64,000 bases of DNA from Eledone cirrhosa (Eukaryota): the NCBI GenBank assembly GCA_964016885.1, contig OZ024741.1, positions 96,596,001 through 96,660,000 on the forward strand, in the 5' to 3' direction. Below are positions 1-64,000 of the stretch, one piece after another. Each line of letters begins with the position of its first letter. The stretch's first letter is position 1. Made by a program: the position numbers and the translations under genes. The notes beneath the pieces were generated by a model, which saw only the letters and a list, made by a program, of their open reading frames with translations, was not told where the DNA came from and ran no database searches.

Positions 1-7
1 AAGCTCA

Positions 8-38
<31 letters not shown>

Positions 39-1161
39 CTTCTCATTCCACCACACACTTCTCTCCTCTTTGTTCTCCACCTTCTCATCCACCACAACAA
101 ACACCCCATCACCACCAGTGTGGCCCTGTGTTCCCTGAAAATAAGATAAAAAAACAACAAAATCACTAGATCGTCGTGCCAGGAATCCATTTGATGATAA
201 GTCTGCCGGTCAGAACTGACTTGATTCTAAAGAATAAAAATCACCAACAACAAAATCATCAACACTAGCAATAAACAACAGCGACAAATCGCCAATAGCA
301 CAAACCAACAATGGTTCCCATACAACACCTCACCAATGCCCCCTTCCAGCTCCACACCGCCGCCGGCGCGACGACCATCACTACCACCATCACCACAACC
401 ACCACCACCACCAACAGAACTACTAGCACCACCATCACCGCAATCATACACCCCACTACCACCATAACCACCACCATCACCACTACCATTAGCCCCACCA
501 TCAACAACCACAACGAGAGACAACAATAACATCGCCACTATCATCATTACCATCGCCACCAGCATTGATTAGTAACCAATAAAAATCATCGTTGCTATAG
601 TTATGGTCCCCATTTCTCCGCCGTAACGAAACCTCAACCGCCACCATCACCAATCAGTGCCATCTCCGCCTCCACAATTATAACAACCAACTTCATCACC
701 CCAAGAGCACCTTCACCATCACCTCATTCACAACATGACCACCGCTACTACCTACGATAGCTATCATCAGCATCATTATCATAAGCACTCCCAACACTAA
801 CGCTGCCATCATCAGCATATACCAAGAACTTCATGGTAATTATCTCCCCTTCCCACTGACTCCGTCATTGTTAATTATATAATTAAATACAAGACACGAA
901 ATCTTTGAAAAACATCAAAGCTGCAGGCGAAGTTTATTGATGTGTTGTTTATATATTGTACAACAACAAAAACAAGAACAGTAGCAGCATGAACAACAAC
1001 TACAACTTCAACAACAACAACAGCAAAAACATCAACATCAACAACAACCGCAACAGCAGCAGTGACAACAATAACAGCAACTATCTGACCATAAACAACA
1101 ACAGTAGCGAGAACAACTACATTTACAACGGCATGAGTTAGAGCAGCGATAATAGTAAGAG

Positions 1162-1347
1162 ATAATTGTTTCTACTTTTGGCACAAGGCCAGTAATTATC
1201 CAAGTACATTACTGGTACTTTATTTTATCGACCCCGTAAGGATGAAAGTCAAAGTTAACCTCGGCGCAATTTGAACTCAGAATGGCAAGGGCCGTAACTC
1301 TGTGCGTCAAAGCATGGCGTCCGACCCTCTATCGATACTGCCAATCC
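1162..1347 (-). mobile_element. tRNA-derived SINE (Nin-domain type), full length, with target site duplication
   Basis: Minus strand has A box TGGCAGTATCG, B box GAGTTCAAAT, core TTTCATCCTTACGGGGTCGATAAAATAAAGTACCAG and tail GGCCTTGTGCCAAAAGTAGAAACAATTAT. AGTAAGAGATAAT is duplicated at 1154-1166 and 1348-1360. Confidence 0.9.
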
Positions 1348-1654
1348 AGTAAGAGATAATAGACATAGATGGAGGAGATGACAGTGGGAGTTCGGCTGTT
1401 CCATGTTTGGACCATATCCTTGTGGTTGTGTTCATTATGCACAGAGTTTATAGTAAGAGTAACAACAGAAATAACTTTAAATTCAACGACACCGGTAACT
1501 ACATCTCTGTAACAGCAACTACAGCATATATATTATCAGTAACAATAACTGTAATTATAAGAATCACAAACATTACAACAATTATATCAACGATGTAAGT
1601 AAAAACTACTACAAATACGGGGCAACAACAGCAGTTCATTGGAACGACTCATTC

Positions 1655-1828
1655 GCAGTATCGGTAGAGGGTCGGACGGCATGGTTTCCAGCATAGAGTT
1701 ACGCCCCTTTATGATTTGAGTTCAAATCCCGCCAAGGTTAACTTTGCCTTTCATATTTACGAGGTCGATAAAATAAAGTACCAGCAATGAAGTGGAATAA
1801 TTCCTGGCCTTGTGCCAAAAGTAGAAAC

Positions 1829-1832
<4 letters not shown>
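1655..1832 (+). mobile_element. tRNA-derived SINE, same family
   Basis: GCAGTATCGGTAGAG head, B box GAGTTCAAATCC, GGTCGATAAAATAAAGTACCAG core, family tail running into (TA)n. Confidence 0.9.
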
Positions 1833-1862
<30 letters not shown>

Positions 1863-1867
<5 letters not shown>

Positions 1868-2165
1868 GATTGGTGCTCTGAAATAGGGATATATACATAA
1901 ATGTATGTATAGTATATTTGGCAATATACCGTATGTTTAATTAATAAACATTTAGAAGACCATACGCTATCAGTTTTGAAGTAGTGACTATGTCACCTTT
2001 TTTTGGCGAAAGAAGGGACAGAAGATGACAGTCTGTTTCACACTATTGGCCTTCATCGGAGCCACGAACTCCGCTGCTACCGCCGAAAATTATAGAAGCT
2101 AAATTTTTATAGAATTCCAGTAATAATCAGGAGCTGATTATACAGAGCGATTGTCGGTCCAGCAA
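1863..2165 (-). mobile_element. Short non-coding PLE-like element (family B) with degenerate hammerhead
   Basis: Homologous to both arms of 10330-10795 and flanked by (TA)n. Minus strand reads CCGATGA..GTGAAACAGACTGTC. Confidence 0.65.
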
Positions 2166-2188
2166 TATATATATATATATATATATAT

Positions 2189-2298
2189 AGTAATAATAAT
2201 AAATTTGAAGACTAAAATCAAAAGAGGGCTCGATAAGGATAAATATATATCAAATATATAAGAACCCTAGAGCAATATTTATTAAAATAACAAATTAA

Positions 2299-2303
<5 letters not shown>
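2189..2303 (-). mobile_element. 3' terminal fragment of the Naiad PLE family (family F)
   Basis: Near-identical to 62365-62480 and overlaps the terminus of the PLE at 26303; (TA)n on both sides. Confidence 0.75.
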
Positions 2304-2349
<46 letters not shown>

Positions 2350-2351
<2 letters not shown>

Positions 2352-2745
2352 GTATGGGTGTGGGAGGGGGTTGTTACTTACATTACTTTTCTACCTTGCT
2401 ATATGTATTATATATATATATATATATTATTATTATTATTATTATAATATATATATATATATTACTACTTTAGGCACAAGGCCAGCAATTACCCAGCGCA
2501 TTACTGGTACTTTATTTTATCGATCCCGTAAGGATGAAAGGCAAAGTCAACCTCGGCGGGATTTGAACTCAAATCGTAAAGGGACGTAACTATGCTGGAA
2601 AGCATAGCGTCCGACCCTCTACTGATACTGCCAATTCACCACCATATATATATTATAATAATAATAATAATATATATATATATATAATACATATAGCAAG
2701 GTAGAAAAGTAATGTAAGTAACACCCCTCTCCCACACGCATACAT
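2350..2745. repeat. Inverted repeat (about 100 bp arms) with a SINE at its centre
   Basis: GTTACTTACATTACTTTTCTACCTTGCTATATGTATTA in the left arm is the reverse complement of TAATACATATAGCAAGGTAGAAAAGTAATGTAAGTAAC in the right arm. Confidence 0.85.
2465..2643 (-). mobile_element. tRNA-derived SINE, same family
   Basis: A and B boxes, Nin-type core and tail on the minus strand. Confidence 0.9.
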
Positions 2746-3212
2746 CCACACACACATATATATATATATATGAGTGTACTGTTGTCGTGAAGTCGTGGTC
2801 CACTTCCATTATGATGTCCGAAAATTCTACAAAAATGTGCATGCGCGCAAGCGTATCTGGACACTCCAAAAAGGACTTTCAGTATTAAATAAGGAGTGCC
2901 AGTTTATTAAAGAGTCAGGCCAGATTGATACAGATCGTACCTCGAGCTGATCAATAGCGAAACGGGCGTCAACAACCAATAAACGTAATGAAAGTTTAAC
3001 TAATCGTCCATGTATTATTATCCTTATTATTATTATTACTATTATATATATATATATATATATAATAAGGAGTTGACGGACCCAGCATATTTATCAATGC
3101 CAGGACCGGTTGTACCTCAGCGTACTCAATAGTCAATGTAAGATACATTCCCAGAGTATACACATAGTTATTCGCTTCAATACGACACACGTAAAACGGG
3201 TGCTTATAATAG

Positions 3213-3328
3213 TTACCGGACTCGAGTTTCGGCCGCACTAATGCAGCAGTAAAGTGCACTGTACCCTCCATCTGCATATATTATGCAACAATGGATAATC
3301 GGTGTATATGGCTTCATCAGCGAGTATT
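3213..3328 (-). ncRNA. Candidate type I hammerhead ribozyme with 83-nt stem II region
   Basis: Minus strand: TACTCG CTGATGA AGCC...GGCC GAAA C TCGA GTC CGGTA; palindromic loop III as in PLE minimal hammerheads. Confidence 0.55.
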
Positions 3329-4189
3329 GCCTAATCAATAACCAATCGATCGACATAATCCAAACCCCAGCCTATGCCGGCCATGACTGTTTGTGACAAC
3401 CGACACGGTAAAGCGATTAGCAACTGGAGTCCGATACAACACTGTCCCTCGACTAGCCACCGATTTACAAACTTTACGTGGTGGCGGGAGAATAGAAAAC
3501 AAATATTTTTGTTCCCGTCAAAAGATCTCAGTCAACGTGTATCACACTCAAATTGATAAGAGGTGAACAGATGGTTATTAGAAATAGTAGTCCCATATAA
3601 TGTCTCCAAGTCCAACGGCTAGAGGAAAGCGATAGTAACAATGGTAGTGCAATGAATCTTTGACGGCCTTTAAATGCCATTATCTCTTATAGAGTGATAT
3701 ATAGTAGCGAGCTGAATTGCGCCAGCCGCGTGCGTAAAACCAGTCTATTTCACAACATAAAAGAGTGAGAGATAAAGTTAATAGCAGGAAATAAAGAGCG
3801 CATATCAATATATATATGCTCATCGAACCGGCTTCTGTAAAGTTTCTGTAGAAATATTAGAGAGAGGCAAAAAACATCAGTATGGGCCAGATGTCGTAGT
3901 CTGTGTGTGATTGATTGCTTGCTAATCAGTTGTCTCATCCTTCATTACTTTGGATATCTGTGTACAAACATACTTCAAAATTCCTATCGATTCTTATATT
4001 TTGGATTACGACACAGAATGAGCATTTCGTCATCCGTGTCTTGGAGCCCAGTTTTCATTATAATTTTATTGCATGTTATCTCACTATTGATACTAGTCGA
4101 ATTTGATCCTCAAAATATCCCTTATTGGTTAAAAAGGAAATCCTGTATTTCAGAGGAGATATTAATTGTGATTTCGTGATTTTTATAAC

Positions 4190-4500
4190 ATTCCCAGTAG
4201 CATTAAAATTGCAAATTCTTCACGACAAAGGTTAATTTAATAAGGTACTGATTTCTGATTTAGATAACAATTTCTAAAATTATACGGGAAACTAGAACGT
4301 GGTATCGCCATGTTTTAGTCTTCTGAATAGGATAAAAAGTTGGATTAGAAATGGAAATCGTCGCATAGGAACAGGTCACAGACAACTTTGCATCTTGGCC
4401 GATGTAGTTTATTGTAAAATACAAAATAAGTAGCCAGCCACTCCAAATATCAGCCAATTTTCCCAGAAAACATTCTACCGTCATTAAAAAATACATTGTT
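4190..4500 (-). pseudogene. Possible decayed GIY-YIG (PLE) remnant
   Basis: Only the NYIGQ motif in ORF 4260..4496; no continuous frame. Confidence 0.25.
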
Positions 4501-6149
4501 GTTAAACAACAACAAATGAATTATTGATTTCTTGTATAGGCACAAAACAAGAGATTTATATAGAAGGAGAATGAGATACTCTGAAGATCATGACTCCTAA
4601 ACTATGATGTTCATCACACATTACAACACATAATTATTGAAATGATATAATAACTTTTCCAATGAAAAACAAACGCACAAACAGAAATAACGCCATAGCG
4701 TCAGCATTAGGGAGAGCAATATAAAAGATACTTGACATCCTCATCAACAGTAACAGCAACATCAGCGTTTATTTAGTAACAACAAAACATTACGTTAAAT
4801 TTATGATCTTCACTACGATAATTAGTAAAAAGAAAATTACATTGTTTACAAAATAGATGTAGCATTAATTTTGTAATCTAAATATGTTTTTATCAGATTT
4901 TAAATATTTTTTGTTTCACCCTCCAGCAATGCTTTCTCATGCATATGTCGATATTCCAGTTCAGTATCTAATTCATAAACGTCTCTCAATTTCCCTCTCT
5001 CTCATTTATCTCGCTTTTCTTCTCTTTCTCTCTATCTATCTCAAATTAATATATATATATATATAAATGTAACTCATATGTATGTGTGTGTGCGGGCATG
5101 TATTTATGTATATATATATATGTATGGATGTATCTATCAGTCTACGTATGAATGTAAGTATGTTTATATGTATGCATTGTATTGTATTATAATTTGTTCT
5201 ATTTTTTATATAAATAAATTGAAAGAAAAGGTATTTAAATCGCTCATTGATGCAAAACAATTTGCTTAGAATTTTCTGAATTCTATTTTAGATTAATTAT
5301 GAAATATGCTGTCCTGTAAATGAGAGCTTCCCATACATAAACTATTCTTTCCAAAGTGCAATCTATTACATGGACTAAATTGTCTTGATTAATAGAAATA
5401 ATAATTTTTCAGTTATTCTCCCTTTTATGGTTTATTTTCTTGTAAGCTACTAAATGTAATCTGGAAAGGTATACATCTTTTCCCCTTAAAATCAGCAGAT
5501 AGAATAATTATTTTCAAAGATAATTATACATAAAGCCTTATTTAGCATTTATCGATCATTGAATTTCCATGTTGCTGGAATATATTTTGTTTTGTTTTGT
5601 TTCTTCAATAAATGGTTTGTCAGGCATATCGTGTATATGAAGTAATGTAAAATTATTATTTACGTATGTACTTTATTGTTTAAGGTTTTTAGAAAGGCAC
5701 CCGTATCTAAATATCGTTTGCTAACAATTCTGAATAATAAATGTTAAAGACGGTTAAGCAAACAAATCATGGCCTATCAAGCAAACTATTATTATATTTG
5801 TAAAGGTGTAGGAACAAATAAGCTCTGCAATATTAACGGAATGAGACATTTAAGTCCGAGTGATCTTTGCCTTATCATCTCTCAGTCAGGACAAACAAAT
5901 TGAAGTATGTGATTAGATTTAAGAAAAGTTAGCTTGTGAATAGGTGATGTATAGTAAGTAAAAGTAGACTAAGATTTAAAATGAAGTATCCAGATAGGTC
6001 TCAGCCCAATAAATAATTTCGATAACTGATTAGTATCATTTGATTTATGTTACTAATGCTCGCGGGAAAGAAACCATGTAGCAACTCCCATATCTCTTTT
6101 CCTGAAACTAATAATGGCTAAATGTTTTTTGATTATAAGACCATAATAA

Positions 6150-7240
6150 TGTGAATTCCATTGTTTGACTGTCACAGAAACATGCCATAAATATTGTCTG
6201 AGATACCAACATGGAAACTGCGATCAAATTAAGTTAGTATCCGAAGCATATATTTTAAAACTCTCTCGTTAAGTGAGATTTATGAAATACACAGGTGTAT
6301 GTTCTCTAGATAAGACAGGCAACCTTTCTATCATGGCTCACAAATCTTATTTCCCCATACATAAGAAAAGATCTTAGGAAAGATCATAAACCTAACAATT
6401 CTTTTAACAACTTGAATCTATTCCTATACACAGAGGTCATTATTGTGTTTTCGACAAAGCCACCAATGCTAATTCAGTTTCTGTAAACGAATCACCAATA
6501 AACATCACAATAAAAAAGCTGATCAACACCACCACTCTCGCCACTTGGCATTCAGATAAGAGTATCCAGACCAAAGTCAATACGACTATTAATATGACAC
6601 TTCATAACATAACACTTTAATGATCTTCCAACCAACATTTTCAAACTATATATATTTATAGGCTGTTGCTATCGAAACTATAACATAATCCAAAATATGA
6701 CGTTTTGCATCACAAACGTCTTGATAAATGCAGCATGTAATCCTTTCGGTAAAAATGCCCACCCAGTTGCCAGTGAGGCTATCTGAATGGCATCATTCTG
6801 ACAGGCGGCAGTTCCACTGATGATTATATCAAATCTTAGTTTTTTTTTCAGCTACAGATATCGCCCTTCTTAGAATCGTAATTAGAGCCACATGCATGAC
6901 ATTACTAAGAAATACAGGCAATTCCTGGCAGATGGCAAATTCTTACGCTTCTTAGCTAACATTCAACCGAAATATCTCGTCTAATCACGACATCAAAACA
7001 TTCCATGAAGCACGTCCTCCAAAAGCAGGATCCCATCTAAAGAAAAACATCTTTTGTGAAGATGATTATATGCATGTATGTGTAAGTTTTGGATGTGCGT
7101 GTATGCGGGCATGTGTGCGTGTGAATGATGTTTGTGGGTGCGTGTTTGTGGTAGGGTTTGCCAGCCTCATATGACAATGCAACTCATAGCAGTTTTCCTC
7201 CAGGTTATCACATCACCATTTTCCCAGTGACGGACGGTGG
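6150..7240 (-). pseudogene. Possible highly decayed APE-endonuclease LINE remnant
   Basis: A (D)LNAK-like peptide can be read near 6540-6558 on the minus strand in non-microsatellite sequence; nothing else is clear. Confidence 0.2.
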
Positions 7241-7321
7241 TAGATGAAATCATAACAGGGACAGAGACAGCAATAAATCCCGTCCAATGGTCTAAAAATT
7301 CTGTCACTTCTCCTCCTCATA

Positions 7322-7387
<66 letters not shown>

Positions 7388-7499
7388 TTTACTTATCTAT
7401 CTGTCTAACTATCATTCTATCCCTTCCTCTCCCCACTCATACACGTATACATACATGCACATATACATACACACATACATACACACACATACACACACA

Positions 7500-7839
<340 letters not shown>

Positions 7840-8624
7840 GACATACATACATACATATATACATATATACATACAAGTACAGATATCATTTTTCCCACAA
7901 ACGTTCCTGCAATGTAAATTCCTATTCTCTCGTTTTATCTCTTTCATTTATATATTTTCTTTCTTTCATTTCTCTATAAATTCCAATTTGTTATGTTTTC
8001 TTTTCTTTTGGAATGTTTTCCTTATTTTATCCCCCCTTTGCTGTTTTCTTCAATTTTAGCTTCATAAATGTATTTTGTCACCGAATTCTTCATTGATATC
8101 CTCATCTCATTCTCTTTTCCATTTTCCTCTTACTCATTCTCTCCCACTCTTCCTCGCTTTCTATCCTCTGACATTGTTCTCAAACTCTAATAAGTTTCTC
8201 TTTCACACTGCCATTCTTTCTATTAAGTCTATTCCTTCTTGATATTTCTTTCCCTCTCCTCCGAAGTTCTGCATACCATTCTCCCTTCTTTCTCTGTCTT
8301 CGCTTTTCAACATCGTTTTCAATATTAAATAAATAAAGTCAGAATTTTCACGTCTTTAGGAAATCAATTCAAAGTGGAAACCTTTTTTTTTATATTCTAT
8401 AAATATTTTTTCCGGCTATATATATTTTTTTAATAAAATTTACTATTTTTATAACACAAACAAAATAACAATGACAACAAAAGCAACAACAACTGTATCA
8501 ACGACGACGACAGCTAAAGCAACAAAAACAACAGCAATTACATCAATAATAATAATACAACAACAATAACAACAACAGCAACAACTATAAGAACAACAAC
8601 AACAACAACAACAGCAACAACAAC

Positions 8625-8670
<46 letters not shown>

Positions 8671-9177
8671 TAGTAATTAGAATTTATTTTAATTTGTTTT
8701 ATTCTTGCAATAGACTATTTGCATTCATAACGAAGCTGTAATTTACATTTCTTTGTTTTTTTATATTTCTTTTATAGTTCATAGAAAAAATAGCAAAAGC
8801 AACGGCAACTCTAATACAAGAATAAAAACAACAACAATAATGAAAACAGCTACAATAATGAGAATAACATTAGCCATAAACGGCAAAAGAATACAATAAA
8901 ACGACCAGAAATATATAGAAACAAGAATGCATTAAAACAATAAAAATAAGATATAACCATTACGGAACGAAAACACTCATTACCCCAAATAAGAAACTTT
9001 AAATGACAACAAACATAGGAAGAACATAAATAATAACAACTTTAACACCATAGCAACAACACCAGCAAGCAAACACCTCTCCTAACAATATCATATCGAA
9101 TTGTAACAAGAACAATATCAGATCCAGTCACGTCAGGCTGAAAACATACATACCCTATATATATATGTATATATATA

Positions 9178-9813
9178 TGGAAAATGGCGTGCTGCGTGTT
9201 GCAAATGGGATACATATGAATAAAATTAGTCCGTCATTGGTATTTCTTCGCATTAAAGATCATATACCTCTGGCTGGTGCGAGCAATAACTAAAAGAAGT
9301 TATTGGGACACGTAAAATAGGGTTAAGCGAGCGAGACATGTAAACAAACAGAGATGGTAATGCAACAGAAAGAGAGTAAGAGGAGAAACAAGTCCGTGAT
9401 ATCTGTGAACTTAAGTTCGATCAAATCATAGACGAGGTGAGATCAGACCGTCCGAGCCGAGTGAGATGTAAGCGAGAAAAGGATTTCACACAGGTCAAGC
9501 GGAAGGAAGTGAGAGAGGGGAGTAGCAGAGGAGGTAAAATGAAGCTGAGAGATACAGAGAAAGGGGAAGCAGTAAGAAAGAAACAGACAGGTCACAGCGG
9601 AAGCAAAAATATATATATATATATGAAAAATGGCGTGCTGCGTGTTGCAAATGGGATACATATGAATAAAATTAGTCCTTCATCAGTGATCTTCCAACCG
9701 TCATTGGTATTTGTTCGCATAAAAGATCATATACCTCTGGCTGGTGCGAGCAATAACTAAAAAAAGTTAATGGGACACGTAAAATAGGGTGAAGCGAGCG
9801 AGACATGTAAACA
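9178..9813 (-). mobile_element. Non-coding element (family E) as a partial tandem, resembling a PLE pseudo-LTR arrangement
   Basis: 9178-9345 is directly repeated at 9622-9813. The whole unit is homologous to the reverse complement of 29535-29945; (TA)n flanks. Confidence 0.75.
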
Positions 9814-9827
9814 ATATATATATATAC

Positions 9828-10214
9828 AAGGGCAATCCCAAAAGTAAGGTCTCCTTCCGATACTGCAAATTCCGATATTGCAACTGTTCCTTTAAAATCC
9901 TGTGGGAAACCTCAGGAACCAAATTGCAGAGAGCATCTAGATTGATCCACCGATCTTTACGCATGTTTTCCTCGGAAGGAAACCTTACTTTTGGGATTGC
10001 CCTCGTATATAATAACTGCGCGAAAATCGCATTTGGCGGTAGCGTTCAACGGGAGCTTCTTTCTTAACGGCTGCCAAGCCAAGATTGAGCATCCCAGCGA
10101 AGCGCGCGCATGCTTGTTTGGGAGTGAAGGAAGCACCAATCACAACAGTGTTGACAACAGCCGTACGAACAGTTTCCCATTGCTTTGGAGACCTTACTTT
10201 TGGGATTACCCTCG
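9828..10214. mobile_element. Tc1/mariner-type MITE with three TIR copies
   Basis: TIR C(A/G)AGGG(C/T)AATCCCAAAAGTAAGGT(C/T)TCC at 9828 (+), about 9979-10006 (-) and about 10187-10214 (-); TA flanks. Confidence 0.85.
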
Positions 10215-10229
10215 TATATATATATATGC

Positions 10230-10795
<566 letters not shown>

Positions 10796-10799
10796 TACA

Positions 10800-10870
<71 letters not shown>

Positions 10871-10920
10871 GTATATATATATATATATATTATACATACA
10901 TACATATATATGCATATATA

Positions 10921-10997
<77 letters not shown>

Positions 10998-11003
<6 letters not shown>

Positions 11004-11043
11004 ATGTTCAAGTCCCTGATGGCAGGGCTCAAGCCGTTTCGAC
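10998..11043 (-). mobile_element. 3' fragment of family A element
   Basis: GTCGAAACGGCTTGAGC is shared with the 7603 element and it ends TTTCAT-(TA)n as the 62100 copy does. Confidence 0.6.
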
Positions 11044-11070
11044 TATATATATATATATATAATATATATA

Positions 11071-11948
11071 CGAGGTGTGTCAGAAAGGTTCCAGGACTGA
11101 TGTCACAAAAGATTTATTTCAAACCCAAACTTCAAAGTAATCCCCCTGGAGTCTAATGCACTTTTCCATCCTTTTCTGCCACCGTTGCATGCACTCCTGA
11201 AAAGATTCTTCCGGGATCCTCCGCAGTTCCGTCGTCACGGCCTTTTTAATGTCGTCCACGTCTTTAAAACGGGTCCCCTTCGGGTCGTACTCGAAGATCC
11301 ATGACTCATCACCGGTGATGACTGTCCCTAGCAAGTCTGGTTCGGTTTCAAGACGGTCGAGGATGTCGTGGCACACTTGCATGCGTCGACCCTTCTGGTC
11401 ATCGTTCAGCAGTTTTGGCACTATCTTCGCGCAGACTTTCCGCATGTCCAAATCTTCAGTGAGAATCTTCCAGACGCTGTCCCGATTCATACCCAGCTCA
11501 TTTACCATCAGTCGAACAGTCAGCCGACGATCGCTACGCACCATCTGCTTGACGCGCTCAATGTTGACCTCACTCCTGCTTGTTGAGGGCCTTCCGCTCC
11601 TGGGCTCATCATCCACGTCCTCGCGTCCTTCTTTAAACCTCTTGCAACACTCAAAAACACGTGAGCGTGACATCGTCTCATCTCCATACACTTGCTGCAG
11701 CGGAATTTTACCCAACCGTACCAGAAACTTCAAGTTTGTTCGTTGCTCTGTGCTCATTGCTTGGCGACCTGAAACAGAGGACATGTATATAAAATTATGA
11801 AGAAAAAAGTTTGATCGCTGCAGAGCGCTAAGATTACAGTTACATACTCCAGGAGATTTAGTTTGAAGGAGAAAACCTTTAGTGTGAAGTTTGGGTTTGA
11901 AATAAATCTTTTGTGACATCAGTCCCGGGACTTTGCTGACACACCTCG
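11071..11948 (-). mobile_element. Mariner DNA transposon, internally deleted, with about 65 bp TIRs
   Basis: TIR CGAGGTGTGTCAG..GACTGATGTCACAAAAGATTTATTTCAAACCCAAACTTCA at both ends; TA flanks within (TA)n. Confidence 0.95.
11119..11757 (-). pseudogene. Mariner transposase with in-frame loss of most of the catalytic domain
   Basis: MSTEQRTNLKFLVRLGK, RSGRPSTS, KVCAKIVPKLL and ITGDESWIFEYDP, joined directly to C-terminal KGTRFKD..QGDYFE. Confidence 0.9.
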
Positions 11949-11950
11949 TA

Positions 11951-12048
<98 letters not shown>

Positions 12049-12553
12049 TATATACACTACAATATCAACCTCTACAACAGCTACCAGTGTCACAGCAATT
12101 GCCAAAACTATTAAAAGTATTACATTTAGAACGATCGACGTGACCAGCGTGACCATATTCTCTACCACAGCAAGCATCAACGATACAAGAAAGAAAGCTC
12201 TGGATGTTTTAATCATAGATACCACCAGATCGACGTAATGGACATACAATTAATGTTTATGTCATACACATGTTCCATGAGAGTTTATATGACATTGACT
12301 GTAGCAGCTATAATTAACATCACCAACGACAGCTCCATAACTGCCATACACTAATGTCATATATACTACCACAGCATAGCAACATTACGGAAGGCCAAAT
12401 CTATTATCACTAACACTACAAGATAATTACACTCCATGCTTACCCAGCACTACAAAACAATGAAACACTAATCATTCTAATACCAATAGCACCAGACCCT
12501 GACGCACCAAACATATGTATATTTTCTTCTTGTCAATTACAAAGACGACGAAT

Positions 12554-12705
12554 AATGATTTCTGATTTAGGCACAGGGATAACAATTTTGAGGGGAGGAG
12601 TAAGTCGATTAAATCGACCCAGTGCATTACTAGTACTTTATGTTATCGAACTTTTGAGAATGAAAGGCAAAGCTAACCTCGGCTGGATTTGAACTCAGAA
12701 TGTAA
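12554..12705 (-). mobile_element. SINE, older subfamily, 5'-truncated
   Basis: B box, core, GTCGATTTAATCGAC insert and tail. Confidence 0.8.
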
Positions 12706-12934
12706 GTTAGGTGTCTCAATATAGTCTCGTGTCCTTGGTTCAGTCGGCAAAATCGTTCTCTTCGCTCATAAACAGAATATTTTGAACAATATATTTTTGA
12801 TATATATATATAAATATAAATCGAGTATATTGAGATCTAGATTACTTTTCATCACGGCTGAAGTGTAACTCTATATCAACATCAATTACTATACAAATAA
12901 TAACAAAATAAAGCATCTATCATTATTAGCACAG

Positions 12935-13122
12935 GGTGGTGGATTGGCAGTATCGGTAGAGGGTCAGACGCCATGCTTTGCAGCACAGTTACGTCCCTTT
13001 AAGAACCGAGTTCAAATCCCGCCGAGGTTGACTTTGCCTTTCATCCTTACGGGGTCGATAAAATAAAGTACCAGTAATACACTGGGTAATTGCTGGCCTT
13101 GTGCCTAAAGTAGAAACAATTA
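12935..13122 (+). mobile_element. SINE, full length
   Basis: GGTGGATTGGCAGTATCGGTAG head, B box GAGTTCAAATCC, core and tail. Confidence 0.92.
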
Positions 13123-13132
13123 TTAGCACAGG

Positions 13133-13340
13133 AGTGGTGGATTGGCAGAAGTGGTAAATAAAAAAGACTTAGTGGCATTTGGTCTGGCTCTTTACATTCA
13201 GCTTTCAAATTGCGTCGAGATTAACTTTGCCTCTCATCGTTCCAGGATAGATGAAATAAAGTACCAGTCAAGTACCGGTGTTGATTTTATAACAATTGTC
13301 CTTCCCATAATATTTGATGGCTTTGTGCCTAAATTAGAAA
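13133..13340 (+). mobile_element. SINE, older diverged copy in tandem with the previous one
   Basis: GGATTGGCAGAAGTGGTA head, GATGAAATAAAGTACCAG core, CTTTGTGCCTAAATTAGAAA tail. Confidence 0.8.
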
Positions 13341-13962
13341 TGAGTAATAGTACAACAACAACATGGGAACTTCTATGTAGACGCTAACTAGAAACATAAA
13401 CAAAACAATTATAGCTCTCATGACATACACACCTGTCGTTGAAATACAAAATATAATAGAAGGAAACATTATACTGTATGGTCATAGGTTCCACTAAAAT
13501 AATCGTAAGGTTAAGGTTGGAATTCTTTTGATCAGCATGAGAATTTGGGGACAAACTCCATCAGCAATAACATCAAAAATATGCACATCGTCAACAACAC
13601 CACCACCAGCACCTCTACCAGCAGCAGCAGCAGCACCACCACCACCACAACAACAACAATACCAACATTGCCGCCGCGGACGCCACCACCACCACCACAA
13701 GGTCCTCATCGTCCACATCCAATAGTATCGCCGTTGCAGCCGTTCAATACCAATACTAATATCACCTCGGAACATTAATCTCAGCGTAGCCATCACCATC
13801 ATCCCCACCATAGCAACAACACGAAAAGGATGTAAAACCACCAACGCATGTTCCAGACTCTGCTTAAGTCACATTCAGAAACATCACCAATCGCAATATT
13901 TAAATCGGTGAACGCCACCACTTCAGCTCCTATTTTCAATTAATCGAAAATCCTCGCCATCA

Positions 13963-14153
13963 CTCCTCCTCCTCCTCCTCCTCCTCCTCCTCCTCCTCCT
14001 CCTCCTCCTCCTCCTCCTCCTCCTCCTCCTCCTCCTCCTACCCCTCCTCCTACCCCTCCTCCTACCCCCCTAATACTAGTACTACTACTGTTGCTGCTGC
14101 TGCTGCTGCTGCTGAAGAAGAAGAAGAAGAAGAAGAAGAAGAAGAAGAAGAAG
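13963..14153. repeat. Compound microsatellite (CCT)n-(CTG)n-(AAG)n
   Basis: Direct reading. Confidence 0.95.
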
Positions 14154-14779
14154 AATATTGACTTTCCACCATGATACAAACGAAACATTTAAAAAATCTT
14201 TCATTTGGAAACAAGGCTTTTAGTGCAAATGGTATAGCAGAAAGCTGAAAAATATAAATAGACTTTCGTCAAATTAAGTGTAAAGTAGAGCAGACAAACA
14301 ATCTAGGTAGTGAAATAAAAAGGATCAGGAATTGAGAACATGTAACCGAACATGCACCAGTTAGTGGATGAAGCAGGACACGGTGAGAAAAAGGTGCAAT
14401 GCGAGTGAAAATACGAGTGTAAGTAAATAGGGAGTTAATCGTAAAATGAGCACGTGTCGCTATAGTATCAAGAGGTAGAAAAGTTGCATTAGTCTGAGAT
14501 AAAAAATAAACAGATACAAACAAACATGTAGAACATTTACAAAAGTATTATTAGTTTAAGGGTTCTAATATATCAGACGTTAGACCTTCACCGGGAAAGA
14601 AACAACATTGACGTTAGGAAAGAGAAGAGTTTGAAAGAAAAAGATAGGGAAAAAGGATAGGCGGCGCTCCTCAGGAAGGGTGAAGGGGTACCATATATAT
14701 TTAGTACAGTAATTTAATAATTGAAGTCAGTAAAACATGTGTGATATGTATATAAGTTTATGTCCGACTTTTTTAAGCC

Positions 14780-15030
14780 CTTAATAATATAGGCTATTAT
14801 AATAGTGGCTATTTAACTAGACATCCCTGTTATAAATTAAAGCTCCAGCATAACTTGGAAGTTTAGAAAATTGAAGGGCGTAGACAGAAAAACCAGGAAA
14901 TTGTTGACAACGTTCCAAAGTCACTCCTATAATGTTGAAATGTCTACCTAGCATGAAATAGATTAACTACTGATACAAATCGAAAGCTACCAAAAAATTA
15001 CAAGAATCGGACTTCAAAGATGATGAACGC
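14780..15030 (+). pseudogene. Decayed RLE-type non-LTR (R4/Dong-like) RT C-terminal remnant
   Basis: Translates to DIPVIN..VDRKTRKLLT.F..H, which resembles the post-RT region of R4/Dong elements. Confidence 0.45.
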
Positions 15031-15659
15031 TGGTAATCGGAAATTGAGAACTGAAATAAGTACACACGAGTAAAATTTCTTGATATATAAATGAACATTA
15101 ACTTACAAAGTGAAAACTTAATAGGCTACAGAATAATTTCTAGTCAGGAAAAAGAAATAAGAAAAAGAATCAACGGTAAAGTTTAAAAAAATGTAAATTT
15201 AAAGTAAAAAAAGATTTCAAACACATACAAAAGAAAAACTACGTAGCCAATATGTCGCAAAACTTAATGGAGAACGGTAATTTATTTATCGATCCCATAA
15301 GGATGAAAGAAAACTTTGCCTCGACAATTGAAATCAGAAAGTATATAGCCGAAATATAAAGAATTCTGAGGCACTTTGTCCAAATATGGATAATTTTTAG
15401 CATAATGCATTTTGATATTTTCCTCATTACTGTTATGCTCTTTGTGTCCTTCATGTACACCTCATCATATTTATACTCGATGTCGTCTCTTCTTATTTTC
15501 CATCTCTAAGTCATCAACATGGTTACCATCATCATAATCATCATAACCAATGGAATAATCTTTCTTGAAAATTTAGCCACTATTGCCAACATTACTGTGA
15601 TATAAATCACCATCACCATCACCACCACTAGCATTAACATAATCTCTAAAAATACATCA

Positions 15660-15763
15660 GCATCATCACACGATGATAATGATGATGTTAAAGACGATGA
15701 TGTGAATTATGATGATGATGATGATGATGATGAGGATAATGATGATTATAGTGGTGGTGATGG

Positions 15764-15807
<44 letters not shown>

Positions 15808-16460
15808 GATTATGATATTTTGGGGGATGGTGATGATGATGAGAATAATGATGATGATGATGATGATGATGATGATAACGATGAAGAGGAGAGTGAAGTC
15901 TAGGCGTAGGAATTGGAACATCACCATCACAAAAATAGTAAACATTAACTCGGCGATGATAATGGCAATTATGTTGATAATGATGATGATGATGATGATG
16001 ATGATGATGCTGATATTGATGAAGATGAGAATGATGACGACGACGCCGATGAGGATGATGATGATGAAGAAGTTGATGGGGAGGAGTAGATGAAGGAAGT
16101 GGTGTATGAGTAGTAGGTAGAGAATTATAGTCATGTTTATCAACATCATTATAATTACTGGTGTCTTTATTGTTATTATCTTTCTAATCATGATAATTAT
16201 GCTGGTCATCATCATCATCATCAGCATCATCATTATTTTGATCATTATGAACATCATCATCACCATAGTCATCAAGATCATTGTTGACACATCGTTGACA
16301 CAAGACTAACCTTATAATTACCATAATCATCATCACCAATATCATCATCAATATCATCATCATCACCATAAGTGTCACTATTTCTCTGTCCATTATCATC
16401 ATAACAATCATAATAATTGTCATCGCAACATAGTCCCCCCCCCATCATCATAATTATCAA
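15660..16460. repeat. Degenerate (GAT)n/(CAT)n low-complexity block
   Basis: Direct reading; repeat polarity switches near 16130. Confidence 0.9.
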
Positions 16461-17213
16461 TAGTTGAAGTAGCAGTTGCAATAGCAACAAGAACAGCAAT
16501 AACTACAGCAGCATTAGCAACAACAGCAGTAGCTGTAACACCAACAACAGCAACATCTCCACCATTCCCATCTTCACCGACATAGTTATTATCATTATAC
16601 GTCCTCTACTACAAAATTATTATTATTATCGTCCTCGATATTACTTCTCATACAAGCTACAGCTACAAACATCTCAGCTTCGTCATCATCTAACATCAGA
16701 ATTCAAACCATATTTCATCTGAAATATTAATTCAACTTAAAATTTCATCTCTTATTTTTATTGTTTGATTTCGTTTTTTAAAACCATTTTTGATTATTTT
16801 ATATTTTTCGTTTTGTAAGGATTTCTTTTTTTTTCTTTTGTTAAGTTTCGCTGTCATCTCTTATAACATTTTTATTCTAACTGCTCATTCCCTTTCCCCT
16901 ACATCCCTACTATAGTGGTGCTCCTTCATACATGCCCCCACCCCGTTCACTCACCCATGTTTGCAAATCCTCTCACCACCTACTACCAATTATGACCCAG
17001 GGCGCTACTTCCAAGAGGCGCCTAACATTTCCAAAACGAGACTTGAAAATTCAAAACCGATAACAGAGCAGAGGGTTTGGAATTGGTGTGTGTTTGGGGA
17101 GCGTTACATTACAAAATGAAAAATAAATGTTGGCACTTATTAATACATATATATGTATATGTGTGTTTGAATGTTTCTGATTGCGTGGGTTTTAATAAAA
17201 AGCGAAGGAGGAG

Positions 17214-17313
17214 GAAGAAGAAGAAGAAGAAGAAGAAGAAGAAGAAGAAGAAGAAGAAGAAGAAGAAGAAGAAGAAGAAGAAGAAGAAGAAGAAGAAGAA
17301 GAAGAAGAAGAAG
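17214..17313. repeat. (AAG)n microsatellite
   Basis: Direct reading. Confidence 0.95.
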
Positions 17314-17784
17314 AAAATGAAGTTGGCGTTGAGGATGAAGCTAATTATTATGATGATGATGATAGAATTTGGAAGGGCGTTCGTTATTACAGTCATTACA
17401 ACTCATCTTTCTCTCTCTCTCATTTACGTCTACTTCCAGTCACCCTCTGTCTTTATATCTCTCAGTTTCCCTAGACCTTACTTTCTGCCCTCCCATCTCA
17501 CTACTTACATCATTACTTCTTATCATTTGGCGAACTCAACAACTTCATCTCATGTTTATTTCTAGAAAATGTTTTTTAAAAAAAATTGATAAATTGTATA
17601 AAAAAGATTAACGAAAGAATATTCAAAAACCATTATAAATAGTTACACATACACGTACACACACACGGAGACGTGCCCCCACACACACACATATATATAT
17701 ATACAGAGAGGAAGACAGAGAAGGGGAGAAGTCTACATACATACCCTACATACTCACACACATATAACACATATAAACGGATAC

Positions 17785-17818
<34 letters not shown>

Positions 17819-18117
17819 GGAGGGGGAGAAAGACAGACAGAGGGAGAGAGCGAAGGAGAGGGAGAGACAGTGTAATTGTTTTCTTCTTCATTAAAATGTT
17901 TTTTTTATCGTCAGCAACATCAATCATCATAATCATCATCGTCATCATAATCATCGTCAAACAATATCTGAAATATTTTCGTTTTTTTTTTATTTGGCGA
18001 TTGATGCAGTTTTATTATTTGAGTGTTTTAATAATTTTATGTATTTATATATTAATCTATGTATACACACATATATGTACATATGTATACATACATATAT
18101 ATGTGTGTGTATTTATG

Positions 18118-18258
<141 letters not shown>

Positions 18259-18551
18259 TTAAATATGCATATATATATATTTATATATATATGTATATGT
18301 ATGTATATATATATTTATACATATATAATTCATATAACTGCCCTGTAAATCATCTGATGTTATTACATTGAGCTATTTAACTTACTGGTAATAACGTAGT
18401 AATATATTACTGCTTACCACTATTTAGGGTTTATAAAAATATATATAACTACAAAAGGTTTTTTGTATTTGCATAACCATAAATAGTATACTTAATACTA
18501 TATACATACATATATATATACATATACATACATATATATATACATACATAA

Positions 18552-19010
18552 AGTTAGAATGAGAAATAAAAGATAAAATAGAACGATAGTATATATATAT
18601 ATATAGAACGATATGTATATATATATGTATATATATGTATATATGTATATATATATTAGAAAGTGAGGTTTTTTTTACAAAATGAAAAATAACCGAGGTG
18701 TCCTACACGAGTGGAAGTATAAAGAAAAAGGGATGAAATCGAAAATGCAACTGAAGTCTTATTTTTAAAAAAAATATATATATTTATTTATATATATATA
18801 TATATATATACATATCGTTCTATATCTATATATACTTTCGTTCTATTTTATCTTTTATTTCTCATTTTAACTTTTGATGAAGGACTAGTGTCCGAAATTT
18901 AAAGTAACCTTTCTTACTATATCAAGCATTAAAAAAAGATATTTCTTCATTGCACTGTGTCGTTCTCTTTTTTTTTTGTTGTCGCCGTTTACTTCTTGCA
19001 TATGTATATA
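18552..19010. mobile_element. Family D element with hammerhead-like core and a short inverted copy
   Basis: 18552-18615 is inverted relative to 18808-18873. TTGATGA AGGAC TAGT GTCC GAAA TTTAAA GTA at 18874-18906. Confidence 0.7.
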
Positions 19011-19282
19011 TATATATATATATATACATTGATAGATAGATATATATATTTCTTTATTTGCCACAAGGGCGCACAAGAAAATGGGACAATACAAAGTCAT
19101 GCCGGGGATTTTACATACAGTCGTGTAAAAAATATAAAAACAAACAATTACAACAATCGAAAACCGCAATAGGGGGGAGGCACAACAAATGGGTTTTTTA
19201 ATACCCCGTCGGTAGAACAACCCTCAACTCCAGGAGCGTGTTAAACAAGTTCTCCCTTCTTCCTTTTGCTCTCTTCTTTAAC

Positions 19283-22200
19283 CTACAGACTTATACACAG
19301 AGAAGGCCCAATCACTCGGGCCATTTTCGCTTCATTCACCCACCTTTCAGTAAATTTACTGGGGTGCAGTGCCCCTCTCTCCACTCTGATTCTCATTCTA
19401 AAGTGATACTTAAAGAAGGGAATCAATTGTTGTCCGGAGAGAAAGGCATCTGTCCTCAGTCCTCTCAATCTCGACCAACATATAACTTCTATCACCATAG
19501 CCACCGTACAGAGGAAAACCGCCTCTCTTTCGTTTTTGAAAGAGGCTGGCGGTTTGATCCTTACTATGGACTCTGCAGTCAATTAGATTTGTCCCATACG
19601 CGACAGCAGTTGTTCTGCATAGTTCCACAGGTCGGTTACACCCGGGCAGTGTACAATTGCGTGCAGAACTGTTTCAATGTCCTGCGCGCATCTTGGACAC
19701 CTCCTCTTGGAAGGATCCCTGCAGGGGCGTCCGTGTCTGTAGTTCTTGTCACGAACCGGTAGAGCTCCTCGGTAGCACTGCCAGGCCAGGGACCTCTGGA
19801 AAGTCCTACCAAACAGACTGGTGAGCTCATCGTCTTCGACGCCCAGAGTCTCTCCGAGCACGTCGTCGCCCTTGTAACGTACAATCCCTCTATAGAATGT
19901 GGAAGTGGAGTCTCCACTGATTGCTGCGCCCGCTTGCCTGAGGACTGTGAGCGCCTGAGCGCATTGACTGTGCCAGGCGCCCATCGTTTTCGCTCTTTTC
20001 TTGACCCAGGATGCAGCTCCGTCAGCGAGACGAGCTGTGGGAAAGCCTGTCTCACAAACGGTTCCCACTCCGGTTTGGGGGTGGTGAGGAATACCTGGAG
20101 ATGCTGCAGCCTCAGCGCATGTTTGCGCATTATCAGCCATGGCATTCCCAGCCCTCCGTTGGAAGGGTGCTGACAGTAGACGGATCTCCTCACCAGCGGA
20201 GCCTGCTTCTTCCACAGAAACTGGAAGAGAATGCGTTCCATCTTGGCGAGGTGTTCACGGGGACAAGGCACGACAGTCATGCGGTAGTAGATGACGGACG
20301 CTATGAAAGTGTTCGCCACCTCCGCTCAACCTTTCAAGGGCAGTTTTCACTCTGCCCACTTCTGGGTGAGTGCAAACACCTTGGCCGTGACCTCGTTCCA
20401 GTTTTTCTCCACCTGGAGGTCTGACCCCGAGCAATTTCACCGGTCCGTCCGTCCAGCCTCCAACGACGCTGTCGGACGTATATCGGTTTGCCTCTCCACG
20501 TACCGAGTTGCAAACCGACAGACTTGTCCGGGTTTAGTTTTGATCCCGTCAGCGTTTCGTATTCTTTCAGTAAGTTGCCGATCACCCCGATTTCCGAGGT
20601 GCTCGACACCATTACCGTCACGTCGTCGGCACAAGCCGACGCCGCTTTGCGCAGTCCCGGTTCTTGAGGGATGCCCTGCAACAGCTCCAATTTCCGCAGT
20701 AGTGGCTCTAGAGTCAATACTTACAGAATGGAGGAGAGAGGGCACCTCTGTCGAATGGAACGCGTGATTGCGAACGGCTCCGATGGGTAGCCGTTCACCT
20801 TGACCCTCGAGCAGATGCTGGTGTGTATCGCCTCGATACAGCCTCTGAACACGGGACCGAAACCAGCCGCCTTGAGAACCGCTTCCAGGTATCAATGGTC
20901 GACCCTATCGAATGCCTTAGACTGATCCAAATAGATCAGAGCCCCACCGAAGCCGAGTTTACTACCCACCCTCTCTATGATGTATCGCATGAGGTGTAGG
21001 TTGTTGTGAATGGACCTGGTCGGGGTTGCACACGTTTGCGCTTTCCCTACCAGGTTCTCGACGACAAGCGCCAACCTCGTCGCTAGCACCTTGACCAAAA
21101 TCTTTAACTCTGTGTTGAGCAGAGTTTTGGGACTGAAGTTGTTAATTTCGTCCCACTCGTCCTCGTCTTTCCTGATCAGCGTTACTACGCCCTTGCCTGC
21201 AGAACTGGGAATTCTCCCGTTCTGCTGCCAATTGCAGTAGACGACTTCGAGGACGCCAGAGAACAAGTCCGGCATGCCTATGTAAAACTCATAGGGTAGA
21301 CCATCTAGACCGGATGACTTGCGTTTCCCGCAGCGGCCCAGAGTGTCCCGTATCTCAGTGTCCGTGATTGGTCTATCGCAGAACTCGGCGTCCGTGTTCG
21401 AGAGACGTGGCAGGCCGATAAGGTATGAACTAAAGTCCATTGCCCCGTTCGTCTCACCGTCGTTCTGCTCAAACAGTCGCGCAAAGTGCTGCTGAAAGGC
21501 CGCGCACATTTGCTTGTGGTCAAGTAGCACGCGTCCGTTTTGATCTTTCAAAGACCGAATCGTGGACTTGTTGCCACTTTTTGCCTCCGCCACTCGGGCC
21601 CAGCTGACAGGTTTCGCTCCTTCGTTTCCTAGAGCACGTGTTTTGCTTCTGACCACGCAGCCTTCGTGTTTCGCATCGAAGAACTGGTCCAGTGCCGTTC
21701 TCGACGCTAACACTCTAGCCGCGTTGCCACTTCTAAGTGCCTCCTCTACCTTGGCTATTAGTTCTCTTTCTAGTTTGTTTTTCTCTAAGGTAAACTCTCA
21801 GCTAAACCCTATCAATTCTATTCTAATTGCTTTCTTGAGAGAGTACCACCATCTATTGTTGACGATGGTTCCTGTTAACTGCTGCTTGACTAGTCTACTT
21901 ACCCGTTCACTGTAAGCTTTACGTGCCGGCAACGACACGTTCAGCTTCCTATCGGCCAGTTGGAATTGGCCGATTAAAGTTTTGATGCTGTCGCACCCCG
22001 CTCTACTGAGACATGCTCCCACACATTCCCATCGTGCATCTAGGATACCATTCCAGTCCCCCACTAAAAGTAAGGAGCGAGACGTTCCCAGAAAAGACTC
22101 TAGACGCTTAAAGAAGTCTGGCCGTGATTGCGATTGCCCGGTCGGGGCATAAACGGCCACCAGTCTGAAGGCTCCACCTCCAATACTGTTCACGTCTAGG

Positions 22201-22485
22201 ACTACCAGTCTACCCTCCGGGTCCAAGTGTACTTGCTGTACTTCGATGTCCAGGTTCTTCCGAAACATGACAGCCACTCCACCCCCACCTTCTGGTTGAC
22301 AGAGAGATGCGTAGATCTCAAAGTCGTCGAAGATGGGGGTTAGTTGCTGCCTGTTGTGGATCCTGGACTCGGTGATGGCTATCACATCCATACCGTGGAC
22401 TTAAGGTCGTTTTTAGAAGTTGGCTCTGTTTTCAGGGCATCCCTAGGCCACGCATATTCACGCTTCCAACTCGTAAACTAGCCAT
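19283..22485 (-). pseudogene. Tx1 ORF2 (APE endonuclease and reverse transcriptase), several frameshifts and stops
   Basis: MASLRVGSVNMRGL, VYAP, GDWN, GLDGLPYEFY, LDQSKAFDRVDH, CADD, CPRC..H....C. Confidence 0.92.
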
Positions 22486-22530
22486 ATTGGGGAAGAAGAG
22501 TTGGAGAAAAAGGACGAAAGATGCACTTAC
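22478..22530 (-). other. Candidate 53-nt intron joining ORF1 to ORF2 in frame
   Basis: AG|GTAAGT..pyrimidine tract..GCTAG|T; the spliced codon AGT is in the ORF2 frame. Confidence 0.5.
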
Positions 22531-24498
22531 CTTTTCGTTTCCTGGAGATCGGGTTGTTCAATATCCATTTGGGTGCTGGATGAGGTGTAGGGTGGGGTGG
22601 GGAAACATTTTAACAGGACGCAGTTGATGGGTTTCTGGCAGGGGTTGCCTACGTCCTGTGAAAATTTATTTTTCAGGTCATTATAGGTTTCCATAGACAC
22701 CCTTATAAGTTTAAGGTGTGGAGACGATTCTGCTTTGACGAAAGTTTTGCCCTCCGTCTCCACTTTGAGGTTTTGGGAGATGACCGCCATCAAACTCTTG
22801 TTGTTTGCGTTTTGTTTTGTTGTTTTAGTTTGTTGTTCGTCCGGGAGTTTTCTTTTTATGGTGGGTGCTTGTGTTTGGGGTGGTGTTGGTGTTGGTTTTG
22901 CTGGTAGGGGGATGTTTGACTGTGGTGTTGTTTGTGTTGTTGTTTGTGTCTGTGGTTGTGTGTTGGTGTTGGTGATTGGAGTTTTGGGGATTTTGTAGTG
23001 TCTCTTTTTTTGTATTTTAGATTTCCGCGGCTCTCCCTCTTCTTCACTTAAAGAAGGAGAAGCAGCTTCATCCGTTGATGAATAATCATCATCAGGAGTG
23101 TGGGGTAGGGGTATGTTGTGTGGTGGTGGAGTTTTGGTGTGTGTGTTTGTGGTAGTGTTTGATGGAGTGGGATGGGGTGGGGATGTGTTCTTCAGGGGTG
23201 TTGTCTCTGTTTCTTCTGTTGTTGTTGGTTGAGTGGCTGTTTGCTTTGGTGTGGTTGCTCGTTTCGTCTTTTGTACTTGTGGTGGTGGTGGTTGTTTTGG
23301 TGTTGGTGTTGGTAATAGTGTCTTTTTAATGATGTTGTTGTGGTGTCTGTTGTGGAATCTGTGCTTGTTTATGGCTCTATCACTTGGACGCTAACGTCGA
23401 AACTGGAGAAAAAGCTATTTGGGGCATACACACGTATGCTCCGTGCTGCCTTAAACGTGTTTTGGAGGGAACACCCAACAAATAAGGATCTCTATGGCAA
23501 TATACCACCTATCAGCAGATCAATACGTGGACAGAGACTCAGATTTGCTGGCCACTGTTGGCGCAGCAAGGAAGAAATAGCAGGTGATGTGTTGTTATGG
23601 AGTCTATCTCATGGAGCAAGAAACGCTGGTCGTCCCAAGAAGACATACGTCAAGCAACTTGAGGACGATACTGGATGCACTGCGGAAGAACTGGCAAACG
23701 CTATGAGAGACAGAGATGGATGAAGGAAACGTGTCGTAGAAAGCCGAGCAAGCTCGACCTGATGATGATGATGTTGTGGTGTGTTTTTGAAGGACAAGAG
23801 GCTTTTAGGTGTGCTGTGCTGCCACAGCGAAAGCAATGAAATTTCCGTCCTTCTACCGAAATGTTTATTTTGTTGTTATCATCGATGATGACTCTTTCGG
23901 GTATTTTGGAGATTCTCTCCGGTCTCATTTGCAACATAATCTCCAAATCAGTACCCGCCCACCTTTGTCGAATAGACTTTTGCATCGAAAGAATCATATC
24001 AGTTTTGGCTCTACGAATCCAGCTAAGATCCACCAGATGTTAATGTTTGGTAGTATATTTTAAATTTTTATTTTTTGTGTCCTTTTCCCCATGTATGTAG
24101 GGATAAAGGTGAATGCTTTTGACACTATTGGTGTCTCAGAATGTTTTGGGGCGAGTGCCTCGCTTTTAAACAGTACGGAAACACTTCCGTACTGTTTTCC
24201 TCGTTGGAGAAATTCGATATCTGCTTGAATTTTTTTCAACGTATTTTCTATATATCCTTGGCTAAAAAATATCGGCTTTCTCGTGGTATTGGACACAGTC
24301 CTAAAGATAACTGATCTTCGAACTGTGTTTTCTTTTATTTCAGGGGGTGAGTTAATGCTACACCCACCTTTTTCTTCGAAAGTTACAAATTTTCTCCCTT
24401 GCTGGAGCATATCTCTTGCATTGGAGATGTCAAGATTTATAAAATCTTCTCTTTTGTTCACTGTTTCAGCGAAAGATATTTTTTTTGTGTGGTGTTGC

Positions 24499-24568
<70 letters not shown>

Positions 24569-24738
24569 ATCGTTGTTAGCCTCGGTGATGGAAATCTCAG
24601 TTCTTTGTCGAGGTGAAACTGTATGTGTAGATGTATCTGTGGAGTTGTTGATGTTGTTTTTTCATGTGTATGTATGTTAATGGGTTTAATTCCTGTGTTT
24701 TCATTTTTTTTTCTGCTTCGACGGTAGAAATTGTACAA
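22527..24738 (-). pseudogene. Tx1 ORF1 (gag-like, zinc knuckle), interrupted by an RTE insert
   Basis: Pieces 24060..24461, 23701..24033 and 22527..22793 are homologous to ORF1 of copy 2 (GKQYGSV/GQKYGTV, VEGR..C..CG...H....C, PH....V...TY..LK.KF..D.G). Confidence 0.8.
23340..23772 (+). mobile_element. 5'-truncated RTE-clade LINE nested in Tx1 ORF1
   Basis: VESVLVYGSITWTL..RMLR..LRFAGHCWR..GRPKKTY; (TGA)n tail; TGTTGTGGTGT on both sides is a probable target site duplication. Confidence 0.88.
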
Positions 24739-25062
24739 TGTTCAACTGGCAATATTTGTTGACAGTCGTATCTATGGCGACGTCCATAGTAGCAGAAGCA
24801 GATATAACGTTAAAATCTGCCTCTTTCTCTCTCTTTTCTCTATTGATGTTCTCCAGCGTTCCCTTCGTGTTATTCATGTTTTATAGTTGGCAAAATTTGA
24901 TATTTTAAAATAATTTTTAAATTAAATTTTCGCCCCTAAAGGGGCAAAAAATGGGATTACCACCCTGCCGACAATTCAGCTTGGGGGTTAATCTATAGAA
25001 TAATATCTTTTTCAAACAATTTGTTCTGTTTTTCGCATAGAAAGATAGATAGATAGATAGAT

Positions 25063-25130
25063 AGATATTTCTTCATTGCACTGTGTCGTTCTCTTTTTAT
25101 TTGTTGTCTCCGTTTACTTTTTGCATATGT

Positions 25131-25166
<36 letters not shown>

Positions 25167-25340
25167 GCAAAAAGTAAACGGAGACAACAAATAAAAAGAG
25201 AACGACACAGTGCAATGAAGAAATATCTCTGTTTAATGCTTGATATAGTAAGAAAAGTGACTTTAAATTTCGGACACTAGTCCTTCATCAGAAGTTAGAA
25301 TGAGAAATAAAAGATAAAATAGAACGATAGTGAGACGAAG
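25063..25340. mobile_element. Family D element: palindrome 25063-25228 around (TA)n plus a minus-strand hammerhead-like core
   Basis: Minus strand 25291-25259 reads CTGATGA AGGAC TAGT GTCC GAAA TTTAAA GTC. A stem I pairing is not obvious. Confidence 0.75.
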
Positions 25341-25780
25341 AAGAAACGGAGAAAAAAGAGAAATTGTGAACAAACATTGTGTATTCAGTCAGACACATAT
25401 GTCATACTAGACTTTCAGTCACCTTCAAAATATGAAGCGAAATTTTTGATCCGTATGTCTATATATAGCCTACCACAGTAAAATGGTTTCTTCTACACTA
25501 GCTGTAATGTCCAAATAATTTGAGAATACTTCTTTTGATTCGACGATCTTACTAAGTTGAGCTGACAGGGATATGGAGACGGTATTGCTGAAGAACACTG
25601 AATGAAAACCTAATAAATATCAATAGTTATAGGTTCATTCCAGCGGCAAGAACAAAATACACTTGCTTGCAAGGAAAATATGTCAATAAACCCATCATTA
25701 CAACGACTATTAAAGCAATTGCGAAAACTACTGCAAAATCAGCAGAGGAATGCACAGTCCAACTGTAGGAACAGACGCAT

Positions 25781-25855
<75 letters not shown>
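25781..25855. repeat. (TAG)n microsatellite
   Basis: Direct reading. Confidence 0.95.
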
Positions 25856-26249
25856 CAGCAGCATCAATGCCAGCAACAGCAATACAGGACGAGCTAACGA
25901 GGGCACACTAATTAGCAGTGGAATTTCCTACAACCGAAGCGTTTTATATACAAAAAATGATACATTGAATTCTCTTTGTTGAAGTTTAAGTTTATGGTCG
26001 ATTCGGCTGAAGTATGAGATTATTAGTCTATTCGATCAGAGCTGTAATAACAGTTAAAACAAATACATCAGAGACAAAAGTATGCATGAGTGTATGTGTA
26101 AGGGTAATAAATAATCTTAAAAGTCATCTGATCTAGACTGCTTTCATGCTGAACACAAGTTACGCAATATTTTCAGAAAATCTGCTGCTATATCTTGTTA
26201 CCAATTTGACCCATGTTTACAACACTTGTGCATCATATATTCGAAGTTT

Positions 26250-26309
<60 letters not shown>

Positions 26310-26461
26310 TAACAGATTAAAGTTTAAGCAAAGAATCGCTGCTTTCACCCTTAACGGGATCTTCTGAAACTAACAAAGTCAATCTGTAAACGCAGAACTG
26401 GATATTTCAAAAAACGTTGCAACCGGAGGAAGACAGGAAGACGATACTTTGGTTCGTGGAA

Positions 26462-26730
26462 ACGTTCCCTGGCAAAGAACGGGAAAAAACAAATAATACG
26501 TCATTAATAGGAGCGGTGAAAAACAATTACGCGCAAAGACAGAACCACGTTTATGGTATAAAAGAGGTCATAGACTAATGTTCTCTTAGGTGGTGCATAG
26601 AGACGTTCTCTGGCAATGAACGAAAAAACGAAGATAATAAGTCATATGTGGAGCGTGGAGAACAATAGCACGCAAAGACAAAACCACGTAAATGGTATAG
26701 CAGAAGTTGTAGACTAAAATTCTAACTAGG
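26462..26730. repeat. Diverged two-unit tandem (period about 142 bp) in the PLE 3' region
   Basis: ACGTTC.CTGGCAA.GAACG..CGCAAAGACA.AACCACGT..ATGGTATA..TAGACTAA at 26462 and 26604. Confidence 0.8.
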
Positions 26731-27297
26731 AGACCAAATGAATCTCCGCTACAGAGTTAAGAACAAAGTAAATAAATACAATACAGAAGTAATAGAAACA
26801 AATAAATACATACACGCAAACAGATACGTACATACACAAGCATACGCAAAACCTTACCATAGGTATACAAAATCACGCACATATAAATATGTGTGTGTGT
26901 GTATGCTTGTGTACAAATAAATAAATAATTATATAAACGTATATAAGTAAATAAATAAGTATATAACAAGCGCACACATACCTACAAATAAATACACGAA
27001 TGTTCGGAGACGTAAGTCAACGAAAACAAGAAGTACACATATACACACACCCACCATACGTACGAACCTGCATACTCACGCAGACGCAAAACTCCCGTAT
27101 ACATATAGCCAAACCCTAAATACCAGAATATGTAAAAATTATACGCCATAACAGTCAAATATACGTACGAGAAGGTATAAATACCTTCACAAAACATACG
27201 GGTAATATATACTTACCTATGCAAATAAGTAAAGGAATAAACAAAACATATACTTAGCTCCCACATCAAGACGTAAAATATCCACGTATAGATCGTG

Positions 27298-29428
27298 CTA
27301 TCCGTTAGGGTATAACGTGGGACTGTAATACAGGAAAGTTTTGTGCAATTTATGTTTACAAGCCGAAATTGCCTCAGATTTTTTGTTTAAGATGTGGTCT
27401 GTGGCGTAGAGTATTTCCAGGGCCTCAGCTGCGCAGAGGTCACGTGGTCTTTTATTTCCGTTATACGATCTAGCCCTAGCTAGGTACTCCCAGTGTAACT
27501 TATATTGGGTGTAGTTGTCTTTTAGACTCCAGATATAAGCTGAAAGTGACGTCATATTCCTTCTTAGAGGGTAACGAAAAGAATGGGTATGCATGTAAAG
27601 ACGCTGCTTGAAACTATTGGCGGTTAACCCTATGTAGGCCCTACGGGACGTGGGTGTTACAACCTTACATTTGTAGACAATGTTACTAGAGAGGCATTTC
27701 CCGGATAGGGGGCAATCAGCCCGATTCCTACAATTACAGTTAGTACTAACTACAGAGTTGCACGTGTTCCTACGGCTAGGTAGTTTAGCTAAATTTGAAG
27801 CTGTGATGTTATGTGCAAGGTTAGGAGTCGTAGAGTAAGACATTTTAGTAGTATTTCTATTAAAATTTTTACTATAATTATGTGTAGGGGGAAAATGCTT
27901 CGTAATAAGGGAAAGAAAGATCTTAGTTAATGGTGTGGCCACCTCCATATTATATGGTGGGTTAAACCAACAAATGCGACGGGATCTATTTCTACCATGT
28001 CTATTTTAGTACTCTGTATATGCTACCTTATCGACAAATCCACTTCGAGCAAGAGCCTCATTGTAATAAGTGGAATGGTCGTTGAAAATGCGCTCGTTGG
28101 TGGAAAGACGGGAAAGCCTCAACGAAACGTTTTTTGCCAGGTTCTTGGTTATGCTGGCAGGATGGTTGGAATGCTTACTTATGTAATTAAGCGTATCATT
28201 CGGCTTTCTATACGGGTAATACAACCCATTCAATAAATTGAGGGTAACGTCGAGGTAATTAACGACCGAGAGATTGGCCTCAACCTGTATAGAGAGGTTG
28301 AAGCCTTTAAAGAAGGCTGTGAGTTCTTTTCTGCACCTGTCGCAAGCACGAGGTCTGCACTTAGTCATGGTCAAAAGACCATCGTCACGGTACAAACCAC
28401 CGCCCGCGTTGGGGAATTCGTCCTTGATAGAGAAAAGAAGGAAAAGGCCAATAAGATCAGTAACCTTCGCAGAGTCACTGGCGCCCATACTCACGTCGAA
28501 TGGGGTACTATTGGATTTTTTAATCCAAATAGAGTCGTCGAAATTAATCACCGACTTTAGGTCATTAAGGATGACATCAACTTCGAAATCCTTAACCACT
28601 GTGAGTGTTTTAGCGAAATTGATAGCTCTAAGGAGAAGTGGTAAAGTGATGGATGGGTAGTAATTGTTGATGTCGAATTGGATAAAACGGCAATGTTCCT
28701 TGTTACATATGCCGTTGAAGCAATCAATCACCGCGAAAGAATTGTTCCACAGTGCAAGAGGGGCCAAACTTCTAATTTCAGGTATAATTCTATCAAGAAT
28801 CGTTTTACTAAGTCTACCTAAATCGGACTTCGTAGGGTTAATAAGCCGAATAGAGGGGTTGTTCGGAAAATTGGATTTGTGATCCTTCAGGGTAAATGTG
28901 GGGAGAGATAGGGTCCAGAGGTTCGGTCCGGTCCAGGATGTTGAGATCAGATGTGATTTTAAAGCCAGCATCGTTGATTTCATTGATGACACACCGATTA
29001 GTTTTACGGTAATCCTTAGTTACAGCATTATGTAGTAGTTGATGGTAAGTACTGCGCTCCACTTGATATAGGTTGCCAGTTTTGTCGGAATAGACGTGCA
29101 TGGCGTTAGAATCCTTAATAGAACGAATTCTATTCTTCAGGTCTTGCTGGAAGGAATTGCTCCTATTCCGAAATTTGATACTCCCAATGAGTTCCAAGAC
29201 ATCATTTTCGAAGGGTAGCAATGCTGGGTTCCACGGAGGGTTATTATAGGTTTTAAATCCAAATTTATCCTGATTGTTGTCTGCTTTTCGCGGATTATTG
29301 AAATAAAAGGCACGCCAACGCAACCTTTTAATGAACGCGTCTGTTTTCTGTATCAGGAGTTTTAGGTATGTTTTCCTGCTTGGTACGGGTATGTTCTTTG
29401 TAGAAGTATTCAGATGTTGTTTCTGCAT
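27298..29428 (-). pseudogene. PLE RT and GIY-YIG endonuclease; one frameshift (near 28890) and one in-frame TAA (28006-28008)
   Basis: STKNIP, DKTGN, RLINP.KSDLG, FIQFDINNYYPSI, MGA.DSA, GLYRDDGL, YLDVTL, WFNPPY, CNCRNRADCPLSGKC, IVYKC..YIGLT..FKQR. Confidence 0.92.
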
Positions 29429-29534
29429 GATGAATATACGTCAGTAGAGTGCTCAACCGAAGGAGCCAAATAGTAATAATAATAAAATAGTAATAATAAT
29501 AAAAAATATATATGTATATATATATATATATTTT

Positions 29535-29945
29535 TTTTTCTCTCTCTCTCGTCTGCGACTTCACAGAACTTATGTTTACCGAATTCGCAGACCAGACCCC
29601 TTCTTCCTCCCGTTAGACCTGTGCGAAATTCCTTCCTTGCTCACATTTCAACCAGGTTTGATGGTCTTTATTCTTTCGTTCACGATTCCACCGGATTTAT
29701 ATTCATAGAAATCTGGGACTTGTTTCTTCTTCATCACTTTCTGTTGCTTAAACCATTTTGTTTGTTTACCCTAGCGTCCCTCTTATTTACGTGTCCCAAC
29801 GACTTTTTTTAGCCGTTGCTCGCACCAACCTGAGGTATATGGCCTTTAATGCGACGAAATGCCTACGACGGTTGGAAGGCCACTGATGAGGACACACTTT
29901 TTCATATGTAACCCATTTGCAGCGCCGCAGCTCCATTATTATCAT
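29535..29945 (+). mobile_element. Family E non-coding element directly upstream of the Naiad ORF
   Basis: Homologous to the reverse complement of 9178-9813; (TA)n on both sides. Confidence 0.75.
29791..29895 (+). ncRNA. Candidate structured RNA motif ending in CUGAUGA (non-canonical, ribozyme-like)
   Basis: Stems GTGTCC/GGACAC, CAACG/CGTTG and TGGCCTT/AAGGCCA, with compensatory changes in the 9675-9778 copy. Confidence 0.5.
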
Positions 29946-29961
29946 ATTTACATATATATAT

Positions 29962-29992
<31 letters not shown>

Positions 29993-30049
29993 CATACCAT
30001 GCATACACGCACGCATTCACACACATGCACACACACACAAACACCCAAT

Positions 30050-30082
<33 letters not shown>

Positions 30083-30731
30083 ATACGATTTGTAATATTC
30101 AGTGACTACCAATTTGTATCACATGATTGAATATTCCACGTTCTCCAATAATTGTAAAGGTATTCAATCTAGTTCAGGAATCTTCCAAACTGACATATGT
30201 GATGTAAATTGAAGCCATATATACATCTCTGTAATTTATCTTTTCTAACTAATTGGAGTATTGACACATTCATGAGATAACTGTTATTGCTTCAGTGTAA
30301 TGTTTACACTATAATTCTGATCAGAATTGCTAGTTCCCTGAGACATTTGTTGAAATCAATCCCCTGTCATAACAAGAACTCGCACAACATTATGTAAGTT
30401 TCGAAAATAAAAATTGAAATAAAATATACCAATATATTTTCGTTGATATGTATGTTATATTCACTGAGGATACCGTTATAGCCTGTTGCGTCTTTATGTT
30501 ATGTTACAACATATCTCCAATTAAATTAAAAAATAATGATCTCTATTATAAATGTTAGAATGACAGCTGCTATCCATTAAAGTACCTCGAACATCAAAAT
30601 CTTTAACAGTCTGCAATTCGGGATTAGTTTCAAATTTGATAAACTCTTCTATCAGTCTCGGAGGCCTGGAAGAATTTAATGGTCATGAACACTGGATCCC
30701 ACCATATTCTGATTAAAATGGTACACAAATA

Positions 30732-30913
30732 ATAATTGTTTCTACTTTAGGCACAAGGCCAGCAAATTACCCAGTGCATTACTGGTACTTTATTTTATCG
30801 ACCCCGTAAGGATGAAAGGCAAAGTCAACCTCGGCGGGATTTGAACTCAGATCGTAAAGGGACGTAACTATGCTGGAAAGCATGGCATCCGACCCTCTAC
30901 CGATACTGCCAAA
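30732..30913 (-). mobile_element. SINE, full length
   Basis: Head, B box, core and tail on the minus strand. Confidence 0.92.
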
Positions 30914-31559
30914 TACTCATTGCTACTATCTATTGCAACACACTGCATTAGTACCAACGTTATGTGAACCAGCGTGGGTGCCACACAACAGGCCCAGTTG
31001 ACGCAGTAGATAAGTCAAGAAAAGTGCTCTTATATCACACAAGATTAAATAAACGTAGATAACCAAATAAACCCTGATAACCAATCACGAGATCTCAACT
31101 ACAACATCAACCATTAGAGTTCTATTAGATCTTGGGTGAGATGAAGGTAAACATACCCACTACCACTCCGCACGTCCTGTAACCACCACCACCAACAATG
31201 ACAACACAGTAATGCATAATGTCTAACAAAACACCAGCCATGTCCGTGCAACCATTTTTAGAAGTGTGTAGGGCTATATTACCAAGCTTCTTTATTTCTT
31301 GTAACACTGTAAGTTTGAGAAATATTTAGCTATTAAATTTAGAAGGTATAACGCGTACGTAGAAAATTCATTGTTGGCTATAAGACGTCACCGTCTATAT
31401 TGGCGTGATCTCAAACAGAGAACAAATAACTTCATTAACTGACAATACAAGTATCACAAGCACCATTAATGACTTTCAACTAAATCGGTCGGCAATATGT
31501 TTACTTGAACAGCTAAATCGCCATACTTGTAATTTCACCTAGCTTTAAAATAAAAAGCG

Positions 31560-32275
31560 ATACTTTAGAGCGGACCGGTCAAGTTCTTCTTGTGGGAGGG
31601 ACAGGTCTCACTGCTAATCTGCTACCAACATGTTTTCCGCGGGGGACTGCGCAGAACGACGAAACCGCTCTGCTCACAATCTTCCGAGCATTGCTAATGT
31701 GTGTAATGTTTGTCGAAAAAGAATTGTCACGTGTGGGACTGATCAGCATTCGGCCAAGTTCACCGTCAAGATCGCGCCGCCACCTTTTGGCTAGGAAGAA
31801 TAGGCAGCTTTTCTCGGTTTGGTGGTCGTAACAGCGAAAGATGTGTGGTGAGGTCGACTGAAAGAACCAAAGACAGGCACTTTTCTTTTCAGTCAAGCTC
31901 TCATCAAATCTTTCAAGTTCCACTTGGTAAGGAACGTTAGGGTCGACAAGAACATTTGGTAAAAATTGGATAAATATAGCAAGGATAGCTGCAGTGAATG
32001 GGCCTTCTCTAAGCATGCAATGTAGGCTGGAGAGTTCAGATATGAGCGATGCATCTTCTTAGGGTGCTCTTGACGATTAGAGTGGTTTTGGCTCTGTGGA
32101 GTCCCCGAATTATCTCTGGCTGATGCTCTCCCTATCATAGAATTCTGTTGTTAATTTTTTATTTTTTATTATTTTTTGTTTCCCTATTTTACACATTTTA
32201 TGTACCCCACCCGTTGTCCCTGTTCTTCTGTATTTGTCTTTATATTCCGGCTCTAGTGGCCAATAAAGCAACAAT
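31560..32275 (+). mobile_element. Tx1-clade 3' fragment, decayed
   Basis: Similar to the ORF2 C-terminus of copies 1 and 2 (CAQNDET, FFKFHL); 3' end GTGGCCAATAAAG. Confidence 0.75.
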
Positions 32276-32296
32276 TAATTAATTCTACTTTACTCA

Positions 32297-32507
32297 ATTG
32301 TTTTTACTTTAGGCACAAGGGCAGAAAGTTGAAAGAGGAGGGAAAGTCCATTACATCGACCTAGTGCATTACTGGTGCTTTATTTTATCGTAAGGATGAA
32401 AGGCAAAGCTAACCACGGCGTGATTTAAACTCAGAACGGAAAGTCCCATAACTCTATGCTGCAAAGTATGGCGTCCGACCCTCTACCGACACTGCCAATC
32501 CACCGCC
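32297..32507 (-). mobile_element. SINE, full length, subfamily with the extra internal segment
   Basis: GGCGGTGGATTGGCAGTGTCGGTAG head, core and tail. Confidence 0.88.
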
Positions 32508-32514
32508 AATATAC

Positions 32515-32566
<52 letters not shown>

Positions 32567-32808
32567 TTTTCTTTATTAACCACAAGGGTTCACATAAAGT
32601 AGACATTAAGGACAGTACAGGACAATACAGGACGGTACAAATGGGCATTTCTGCGTGTAAAAAAACAGAGGTTGAAATAAAATAACAAAGAAAAATTCCC
32701 CAAAAGGGGGGAGACTTCCAAGGGACATTTGTGGAGAAAGCCCATTAAAAGACCACAGTGGCCCTGACCACCAGGGCAAGTGCCCTCTCCCAGTTTTCCA
32801 CCTTTAAT

Positions 32809-35800
32809 TTACAGACACATACTCAGAGAAGGCCCATTCATTCGGGCCATACTTGCTTCTCTCACCCATCTTTCAACAAAATGCTGGGAAGAGAGCACTT
32901 CCCTCTCTACCCTGATTTTCCTTTTCAAATGAAATTTGAAAAAGTTAATCAGGGCATCACCGAAGAGGTAAGTGCTCGTCTTCAGCCCTTTCAAACGTGT
33001 CCACCATACTATCTCTTTCGCCATGGCCACCAGACAGATAAAAACTGCCTGCCCTTCCAGGCTAAAGGAAGGGGGCGGGGCAATCCTCACGATGGACTCA
33101 GCTGATAGCTGGATCCGTCCTACACGTGACAGCAGATGTTCGACATAAACCCACAAGTCAGAAATGCTCGGACACTGGACGAGTACGTGCAGGACGGTTT
33201 CGTCGCCCTGCGCGCATCTCGGACATGCCCGGCTGACGGCACCTCCATGCCTGTAGAGTTTATCCCGAACTGGCAAAGCTCCTCGGTAGCACTGCCAGGC
33301 CAGGGATTTCTGGAAGTTGTCCATAGGCCCCGGCCCGAAAGTCCTTCCGAAGAGATTGGCTAGTTGATTTTCGTCGACGCCTAGAGTTTCTCCAAGTACG
33401 TCGTCGCTCTTCCCCTCCACTAATCCCCTATAGAACGCCAAGGTGGAGTTTCCACCGATCACATTGCCCGATTGGTCGAGGGCTGTGAGCGCCTGAAGAC
33501 ATTCCAGTCTCCAAGCGCTCCCTCTCGGTCTTCGCTTGACCCAGGACTGCAGCTCCGTCAAGGAGACGAGCTGGGGAAAAACGTGTCTTGCAAACGGCGA
33601 CCACACCTGATCACCGTCGAGGAAGAGGTGGAGATGTTGTAGCCTGAGCGCGTGTCTGCGCATCATCAGCCACGGCATGCCCAGCCCTCCACGTAGCGGG
33701 TGTTGACAGCAGATGGACCGCCTGACCATCGGAGCGCGTCCCTTCCACAAGAAGCGAAAGAGCAAACGCTCCAGCGCAGTCAGGCGGGGCTTAGGACAAG
33801 GTACGACGGTCAGGCGGTAGTAGATGACGGATGCGATGTACGCATTCGCCACCTCCGCTCGACCTTTCAGGGATAGCTTCCTCTCGGCCCATTTCTGGGT
33901 GAGAGAAGCCACCCTGCTCGTCACCTCGTCCCAGTTTTTGTCCGTCTGGAGGTCTGGACCGAACCAGACCCCTAGCAATTTAACCGGTCCGTCCGTCCAG
34001 CGCCCGACGACGCTGTTGGACGGCATGGACCTGCCTCTCCAGGTGCCGAGCTGCAGGCCCACTGACTTTTCCTGGTTGATCATTGCTCCTGTCACCGCTT
34101 CGTATTCTCTTAGTGTAGTGCCGATTGCCTCGATGTGTTTGGCGTTCGACACCACTACGGTGACATCGTCGGCATATGCTGACACGGATCTTCCGCATCC
34201 TAGTTCGCGCGGGACCCCCCTCAACGTCTCCAGTTTGTGCAGTAATGGCTCGAGAGTCAATACGTACAATAGGGACGAGAGGGGACATCCTTGGCGGACC
34301 GAGCGCATGATGTTGAACGGTTCCGAAAGGTGACCGTTCACTCTCACTACAGAGCAGATGTCGCTGTGCATGACAGCGATCTGAAGACGGGCCCAAAGCC
34401 AGCCGCCCTCAGGACTGCCGTTAGGTAACGATGGTCGACGCTATAGAAGGCTTTCGACTGATCTAAATTGATCAAAGACCCACCCGTGCCAGGTTCCCTA
34501 GCTACCCTCTCTACGATGTATCGCATGAGGTGGAGGTTGTCGTGGATAGATCTGTCGGGAATGGCGCATGTCTGTGCCTCTCCCACCAGACCACCAACGA
34601 CAAGCGCCAACCTCTTTGCTAGCACCTTGGCCAAAATCTTGAACTCTGTGTTTAGCAGAGTTATGGGCCTAAAATTATCTATGTTATCCCCCTTGTTCGG
34701 ATCCTTTCTCAGTAGCGCCACCGCTCCTCGGCTCACAGACCTGGGAATTCTCCCGTTCTGTTGCCAGTTGCAGTAGACGTCCGCCAAGAGGCCTCCGAAC
34801 AAGTTTGGCATTTGTACGTAAAGTTCATAGGGCAGACCATCCAAACCAGGCGATTTACCCCTTGTGCAACTAGTCATTGCATCCCGTACTTCAGCGGTTG
34901 TTATCGGCTTTTCGCAACACTCCGCCTCAGTGGCCGAAAGCCGCGGCTGTCCGTCGAGGTAGACACTAAAGTCCATCCCTCGATCCGGCCCGCCACTGCC
35001 CCCGAACAGTTGAGCGAAGTGTCGCTGAAAAGCTTCACACATTTGCCCGGGATCGAGTAGCATGCGCCCGTCGTGGTCCACCAAAGACCGGATCGTGGCT
35101 TTGTTGCCACGACGCGCCTCCGCCACTCGGGCCCATTGAACGGCTTTCGTCCCCTCGTGTCTGAGAGCACGCATCCTAGCTCTGACAACGCAGCCTTCGT
35201 GCTTTGCATTGAAGAATTGGTCAAGGGCCAATTTCGCCGCAAGTACGTCGGTCGCGATGCCTTTGCTAAGCGCCTCATCTAATTTTCTAACTAATTCTCC
35301 CTCTGCTCTATTTTTCTCTATTGCTAAAGTCTTACTAAACCTAATGGACTCTATTCTAATTGCTCTTTTCAGAGCAAACCACCACTTGTTGTTGACGATG
35401 GCCCCCGTCAACGCCCGCTTAACTAGTTCGCTAATCCGGTCTCTGTAGGCCTTGCGCGCTGGTAAGGACGCGTTTAACTTCCAGTAGCCGGGTCCTCGTC
35501 TATGAAGCCTATCTAAGTCAAGCACACAGATCACGAATTTGTGGTCCGTGTAGCTTACTATCTTGAATTGTGGACAGCCTATGCTAGACCTATCTATTTC
35601 CCTACAAAATACTCTATCTAGATATGATCTGGATGACCCTTTGCGATTTGTCCAAGTCCACATTGGTACATTCGGGAAATCCATTCGGTACCTGTCAGAC
35701 AGTTCAAAACGTCTGAGCAGGTTGGTGAGACTCTTGCACCCTCCTTCCCTATCCACTAATCCCACACAATCCCAGCGTGCATCTAAGATCCCGTTCCAGT

Positions 35801-36221
35801 CGCCCACTAACACTAAAGAGCGGGACGTTCCAAGAAAGGTCTCCAGACGCCGGAAGAAATCAGGCCGCCCTGCTCCTGTCGGGGCATAGACGGCCACTAA
35901 CCTGAAAGCTTGCCCGTCTCCGCTGGTCACGTCCAGCACCACCAACTTACCTTCTGGGTCCAGGAAGATGGCCCGTATGGCAAGATCCAAACCTCTCCGA
36001 AAAAGCACAGCAACTCCTCCCCCCGATCCCGGACGGCTGGGAGATGCGTACACATCGTAGCCGCCGAAGATCGGTGCGAAAGCCTGTGCTTCGGAGATTC
36101 TGGTCTCGCTGATGGCCACTACATCTATGTTTAGTGACCTGAGGTCGTTGAGCAGGTGGCCCTGCTTCCATGACGACCCCAAGCCACGCGCATTTATGCT
36201 GCCTATTCTGAGTGAGGTCAT
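32809..36221 (-). pseudogene. Tx1 ORF2 (APE, RT, Cys-rich C-terminus), broken by one small deletion near 34380
   Basis: ORFs 34347..36221 and 32809..34371: GSINARGL, SET, GDWN, YLDR, TDH, KSPGLDG, FRPITLLN, LDQSKAF, QGCPLS, YADD, CPRC..H....C. Confidence 0.96.
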
Positions 36222-36259
36222 GTTGAAAAGGAGTGGAAAAGATGGGAAAGACCACTTAC
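36208..36259 (-). other. Candidate 52-nt intron joining ORF1 to ORF2 in frame
   Basis: AG|GTAAGT..pyrimidine tract..CTCAG|A; the spliced codon AGA is in the ORF2 frame. Confidence 0.5.
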
Positions 36260-38114
36260 CTTACTTCTCGTAGGGGAAGGACGGTTTTTCCATCCTTTTC
36301 ACTGCTTGTGGCCTCCTCAGGAAGGATGTCCTTATAAATCCTCCTGGAGAGTGCTTGTCGGAAGTCTCCGATGTCTTTGGGGAATTTTTGTTTTAGTGTC
36401 ATGTACGTTTTCTGTGTGATGCGAGTGATTTGTATGTGTGGAGGTGGTGTGAATTTTGGGGTTGTTGTGTAGTCTTTTTCTGTGATGCTGGTGTTGTGTT
36501 GGATGTAGTGCAATAATTGCTTGTTGTTCAAATTTAATGCTGTGTAGTGTGTATCGTTTTGGTTGTTTTGTTTTGTTTGCGTTTGTTGTGGGTTTGCTTC
36601 TGTTTCGCATTTTGGTGACTTTTGTGGTGTAGGTGATGGTGGTGTTGGAGTTAATGATGGTGATGGTGTTGGTGTTTGGGTTGATGGGGTTGGTGATGCT
36701 GGTGTGGATGGTGGCATATCTGTCCTAACTTTTTTGTTTCTTAGTTTATTTGTTTCCCTCTGTATTTTGTTTTTGGAGGGGGAAGGAAGAGAATTTTTTC
36801 TTTTTTGGTTTCTTTTTTTTTTCCGGATATCGTTTCCCACTCCTCGTCGTCACAATCTGTCTCCAGTTGTGATAGGCCGGGGAGTGGAAAATCCTCCACA
36901 GCCGTTAGTTTTGGTTGTGGTGTGGTGGATGGTGTAGGCGCTGGTGCTAGTTCTGAAGCGTTGGGTGGTGGTGGTGTTGGTTTTGCTGGTGGTGGTAGTG
37001 GTGTTGGTTTTGCTACTGTTGCTGGGGTTGTTGCTGTTATAGTTGCTTCTGTTGTTGCTGCTACAGTTGTTGCTGGCATCTCTGCTACTGGTGGTGTTGA
37101 TGGTTGTGTCACTGGGGTGGGTAGGAGAGGTGGCCTCAACCTTTTTGCCTGAGGGCAGAAAGCCCTTAGGTGGGTTCCTTCACCACAAACGACACACCTA
37201 GGTCTTCTGCCCTCGACAATTACCGTGAGGTGGCTGCCGTCAGTGAGGTCTATTACCTCTGGGATCTCCTCAATGCTTTTTTGGTCCGCTTGGATCAGGA
37301 GCTCCATCCCAGATCCGGACCAGTTTTACTGCTTTTCTTTTGCTATTGTTATTATTTTCGTGTTGGCCTCGATGCCGGCGATGACAGCCGCTATTAGCCA
37401 GGGAATTTCGATGGCCGGTGGAACGTGGGTCACCCTGATCTTTACGAGTCTCTGGCCACGATAGCTTGGGACGAGTGTGAAGTCGTCACTTTTTAATGGG
37501 GCCATGGAGTGTTCTCTAGCCTCCTCTGGTGTTTCAAAGAACACATCCACGGTTCCATACTTTTGCCCACGTCCGATGTGGGTTTTTCTTGCCCACACAT
37601 GTCCCAAAGCTTTTTGGATTTGGGACTCGGATGCCCGTTCCACTCGGCGCGATTTTACATTTATTGTTCTATACGACACGGTGCACAGGCGCCGATGCTC
37701 CATTTTATTAGGTGGGGTGGGGGGTGGGGGGTGGGGGGGTGAGGCTGACCCTGTACCCATCTTTCTTTACCATTTGTTTGGCATTTTCTAAATCTGCTTG
37801 AGTTACCGTGAACGCTTCGAATTGTTTTGCTACGATGGCGAAACTGATGGTCGGTTTTATAATGTCATTGTTGTTGTTGTTGCTATCGTTATTTGTGTTA
37901 ATCTTAATTTTTGTTTCAGTTGTGGTTGTGGTGACGTCATTCGTCTTTGGTGCGGAAGAGTCCATTTTGCTTGATTTCATTTCGACATCACGAGTTAATT
38001 TAATTTTTTCTTCTTTTGTTTCTGTTGTCGCGGTGGTGGTGGGGGTGGTGGTTGTCGCGGTGGTGGTGGTGGTGGAGGCTTTAACACCTGCAGTCATTGG
38101 TAATGGCGGGAAAT
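36256..38114 (-). pseudogene. Tx1 ORF1 (gag-like, CCHC knuckle, Pro/Thr-rich linker); frameshifts at homopolymer runs and one stop
   Basis: CVVCGEGTHLRAFC; pieces 37708..38133, 37326..37760, 36741..37307 and 36256..36840. The start position is approximate. Confidence 0.85.
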
Positions 38115-38475
38115 GAATGTCTGCCTGAGACAAATTTAAAATATTGCTACTGCTTATATTTTTTTTGTGTTGGCAAACGTAGTAACATTTACAATGGTGG
38201 TGTCGGTGTGAGGTGTTATTTTGTGAGGAAGGCTTTCAGCTGCTTCGTGCAGAGGGGAATTAGCCATTTTTTTTCAAAGAAATTTTTGGATAATAATAAA
38301 AGTTAAAATTTTGGGCACAAGGCCCCAATCTTTTTGGGTGCCCTTTTCGGAAAACAATGTATGTGTGCTTATAAACAGTTAACAATAAAATTTTCCATAA
38401 ATGGCAATTTTTAACAAACGGAAATAACGAACCTTTGCGGAGCTCACGATGATACGATTTACTACGTAGGTCGCC

Positions 38476-38508
<33 letters not shown>

Positions 38509-38926
38509 TTTAAAAATAATATAATATATGAAAAGAAACAGACGATAACGGCGTTTCATGTCTTCTCATTAAACAAATGTTTATTTTGATTTTAATTGAA
38601 GTTATATGAATTAAAATAGCGGTGACAGACTTTAGAATTGGAATGATGTCAAAATAACGTAGATTCATATTAGAGGTTATTGGGGTTTTATGAATAGAGT
38701 AGAATGTGGAGAGAATAGAGGGTGAAAGTGAGAGAGGGGGTAATTTCAATAAAGTGAACGTTTTTATTCATTGCAAACATGAATCTTATCTATAATAGAC
38801 AGCTTAATTTAATAGCAATTTGCAGGGGCTAACTATCTGGTTATCAACAGTCTGTACAATTTTCTCTTGTCTATTTTATCTATCTATCTTTTTATTTCTC
38901 TCTTTCTCTCTCCATATATATATATA

Positions 38927-40715
38927 TTAAAATACAAATATTAATAAAATAGATCTTCTTTTATTATACATATTTCGGAGGGAAAACAGTACGTCCTCAT
39001 CAGACAAAATATAATGATACATGACATACCCTGAGATGTTAAATGGTTAAGATTTAATCATGGTAGTGATTAACCCAAGAGAAAATTCAACATTCATACC
39101 CTAATAATGAGAACATGCGAAAACCTAATAAATTCAAGAGAGAATGTGTGAGTAAGAAAAACGTTAGTTAATGTGATAGCTATAGAGATTTTAAAATGTA
39201 GGATACTACAAGTTATGTTTATCTAGGAAAACATCTCATGAATTATAACAGTCAATGAGGGTCGCTGAAAGGGGATTTAGAGAGAGGGAAAGATAAAGGG
39301 GGGGGGGTACTATATGCAGAAAGAGATTTTTTCAAAAAGCTAAACGGTTAAGTTTCAAAATATTTAATTTATGTTATTTTATCAAGATTTTAGGTTCTTT
39401 TAAAAGTTGCTGGTTATTTATATTTATTAGTTTTTATAAATTCTATAAGTGTGTTAACATTTCTAAACTTCTGAATTTTATGAGAATAATATTTAAAGGA
39501 TTTACCTGGCCAGCGAAAGGAAAATTTACACTGTTGAATATTTTCCTAAATGTAAACTTTAACGAAGATAATCTATAAAAATGTCAACATTTTCGGTATG
39601 TAAAGCTTATGAAGTAGTTATTGTTAGAAATATTTAAATAACGATTATGTATATAGATATATATTAATGAGCCAGTATATTTTAGGTAAATGATATTGAA
39701 TATAAAATAATAGATTGAAGCATGCTAAAGTTAAATAGATGCCTATATATAACAGGGTGTAAATGCATGAATTATTCATAGTTCAAAATAAATAATAATC
39801 TAGAAATTTAGAAGTTATCTAAAAATTATGTATAGAGAGATATAGGGAGGTATATATAGATATATATAAGGTATTAGTGATACAGTATACTTTAGGTAAA
39901 TGATAACGATTATACTCTTATATAATGGATTTCGACGTGTTACAGTTAAATACATACATATATATAAGAAAACCAATAATAAATTCATGGATAATTCAGA
40001 GTTCAAAATAAGGTCTGAAAACCAAGTTTTTAATGGTTTAGTGTTTCTCTCTCTTTTTTTCTAGTTTTGTGGGAGGCTAAGAATGTGGACGTAGCTTTAT
40101 GAAGGCAACTAGAGAATAATTCACTTCTTTTGTTAATTAGGGTTTCATAGTTATTAATAATCAACAGGGTCTTCATTGTACAGAGCGCGCAGTTATTTGA
40201 TATACTAGAGTTGCGGTAAACTCCACAATTCCGAAGTTTTGTCCAAAGAATGGAGTATTTTTAATTCCTCTTTTTTTAATGACCATTTAGGTTTGGACAA
40301 AATCTCTTTCTGCATATATTACCCCCCTTAATCTTTCCCTCTCTCTAAATCCCCTTTCAGCGGCCCTCATTGACTGTTATAATTCATGAGATGTTTTCCT
40401 AGATAAACATAACTTATAGTATCCTACATTTTAAAATCTCTATAGCTATCACATTAACCAACATTTTTCTTACTCACACATTCTCTATTGAATTTATTAC
40501 GTTTTCGCATTTTCTCATTATTAGGGCATAAATGTTTAATTTTCTCTTGGATTAATCACTACCTTGATTAAATCTTAACCATTTAACATCTCAGGGCATG
40601 TCATGTATCATTATATTTTGTCTGATGAGGACGTACTGTTGTACCTCCAAAATATGTATAATAAAATGTAATTGATCAAAAGAAGATCTATTTTATTAAT
40701 ATTTGTATTTTAATA
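38927..40715. mobile_element. Family C element: about 400 bp inverted terminal arms, each with a hammerhead-like core, and about 1 kb AT-rich interior
   Basis: 38927-39330 is the reverse complement of 40300-40715 with scattered mismatches. CTGATGA at 39003-38997 (-) and 40622-40628 (+). Confidence 0.85.
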
Positions 40716-40810
40716 TTAATAACTCTGGAAAATGTTGTCTTGTAGAGTGCTTCCAATCTACTGTAAAACTCATTCTTTGATATACGCATTGAATCTTGTT
40801 TAACTCTTTA

Positions 40811-40862
<52 letters not shown>

Positions 40863-42150
40863 CAGTGTATATGCATATATATATATATATATATGTATCT
40901 ATCAATCTATCGATATTTCATAAAGGAACTCGCATTAAATCGCTGATTCGTAAGTAATATTTAATTCCTTGATAAAATGTTCTCAAACGAATGAAGTAGT
41001 GAAGTACAGGAGGCAAGGTAAAAAGGAACCTGTTGAGAATGATTTTCTGCTTTAGCAAGCATGTTTAAATAATTGTTTACTCACTTACATGAGTTTGAAA
41101 TGGCCAAAATGTCAGCAAGGTAAATTAAGTTCTGCAGAGTTAGATGTTCTATATCAACGAACGAAATATTCCCAAATGAGTTCTTTTTCCTTCAAATCTA
41201 GAAGGCATATTTCAGTATGGCATTGCTTATTAATAAAACAAGGATTAGTTTTCATAAGTTGAATTTGAAGCAAATGTATATTAGGAAAAAAATTAATATT
41301 TAAATCTAAAACAATAAACCTATATGAAGTAAATACTAAAAAAATATTGATTCCAATGCCTTGTTTATCTTCACTTTTTAAACACTATTTTTGATTCGAT
41401 TCCTAACATTCGCATCACTCATTACAAATGTCAATGTTGTCAATTTGAAATTTTATATATTTACAAATCAATAATTGTACATGCATCAGTGGTCAACTGC
41501 ATAAGCATGTTATGTCACTTAATTCAGGTATAAAGTCTGCTATGATAAATCAATATTGTGAACTATTCGCGCCTTCTGGAAAACATGTAAAAACTATCAT
41601 TGACTAAAGCAATGAGAACAAAGTGTAAATGTAAATATTATAAATCGAAAGAAGTATAACTATAGATCATTGCGAAGATCATCCACAAATCACCTCGCAC
41701 GGGTGTTCAACTGATAATATCTTTACACACTTACACCAAACTTGATATCTCCTTACCTTTATCTCCGTGTCCTTTTGTATATATAATGAAAATGTAAAGA
41801 TATTTTCATCTTCTAACATGTATTTTTGAATCAATGAGTGGAAAACATAAGGGAGGAATAAAAATAGTAGAAAAACTTGCTCAAGCACAATTATTAATAT
41901 AAAGATGTCTCTATATATTTATAATCCTAGTATTGATTCGTGGAATTATCTTTAAAAAAATTAACCCCACTTATTCTTGTATCATCAGAGAATTCATAAA
42001 GTATACAAATAAGTATTGTCAATGGAAATACATCCTTATATCACAATAATTACATGGTATCTGAAACATACACAAATAACAACCATTCTAACTGAGAGCT
42101 AAGTTTTAAATGAGACCGGCATCATTTGTATTGCCCAAGTAAAAATAGTA

Positions 42151-42227
<77 letters not shown>

Positions 42228-42266
42228 CCCCCCCCCCCCTCCTCCTCCTCCTCCTCCTCCTCCTCC

Positions 42267-42269
<3 letters not shown>

Positions 42270-42300
<31 letters not shown>

Positions 42301-42765
42301 TTTACGTCCGCTTTTCCCTGCTTGCAAGGGTGGCATGGGTCCTATTCAGCATCTCTCCATTCGTCACAGTCCTTCGTCATCTCCTCCGTGAGCTTCAGCG
42401 ATTTGAGGTCAGCTCTTACCACCTCCGCCCATGGTTTTCGTGGTCTTACACTACTGCGTCTTCCTTCTACTGTGATTTCTTGGAACTTCTTTATCCAGTG
42501 TCATCCTCCATGCACATCACATTTCCATCCCATCCCAGTCTTCTCTCCTGCACACCACAACATATACCTCTTATACACAGTTTCTCTCTCAACTCATCTA
42601 TGATTGGTCGTTCACGCACATTGACATTGCACATCCAACGGAGCATATCGCTTCATCTATCTCCAGCCGTCGCATATGCTCCGCAGTTGCTGCCCATGTC
42701 TCACTACCACGCAGTATCGTACATCTCACACAAGCATCATATAATCGGCTTTTCGTTCGTATATA
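42270..42765 (-). mobile_element. RTE-clade LINE 3' fragment
   Basis: TKSRLYDACVRCTILRGSETWA..RRLE; (ATG)n tail. Confidence 0.8.
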
Positions 42766-43545
42766 TATATATATACACACATAAATATTCACGGTTAGCT
42801 GTGGGGTCTAGTCTGCATGAAGAACTCAATGTAATCCATATGTTGAAAATGTTGTAGGTTAAAATAAATCCCGGAAAAAAATAAAACACCAAAAGGAAAA
42901 CAGAGTCATGATATAAGTTAAAACAATGAAATAAAAATTCAATTCATTAGAAATATACTTCACTGCTCTACGATCGTTTCTAGGTGATAATAATACACCG
43001 TACGCATATTTCGTTATCGATCTATATAGGTTTAGTTACAAAATATCAAATAAGGAATATATTTACCTACGTGTATATCATCAGCCGTTGTCAAAAGCAA
43101 TGAAAATTTTATTCAAAATCAATAGTCAATTGAGTTCTATGACCTTATTTGGAGGTAGCTGAAGAACAAACCAATCAAATGGTTTTTTGCCATATGATAT
43201 TAAGATGAAATATAACTCACTTTAGTTGAGGCCATGGCCCTTTGAAAGGAATGGTTGAATGGTGTTCAAAATAGAATTACTATAAAGAACCTATGAAGAA
43301 AAAGGAATTTTTATATTGATAGTGGAATGTAGATGGTGGAGTGAAGTTTTAAAAGGAATGTAAAAGTTAAATGTTGAGTTGTGTTGTATGGAATTTTTAG
43401 GTGAATATAAATAAGTAAATATAAAATATACAAAAATAACTAGGATACATATTGATAGGTAAAGTAATGGTCATAACTAGGAAGGATAGTATATTAAAAG
43501 ATGAAAATTATAAGATAATAAAATATAATAATATAATAATATAAT

Positions 43546-43636
43546 ATAATTGTTTCTATTTAGGCACAAGGCCAGCAATTATCCAGTACATTACTGGTAC
43601 TTTATTTTATCGACCCCGTAAGGATGAAAGGCAAAA
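43546..43636 (-). mobile_element. SINE 3' half
   Basis: Core and tail only. Confidence 0.85.
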
Positions 43637-43748
43637 GTACATATATTCACATACATAGATAGAGTATAATTACATTGATACTCCATTAAAAACATACATA
43701 CGCATATATGGATATAAACATATTCAAATACATACATACGAGCGCACA

Positions 43749-43811
<63 letters not shown>

Positions 43812-43816
<5 letters not shown>

Positions 43817-44879
43817 GACGTAAAATAAGAAAATTATAAAAATTAACTTACTTACTAAAATTTCACTCCAACTAATTAGTTTCTGAAAGGGAATAAACAT
43901 AGTTTCCGAAGAAACGTACGGAGAAGCCTTTCGTCATCAGGGAAGTCTATTCTCAGCTAAGTTTCCAGGCAATGCGGGGACTCAGGAAACTTATACAAAA
44001 ATAATTCAGTGGATGGAAAAAAGCAAAGCGTGGACTAAGTTCCAAGCCATTGAAAAAATCACTGCCTACCGCGTCGCTGGCAAATTCAAAAGAATCAATC
44101 ACGTGACATTGAGGTTAATCAGTGAGGAGTGTTTTGTTAAGAAGACAGCAGCCGAACCGTTACTATGAACTATAGTAGCAGTTTTGGCCAAATTTGGCTC
44201 GACAAAATAATTTGGAGATTATTATAAAGAATTAGTATATCGACTAACATATATATACAGATGCATACATATGCCAGCAAATATATAGGTTTTGTCTTAG
44301 TAACGTTGTGGTTCAATGCATGGGGATGCAGAACAATAATATGAAAGACGTAAAATAAGAAAATTATAAAAATTAACTTACTTACTAAAATTTAACTCCA
44401 ACTAATTAGTTTCTGAAAGGGAATAAACATAGTTTCCGAAGAAATGTACGGAGAAGCCTTTCGTCATCAATGTCACGTGATTGATTCTTTTGAATTTGCC
44501 ACCGACGCAGTAGGCAGTGATTTTTTCAATGGCTTGGAACTTAGTCCACGCTTTGCTTTTTTCCATCCACTGAATTATTTTTGTATAAGTTTCCTGAGTC
44601 CCCGCATTGCCTGGAAACTTAGCTGAGAATAGACTTCCCTAATGACGAAAGGCTTCTCCGTACGTTTCTTCGGAAACTATGTTTATTCCCTTTCAGAAAC
44701 TAATTAGTTGGAGTGAAATTTTCGTAAGTAAGTTAATTTTTATAATTTTCTTATTTTACGTCTTTCATATTATTGTTCTGCATCCCCATGCATTGAACCA
44801 CAAAGTTACTAAGACAAAACCTATATATTTGCTGGCATTTGTATGCATCTGTATATATATGTTAGTCGATATACTAATT

Positions 44880-44885
<6 letters not shown>
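43812..44885. mobile_element. Family G element: tandem plus inverted copies with hammerhead-like cores
   Basis: 43812-43938 is repeated at 44341-44468, and 44467-44885 is an inverted copy. Minus 43940-43895 reads CTGATGA CGAA..TTCG GAAA C TAT GTT; (TA)n flanks. Confidence 0.85.
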
Positions 44886-44954
<69 letters not shown>

Positions 44955-45109
44955 CACTTATACATACGTATACACATATACACACACATACACATATACA
45001 CATATATATATATATACATATATATATTCTCTTATCATACATAGATACCTGTATACCCGTGCAATTACAGGTTGTTATGTACCTTGATGCCCTTAGTCAG
45101 TAACGCATG

Positions 45110-47200
45110 AATCTATGGAAGCTAAAAATTAAAAGGTTAAAAAATAAAAAAAATAAACAGGAAGGCGTATATAGGGGAAGGGGATACTAACAAATGGTAC
45201 GTCACATAGAATCATAGTGAATTGCTAGTTAGAATATTTAATTAGGTTTATAGTATTTAAATGTTTTTCTTATACGGTGATAACAAGCTATAATCAGTTC
45301 CTGTTTTTTATTCAATAAATCGTCCTTAGATTTAATAATTTCCAAGATCTCCCCGGAGCATAATCTGCATTCTCTCCTGTTCCCAAGGTATGGAGTTCTT
45401 TGCAGAATGGTATCCCACGATAGCTTAAAGTCTATCTTTTTCTTTTTATAGTTATTTACTGCTTCAGCTAAAGATGTGGTATTAGCTAGTTTAGTATTGT
45501 TAAAGCTACTGGAGTGTGCGTAATATTTTTTTCTTAAATGTGTTCGATGTAGATCCTATATATGATTTGTTGGAGTCAGTAGTAGACACAATGCATTTAT
45601 ATATTACATTATTAATCAAACAGTTGCCATTTAAGGGGCAAACGCTTCTATTTCTGCAATTACAACCATACGTAAGATGGTTGTTGGGGGTACCTACATA
45701 ATTCTCATTAATCCTTGAGCTGTTCTTATTGTAATTAATGTTAGAGAGCGAATGAGTGCTGCTTTGTGGGTGATTTAGTGCTGGGGTTGTATTGTGATTT
45801 TGTGTTATGTTGTTTTTGTGTTGTTGATTTGGGTGGTTGTGTTTTCCAGGTTGAAGGATTGTATTATTTGTCCTTTTAAAAGGTGCAGTCTTATTTAAAT
45901 TATGTTGTGGTGGTGTGATCATATTATTTTTAAATTTATAAATGTTGTAGTTGCACATTTTTTGTTGGAGATTGTTTGATGTAGAGTATGAGAATTTAAC
46001 AGTATACCTGTTAAATATTTGGTGGTATCTGTAGTTTGGTGGAAAATGTTTCTGTAGAATTTCGAAGAATTTTTGGGGGATTTGTCCAATAATTTGGAGG
46101 TTGAAGGGTGCGTTGTACCATGTTATGTTTCTTTTGCGGGTTTTAGTTAAGTTCTTATTTCCACTTATATAAATGTGCTGTGTTCTAGAAGAGTTCTTAT
46201 GGTTAGTACTTGTATTTGTGGAATTTGGTAAATTGCAGTGGTTGTATTTGGTGTTATTATTGGGTAGATTATGAGAGGTTGAATGTTTGGTAGTCATATG
46301 TGAGTTGTTAACATTGGTCATAGATCGTGTAGTAATAGTTGTTGTGGTTTTTCGGTTGTTTAGTGTGATAGAAATGACCCCATTAGGCATTTGTTTTTTG
46401 GTGTTTGTAGTTTTTGCTAGGTTTTGTAGTATGGTCCATAGTAGTGTTGGGGATATATGAAATTTTTTCTTTATATCCACTTCTAGTTAGGGCTTCGTTG
46501 TAGAAGGGTGCATTTTTATAAAATATATCTTCAATGGAAGATAATTTAGAAAGTCTAAGAGATATGTTATAAACTAAGTTGTTGAGTATAGAGCCAGGGT
46601 GGTTAGAGCGTGAATGTACATAGTATATATTCTGGTTGGGTTTGTGGTAAGGTTGATAAATATTCGTAGAGAGGTCTAAGGTAACGCCAAGGAATTAGCT
46701 ACTTTTGAGGTGTTTTCAAAGGTGATGTTAAGGTTGTAATAGTCCTTGAGGAATTTTGTAATTTGTTTTTTTGTTTTTCTCTATATTAAGATTGCTAATA
46801 AAGACCACCTTTAAGGTGGGGAAAAGAGGAATGAATATTATAGAGGAGAAATAGTCCAATGAGGTCCGTAACTTGACCAGAGTCCATGGATCCCATCGTT
46901 ATATCGAATAAGTTGTTATATGTTTATTATTTTTATTCAAGTATATATTTGTATAATATGGCTTCTGAACAATACATTGAAAAAATATTTACGTATAATA
47001 AAAGTTAAGAAAAATAATTGGTAGATAATCAGGAATCCACTTAGACAAACTGGTGTGAGATTGATGGAGGGAATAGTAATAATCGAAGGTATTCAAGATT
47101 TCAATCAATTATCCGATTTTAATACTTATTAGCATTGCATGCTTCCGTTGTTTGAGTGATAAACAAACTTTACAATTTCGAAGATGCTCTTAAAATATCT
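45110..47200 (-). pseudogene. Second, decayed Naiad-type PLE (RT remnant and GIY-YIG)
   Basis: RKRNITWYNAPF, IFNRYTVKFSYST, CNCRNRSVCPLNGNCL..VIYKC..YIGSTSNTFK in ORF 45506..46480; upstream FLGVTLDL and MGSMDS remnants. Confidence 0.85.
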
Positions 47201-47512
47201 ATTAAAAGATATGTTCGTTTGTGTTATTGACAGTAATATAGAGGATCTATTTCGCTCGTTCGTCCGCCCCCTCTCTCTCTTCACACAACACACACGCATG
47301 CACACATATATATTTACAGATATATATGCGCAAACACATAAATAACGATATATATGTAAATATATATATATATTGGATATTGACAAAATTACATTAGAGC
47401 TTTAAATATTTGCATGCTATGTACAGTTGTATTATCAACTAATATGATTTACCTTATATATATATACACACACACACGCACATATATATATAAATGTATG
47501 TGTGTGTGTGTT

Positions 47513-47585
<73 letters not shown>

Positions 47586-47764
47586 GTGTACATGTGAGTA
47601 TGTGTGATTGTATATGCATAGAGATTTACATATATAACTGTATACAATATATTGCAAACTTTAATATATTAAAATAACAAATATATAGATTTTCAGCGAC
47701 AAGATCGTGTTTCTGCAAGTCAACTAAATGTTCTGAAATGTGGTCATTAAATTAATATGCCAAA

Positions 47765-47930
47765 GAGTTACGGCCATTTACAAGCTATGTTCAAATCCTG
47801 CAAAGTTTAGTTTTGTCATTGATCCTTACCGGGTCGATAAAATGAAGTACCAGTAATGCACTATGGTCGATTTAATCGACTTTCCAATCCCCAACAATTG
47901 ATGATCCTGTGTGTAAATCAGAAACCAATA
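47765..47930 (+). mobile_element. SINE, diverged, 5'-truncated
   Basis: GTTCAAATCC, GGGTCGATAAAATGAAGTACCAG and GTCGATTTAATCGAC. Confidence 0.8.
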
Positions 47931-47939
47931 TACTGATAT

Positions 47940-48370
47940 TGAATAAAAGAAGTATTATTTATACTCCCGTACATATTTGTATAATATGACTTCTAAAGGA
48001 TACTTCAACATGAATTGTCGTACTGTTTGAATTGAAAATATAAAGATAGAAAAGGTTTACGCATACTGCGATACATTGAGCCAGACTGTTTTGGAAACAA
48101 TACTAATCGTAGTTATTCGACAACATTTCATTTCTACCATTCTATTTTAACTCCCATTATTATCCAATACGTCGTTTATTTGAATGATAAACAACCCTTT
48201 TTCTTTACGGAATTACACGATGTTACTTTTTACATTGACATTATTTTGCTGTTGTTTTATTGTCAGTACTTGAGGAGGACTAACAATTAACTACTTCGTG
48301 TTTGACATTTTAAAAGATTTAGTAAACGTGAATAGTACTATTCTCGTATTCGTGTAGGTTAATCGTAGTA
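47940..48370 (-). pseudogene. Third Naiad-like RT remnant
   Basis: Patchy nucleotide similarity to 46925-47170, for example ATATTTGTATAATATG.CTTCT and TGA.TGATAAACAA. Confidence 0.4.
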
Positions 48371-48555
48371 ATAATTTACAACAAAGTAACATAGTTGAGT
48401 AACATGCATGAATACTCTCCGATACATTCTGTTAGATGTGACATATGTCCGAAATATTTTATGGCAGATGGGACATATTCATCCAAGGAATTGTATGTGT
48501 GTACATGAACATAAGGGATAGCTGTGCTCTGCTGGGATCGATAGAATTGCCTAGA

Positions 48556-48576
48556 TATATACGTACCCAAGTATGT

Positions 48577-48646
<70 letters not shown>

Positions 48647-48661
48647 AACATACTTGGGTAC

Positions 48662-48668
<7 letters not shown>
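48556..48668. repeat. Short fold-back around (TA)n
   Basis: TATACGTACCCAAGTATGTT ... AACATACTTGGGTACGTATA. Confidence 0.9.
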
Positions 48669-48701
<33 letters not shown>

Positions 48702-48737
48702 TGTGTTTGTGTGTGTTTGTGTGTGTGTGCGTGTGAG

Positions 48738-48814
48738 TGTATGTGTGTGCGTGCACACGTCTGTATGTGTGTGCGTGCACACGTCTGTATGTGTGTGCGT
48801 GCACACCTCTGTAT
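48738..48814. repeat. 24-bp minisatellite, three units
   Basis: GTATGTGTGTGCGTGCACACGTCT repeated. Confidence 0.85.
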
Positions 48815-51384
48815 GACTGTTTATTATTTACTGTGTAGATATACGATTAACTTGTGGAAAAAACAAATCTACTATTTGTCATATATCAATGAATGTCGTT
48901 ATTATATGAATTAAATGAACTGAACACATCGGGGACATATATCCCATGTGTTTTTTTCGGCAGATTATTTTAGCCTATTTTTCTTAGAAATTTGCTGAAG
49001 AACGTATGTCTAGAGATCTCTCATTCTTCTCCCACCCCAATTAACCTCCATTAGAACTAAATAGCATACAAGTGCTGACTGGAGATTGAAAGAAATATAA
49101 CCGATAAAAATCCCCATGACATTGTTGATTGCGTCGATTAATCATCAGCTTAAATCATCCCTATTTATGGGATTACCGTGTAAACAGCAGGATATTTAAC
49201 AGACACATTTAACATAAATAAAGCTGTAATGGTGAATCGGTGTAAGATGTTGTAACAAGGAAGGTCCTATTGAATCAGAGTTATAATAGTGTTAAGCAGA
49301 GGAGTGACCGCGAATAAACGAACTCAGCGAGCATCAGAACGAATAAAAAAGCATTCTATGCAATGCTTCATTGAGCCGGGATGCAGCCCTTCAGTTTCTC
49401 ATATGAATATGTAATGTAGATGTAAACCACGGCTACACGTTAATAATACAAACTCAATACTATTAGGAAATTAACCATTGAAAATTGATCATTCTTATTG
49501 TTTATTAAAGGAGAGTAGATAATAATAAATTTCAGTATTTTCACAGTTCTGTTAAGTGTTATTGGTATGGTTTTAATCACGCATGTATTATACAACTAAG
49601 TTGTCTGTGATCCATCAATAATGGATGCCAGCTTCATAGCCACAATTGAGCAAGAGATGTCTGCCATTTGGCCAGCAAATAGAATCCTTAATAAATTAGA
49701 CAATTGCATTTCCGAGAGCTTTAAATTAACTTCTGAATTCTACAGCTATACATCTCTTACGTGAATTAGTCCTTAATTAAAGTCTTTGTCCTGTCACATT
49801 AACTGTACTGAAAACTATTCAGATATGCTGCCTCTTAGTAACACGCTAACTAATATTGGGTGTTTTCCAATATATGTACGATCCCAAATAAGAATTGTTT
49901 AATTGAAATATTTAGTTATGTCTATCTCTGTTCTGAGTTCGAAATGCAATGAAACTAATTTTACCTATTCTGACTTTGACGTCGATATACAAGTACTAGT
50001 CAAGTATTAGAATCCAACTCTTAATTTCATTTCATTTTGTGACGCTTTTGAAATCTCGTGAACTCTGTGTTGAAGGAATTTACCCCTTTATTTGCACTGC
50101 ATATCAGAAAAATAGATTAAGGCGACGAAATGAAAGCTTGGTTAGAACATCGGGTAGAATACCTTCTTTTCTTTTTTTGGCACTCTGCGTTCTGCATTCA
50201 AATCACGCCGAGGTCAATTTTGCATTAAATAAAGCACCATCACAAAGTAGTGGTCTGACAGAATTGTTAGCGTTTGAGTATCTTTTCAAATTTTTACCTT
50301 CTGAGTTCAAACTTCGTCTCATATAACCCACCACCTTGTGGCAAGAAAGTGGAGTTTTCAGTAATGACGTTAAGGTTCACACGAAGCGACAGAGTGAAGT
50401 AAAACAAAATCAAATATAAAGGATATGGGGACTTGAGGGTTTCATGGAATTTAGAATTGATATCGAATCAATGAACTAATTACAATAAATTATATAAATT
50501 AGCTGTGTGTGCATTTTGTTCAATCTATCGCATCTTTGATATATATTTAGAAGATGAAAACGAGGAGAGATTGGCAGTTACACGCTCTTTGTAACATTAA
50601 ACGAACAACAGAAATGTGTGTAAACTGAATTAAAATGGATTAGTGTGCTTATGTAACCGGATGTTTATATCTAATGAATATAGAATGATTCATTTGATAT
50701 ATAAAGATATCTACACATTTCCAAAGTAAAACAAATTTGTAGAATAGAGATACGTCTATTATATGCTTCTTCCTTTTGTGCTAATAATAACCTATTTGCA
50801 ATTCTTATTGTCAGGAGAGAATAGAAACTCAATATGATATTCTCATGTTTGAAACAATACAATTTCTTTTAATTTTTGCTGTTCCCGAAACATGTGCTAC
50901 TTGCTATGTAATCTAACGACAAATTATTACATCTAGATTCGACGCTGGATATCAAAAGATACCTATGTAGAATAGAAATAGAAACGTTATTAAATTGTTC
51001 CTTCCTATTTATAATTACTTAGAATATTCGTAACACCCTTTTAATATAAAACATATGCCAGGTGATCAATTCCATGAAATATATATATAATTAATACTGA
51101 AAGATTAATGTTAAATTTCTTGAAATGATGTCTCCCTATATGGAAAGTGACTTATAATTAACACTGGGTCTTGGTTATCTTTCTTAATCTAAAGGGGAAA
51201 ATACAATTAACATAATTTTCTGTACATCATTCAGTACATCACCTATTAATTTGGTTCGACGAATCCATGGCTTTCACCAATTACAGTTTATTTAATTTCT
51301 CATGCGTTCTACTAACTCTGAAACCTTTCCTAAAATAACACTATAACATTTCAGTCGAAAAGAGATAGTCACTCTTTGTTGAAA

Positions 51385-52472
51385 AGAGGTAGTCACGGTT
51401 CTAGGACAGCATTCCTTACCCTATCAGATGTCATCTCGTGTACCACAGGGATTTGATATGATTCCCTTTTGTTTGTTGCATATATTAATGACATACATGC
51501 CAACATAAAGAATGCCACGGTGTTGAAAGATGTAAATGATATCAAGCTGTACCGTGATATAAAATGGATAGATCCTGCAATCAGACATGGACACAATGCA
51601 GCAATGGATTACGGACTGGCAACTGAAGCTGGCTGTGGACAAGTGTACTACCATGCATTTTGGGAGGAAAAACCCAACGGTCTTATACACCCTCCATAAC
51701 ACCGATCTCAAGAAGTCTTCTTGTGAACGTGACCTGGGCATTATTGTCAACAGTGATTTGCGTTGGACAAAGCACATCTTTAAAATTATTAAGAAGACCG
51801 AGTGTGTCTTAGCATCACTCAGTAAGACCTTTGTCAACCGCTCTTCAGCTATGTATGTAAAGCTGCATATAGCTGTGGTGCGTCCACACTTGGGATTTGC
51901 ATCACCAGTGTGGAACCCCTATCTTACTCAGAATATTGATCTCCTGGAAACTGTTCAGAGACGTGCAACCAAATAAATACCCTCCATCAGGCATCTACCA
52001 TTCTCGGAATGCTTTGCTTCCCTGGGCATGCATATATTAAAGCTCTGACATCTGGCAACTGACTTGGTAGACACCCAATTATTAACCATATTTCCAATAA
52101 CAACACTGAACACCTTTTCGAATTCCATATGTCTAACACCGAGGGACCTGCTTACAAAATCAGAAAACAGTACGGCTCCCATGACTTTCGGAAACATTTT
52201 TTCACGCTCAGAAGCATGGAACAAACTGACTGAATCAGTTGTTAGATGGCGGGACACGCATCCTACAAAATTTCCATGCTTCCCGAAATTCGCCAAAACT
52301 ACACCTGATATTCCCCTCCATACACATGCACTCATGTGTGTGAGTGCATCATGACTCATACACTGTTCCCTTTCCTGAAATGTGCACATTAATCTATGTA
52401 CTATACGTGCAACTTTGATGGGTTGTAGCGCACCTGAGCACTGTACACAATAATGTTCATTATTATCATCAT
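51385..52472 (+). mobile_element. CR1-group LINE 3' fragment
   Basis: WQLKLAVDKC..MHFG..ERDLGIIV..VRPHL.FASPVWNP..LETVQRRATK; ends in TTCATTATTATCATCAT. Confidence 0.88.
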
Positions 52473-54548
52473 AAGATTGAACTCGAGCCACGTATTACTT
52501 GTATGCTATTTACGATATACTGCACGGGTTTGTGAATAATAAGGTTTTCGAATATGGGAACAAAGCCTTCAATATTCCTTTACATTTTATTAAATCAATT
52601 TGAATTTCGGAGTTTTCTCCCTTGGATTCGATGCGCAGTATTTAATATATAAAATAACAACCAGCCGCCCCCCTCCCCCCTCTCACATACTCTCTCTGTA
52701 TCACTATCTCTTTATATATATATATATATATATACTTGTGAGAGTGTATGCGTGTGTATAAGTGTGTTTGTATATATATACACCTACATATACTTTCGGT
52801 GTACCAATATGTGTGTGTGTTTGTCGTGTGTATGCGTATATTTGTGTGGGTTTGTGAGTGTGCTTTTCAAGCTGTGTAATTAGTTGACATTGTCATTAAA
52901 TTAGTCACACTGGAGTTGACAGAGTTCTTTTTCCTAGAGGCCACTGATGCATATAAACACAATAGTTGCAGCAGTGCTAACAGGATGATAAATATCATCA
53001 CCAAAGAACAATAAGGAAATTAGCTATGCTAAGGCAGTCATTCAATCTATTAGAAATAGCCATCAAATCACCCTCAAATCAGATCCCACCAACTCAAAAA
53101 AAGACATACCATATAAGGTAGTCCGGATGATATTCGGTCTGCATGTAAGACTGAATAGTTACGATTGAAACGCCTTTGATCAATGGTTCGCTCATACAAG
53201 CGTTAAACAAAATTCATTGCACGATGTCTGAACAGCGGAAGTAATACTTACATACGCAGCGGCATTTTGAACAGCCATAAAACGATGACTAACAGCAGTA
53301 ATAATAATAATTATTATTTCTTTATTGACCATTCGGGCCGAAACACGATAATACCTTTTATCATCAACAACGAACACGTGGTTGTATTAAACCACGTGAT
53401 GCACTGTAAAACCATCAAATGAACCATAGCGTTATTTGAACTCGGACTGCAAAGAGATAAAATTCTGCAATTATGAATAATAAAAAAGGTAATTTTAAGG
53501 ATGAACTATGTGTATCTTCTCGCTCGATATGAGTATGACGGAATACACCACGCCCCAACTTTTGAGAGCGGTGCATGCACACACGTTCCGGAACATTACG
53601 TGAGATCTATATTGTTACTTTGTTCAGCGAGTTTATTTGCCGGGAAGAGTTAAAGAATTTAACGTTTAGAATAAATTGTCTTTCTTGTTAGAGTGAGAGA
53701 AGTTTCCTTAGATTCTAGATATTTTGATAAATATTTGAACGATTCTAAGATTTGTTCTCTGAAAGTGAAGGAATAAAGCTAAATATTAAAATAAACTTAA
53801 TCCGAAACTAATAAAATCAGAATTTACTCCAACAAAAATTGACAATATAATACAAATGGAGAGCTCTTTCATTGTCATTGTAGTCAAATATCCTGCAAAT
53901 TAATTATTATCGCCTTGGACAGGAAATCATTCATTGCTTAAGTGAAAGAACCTATATGACCGTATATTTGTTTAATCAGACTTAACCCATGATTATAGAA
54001 GAACATAACAATAAAATCGTGTATCATATCTGAATTATAAAGTAGTTGTGGTATTGGAGGTTTTTGTGACTGCAATGTCCTTCATGCTGTGTATTTGTCA
54101 ATTAAATTAAACGAATTGATACGTAAATGATTGAAAGCGAAGTCAATCAAGCAATCTAATCTAGAAATTTCCAGTAATCAACAGAAAAAAGACAAAAACA
54201 ATCGCTTGATTTCCTTATATATATCTCTTGTAATAACGATCAAACATTGTTCACATCAAACACAATTAATTACCAATCTCTGACAATCTAGCCTGTTGCT
54301 GTCCATGTTGATGAAGTTATTGTTATAACTATTCATGTTATTAGCTAGTGAAAGGTTGATACTCCACAGACTAAGCGATAGAAACCGACCATGAAATTGT
54401 TACAACAGATTTTCCTTACTGCGTGGGATTTAATTATGCAAATATTTCAGTTAATCACTACACAACAAAGATAATAGTTGTCAATTATGCAGTATCGTTG
54501 CCACCTAGAACCGTGCATAGTACACTTGCATCGTAACTAATATAGTTA

Positions 54549-54701
54549 GTGATGACGATGGAGATGGTGATGATGATGATGATGATAATGATGATGGTGG
54601 TAATGATGGGGATGATAATGATGATGATGATGGTGATGATGTTGATGATGGTAATGGAGGTTGAGATAGTGGTGGTAATGATGATGATGATGATGATGAT
54701 A

Positions 54702-54778
<77 letters not shown>

Positions 54779-54780
54779 AT
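54549..54780. repeat. (GAT)n imperfect microsatellite
   Basis: Direct reading. Confidence 0.95.
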
Positions 54781-55424
54781 GGTGGATATTCGTGATAAAA
54801 ATTATAGTGGTGGACATTGTTGGTTAGCCTCATTTCAGTTCTTACTGAGCGAAAGGTATTCAAGGCACGACCATTTTGAATTTGTTAGGGTATTGTAAAA
54901 CATTATTCAATGTTTTCTTTTTCTCTTTTAAAATGGTATTATGGGATCTGAGGAAGACTGATCTGCAACAGCTTAGAGGTTAATTTAATGGTTGAACATG
55001 GTAGAATATTTCTAATATTTTTCTTGTTTTTGTTGGCTATCTCCAACTTAACCGTAATGGAACCGACATGTGATCCAAGACATTATGGTTGTGAATGTTT
55101 CATTCTTAACGGCTATTGTACGTTATCCGTTTTTCATGTCGGTACAGCAAATTTTAACTGGTCGTGCTTCTAAAATCAAAACCCTTAGATCTATGATTCT
55201 TCCATATTTTGTTATATGTAAGAAACTAAAAGCCATATAAAACAACGTTCCCTAAACAATTAAAGATGGTTGGGTGCTTTTGAGTGAGCTTTAGTTACAA
55301 TGTCTAGCATTCAAAGCAACCATGTAGAAACTCGTTTATTGGTTTGCAAAATAGTAATTTTACATCAGCAGTGGGGATATATGTAAAATCGTAGTTGTGG
55401 TGCAAGTGGGGATGTGAATGTTGA

Positions 55425-55575
55425 TAATAATTGTTTCTACTTTTAGCACAAGGCCATCAATTACCCAGTGCATTACTGGTACTTTATTACATCGACCTCT
55501 TAAGGATGAAAGGCAAAGTTAACCTCGGCGGGATTTGAACTCAGAATGGCAAGGCCCGTAACTCTATGCGTCAAA
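55425..55575 (-). mobile_element. SINE, 5'-truncated
   Basis: B box, core and tail. Confidence 0.88.
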
Positions 55576-55964
55576 GTGAATGTTCATAAACGTAGTGTGT
55601 AACCAGTAATAGTGAGGACAGTATTTGTATTGCTAAGCGCGGTGAGTGGAAAATGATTATTTTCTAACTGGTCGTTTGACAAATTACAGATGAGATAGTC
55701 TGGTTTCAGTGGTGATAATGGATATATTGGTTAAAGTGTAATGTGTGGCGAGATGGTGTTCCTAAAATACATATTGATTTCTAACGTAAACCACATGGCT
55801 TTTAATCTGGGAAAAGATTACGGCCAATTATATTGATCTCAGTATTTGAAAGGTACTTTATTATATAGACGTCCAAAGAATGAAAGGAAAAACTACCCTG
55901 TGTGGGATTTGAACCCCGAATTTGAAGGATCTTAAATATTGCTGAGGTTGGGTAATAATAATTA

Positions 55965-57430
55965 TTTTTGTATTGGCCACTAATGTGGAAACATAAAGGA
56001 GAATATAAAAACAGAGACTGGGGATTTATATAAAACGTGTAACAAAAGATAACGGGTAACAATTAACAACAAATTAATAACAATACAATTCACCAATAGT
56101 GGTGAGTATCAGCCACAGGTAAGTTACGAGGCCCACAGATCTTAAAACGCCTTAATCTCCAAGAACACCATCGGAAGGCGCCTCTCTCCTCTCTAAACAG
56201 TCCAGCCTCCAGTCACATGGTTAGAGTAGGCCCATTCACACGGGCCGTACTCGCTACATTCATCCCTCTATTAATACATCTACTGGAGGGAAGCACTTCA
56301 TTTTCCACCCTTACCTTTCTTTCCAAGTGGAACTTGAAAATGTTGAAGAGGGTTTGGCCGAAGAGGAAAGCGTCTGCTTTCAATCGTTTCAGTCGTATCC
56401 ACTACACTACCTTTTTTCGTTACAGCCACCAGACAGAAGAGTACTATCCACCCTTCTCCGCCGAAATAAGGCCTTAGAGCGATCTTCACGGAGGACGCGG
56501 TCGAGAGTTGGATCCGTCCTACACGCGATAATACCTATTTGACAAATCTCCACAAGTCAGTAATGCTTGGACACTAAAAACGTTTGTGCAGAATGCTTTC
56601 ATCGCACATTGTGCATCTCGGGAAGGTCCGCATGACATCACTTCTGTGCCTATAGAAATTATCCATCGACCCAGGTTCGAACATTCTTCGGACCAAAGTG
56701 GTTAGATCGGTGCGTCGAAGCCAAAATTTTTCCGAAAACCTCGTCGCTCTTGCCCGCCACTAATCTTCTCTAGAAGGTTAGACTGGAATTTACAAGGGGA
56801 GGATGGGGTCGATGCCTGACGTTCTGGTGATAATAGATGGAGGACGCAATGTACGCTTTCGTCACATCTGCATATTTATGGGTGAGATTGGCCACCCTAC
56901 TTGTTATCTCATCCTAGTTCATACCCACCTGGAGGTCTGGACAAAATCAAACATCGAGCAACTTGAATTGTCCCTCCGTCCTGCTTCCGAGGACATTGTT
57001 GAAAGGCATGGAGTTGTCTTTCCCGGTGTCGGATTGCAAACACACCGACTTTTTCAGGTTGATCTTTGCTCCCTTCGACCTTTCATCTTCCTCTAAGTAA
57101 TTGCAACCACCTCGATTTCACCATCATGATGATGTCATTCGCATATGCCGACGCAGCCATTCCACGTATCAGTTTGAGCGGGTTACCCTGCAATTGTAGC
57201 TCGAGAGTCAATACGTTTAGAAGGACAGTACGCATCGAGCGCGTGATCTGGAACGGTTCCTATCGGTGGCTATTTACATTGACCATTGTACTGATGCTAC
57301 TGTGCATTGCAGCCATCCAGTCTCTGAAGACGGGACAGAATTCGGTTGCCTTGAAGACAGCCTCCTCCATTTATCTATGGAACACTTTCGAGTCCCATCG
57401 AAGAAGGTTTTACTCTCTACTCTGTCTATG
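55965..57430 (-). mobile_element. Tx1-clade ORF2 3' fragment, heavily decayed
   Basis: AYANDI (YADD region), LTLELQL, QTSRW and FKFHL similarity to copies 1 and 2; 3' end GTGGCCAATACAAA. Confidence 0.8.
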
Positions 57431-58282
57431 ATGAACTTGAGGCTTTTGCAACCCGTGTTTCTATCAGCTACTCCGATTATCTTAAAGCGTCCGTCACAGA
57501 TGCCGTTCCTGTGTAGGTGGATATTAGTAATAGTAGTATTAGTATTTGAAGTAGGAGTAGAGTAATTGTAGAAGTACTTAAAGTAGTAATAATAGATTTA
57601 GTAGTAATAGTGGTAACAGCAGCAGTAATGGTAATAGCTTGTTTCATGTAGAATGTGTATGTGTAGAAATATGTTTGTCTGTTACTACATGTGTGTGTGT
57701 GTGTGTCGGCATATGTAACCAGTAGTAGATTCTACAGTTCCTGGTACGAGATTGGGTATGTATGAGTAAGTAGTAGAAAGAAAATATTGGCGGCGATACT
57801 TCTCACCATTTCCCACATGAATAGATCCAATAGCATTTATCGACATCGACCTGCCATTATGCCTTCATAAACTGGTTATCGATCAGGGCTTGTCCTAGTT
57901 CCAGTGCAATTTGTCGGTGGTGAGCGGGAAGGGTTTCTTTTATTTTTTTATTTTGTTATCATTTATTTTTATGTTTATTTCGTTTTCTTGAATTGGCGTA
58001 TATTTTTGTTTAAGGAACAGCAAAAAAGGGGATAAGGAGGAATGCATGTGGAGTAGAAGACGAGGAAGGAGATGGAGGACGGCGATGTAGAGATGGGGGA
58101 GAAATAACGAGGTAGGAATTCGCATTTGGCTGTCATTGGCAGTAAATACACATTTATTAAACATTGACTGCCTGGAGTTGTACTCAAAGAGTTCACACCA
58201 TATAAAGGAAACAAAAGAACTATGAAGAATAACAATAATCCATCCATCCATCCATACATCCATCCATACATACATTCATGTA

Positions 58283-58313
<31 letters not shown>

Positions 58314-58754
58314 TCATAGAAATCTAAATAAAAATAAACGAATATATTATACATGTACGCGTGTATATCCGTGTGTACGTACATAAGTATGTATGTACGT
58401 AAATATGTTTGTATATACGTATGTTTGTATTCATTTATGTGTGTATATAAGTATTTATATATGCATGTATGTATGAAATATATAACATGTAATTAATTGA
58501 AGAAGAAACAATGTAAAAACAACATCGAAATCTTACACTTACTCTAATAAATACACAAGTTTATGAAGAAAAGGTCGTCTACTCCATCAAAGTCGTCCCC
58601 TTTAACTCCTTCAACATTTTCAACAAAAGCACCGCGATTAATGTTACAATTACTATCATTACCATCACTCTTGACCTCACTAACTTACTAGCATCAACAT
58701 CACCACTTTCATTATCATCGTCCCTTCGTCCACACTCTCGTCACTATTATTATA

Positions 58755-58882
58755 ATGGCCCTTTATGTTCTGAGTTCAAATCCCAACGAGGTTAACCTTG
58801 CCTTTCCTCCTTACGGGGTCGATAAAATAAAGTACCAGTATTGCACTGGGATAATTGCTGGCCTTGTGCCAAAAGTAGAAAC
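58755..58882 (+). mobile_element. SINE, 5'-truncated
   Basis: B box, core and tail. Confidence 0.88.
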
Positions 58883-59729
58883 TACCAACACCACCTTCTA
58901 ACACCATGACAACATTACTAGGATCCTTCATAACGCCACCACTATCACTATGCTTCAGCACCTTTTTTTTACCACATTCACTTATAACCAGTGGCCAGGG
59001 ACCTTAACGTAGTTAATAGAGCTGCTAGAAACATCAATCGGATCTGCCACAAATCAAACATCGATTAAGATAAAAAAATAAAATCACCATACGTCTGATC
59101 ATTCCGGTTTGATCCGAAGCTAAACAACATCAACACCATAAATATGACCCTCACCACCAACAACAATGCGTAGATTATGGAGGAATTTGAAGCCTCTCTC
59201 CTAAATCCAACAGCACTTTCTTAGTGCTTTGACGTTTGGATAATGTTTTGCTAGATATGCAATGCTTACGAAATGATAGGTTTGTCATGGCTGGATTACA
59301 TTAGGTCATAGGTTTTCTCGTGCAGGCCTAGCCGAGGGCTAAACACCACTAACAACAATAACAAGTGTAACAAAAATAACAACGCTACATCTAATAGTAT
59401 AAATACTAAGAATAGAAAAACAAAACAATACCAGTTACCAGCACCACCCTTGCACTGCTTAATATAAATGTAAGGAACATTTACACTGCTAACCACATTG
59501 TATTCTGTTTATTAAATATAGAGGCAGATTTTAGCTTTGATCATAACCTTTCGGGTTCTTCAAAGAAATTATCTCTAAAGTTTACGCTCTTCGTGTTTAT
59601 AAACACATTTACACTTTCCTACAAACAAATGACTAGGAAAGAAAAAAAACACACGCACAGCTGTATATGTACATACACACATACACAGATTCAAACTCAT
59701 ACCCCCCCCTACACACACACACACACACA

Positions 59730-59812
<83 letters not shown>

Positions 59813-60087
59813 ACACACAGCCGTTTAACAACAACGATACATACGTGTGTATAGACAAAAGCTGCAATCAACATAAACACATTCACATTCCTATAATAGA
59901 TGCAGTATCAAAGAAAACATTATATGCATTAATAATTACATCAACACACACACACAGAAACGCGCACCTCTCCAACCCCATATATATATAAATATATATA
60001 CACAGTATATAGGGAACGTCTACATGCTAAGAACGGAAAGACTACCATTCATAGTACTGGATGCATAATGGGATGAAGAGTGTGTAT

Positions 60088-60336
<249 letters not shown>

Positions 60337-60519
60337 ATGTGCCGGGTATGGCATGTACACCTCTGGCAGATGAATTGTTTGATGACGGGCCACCAGCTCC
60401 AGATAAGTAATAAATGTGGTTAAGAAAGCCAGAGCCAAATTATCATCGGGTCCAAACGGAATAGCCTATCAAGAATGTCTCAGAGTCCTTGAGTGGATCC
60501 CCAAAATAAGGTCAGCATA

Positions 60520-61720
60520 GTAGAATCTGAAGATTAGCGATGGATGAGAGCCGAAATTATATACATCCTGACTAAGCAGAACTCGAGCGACATCACTACT
60601 TCAGATCGATAACACTTCTGAACGTTCAAGGTAAAATGTTCTTCTCTGTTATGACTCCAGTACTAACTAGATATCTCACAGAGAATATGTACGTGCACAT
60701 GGTGGTCTAGAAGGGAGGCATCGTGGAGTGTCTCGTTTTATAGAACATGCCTCAACGATTTGGGAAGCAATTCAAAGAGCTAAAGCAGAAAAAGGAAGAC
60801 TTCATGTGGTGTGACGTGATCTGGCGAATACCTACGGTTGGCTTCCTCACAAAATGATGCTACTAGCTCTCGAGTTATACGATGTTCCAAAGAACATCCG
60901 AGAAATGCTGAAGATGTATTTTCGTAGTTTCTCCATGTAATTCTCCATCAACCACCTGGACTAATCTAGAGATTTGCATAGGAAATGACTGTGAAATCTC
61001 ACACTGTTTGTGTTGGCAATTGATGTAATCCTGAAGGAGGCAATGTGCTGGTCAGCTCCAAAAGTGTTCGAAGAAGTATTTCGAATGCCTTCATAGGCGA
61101 CTGTACACTCCTTGCCACAAAGGAAGTTCAAACCCGTAGGATACTGACGTTTGGTAATGTTCGAGAATTCGATCTGGCCGAAGCTGAAGACAGGCAGAAA
61201 ATGCAAAGTCCAGGGGGCGATGGATGATATAGAGGTAAACATCCTGATCAAAGAAATAATAGGATACTCTCAAGCCATCAAGCAGTGGCTGGGCGTAACA
61301 AAAATGGAACGGTTGTCAGAAGACAGTGGGAAGATGAGGAGAGAACATGATATAGAAGTAGAGGAAACAAGAGGATTCCAGAGGACTCCAGAATGCAGTA
61401 CAACAGAGCCATCGCCAGTTGACGTCATGGGAAGGTGGACTCCAGAATTGTCTTTAGTAGAATGAATTGTAGCATATGGCGCCACTTAGAAATAATTTTC
61501 GTTTCAGATTTGTGTATGATATCCTACCTTCGAATACGAATCTAGTGAAGTGAGGCAAATCTGATAACCCAGCGGACCCACTCTACTACGCACCACACAA
61601 AGTGGAACACATCCTGAGCACACACAGAGTAACACTATCTCAAGAAAGATATAGGCGGAGACGCAATCAAGTGCTTAAGGAGAGTGCACATGTTATAAAA
61701 ATGAAATTAATGTATGTTTT
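60520..61720 (+). pseudogene. Decayed RLE-type non-LTR element (HERO-like)
   Basis: FRSITLLNVQGKMFFSV, IWEAIQRAK..LHVV..DLANTYG.LPH and EHILS....LSQERY..R.NQVLKE. Confidence 0.7.
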
Positions 61721-61875
61721 AAAAAAGGGGAGACATGTTTATATTAAACTGCTTTGGAATATCTTTTCATACATTTCCATTATATAGATTAAGGTTGTTT
61801 GTAATTTGAATCAGTACAATCAAATCTATCGAAGAGTTTAATATACACTATGTGGTATATATATATATATATATC

Positions 61876-61906
<31 letters not shown>

Positions 61907-62097
61907 AATGTTCGGTAAACCCATACGTACATATATATATATATATGTGTGTATGTATGTATATACATACTACTGTACGTCTGTATGCATATATGTATGT
62001 ACGTATACATACCTATATTTAAGTATCAGCCGTACTCAGAGTGAGAAATGAAATTTCATTGTTTCCATTTATATATATATGTATATATATATATCAG

Positions 62098-62265
62098 ATA
62101 GTGTATGGTAGAAACCAGCTAGACCATAACCCACCAGAGTATTCCATACTCGGAGTAGTAGAGTGGGTAATAGGAAAAGATTCAGGATCCGAACGAAAGC
62201 CTTTAGTTCGGATCTAGCAGTCGAAACAACCGCAGCTCAGTTGTCGGGTTTCCTGAATCATTTCA
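62098..62265 (+). mobile_element. Family A element with degenerate hammerhead-like fold
   Basis: GATTCAGGA/TCCTGAATC stem I and GAAAC AAC..GTT GTC stem III; the CUGANGA box is degenerate. Homologous to 7603-7785. Confidence 0.65.
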
Positions 62266-62306
62266 TATATATATAATGTATATATATATATATGTTTATA
62301 TATATA

Positions 62307-62364
<58 letters not shown>

Positions 62365-62369
<5 letters not shown>

Positions 62370-62702
62370 ATAATAATAAATTTGAAGACTAAAATCCAAA
62401 GAGGGCTCGATAAGGATAAATATATATCAAATATATAAGAACCGTAGAGCAAATATTGATTAAAATAACAGATTAAAGTTTAAGCAAAGAATCGCTGCTT
62501 TCACCCGTAACAGGATCTTCTGAAATTAACAAAGTCAATCTGTGAACGCGGAAGTGAATATTTCAAAAAACGTTGCAACCGGTTGCAACGTTTTTTGAAA
62601 TATTCACTTCCGCGTTCACAGATTGACTTTGTTAGTTTCAGAAGATCCTGTTAAGGGTGAAAGCAGCGATTCTTTGCTTAAACTTTAATCTGTTATTTTA
62701 AT
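62365..62702. mobile_element. Family F (Naiad 3' end) fold-back: 244-bp spacer-less palindrome 62459-62702
   Basis: Centre at 62580/62581, two mismatches seen between arms; matches 26303-26425. Confidence 0.92.
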
Positions 62703-62708
62703 AAATAA

Positions 62709-62772
<64 letters not shown>

Positions 62773-63520
62773 ATACATTTATCTATCTATATCTATATAT
62801 ATATGAAGTGATAATTTAAACAAGATATTAGGTAACTGTAAATTTTATATCGATTTGTTTTTCTCATGAAAATCTCTCACTGTATATATTACCTATAATA
62901 TAATGATTTCTTTAATTTCTTTATATTATCTATAAAATAATGGAATCATTTACAATTAGAGTCGCACATACCCATATACGTCTATCTGACGCAAATAATA
63001 CGCATATACCTACGTGATTTACATCACTCACACCACCCACACACAAGAATACAACTTTAGAGCGCCTTATGTAAGCGGTATTTAAGCGAATACTTGATTA
63101 AAGACTGCTCCCTAAGGGACGTATTTTAAAGTGGTGATAACCGCATCGGATAATGGCCACAGGCAAGAGGCATTTGGCATCAAACTTAAACATTTGTCGT
63201 CCGAAACCCTAACAAATGATTTGACTTACATACGCATTTAATTTCTGAAATCTACCAGACTGCAGGCATATTGTTAAGGAGGCGGAAATTATGCTCTCTT
63301 AGGGTCGGCATAGAGCTTCAGAACATCTTCGATAATTTGGATTCATAGGATGGTTTTGTGTGTAGTGTGTGAATGGTAATAATTGTCATTGATGTGGTGG
63401 CGCTGGTGGTTTTAGTGGTAGTGCTCGTGACTATAGTGTGCTTGTAGTTGAAGTATTGGTTTTTAGAGGTATGACCGTTGTGTTGGCTTTGGTCATCATA
63501 TTATTATTACTATTACTATT

Positions 63521-64000
63521 AGGGCGGTGAATTGGCAGTATCGGTAGAGAGTCAGACACCATGCTTTGTAGCATAGAGTTACGGCCCTTTGCGGTCTGAG
63601 TTCAAATCCTTCCGATGTTAATTTTGCCTTTCATCCTTAACAGGGTTGATAAAATAAAGTACTAGTCACGATTTGGGGTCGATTTAATCGATTTTCCCCT
63701 CCCCCAAAATCTCTGGCCTTGTGCCTATATAAGAAACCATTATTAGAGCATAGTGTTACGGCCCTTGCTATTCTGAGTTCAAATCCCGCCGAGGTTAACT
63801 TTGCCTTTCATCCTTACGGGGTCGATAAAATAAAGTACCAGTAATGTTCTGAGTATTTGCTGGCCTTGTGCCTAAAGTAGAAACAATTATTAGAGCACAG
63901 TGTCATGGTCCTTTAATTTCTGGGGGTCGATAAAATAAAGCACCACTAATACACAGGGGTCGATTTAATCGACTTTCCCTTCCTCTAAAATTGCCTTGTG
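63521..64000 (+). mobile_element. Stack of three SINE copies (63521-63740, 63747-63890, 63895-end)
   Basis: Three successive cores and tails separated by ATTATTAGAGCA. Confidence 0.9.

Follow-up and report, generated by a model that had tools for sequence, protein, structure and literature searches.

The Tx1 clade of LINE retrotransposons, which includes Tx1 of Xenopus, Kibi, Koshi, Keno and the L1-Tx1 elements of Octopus vulgaris, is characterized by two ORFs, a CCHC knuckle in ORF1, an ORF2 with endonuclease, reverse transcriptase (RT) and zf-RVT domains, and insertion in repeats, all of which are shared by the elements described here. In O. vulgaris, 13 recently active L1-Tx1 families have been reported (PMC13282606); the main text of that report contains 0 occurrences of "intron" or "splic". 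The way in which LINEs express ORF2 from a two-gene RNA is understood only in part. Mammalian L1 and SART1, like the present elements, have a bicistronic RNA with a short spacer and an ORF2 with its own AUG, which in those elements is used by reinitiation or through an overlapping stop-start (PMC5972666), and in rat L1 the evidence of blots was against a fusion of ORF1p with ORF2p (PMC2241872). LINE RNA splicing has been described as harmful to the element; the human L1 products known as SpIREs were called dead ends (PMC5860796). In the literature searched, which was covered at the level of abstracts, no intron joining ORF1 to ORF2 of a LINE was described.

Here, we analyse the ORF1/ORF2 junction of two such elements from a 64,000-nucleotide stretch of DNA (the window). 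The reading that we favour, as a tentative one, is that a U1-type donor under selection defines a minimal, mostly retained intron, the occasional splicing of which, as we infer from sequence, would fuse ORF1 to ORF2.

Two Tx1-type LINEs in the window

The window is animal DNA with many microsatellites and transposon remains, among which we identified two full-length, decayed non-LTR retrotransposons, both on the minus strand (Table 1). Both have a separate upstream ORF1, a 3' poly(A) signal and a simple-repeat tail, and lack LTRs. In the ORF2 of copy 2, Pfam detected Exo_endo_phos (PF03372), RVT_1 (PF00078) and zf-RVT (PF13966), with the endonuclease at the N-terminus and the zinc domain at the C-terminus; the ORF2 of copy 1 is collinear with it, and L1 endonucleases were the best matches of the ORF2 endonuclease among solved structures. 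The motif CX2CX4HX4C is present in ORF1 of both copies, and zf-CCHC was detected in copy 1 only (Pfam E = 0.015, below the curated cut-off). The alignable ORF1 protein is 34-37% identical between the copies, and the closest named homologue, from Argonauta hians, shows 58-66% identity, so that the host is probably an octopod. We classify both copies as L1/Tx1-type elements, probably of the Tx1 clade on the basis of their architecture.

Table 1. Window positions of the two LINE copies and of the features at their ORF1/ORF2 junctions.
Feature	Position	Strand	Remarks
Copy 1, degenerate full-length Tx1-type LINE	19049..25040 (ends approximate)	-	68-71% nt identity to copy 2 in ORF2
Copy 2, second Tx1-type family	32516..38526	-	(ATT)n runs at both ends
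Copy 1 ORF1, middle part with CCHC zinc knuckle	23770..23985	-	37% identity to the corresponding copy 2 stretch, E 6e-17
Copy 1 ORF1, terminal open stretch ending ETKR-stop	22527..23390	-	TAA at 22529-22527
Copy 1 ORF2 (endonuclease + RT)	19283..22485	-	Broken: stops, frameshifts, ~280 nt deletion in the endonuclease region
Copy 1, 10-nt block AAG/GTAAGTG, consensus 5' splice donor on the ORF1 stop	22524..22533	-	Cut 22531/22530, phase 2
Copy 1, inter-ORF spacer	22486..22526	-	41 nt, 80% pyrimidine; no AG past the donor
Copy 1, ORF2 start codon	22483..22485	-	A at -3; inside the predicted intron; relatives have Met at this place
Copy 1, predicted 3' acceptor TAG	22478..22480	-	AG = bases 1-2 of ORF2 Ser codon 3
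Copy 1, predicted 53-nt GT-AG intron	22478..22530	-	In-silico join of ORF1 to ORF2 in frame; splicing inferred
Copy 2, donor block	36253..36262	-	10 nt identical to the copy 1 block by sequence comparison
Copy 2, predicted 52-nt intron	36208..36259	-	Spacer 34 nt, ATG at 36221, acceptor CAG in Arg codon 5

The surroundings of the two copies differ. A direct duplication of ~105 nt (18937-19041 and 25063-25166, in pieces 98% and 86% alike) flanks copy 1, which is also enclosed by inverted arms of 143 nt (18834-18976 and 25189-25331, 94% identical); the arrangement suggests that copy 1 inserted into a non-autonomous repeat and that its target-site duplication is unusually long. The (ATT)n runs that bound copy 2 lie at 32516-32565 and 38476-38526, and its family possibly targets (ATT)n, judging from one insertion per family, that of copy 1 lying inside another repeat. 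The ORF1 of copy 1 is split at about 23360-23770 by ~400 nt of foreign DNA, which by eye resembles the 3' end of an oppositely oriented RTE-type LINE. Other 3' fragments of Tx1-type elements, in which the junction is missing, occur at 31649-31946 and 56210-57072. Further elements lie at 11119-12249, 27298-29440 and 45506-46486; among these three is a mariner-like transposase remnant with HTH matches, and two, which lack Pfam support, are presumably Penelope-like by eye.

A consensus donor overlies the ORF1 stop codon

ORF1 of copy 1 ends in AAA AG/GTAAGT, with the donor G at 22530, and ORF1 of copy 2 in GTA AG/GTAAGT, with the donor at 36259 and the first AG ending at 36208. The initial annotation had held that copy 1 ends in AAA AGG TAA GT with the donor and phase of copy 2, that spacers of 41 and 34 nt place ORF2 in different relative frames, and that the first AG of copy 1 (22479-22478, in Ser codon 3) gives an in-frame join over a 53-nt intron, all of which our analysis reproduced. 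The relative frame of ORF2 set by the spacer is +2 in copy 1 and +1 in copy 2, and both joins are in frame, that of copy 1 reading on in silico into LRVGSVN. Relative to copy 1, the acceptor of copy 2 lies two codons later and its spacer is 7 nt shorter, giving the intron of 52 instead of 53 nt. A spacer length that breaks the frame had also been put forward as a refutation of the arrangement; this reasoning is invalid, since both splice sites lie inside coding sequence and the spacer therefore cannot break the fused frame. The splice would drop ORF2 residues 1-2 (copy 1) or 1-4 (copy 2) only, and the alignment of ORF2 to the L1 endonuclease begins at residue 5, past the removed residues.

Several features of a U2-type intron are present: AG/GTAAGT as the donor in both copies, 79-80% pyrimidine, and TAG or CAG as the first AG. 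Branch points usually lie 18-40 nt before the AG. In copy 1, branch-like A's at 22502-22501, a weak match, stand 23-24 nt before it. The weakness of the branch-point motifs in both copies (-23/-24 and -26) counts against a minimal intron, as do the purines standing between the pyrimidine tract and the AG in copy 1. The usual lower intron size in animals is 50-90 bp (PMC13644364), so that 52-53 nt falls at the low end of a range given for animals at large rather than for this host.

A second AG/GTAAGT lies at 35950, inside the endonuclease of copy 2, and is not kept in copy 1. In addition, the octamer GTGGTCTT starts the pyrimidine spacer in copy 2 (36255-36248) and in three distant outgroup loci (L053, L113 and L116, from the set described below); it may be an older spacer element that is independent of splicing.

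The donor block is conserved between diverged copies

The donor positions -3 to +7 are identical between the two copies (10/10 nt), whereas identity is 46.5% over the 187 aligned nt that precede them and 8/27 over the 27 nt just upstream of the block. No other identical run in the ORF1 tail exceeds 8 nt, and with the stop codon discounted the chance of its identity is 0.465^7 = 0.005. In the window, AGG-TAA-GT occurs at 6 of 3050 TAA sites. The conservation ends about where the register of U1 pairing ends.

As an outgroup, we used 120 metagenome loci (where the scan ended) that carry the L1/Tx1 endonuclease motif FLQETH, which is missing in the octopod group. A callable ATG and ORF1 end were found in 29 of them (19 after dereplication), and an ATG together with the motif in 80 (37 after dereplication); this outgroup is distant, bacterial genes make up by eye 2/19 and ~3/37, and some ORF1 ends are doubtful. 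GTRAGT over the stop was found at 0/19 outgroup ORF1 ends, and the whole arrangement likewise at 0/19 (upper 95% bound 0.15). Two loci count against a minimal intron: L113 ends in AGG TAA, with its first AG out of frame, and L095, which is not one of the 19, has GTAAGT over a stop.

Taken together, we consider it probable that the donor block is under selection. Selection on the whole arrangement had been proposed at the outset; the part of this claim that stands is the donor block, which is identical in the copies, kept in the family and found at 0/19 outgroup ends, while the splicing itself is predicted. Likewise, the view that the second family had acquired the arrangement independently applies to the acceptor only: the two families are homologous, so that the donor was inherited. 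The signal is best described as real, conserved and lineage-restricted, with a plausible function in splicing.

The same comparisons bear on an account in which splicing has no role. According to it, the block is a termination context (basic last codon, TAA, purine) that both families inherited, the pyrimidine spacer helps ribosomes that have terminated to reinitiate at the ORF2 AUG, and the donor-like appearance and in-frame AGs are by-products. Reinitiation or coupling is used by L1 and SART1 (PMC5972666). The ORF2 AUG has been preserved and has A at -3, and GTRA arises at 6/19 outgroup ends from a G-ending last codon and TAA or TGA alone, which also counts against a minimal intron. Pyrimidine-rich spacers occur without a donor in outgroup loci L053 (0.86) and L084 (0.80), so that such a tract does not by itself indicate splicing. 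At 15/37 outgroup ORF2 starts, the first AG past the ATG has the phase required, which gives a chance of 0.16 (about 1 in 6) that both joins are in frame and corrects the earlier estimate of about 1 in 9; moreover, the acceptor is known as sequence from two copies only, a point against the intron. However, termination-reinitiation leaves unexplained why the GTG past the stop is the same in both copies although the codons ahead of it and the bases behind it have diverged, and why the lengths of 52 and 53 nt match. Among outgroup pairs, both joins in frame with lengths within 1 nt occurred in 11/1369 (0.008), and within 10 nt at 0.06, these figures being post hoc. No RNA structure above that of shuffled sequences was found at either junction (z = -0.39 and -0.18), and, as the relative frames differ, the two copies cannot share a ribosomal frameshift. 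We regard this account as unlikely, though it is the strongest of the alternatives.

Genomic copies of the family mostly retain the predicted intron

Contigs of four of 11 public runs (1472, 75, 1621 and 6 contigs) were aligned at 80% likeness to positions 22150-22880 of copy 1, whose junction was the one compared; run X8 has no cover at 22475-22574. In run X1, majority variants mend ORF2, changing the stop at codon 18 to Trp and giving the family motif WKQG. Within 22478-22533, the majority changes among the best 40 of 193 entries of this run are three spacer substitutions (22486, 22491 and 22521), with no majority change at the donor or acceptor; absence of the donor from most copies, raised initially as a possible objection, was thus not observed among them. 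Donor position 22525 varies in 0/26863. A spacer longer by 1 nt accounts for 743/12212 depth units (6%).

The initial annotation had also based the terminal ORF1 frame on protein similarity between the copies. This holds: the ORF1 tails align with 34% identity over 67 aa (E = 3e-10). Furthermore, no X1 indel at a 3% share was found at 22525-22800 among the best 12 of 15 indel entries, so the frame is not an artefact of copy 1.

Run X7 comes from a second organism. Its diverged subfamilies can be aligned from the ORF1 side as far as 22524-22528, and the alignments then break off in the spacer: of the best 15 joints, 4 pick up again at 22524 or 22528, and two aligned pieces begin at 22525-22526. 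The spacers of these subfamilies stay pyrimidine-rich. One X7 contig has 11 intron substitutions, 9 of them to pyrimidines and none creating an AG, and in another the pyrimidine spacer differs and contains CTAAC, a branch-type motif. In one X7 contig, T>C at donor +6 speaks against the intron.

All four junction-spanning contigs among those listed (records 2 and 3 of X1, 12 and 13 of X5) keep the intron, and no joint removing 22478-22530 was found among the best 15 of 42. A form at a 3% share in X1 would have a depth of ~190 and would outrank the joints seen; as rare variants are lost from contigs, this is a soft bound. The intron-retaining form therefore dominates among genomic copies, which does not imply that the spliced form is absent. 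The ORF2 AUG and codons 1-4 are conserved in relatives although they lie inside the predicted intron, which counts against it; the Met start in relatives is partly biased, as gene callers favour Met.

Protein relatives

No protein with the ORF1 tail spliced onto the ORF2 start was found in the best 150 of 3009 representatives, which is weak evidence. In a search for fused proteins of 1093-3120 aa, 4 distant matches were obtained; the ORF1 tail query gave 0, and a further query gave 4 unfused matches. Relatives with DNA context were found neither in viral contigs nor, with the octopod-type pattern, in metagenomes. One protein, P0097 (Logan, 3 members), was considered as a spliced copy for its 121-aa extension and rejected: it reads through the spacer and keeps the Met, and looks like a deleted copy. 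P0097 has Gly-Glu 12 codons before the ORF2 Met, followed by a stretch rich in I, L, P, F and S; the equivalent in copy 2 is Gly-Lys 13 codons before the Met. Read from the protein only, this would agree with a third family in which a GTGAG donor covers a TGA stop.

Discussion

The minimal, mostly retained intron would work as follows. The unspliced RNA, which would also be the RNA that is copied, would yield ORF1p; ORF2p would be made from the same RNA by reinitiation at the ORF2 AUG, a mechanism proposed for L1 (PMC5972666). U1 would recognise the donor, and an intron at the lower size limit would be removed inefficiently, so that a minor spliced fraction would give an ORF1-ORF2 fusion protein retaining the whole endonuclease core. 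The ORF1 part could let the fusion join ORF1p particles on unspliced RNA, as Gag-Pol does with Gag. A more ambitious version, which we regard as doubtful, is that retrotransposition requires the fusion, which would assemble on unspliced RNA together with free ORF1p, the host spliceosome setting the ratio of chaperone to enzyme; the 52-54-nt intron of octopod Tx1 elements would then make a spliced equivalent of Gag-Pol.

Given that spliced LINE RNA is known to retrotranspose (PMC5860796), the dominance of intron-retaining copies counts against productive splicing of this minimal intron, and it fits termination-reinitiation. It also agrees with a reading in which the donor is a selected landing site of U1 snRNP that keeps the full-length RNA from being polyadenylated prematurely within the A-rich ORF1, splicing being absent or incidental. 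U1 binding blocks premature termination in Arabidopsis EVD (PMC5580714), the donor is the best conserved part of the junction, and six A(A/T)TAAA hexamers lie upstream of it in each copy (nearest at -140 and -279), with none in ORF2 until the 3' end. Such hexamers are nevertheless expected in A-rich sequence, and some may have arisen as private mutations in these decayed copies; nor does U1 protection predict the AG-free tract, the in-frame acceptor or the fixed intron length. It therefore appears improbable to us.

It is very improbable that splicing is the only route to endonuclease and RT, with ORF2 made solely as a fusion. Both families do join in frame; even so, splicing can hardly be the sole route because the ORF2 AUG is kept, with its N-terminal codons, across relatives and because intron-retaining copies dominate, and the failure to find a joined protein among the representatives searched weakly agrees. 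Under cis preference, obligatory splicing would give intronless new copies, yet the spanning contigs keep the intron. Efficient splicing with cis preference is unlikely on the same ground, because spliced L1 RNA can retrotranspose and yet the intron-retaining form dominates here. Ribosomal frameshifting is ruled out by the differing relative frames and GUG reinitiation directly past the stop by the frame of that GUG, which in neither copy is that of ORF2; leader trans-splicing is unlikely, the AG lying downstream of the AUG.

A conserved fusing intron, if true, would represent a new expression route and would tie the activity of the element to host splicing; it could also offer a one-step origin of single-ORF LINEs from two-ORF ones. 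The LINE routes described in the abstracts and passages covered are reinitiation, stop-start coupling and ORF1-deleting splices, and for no LINE did we find fusion of ORF1 to ORF2 by splicing described. The human L1 products SpORF2 and SpIREs resemble the present case in that the spliceosome acts on LINE RNA and that spliced RNA can retrotranspose (PMC5860796). In SpORF2, however, ORF1 is removed and ORF2 is left alone (PMC2896524), whereas the sites described here look selected and would fuse the ORFs. The Arabidopsis Ty1/Copia element EVD likewise has a conserved U1 donor and a mostly retained intron that sets the ratio of structural to catalytic protein; it is an LTR element with the opposite logic, in which splicing yields a short Gag and the unspliced RNA the fusion (PMC5580714). 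In foamy virus, as would be the case here, a catalytic protein comes from spliced RNA and the genome is the unspliced RNA (PMC3705302). Foamy virus Pol is nevertheless made without any Gag sequence (PMC3705302), whereas in the octopod elements it is splicing that would make the fusion.
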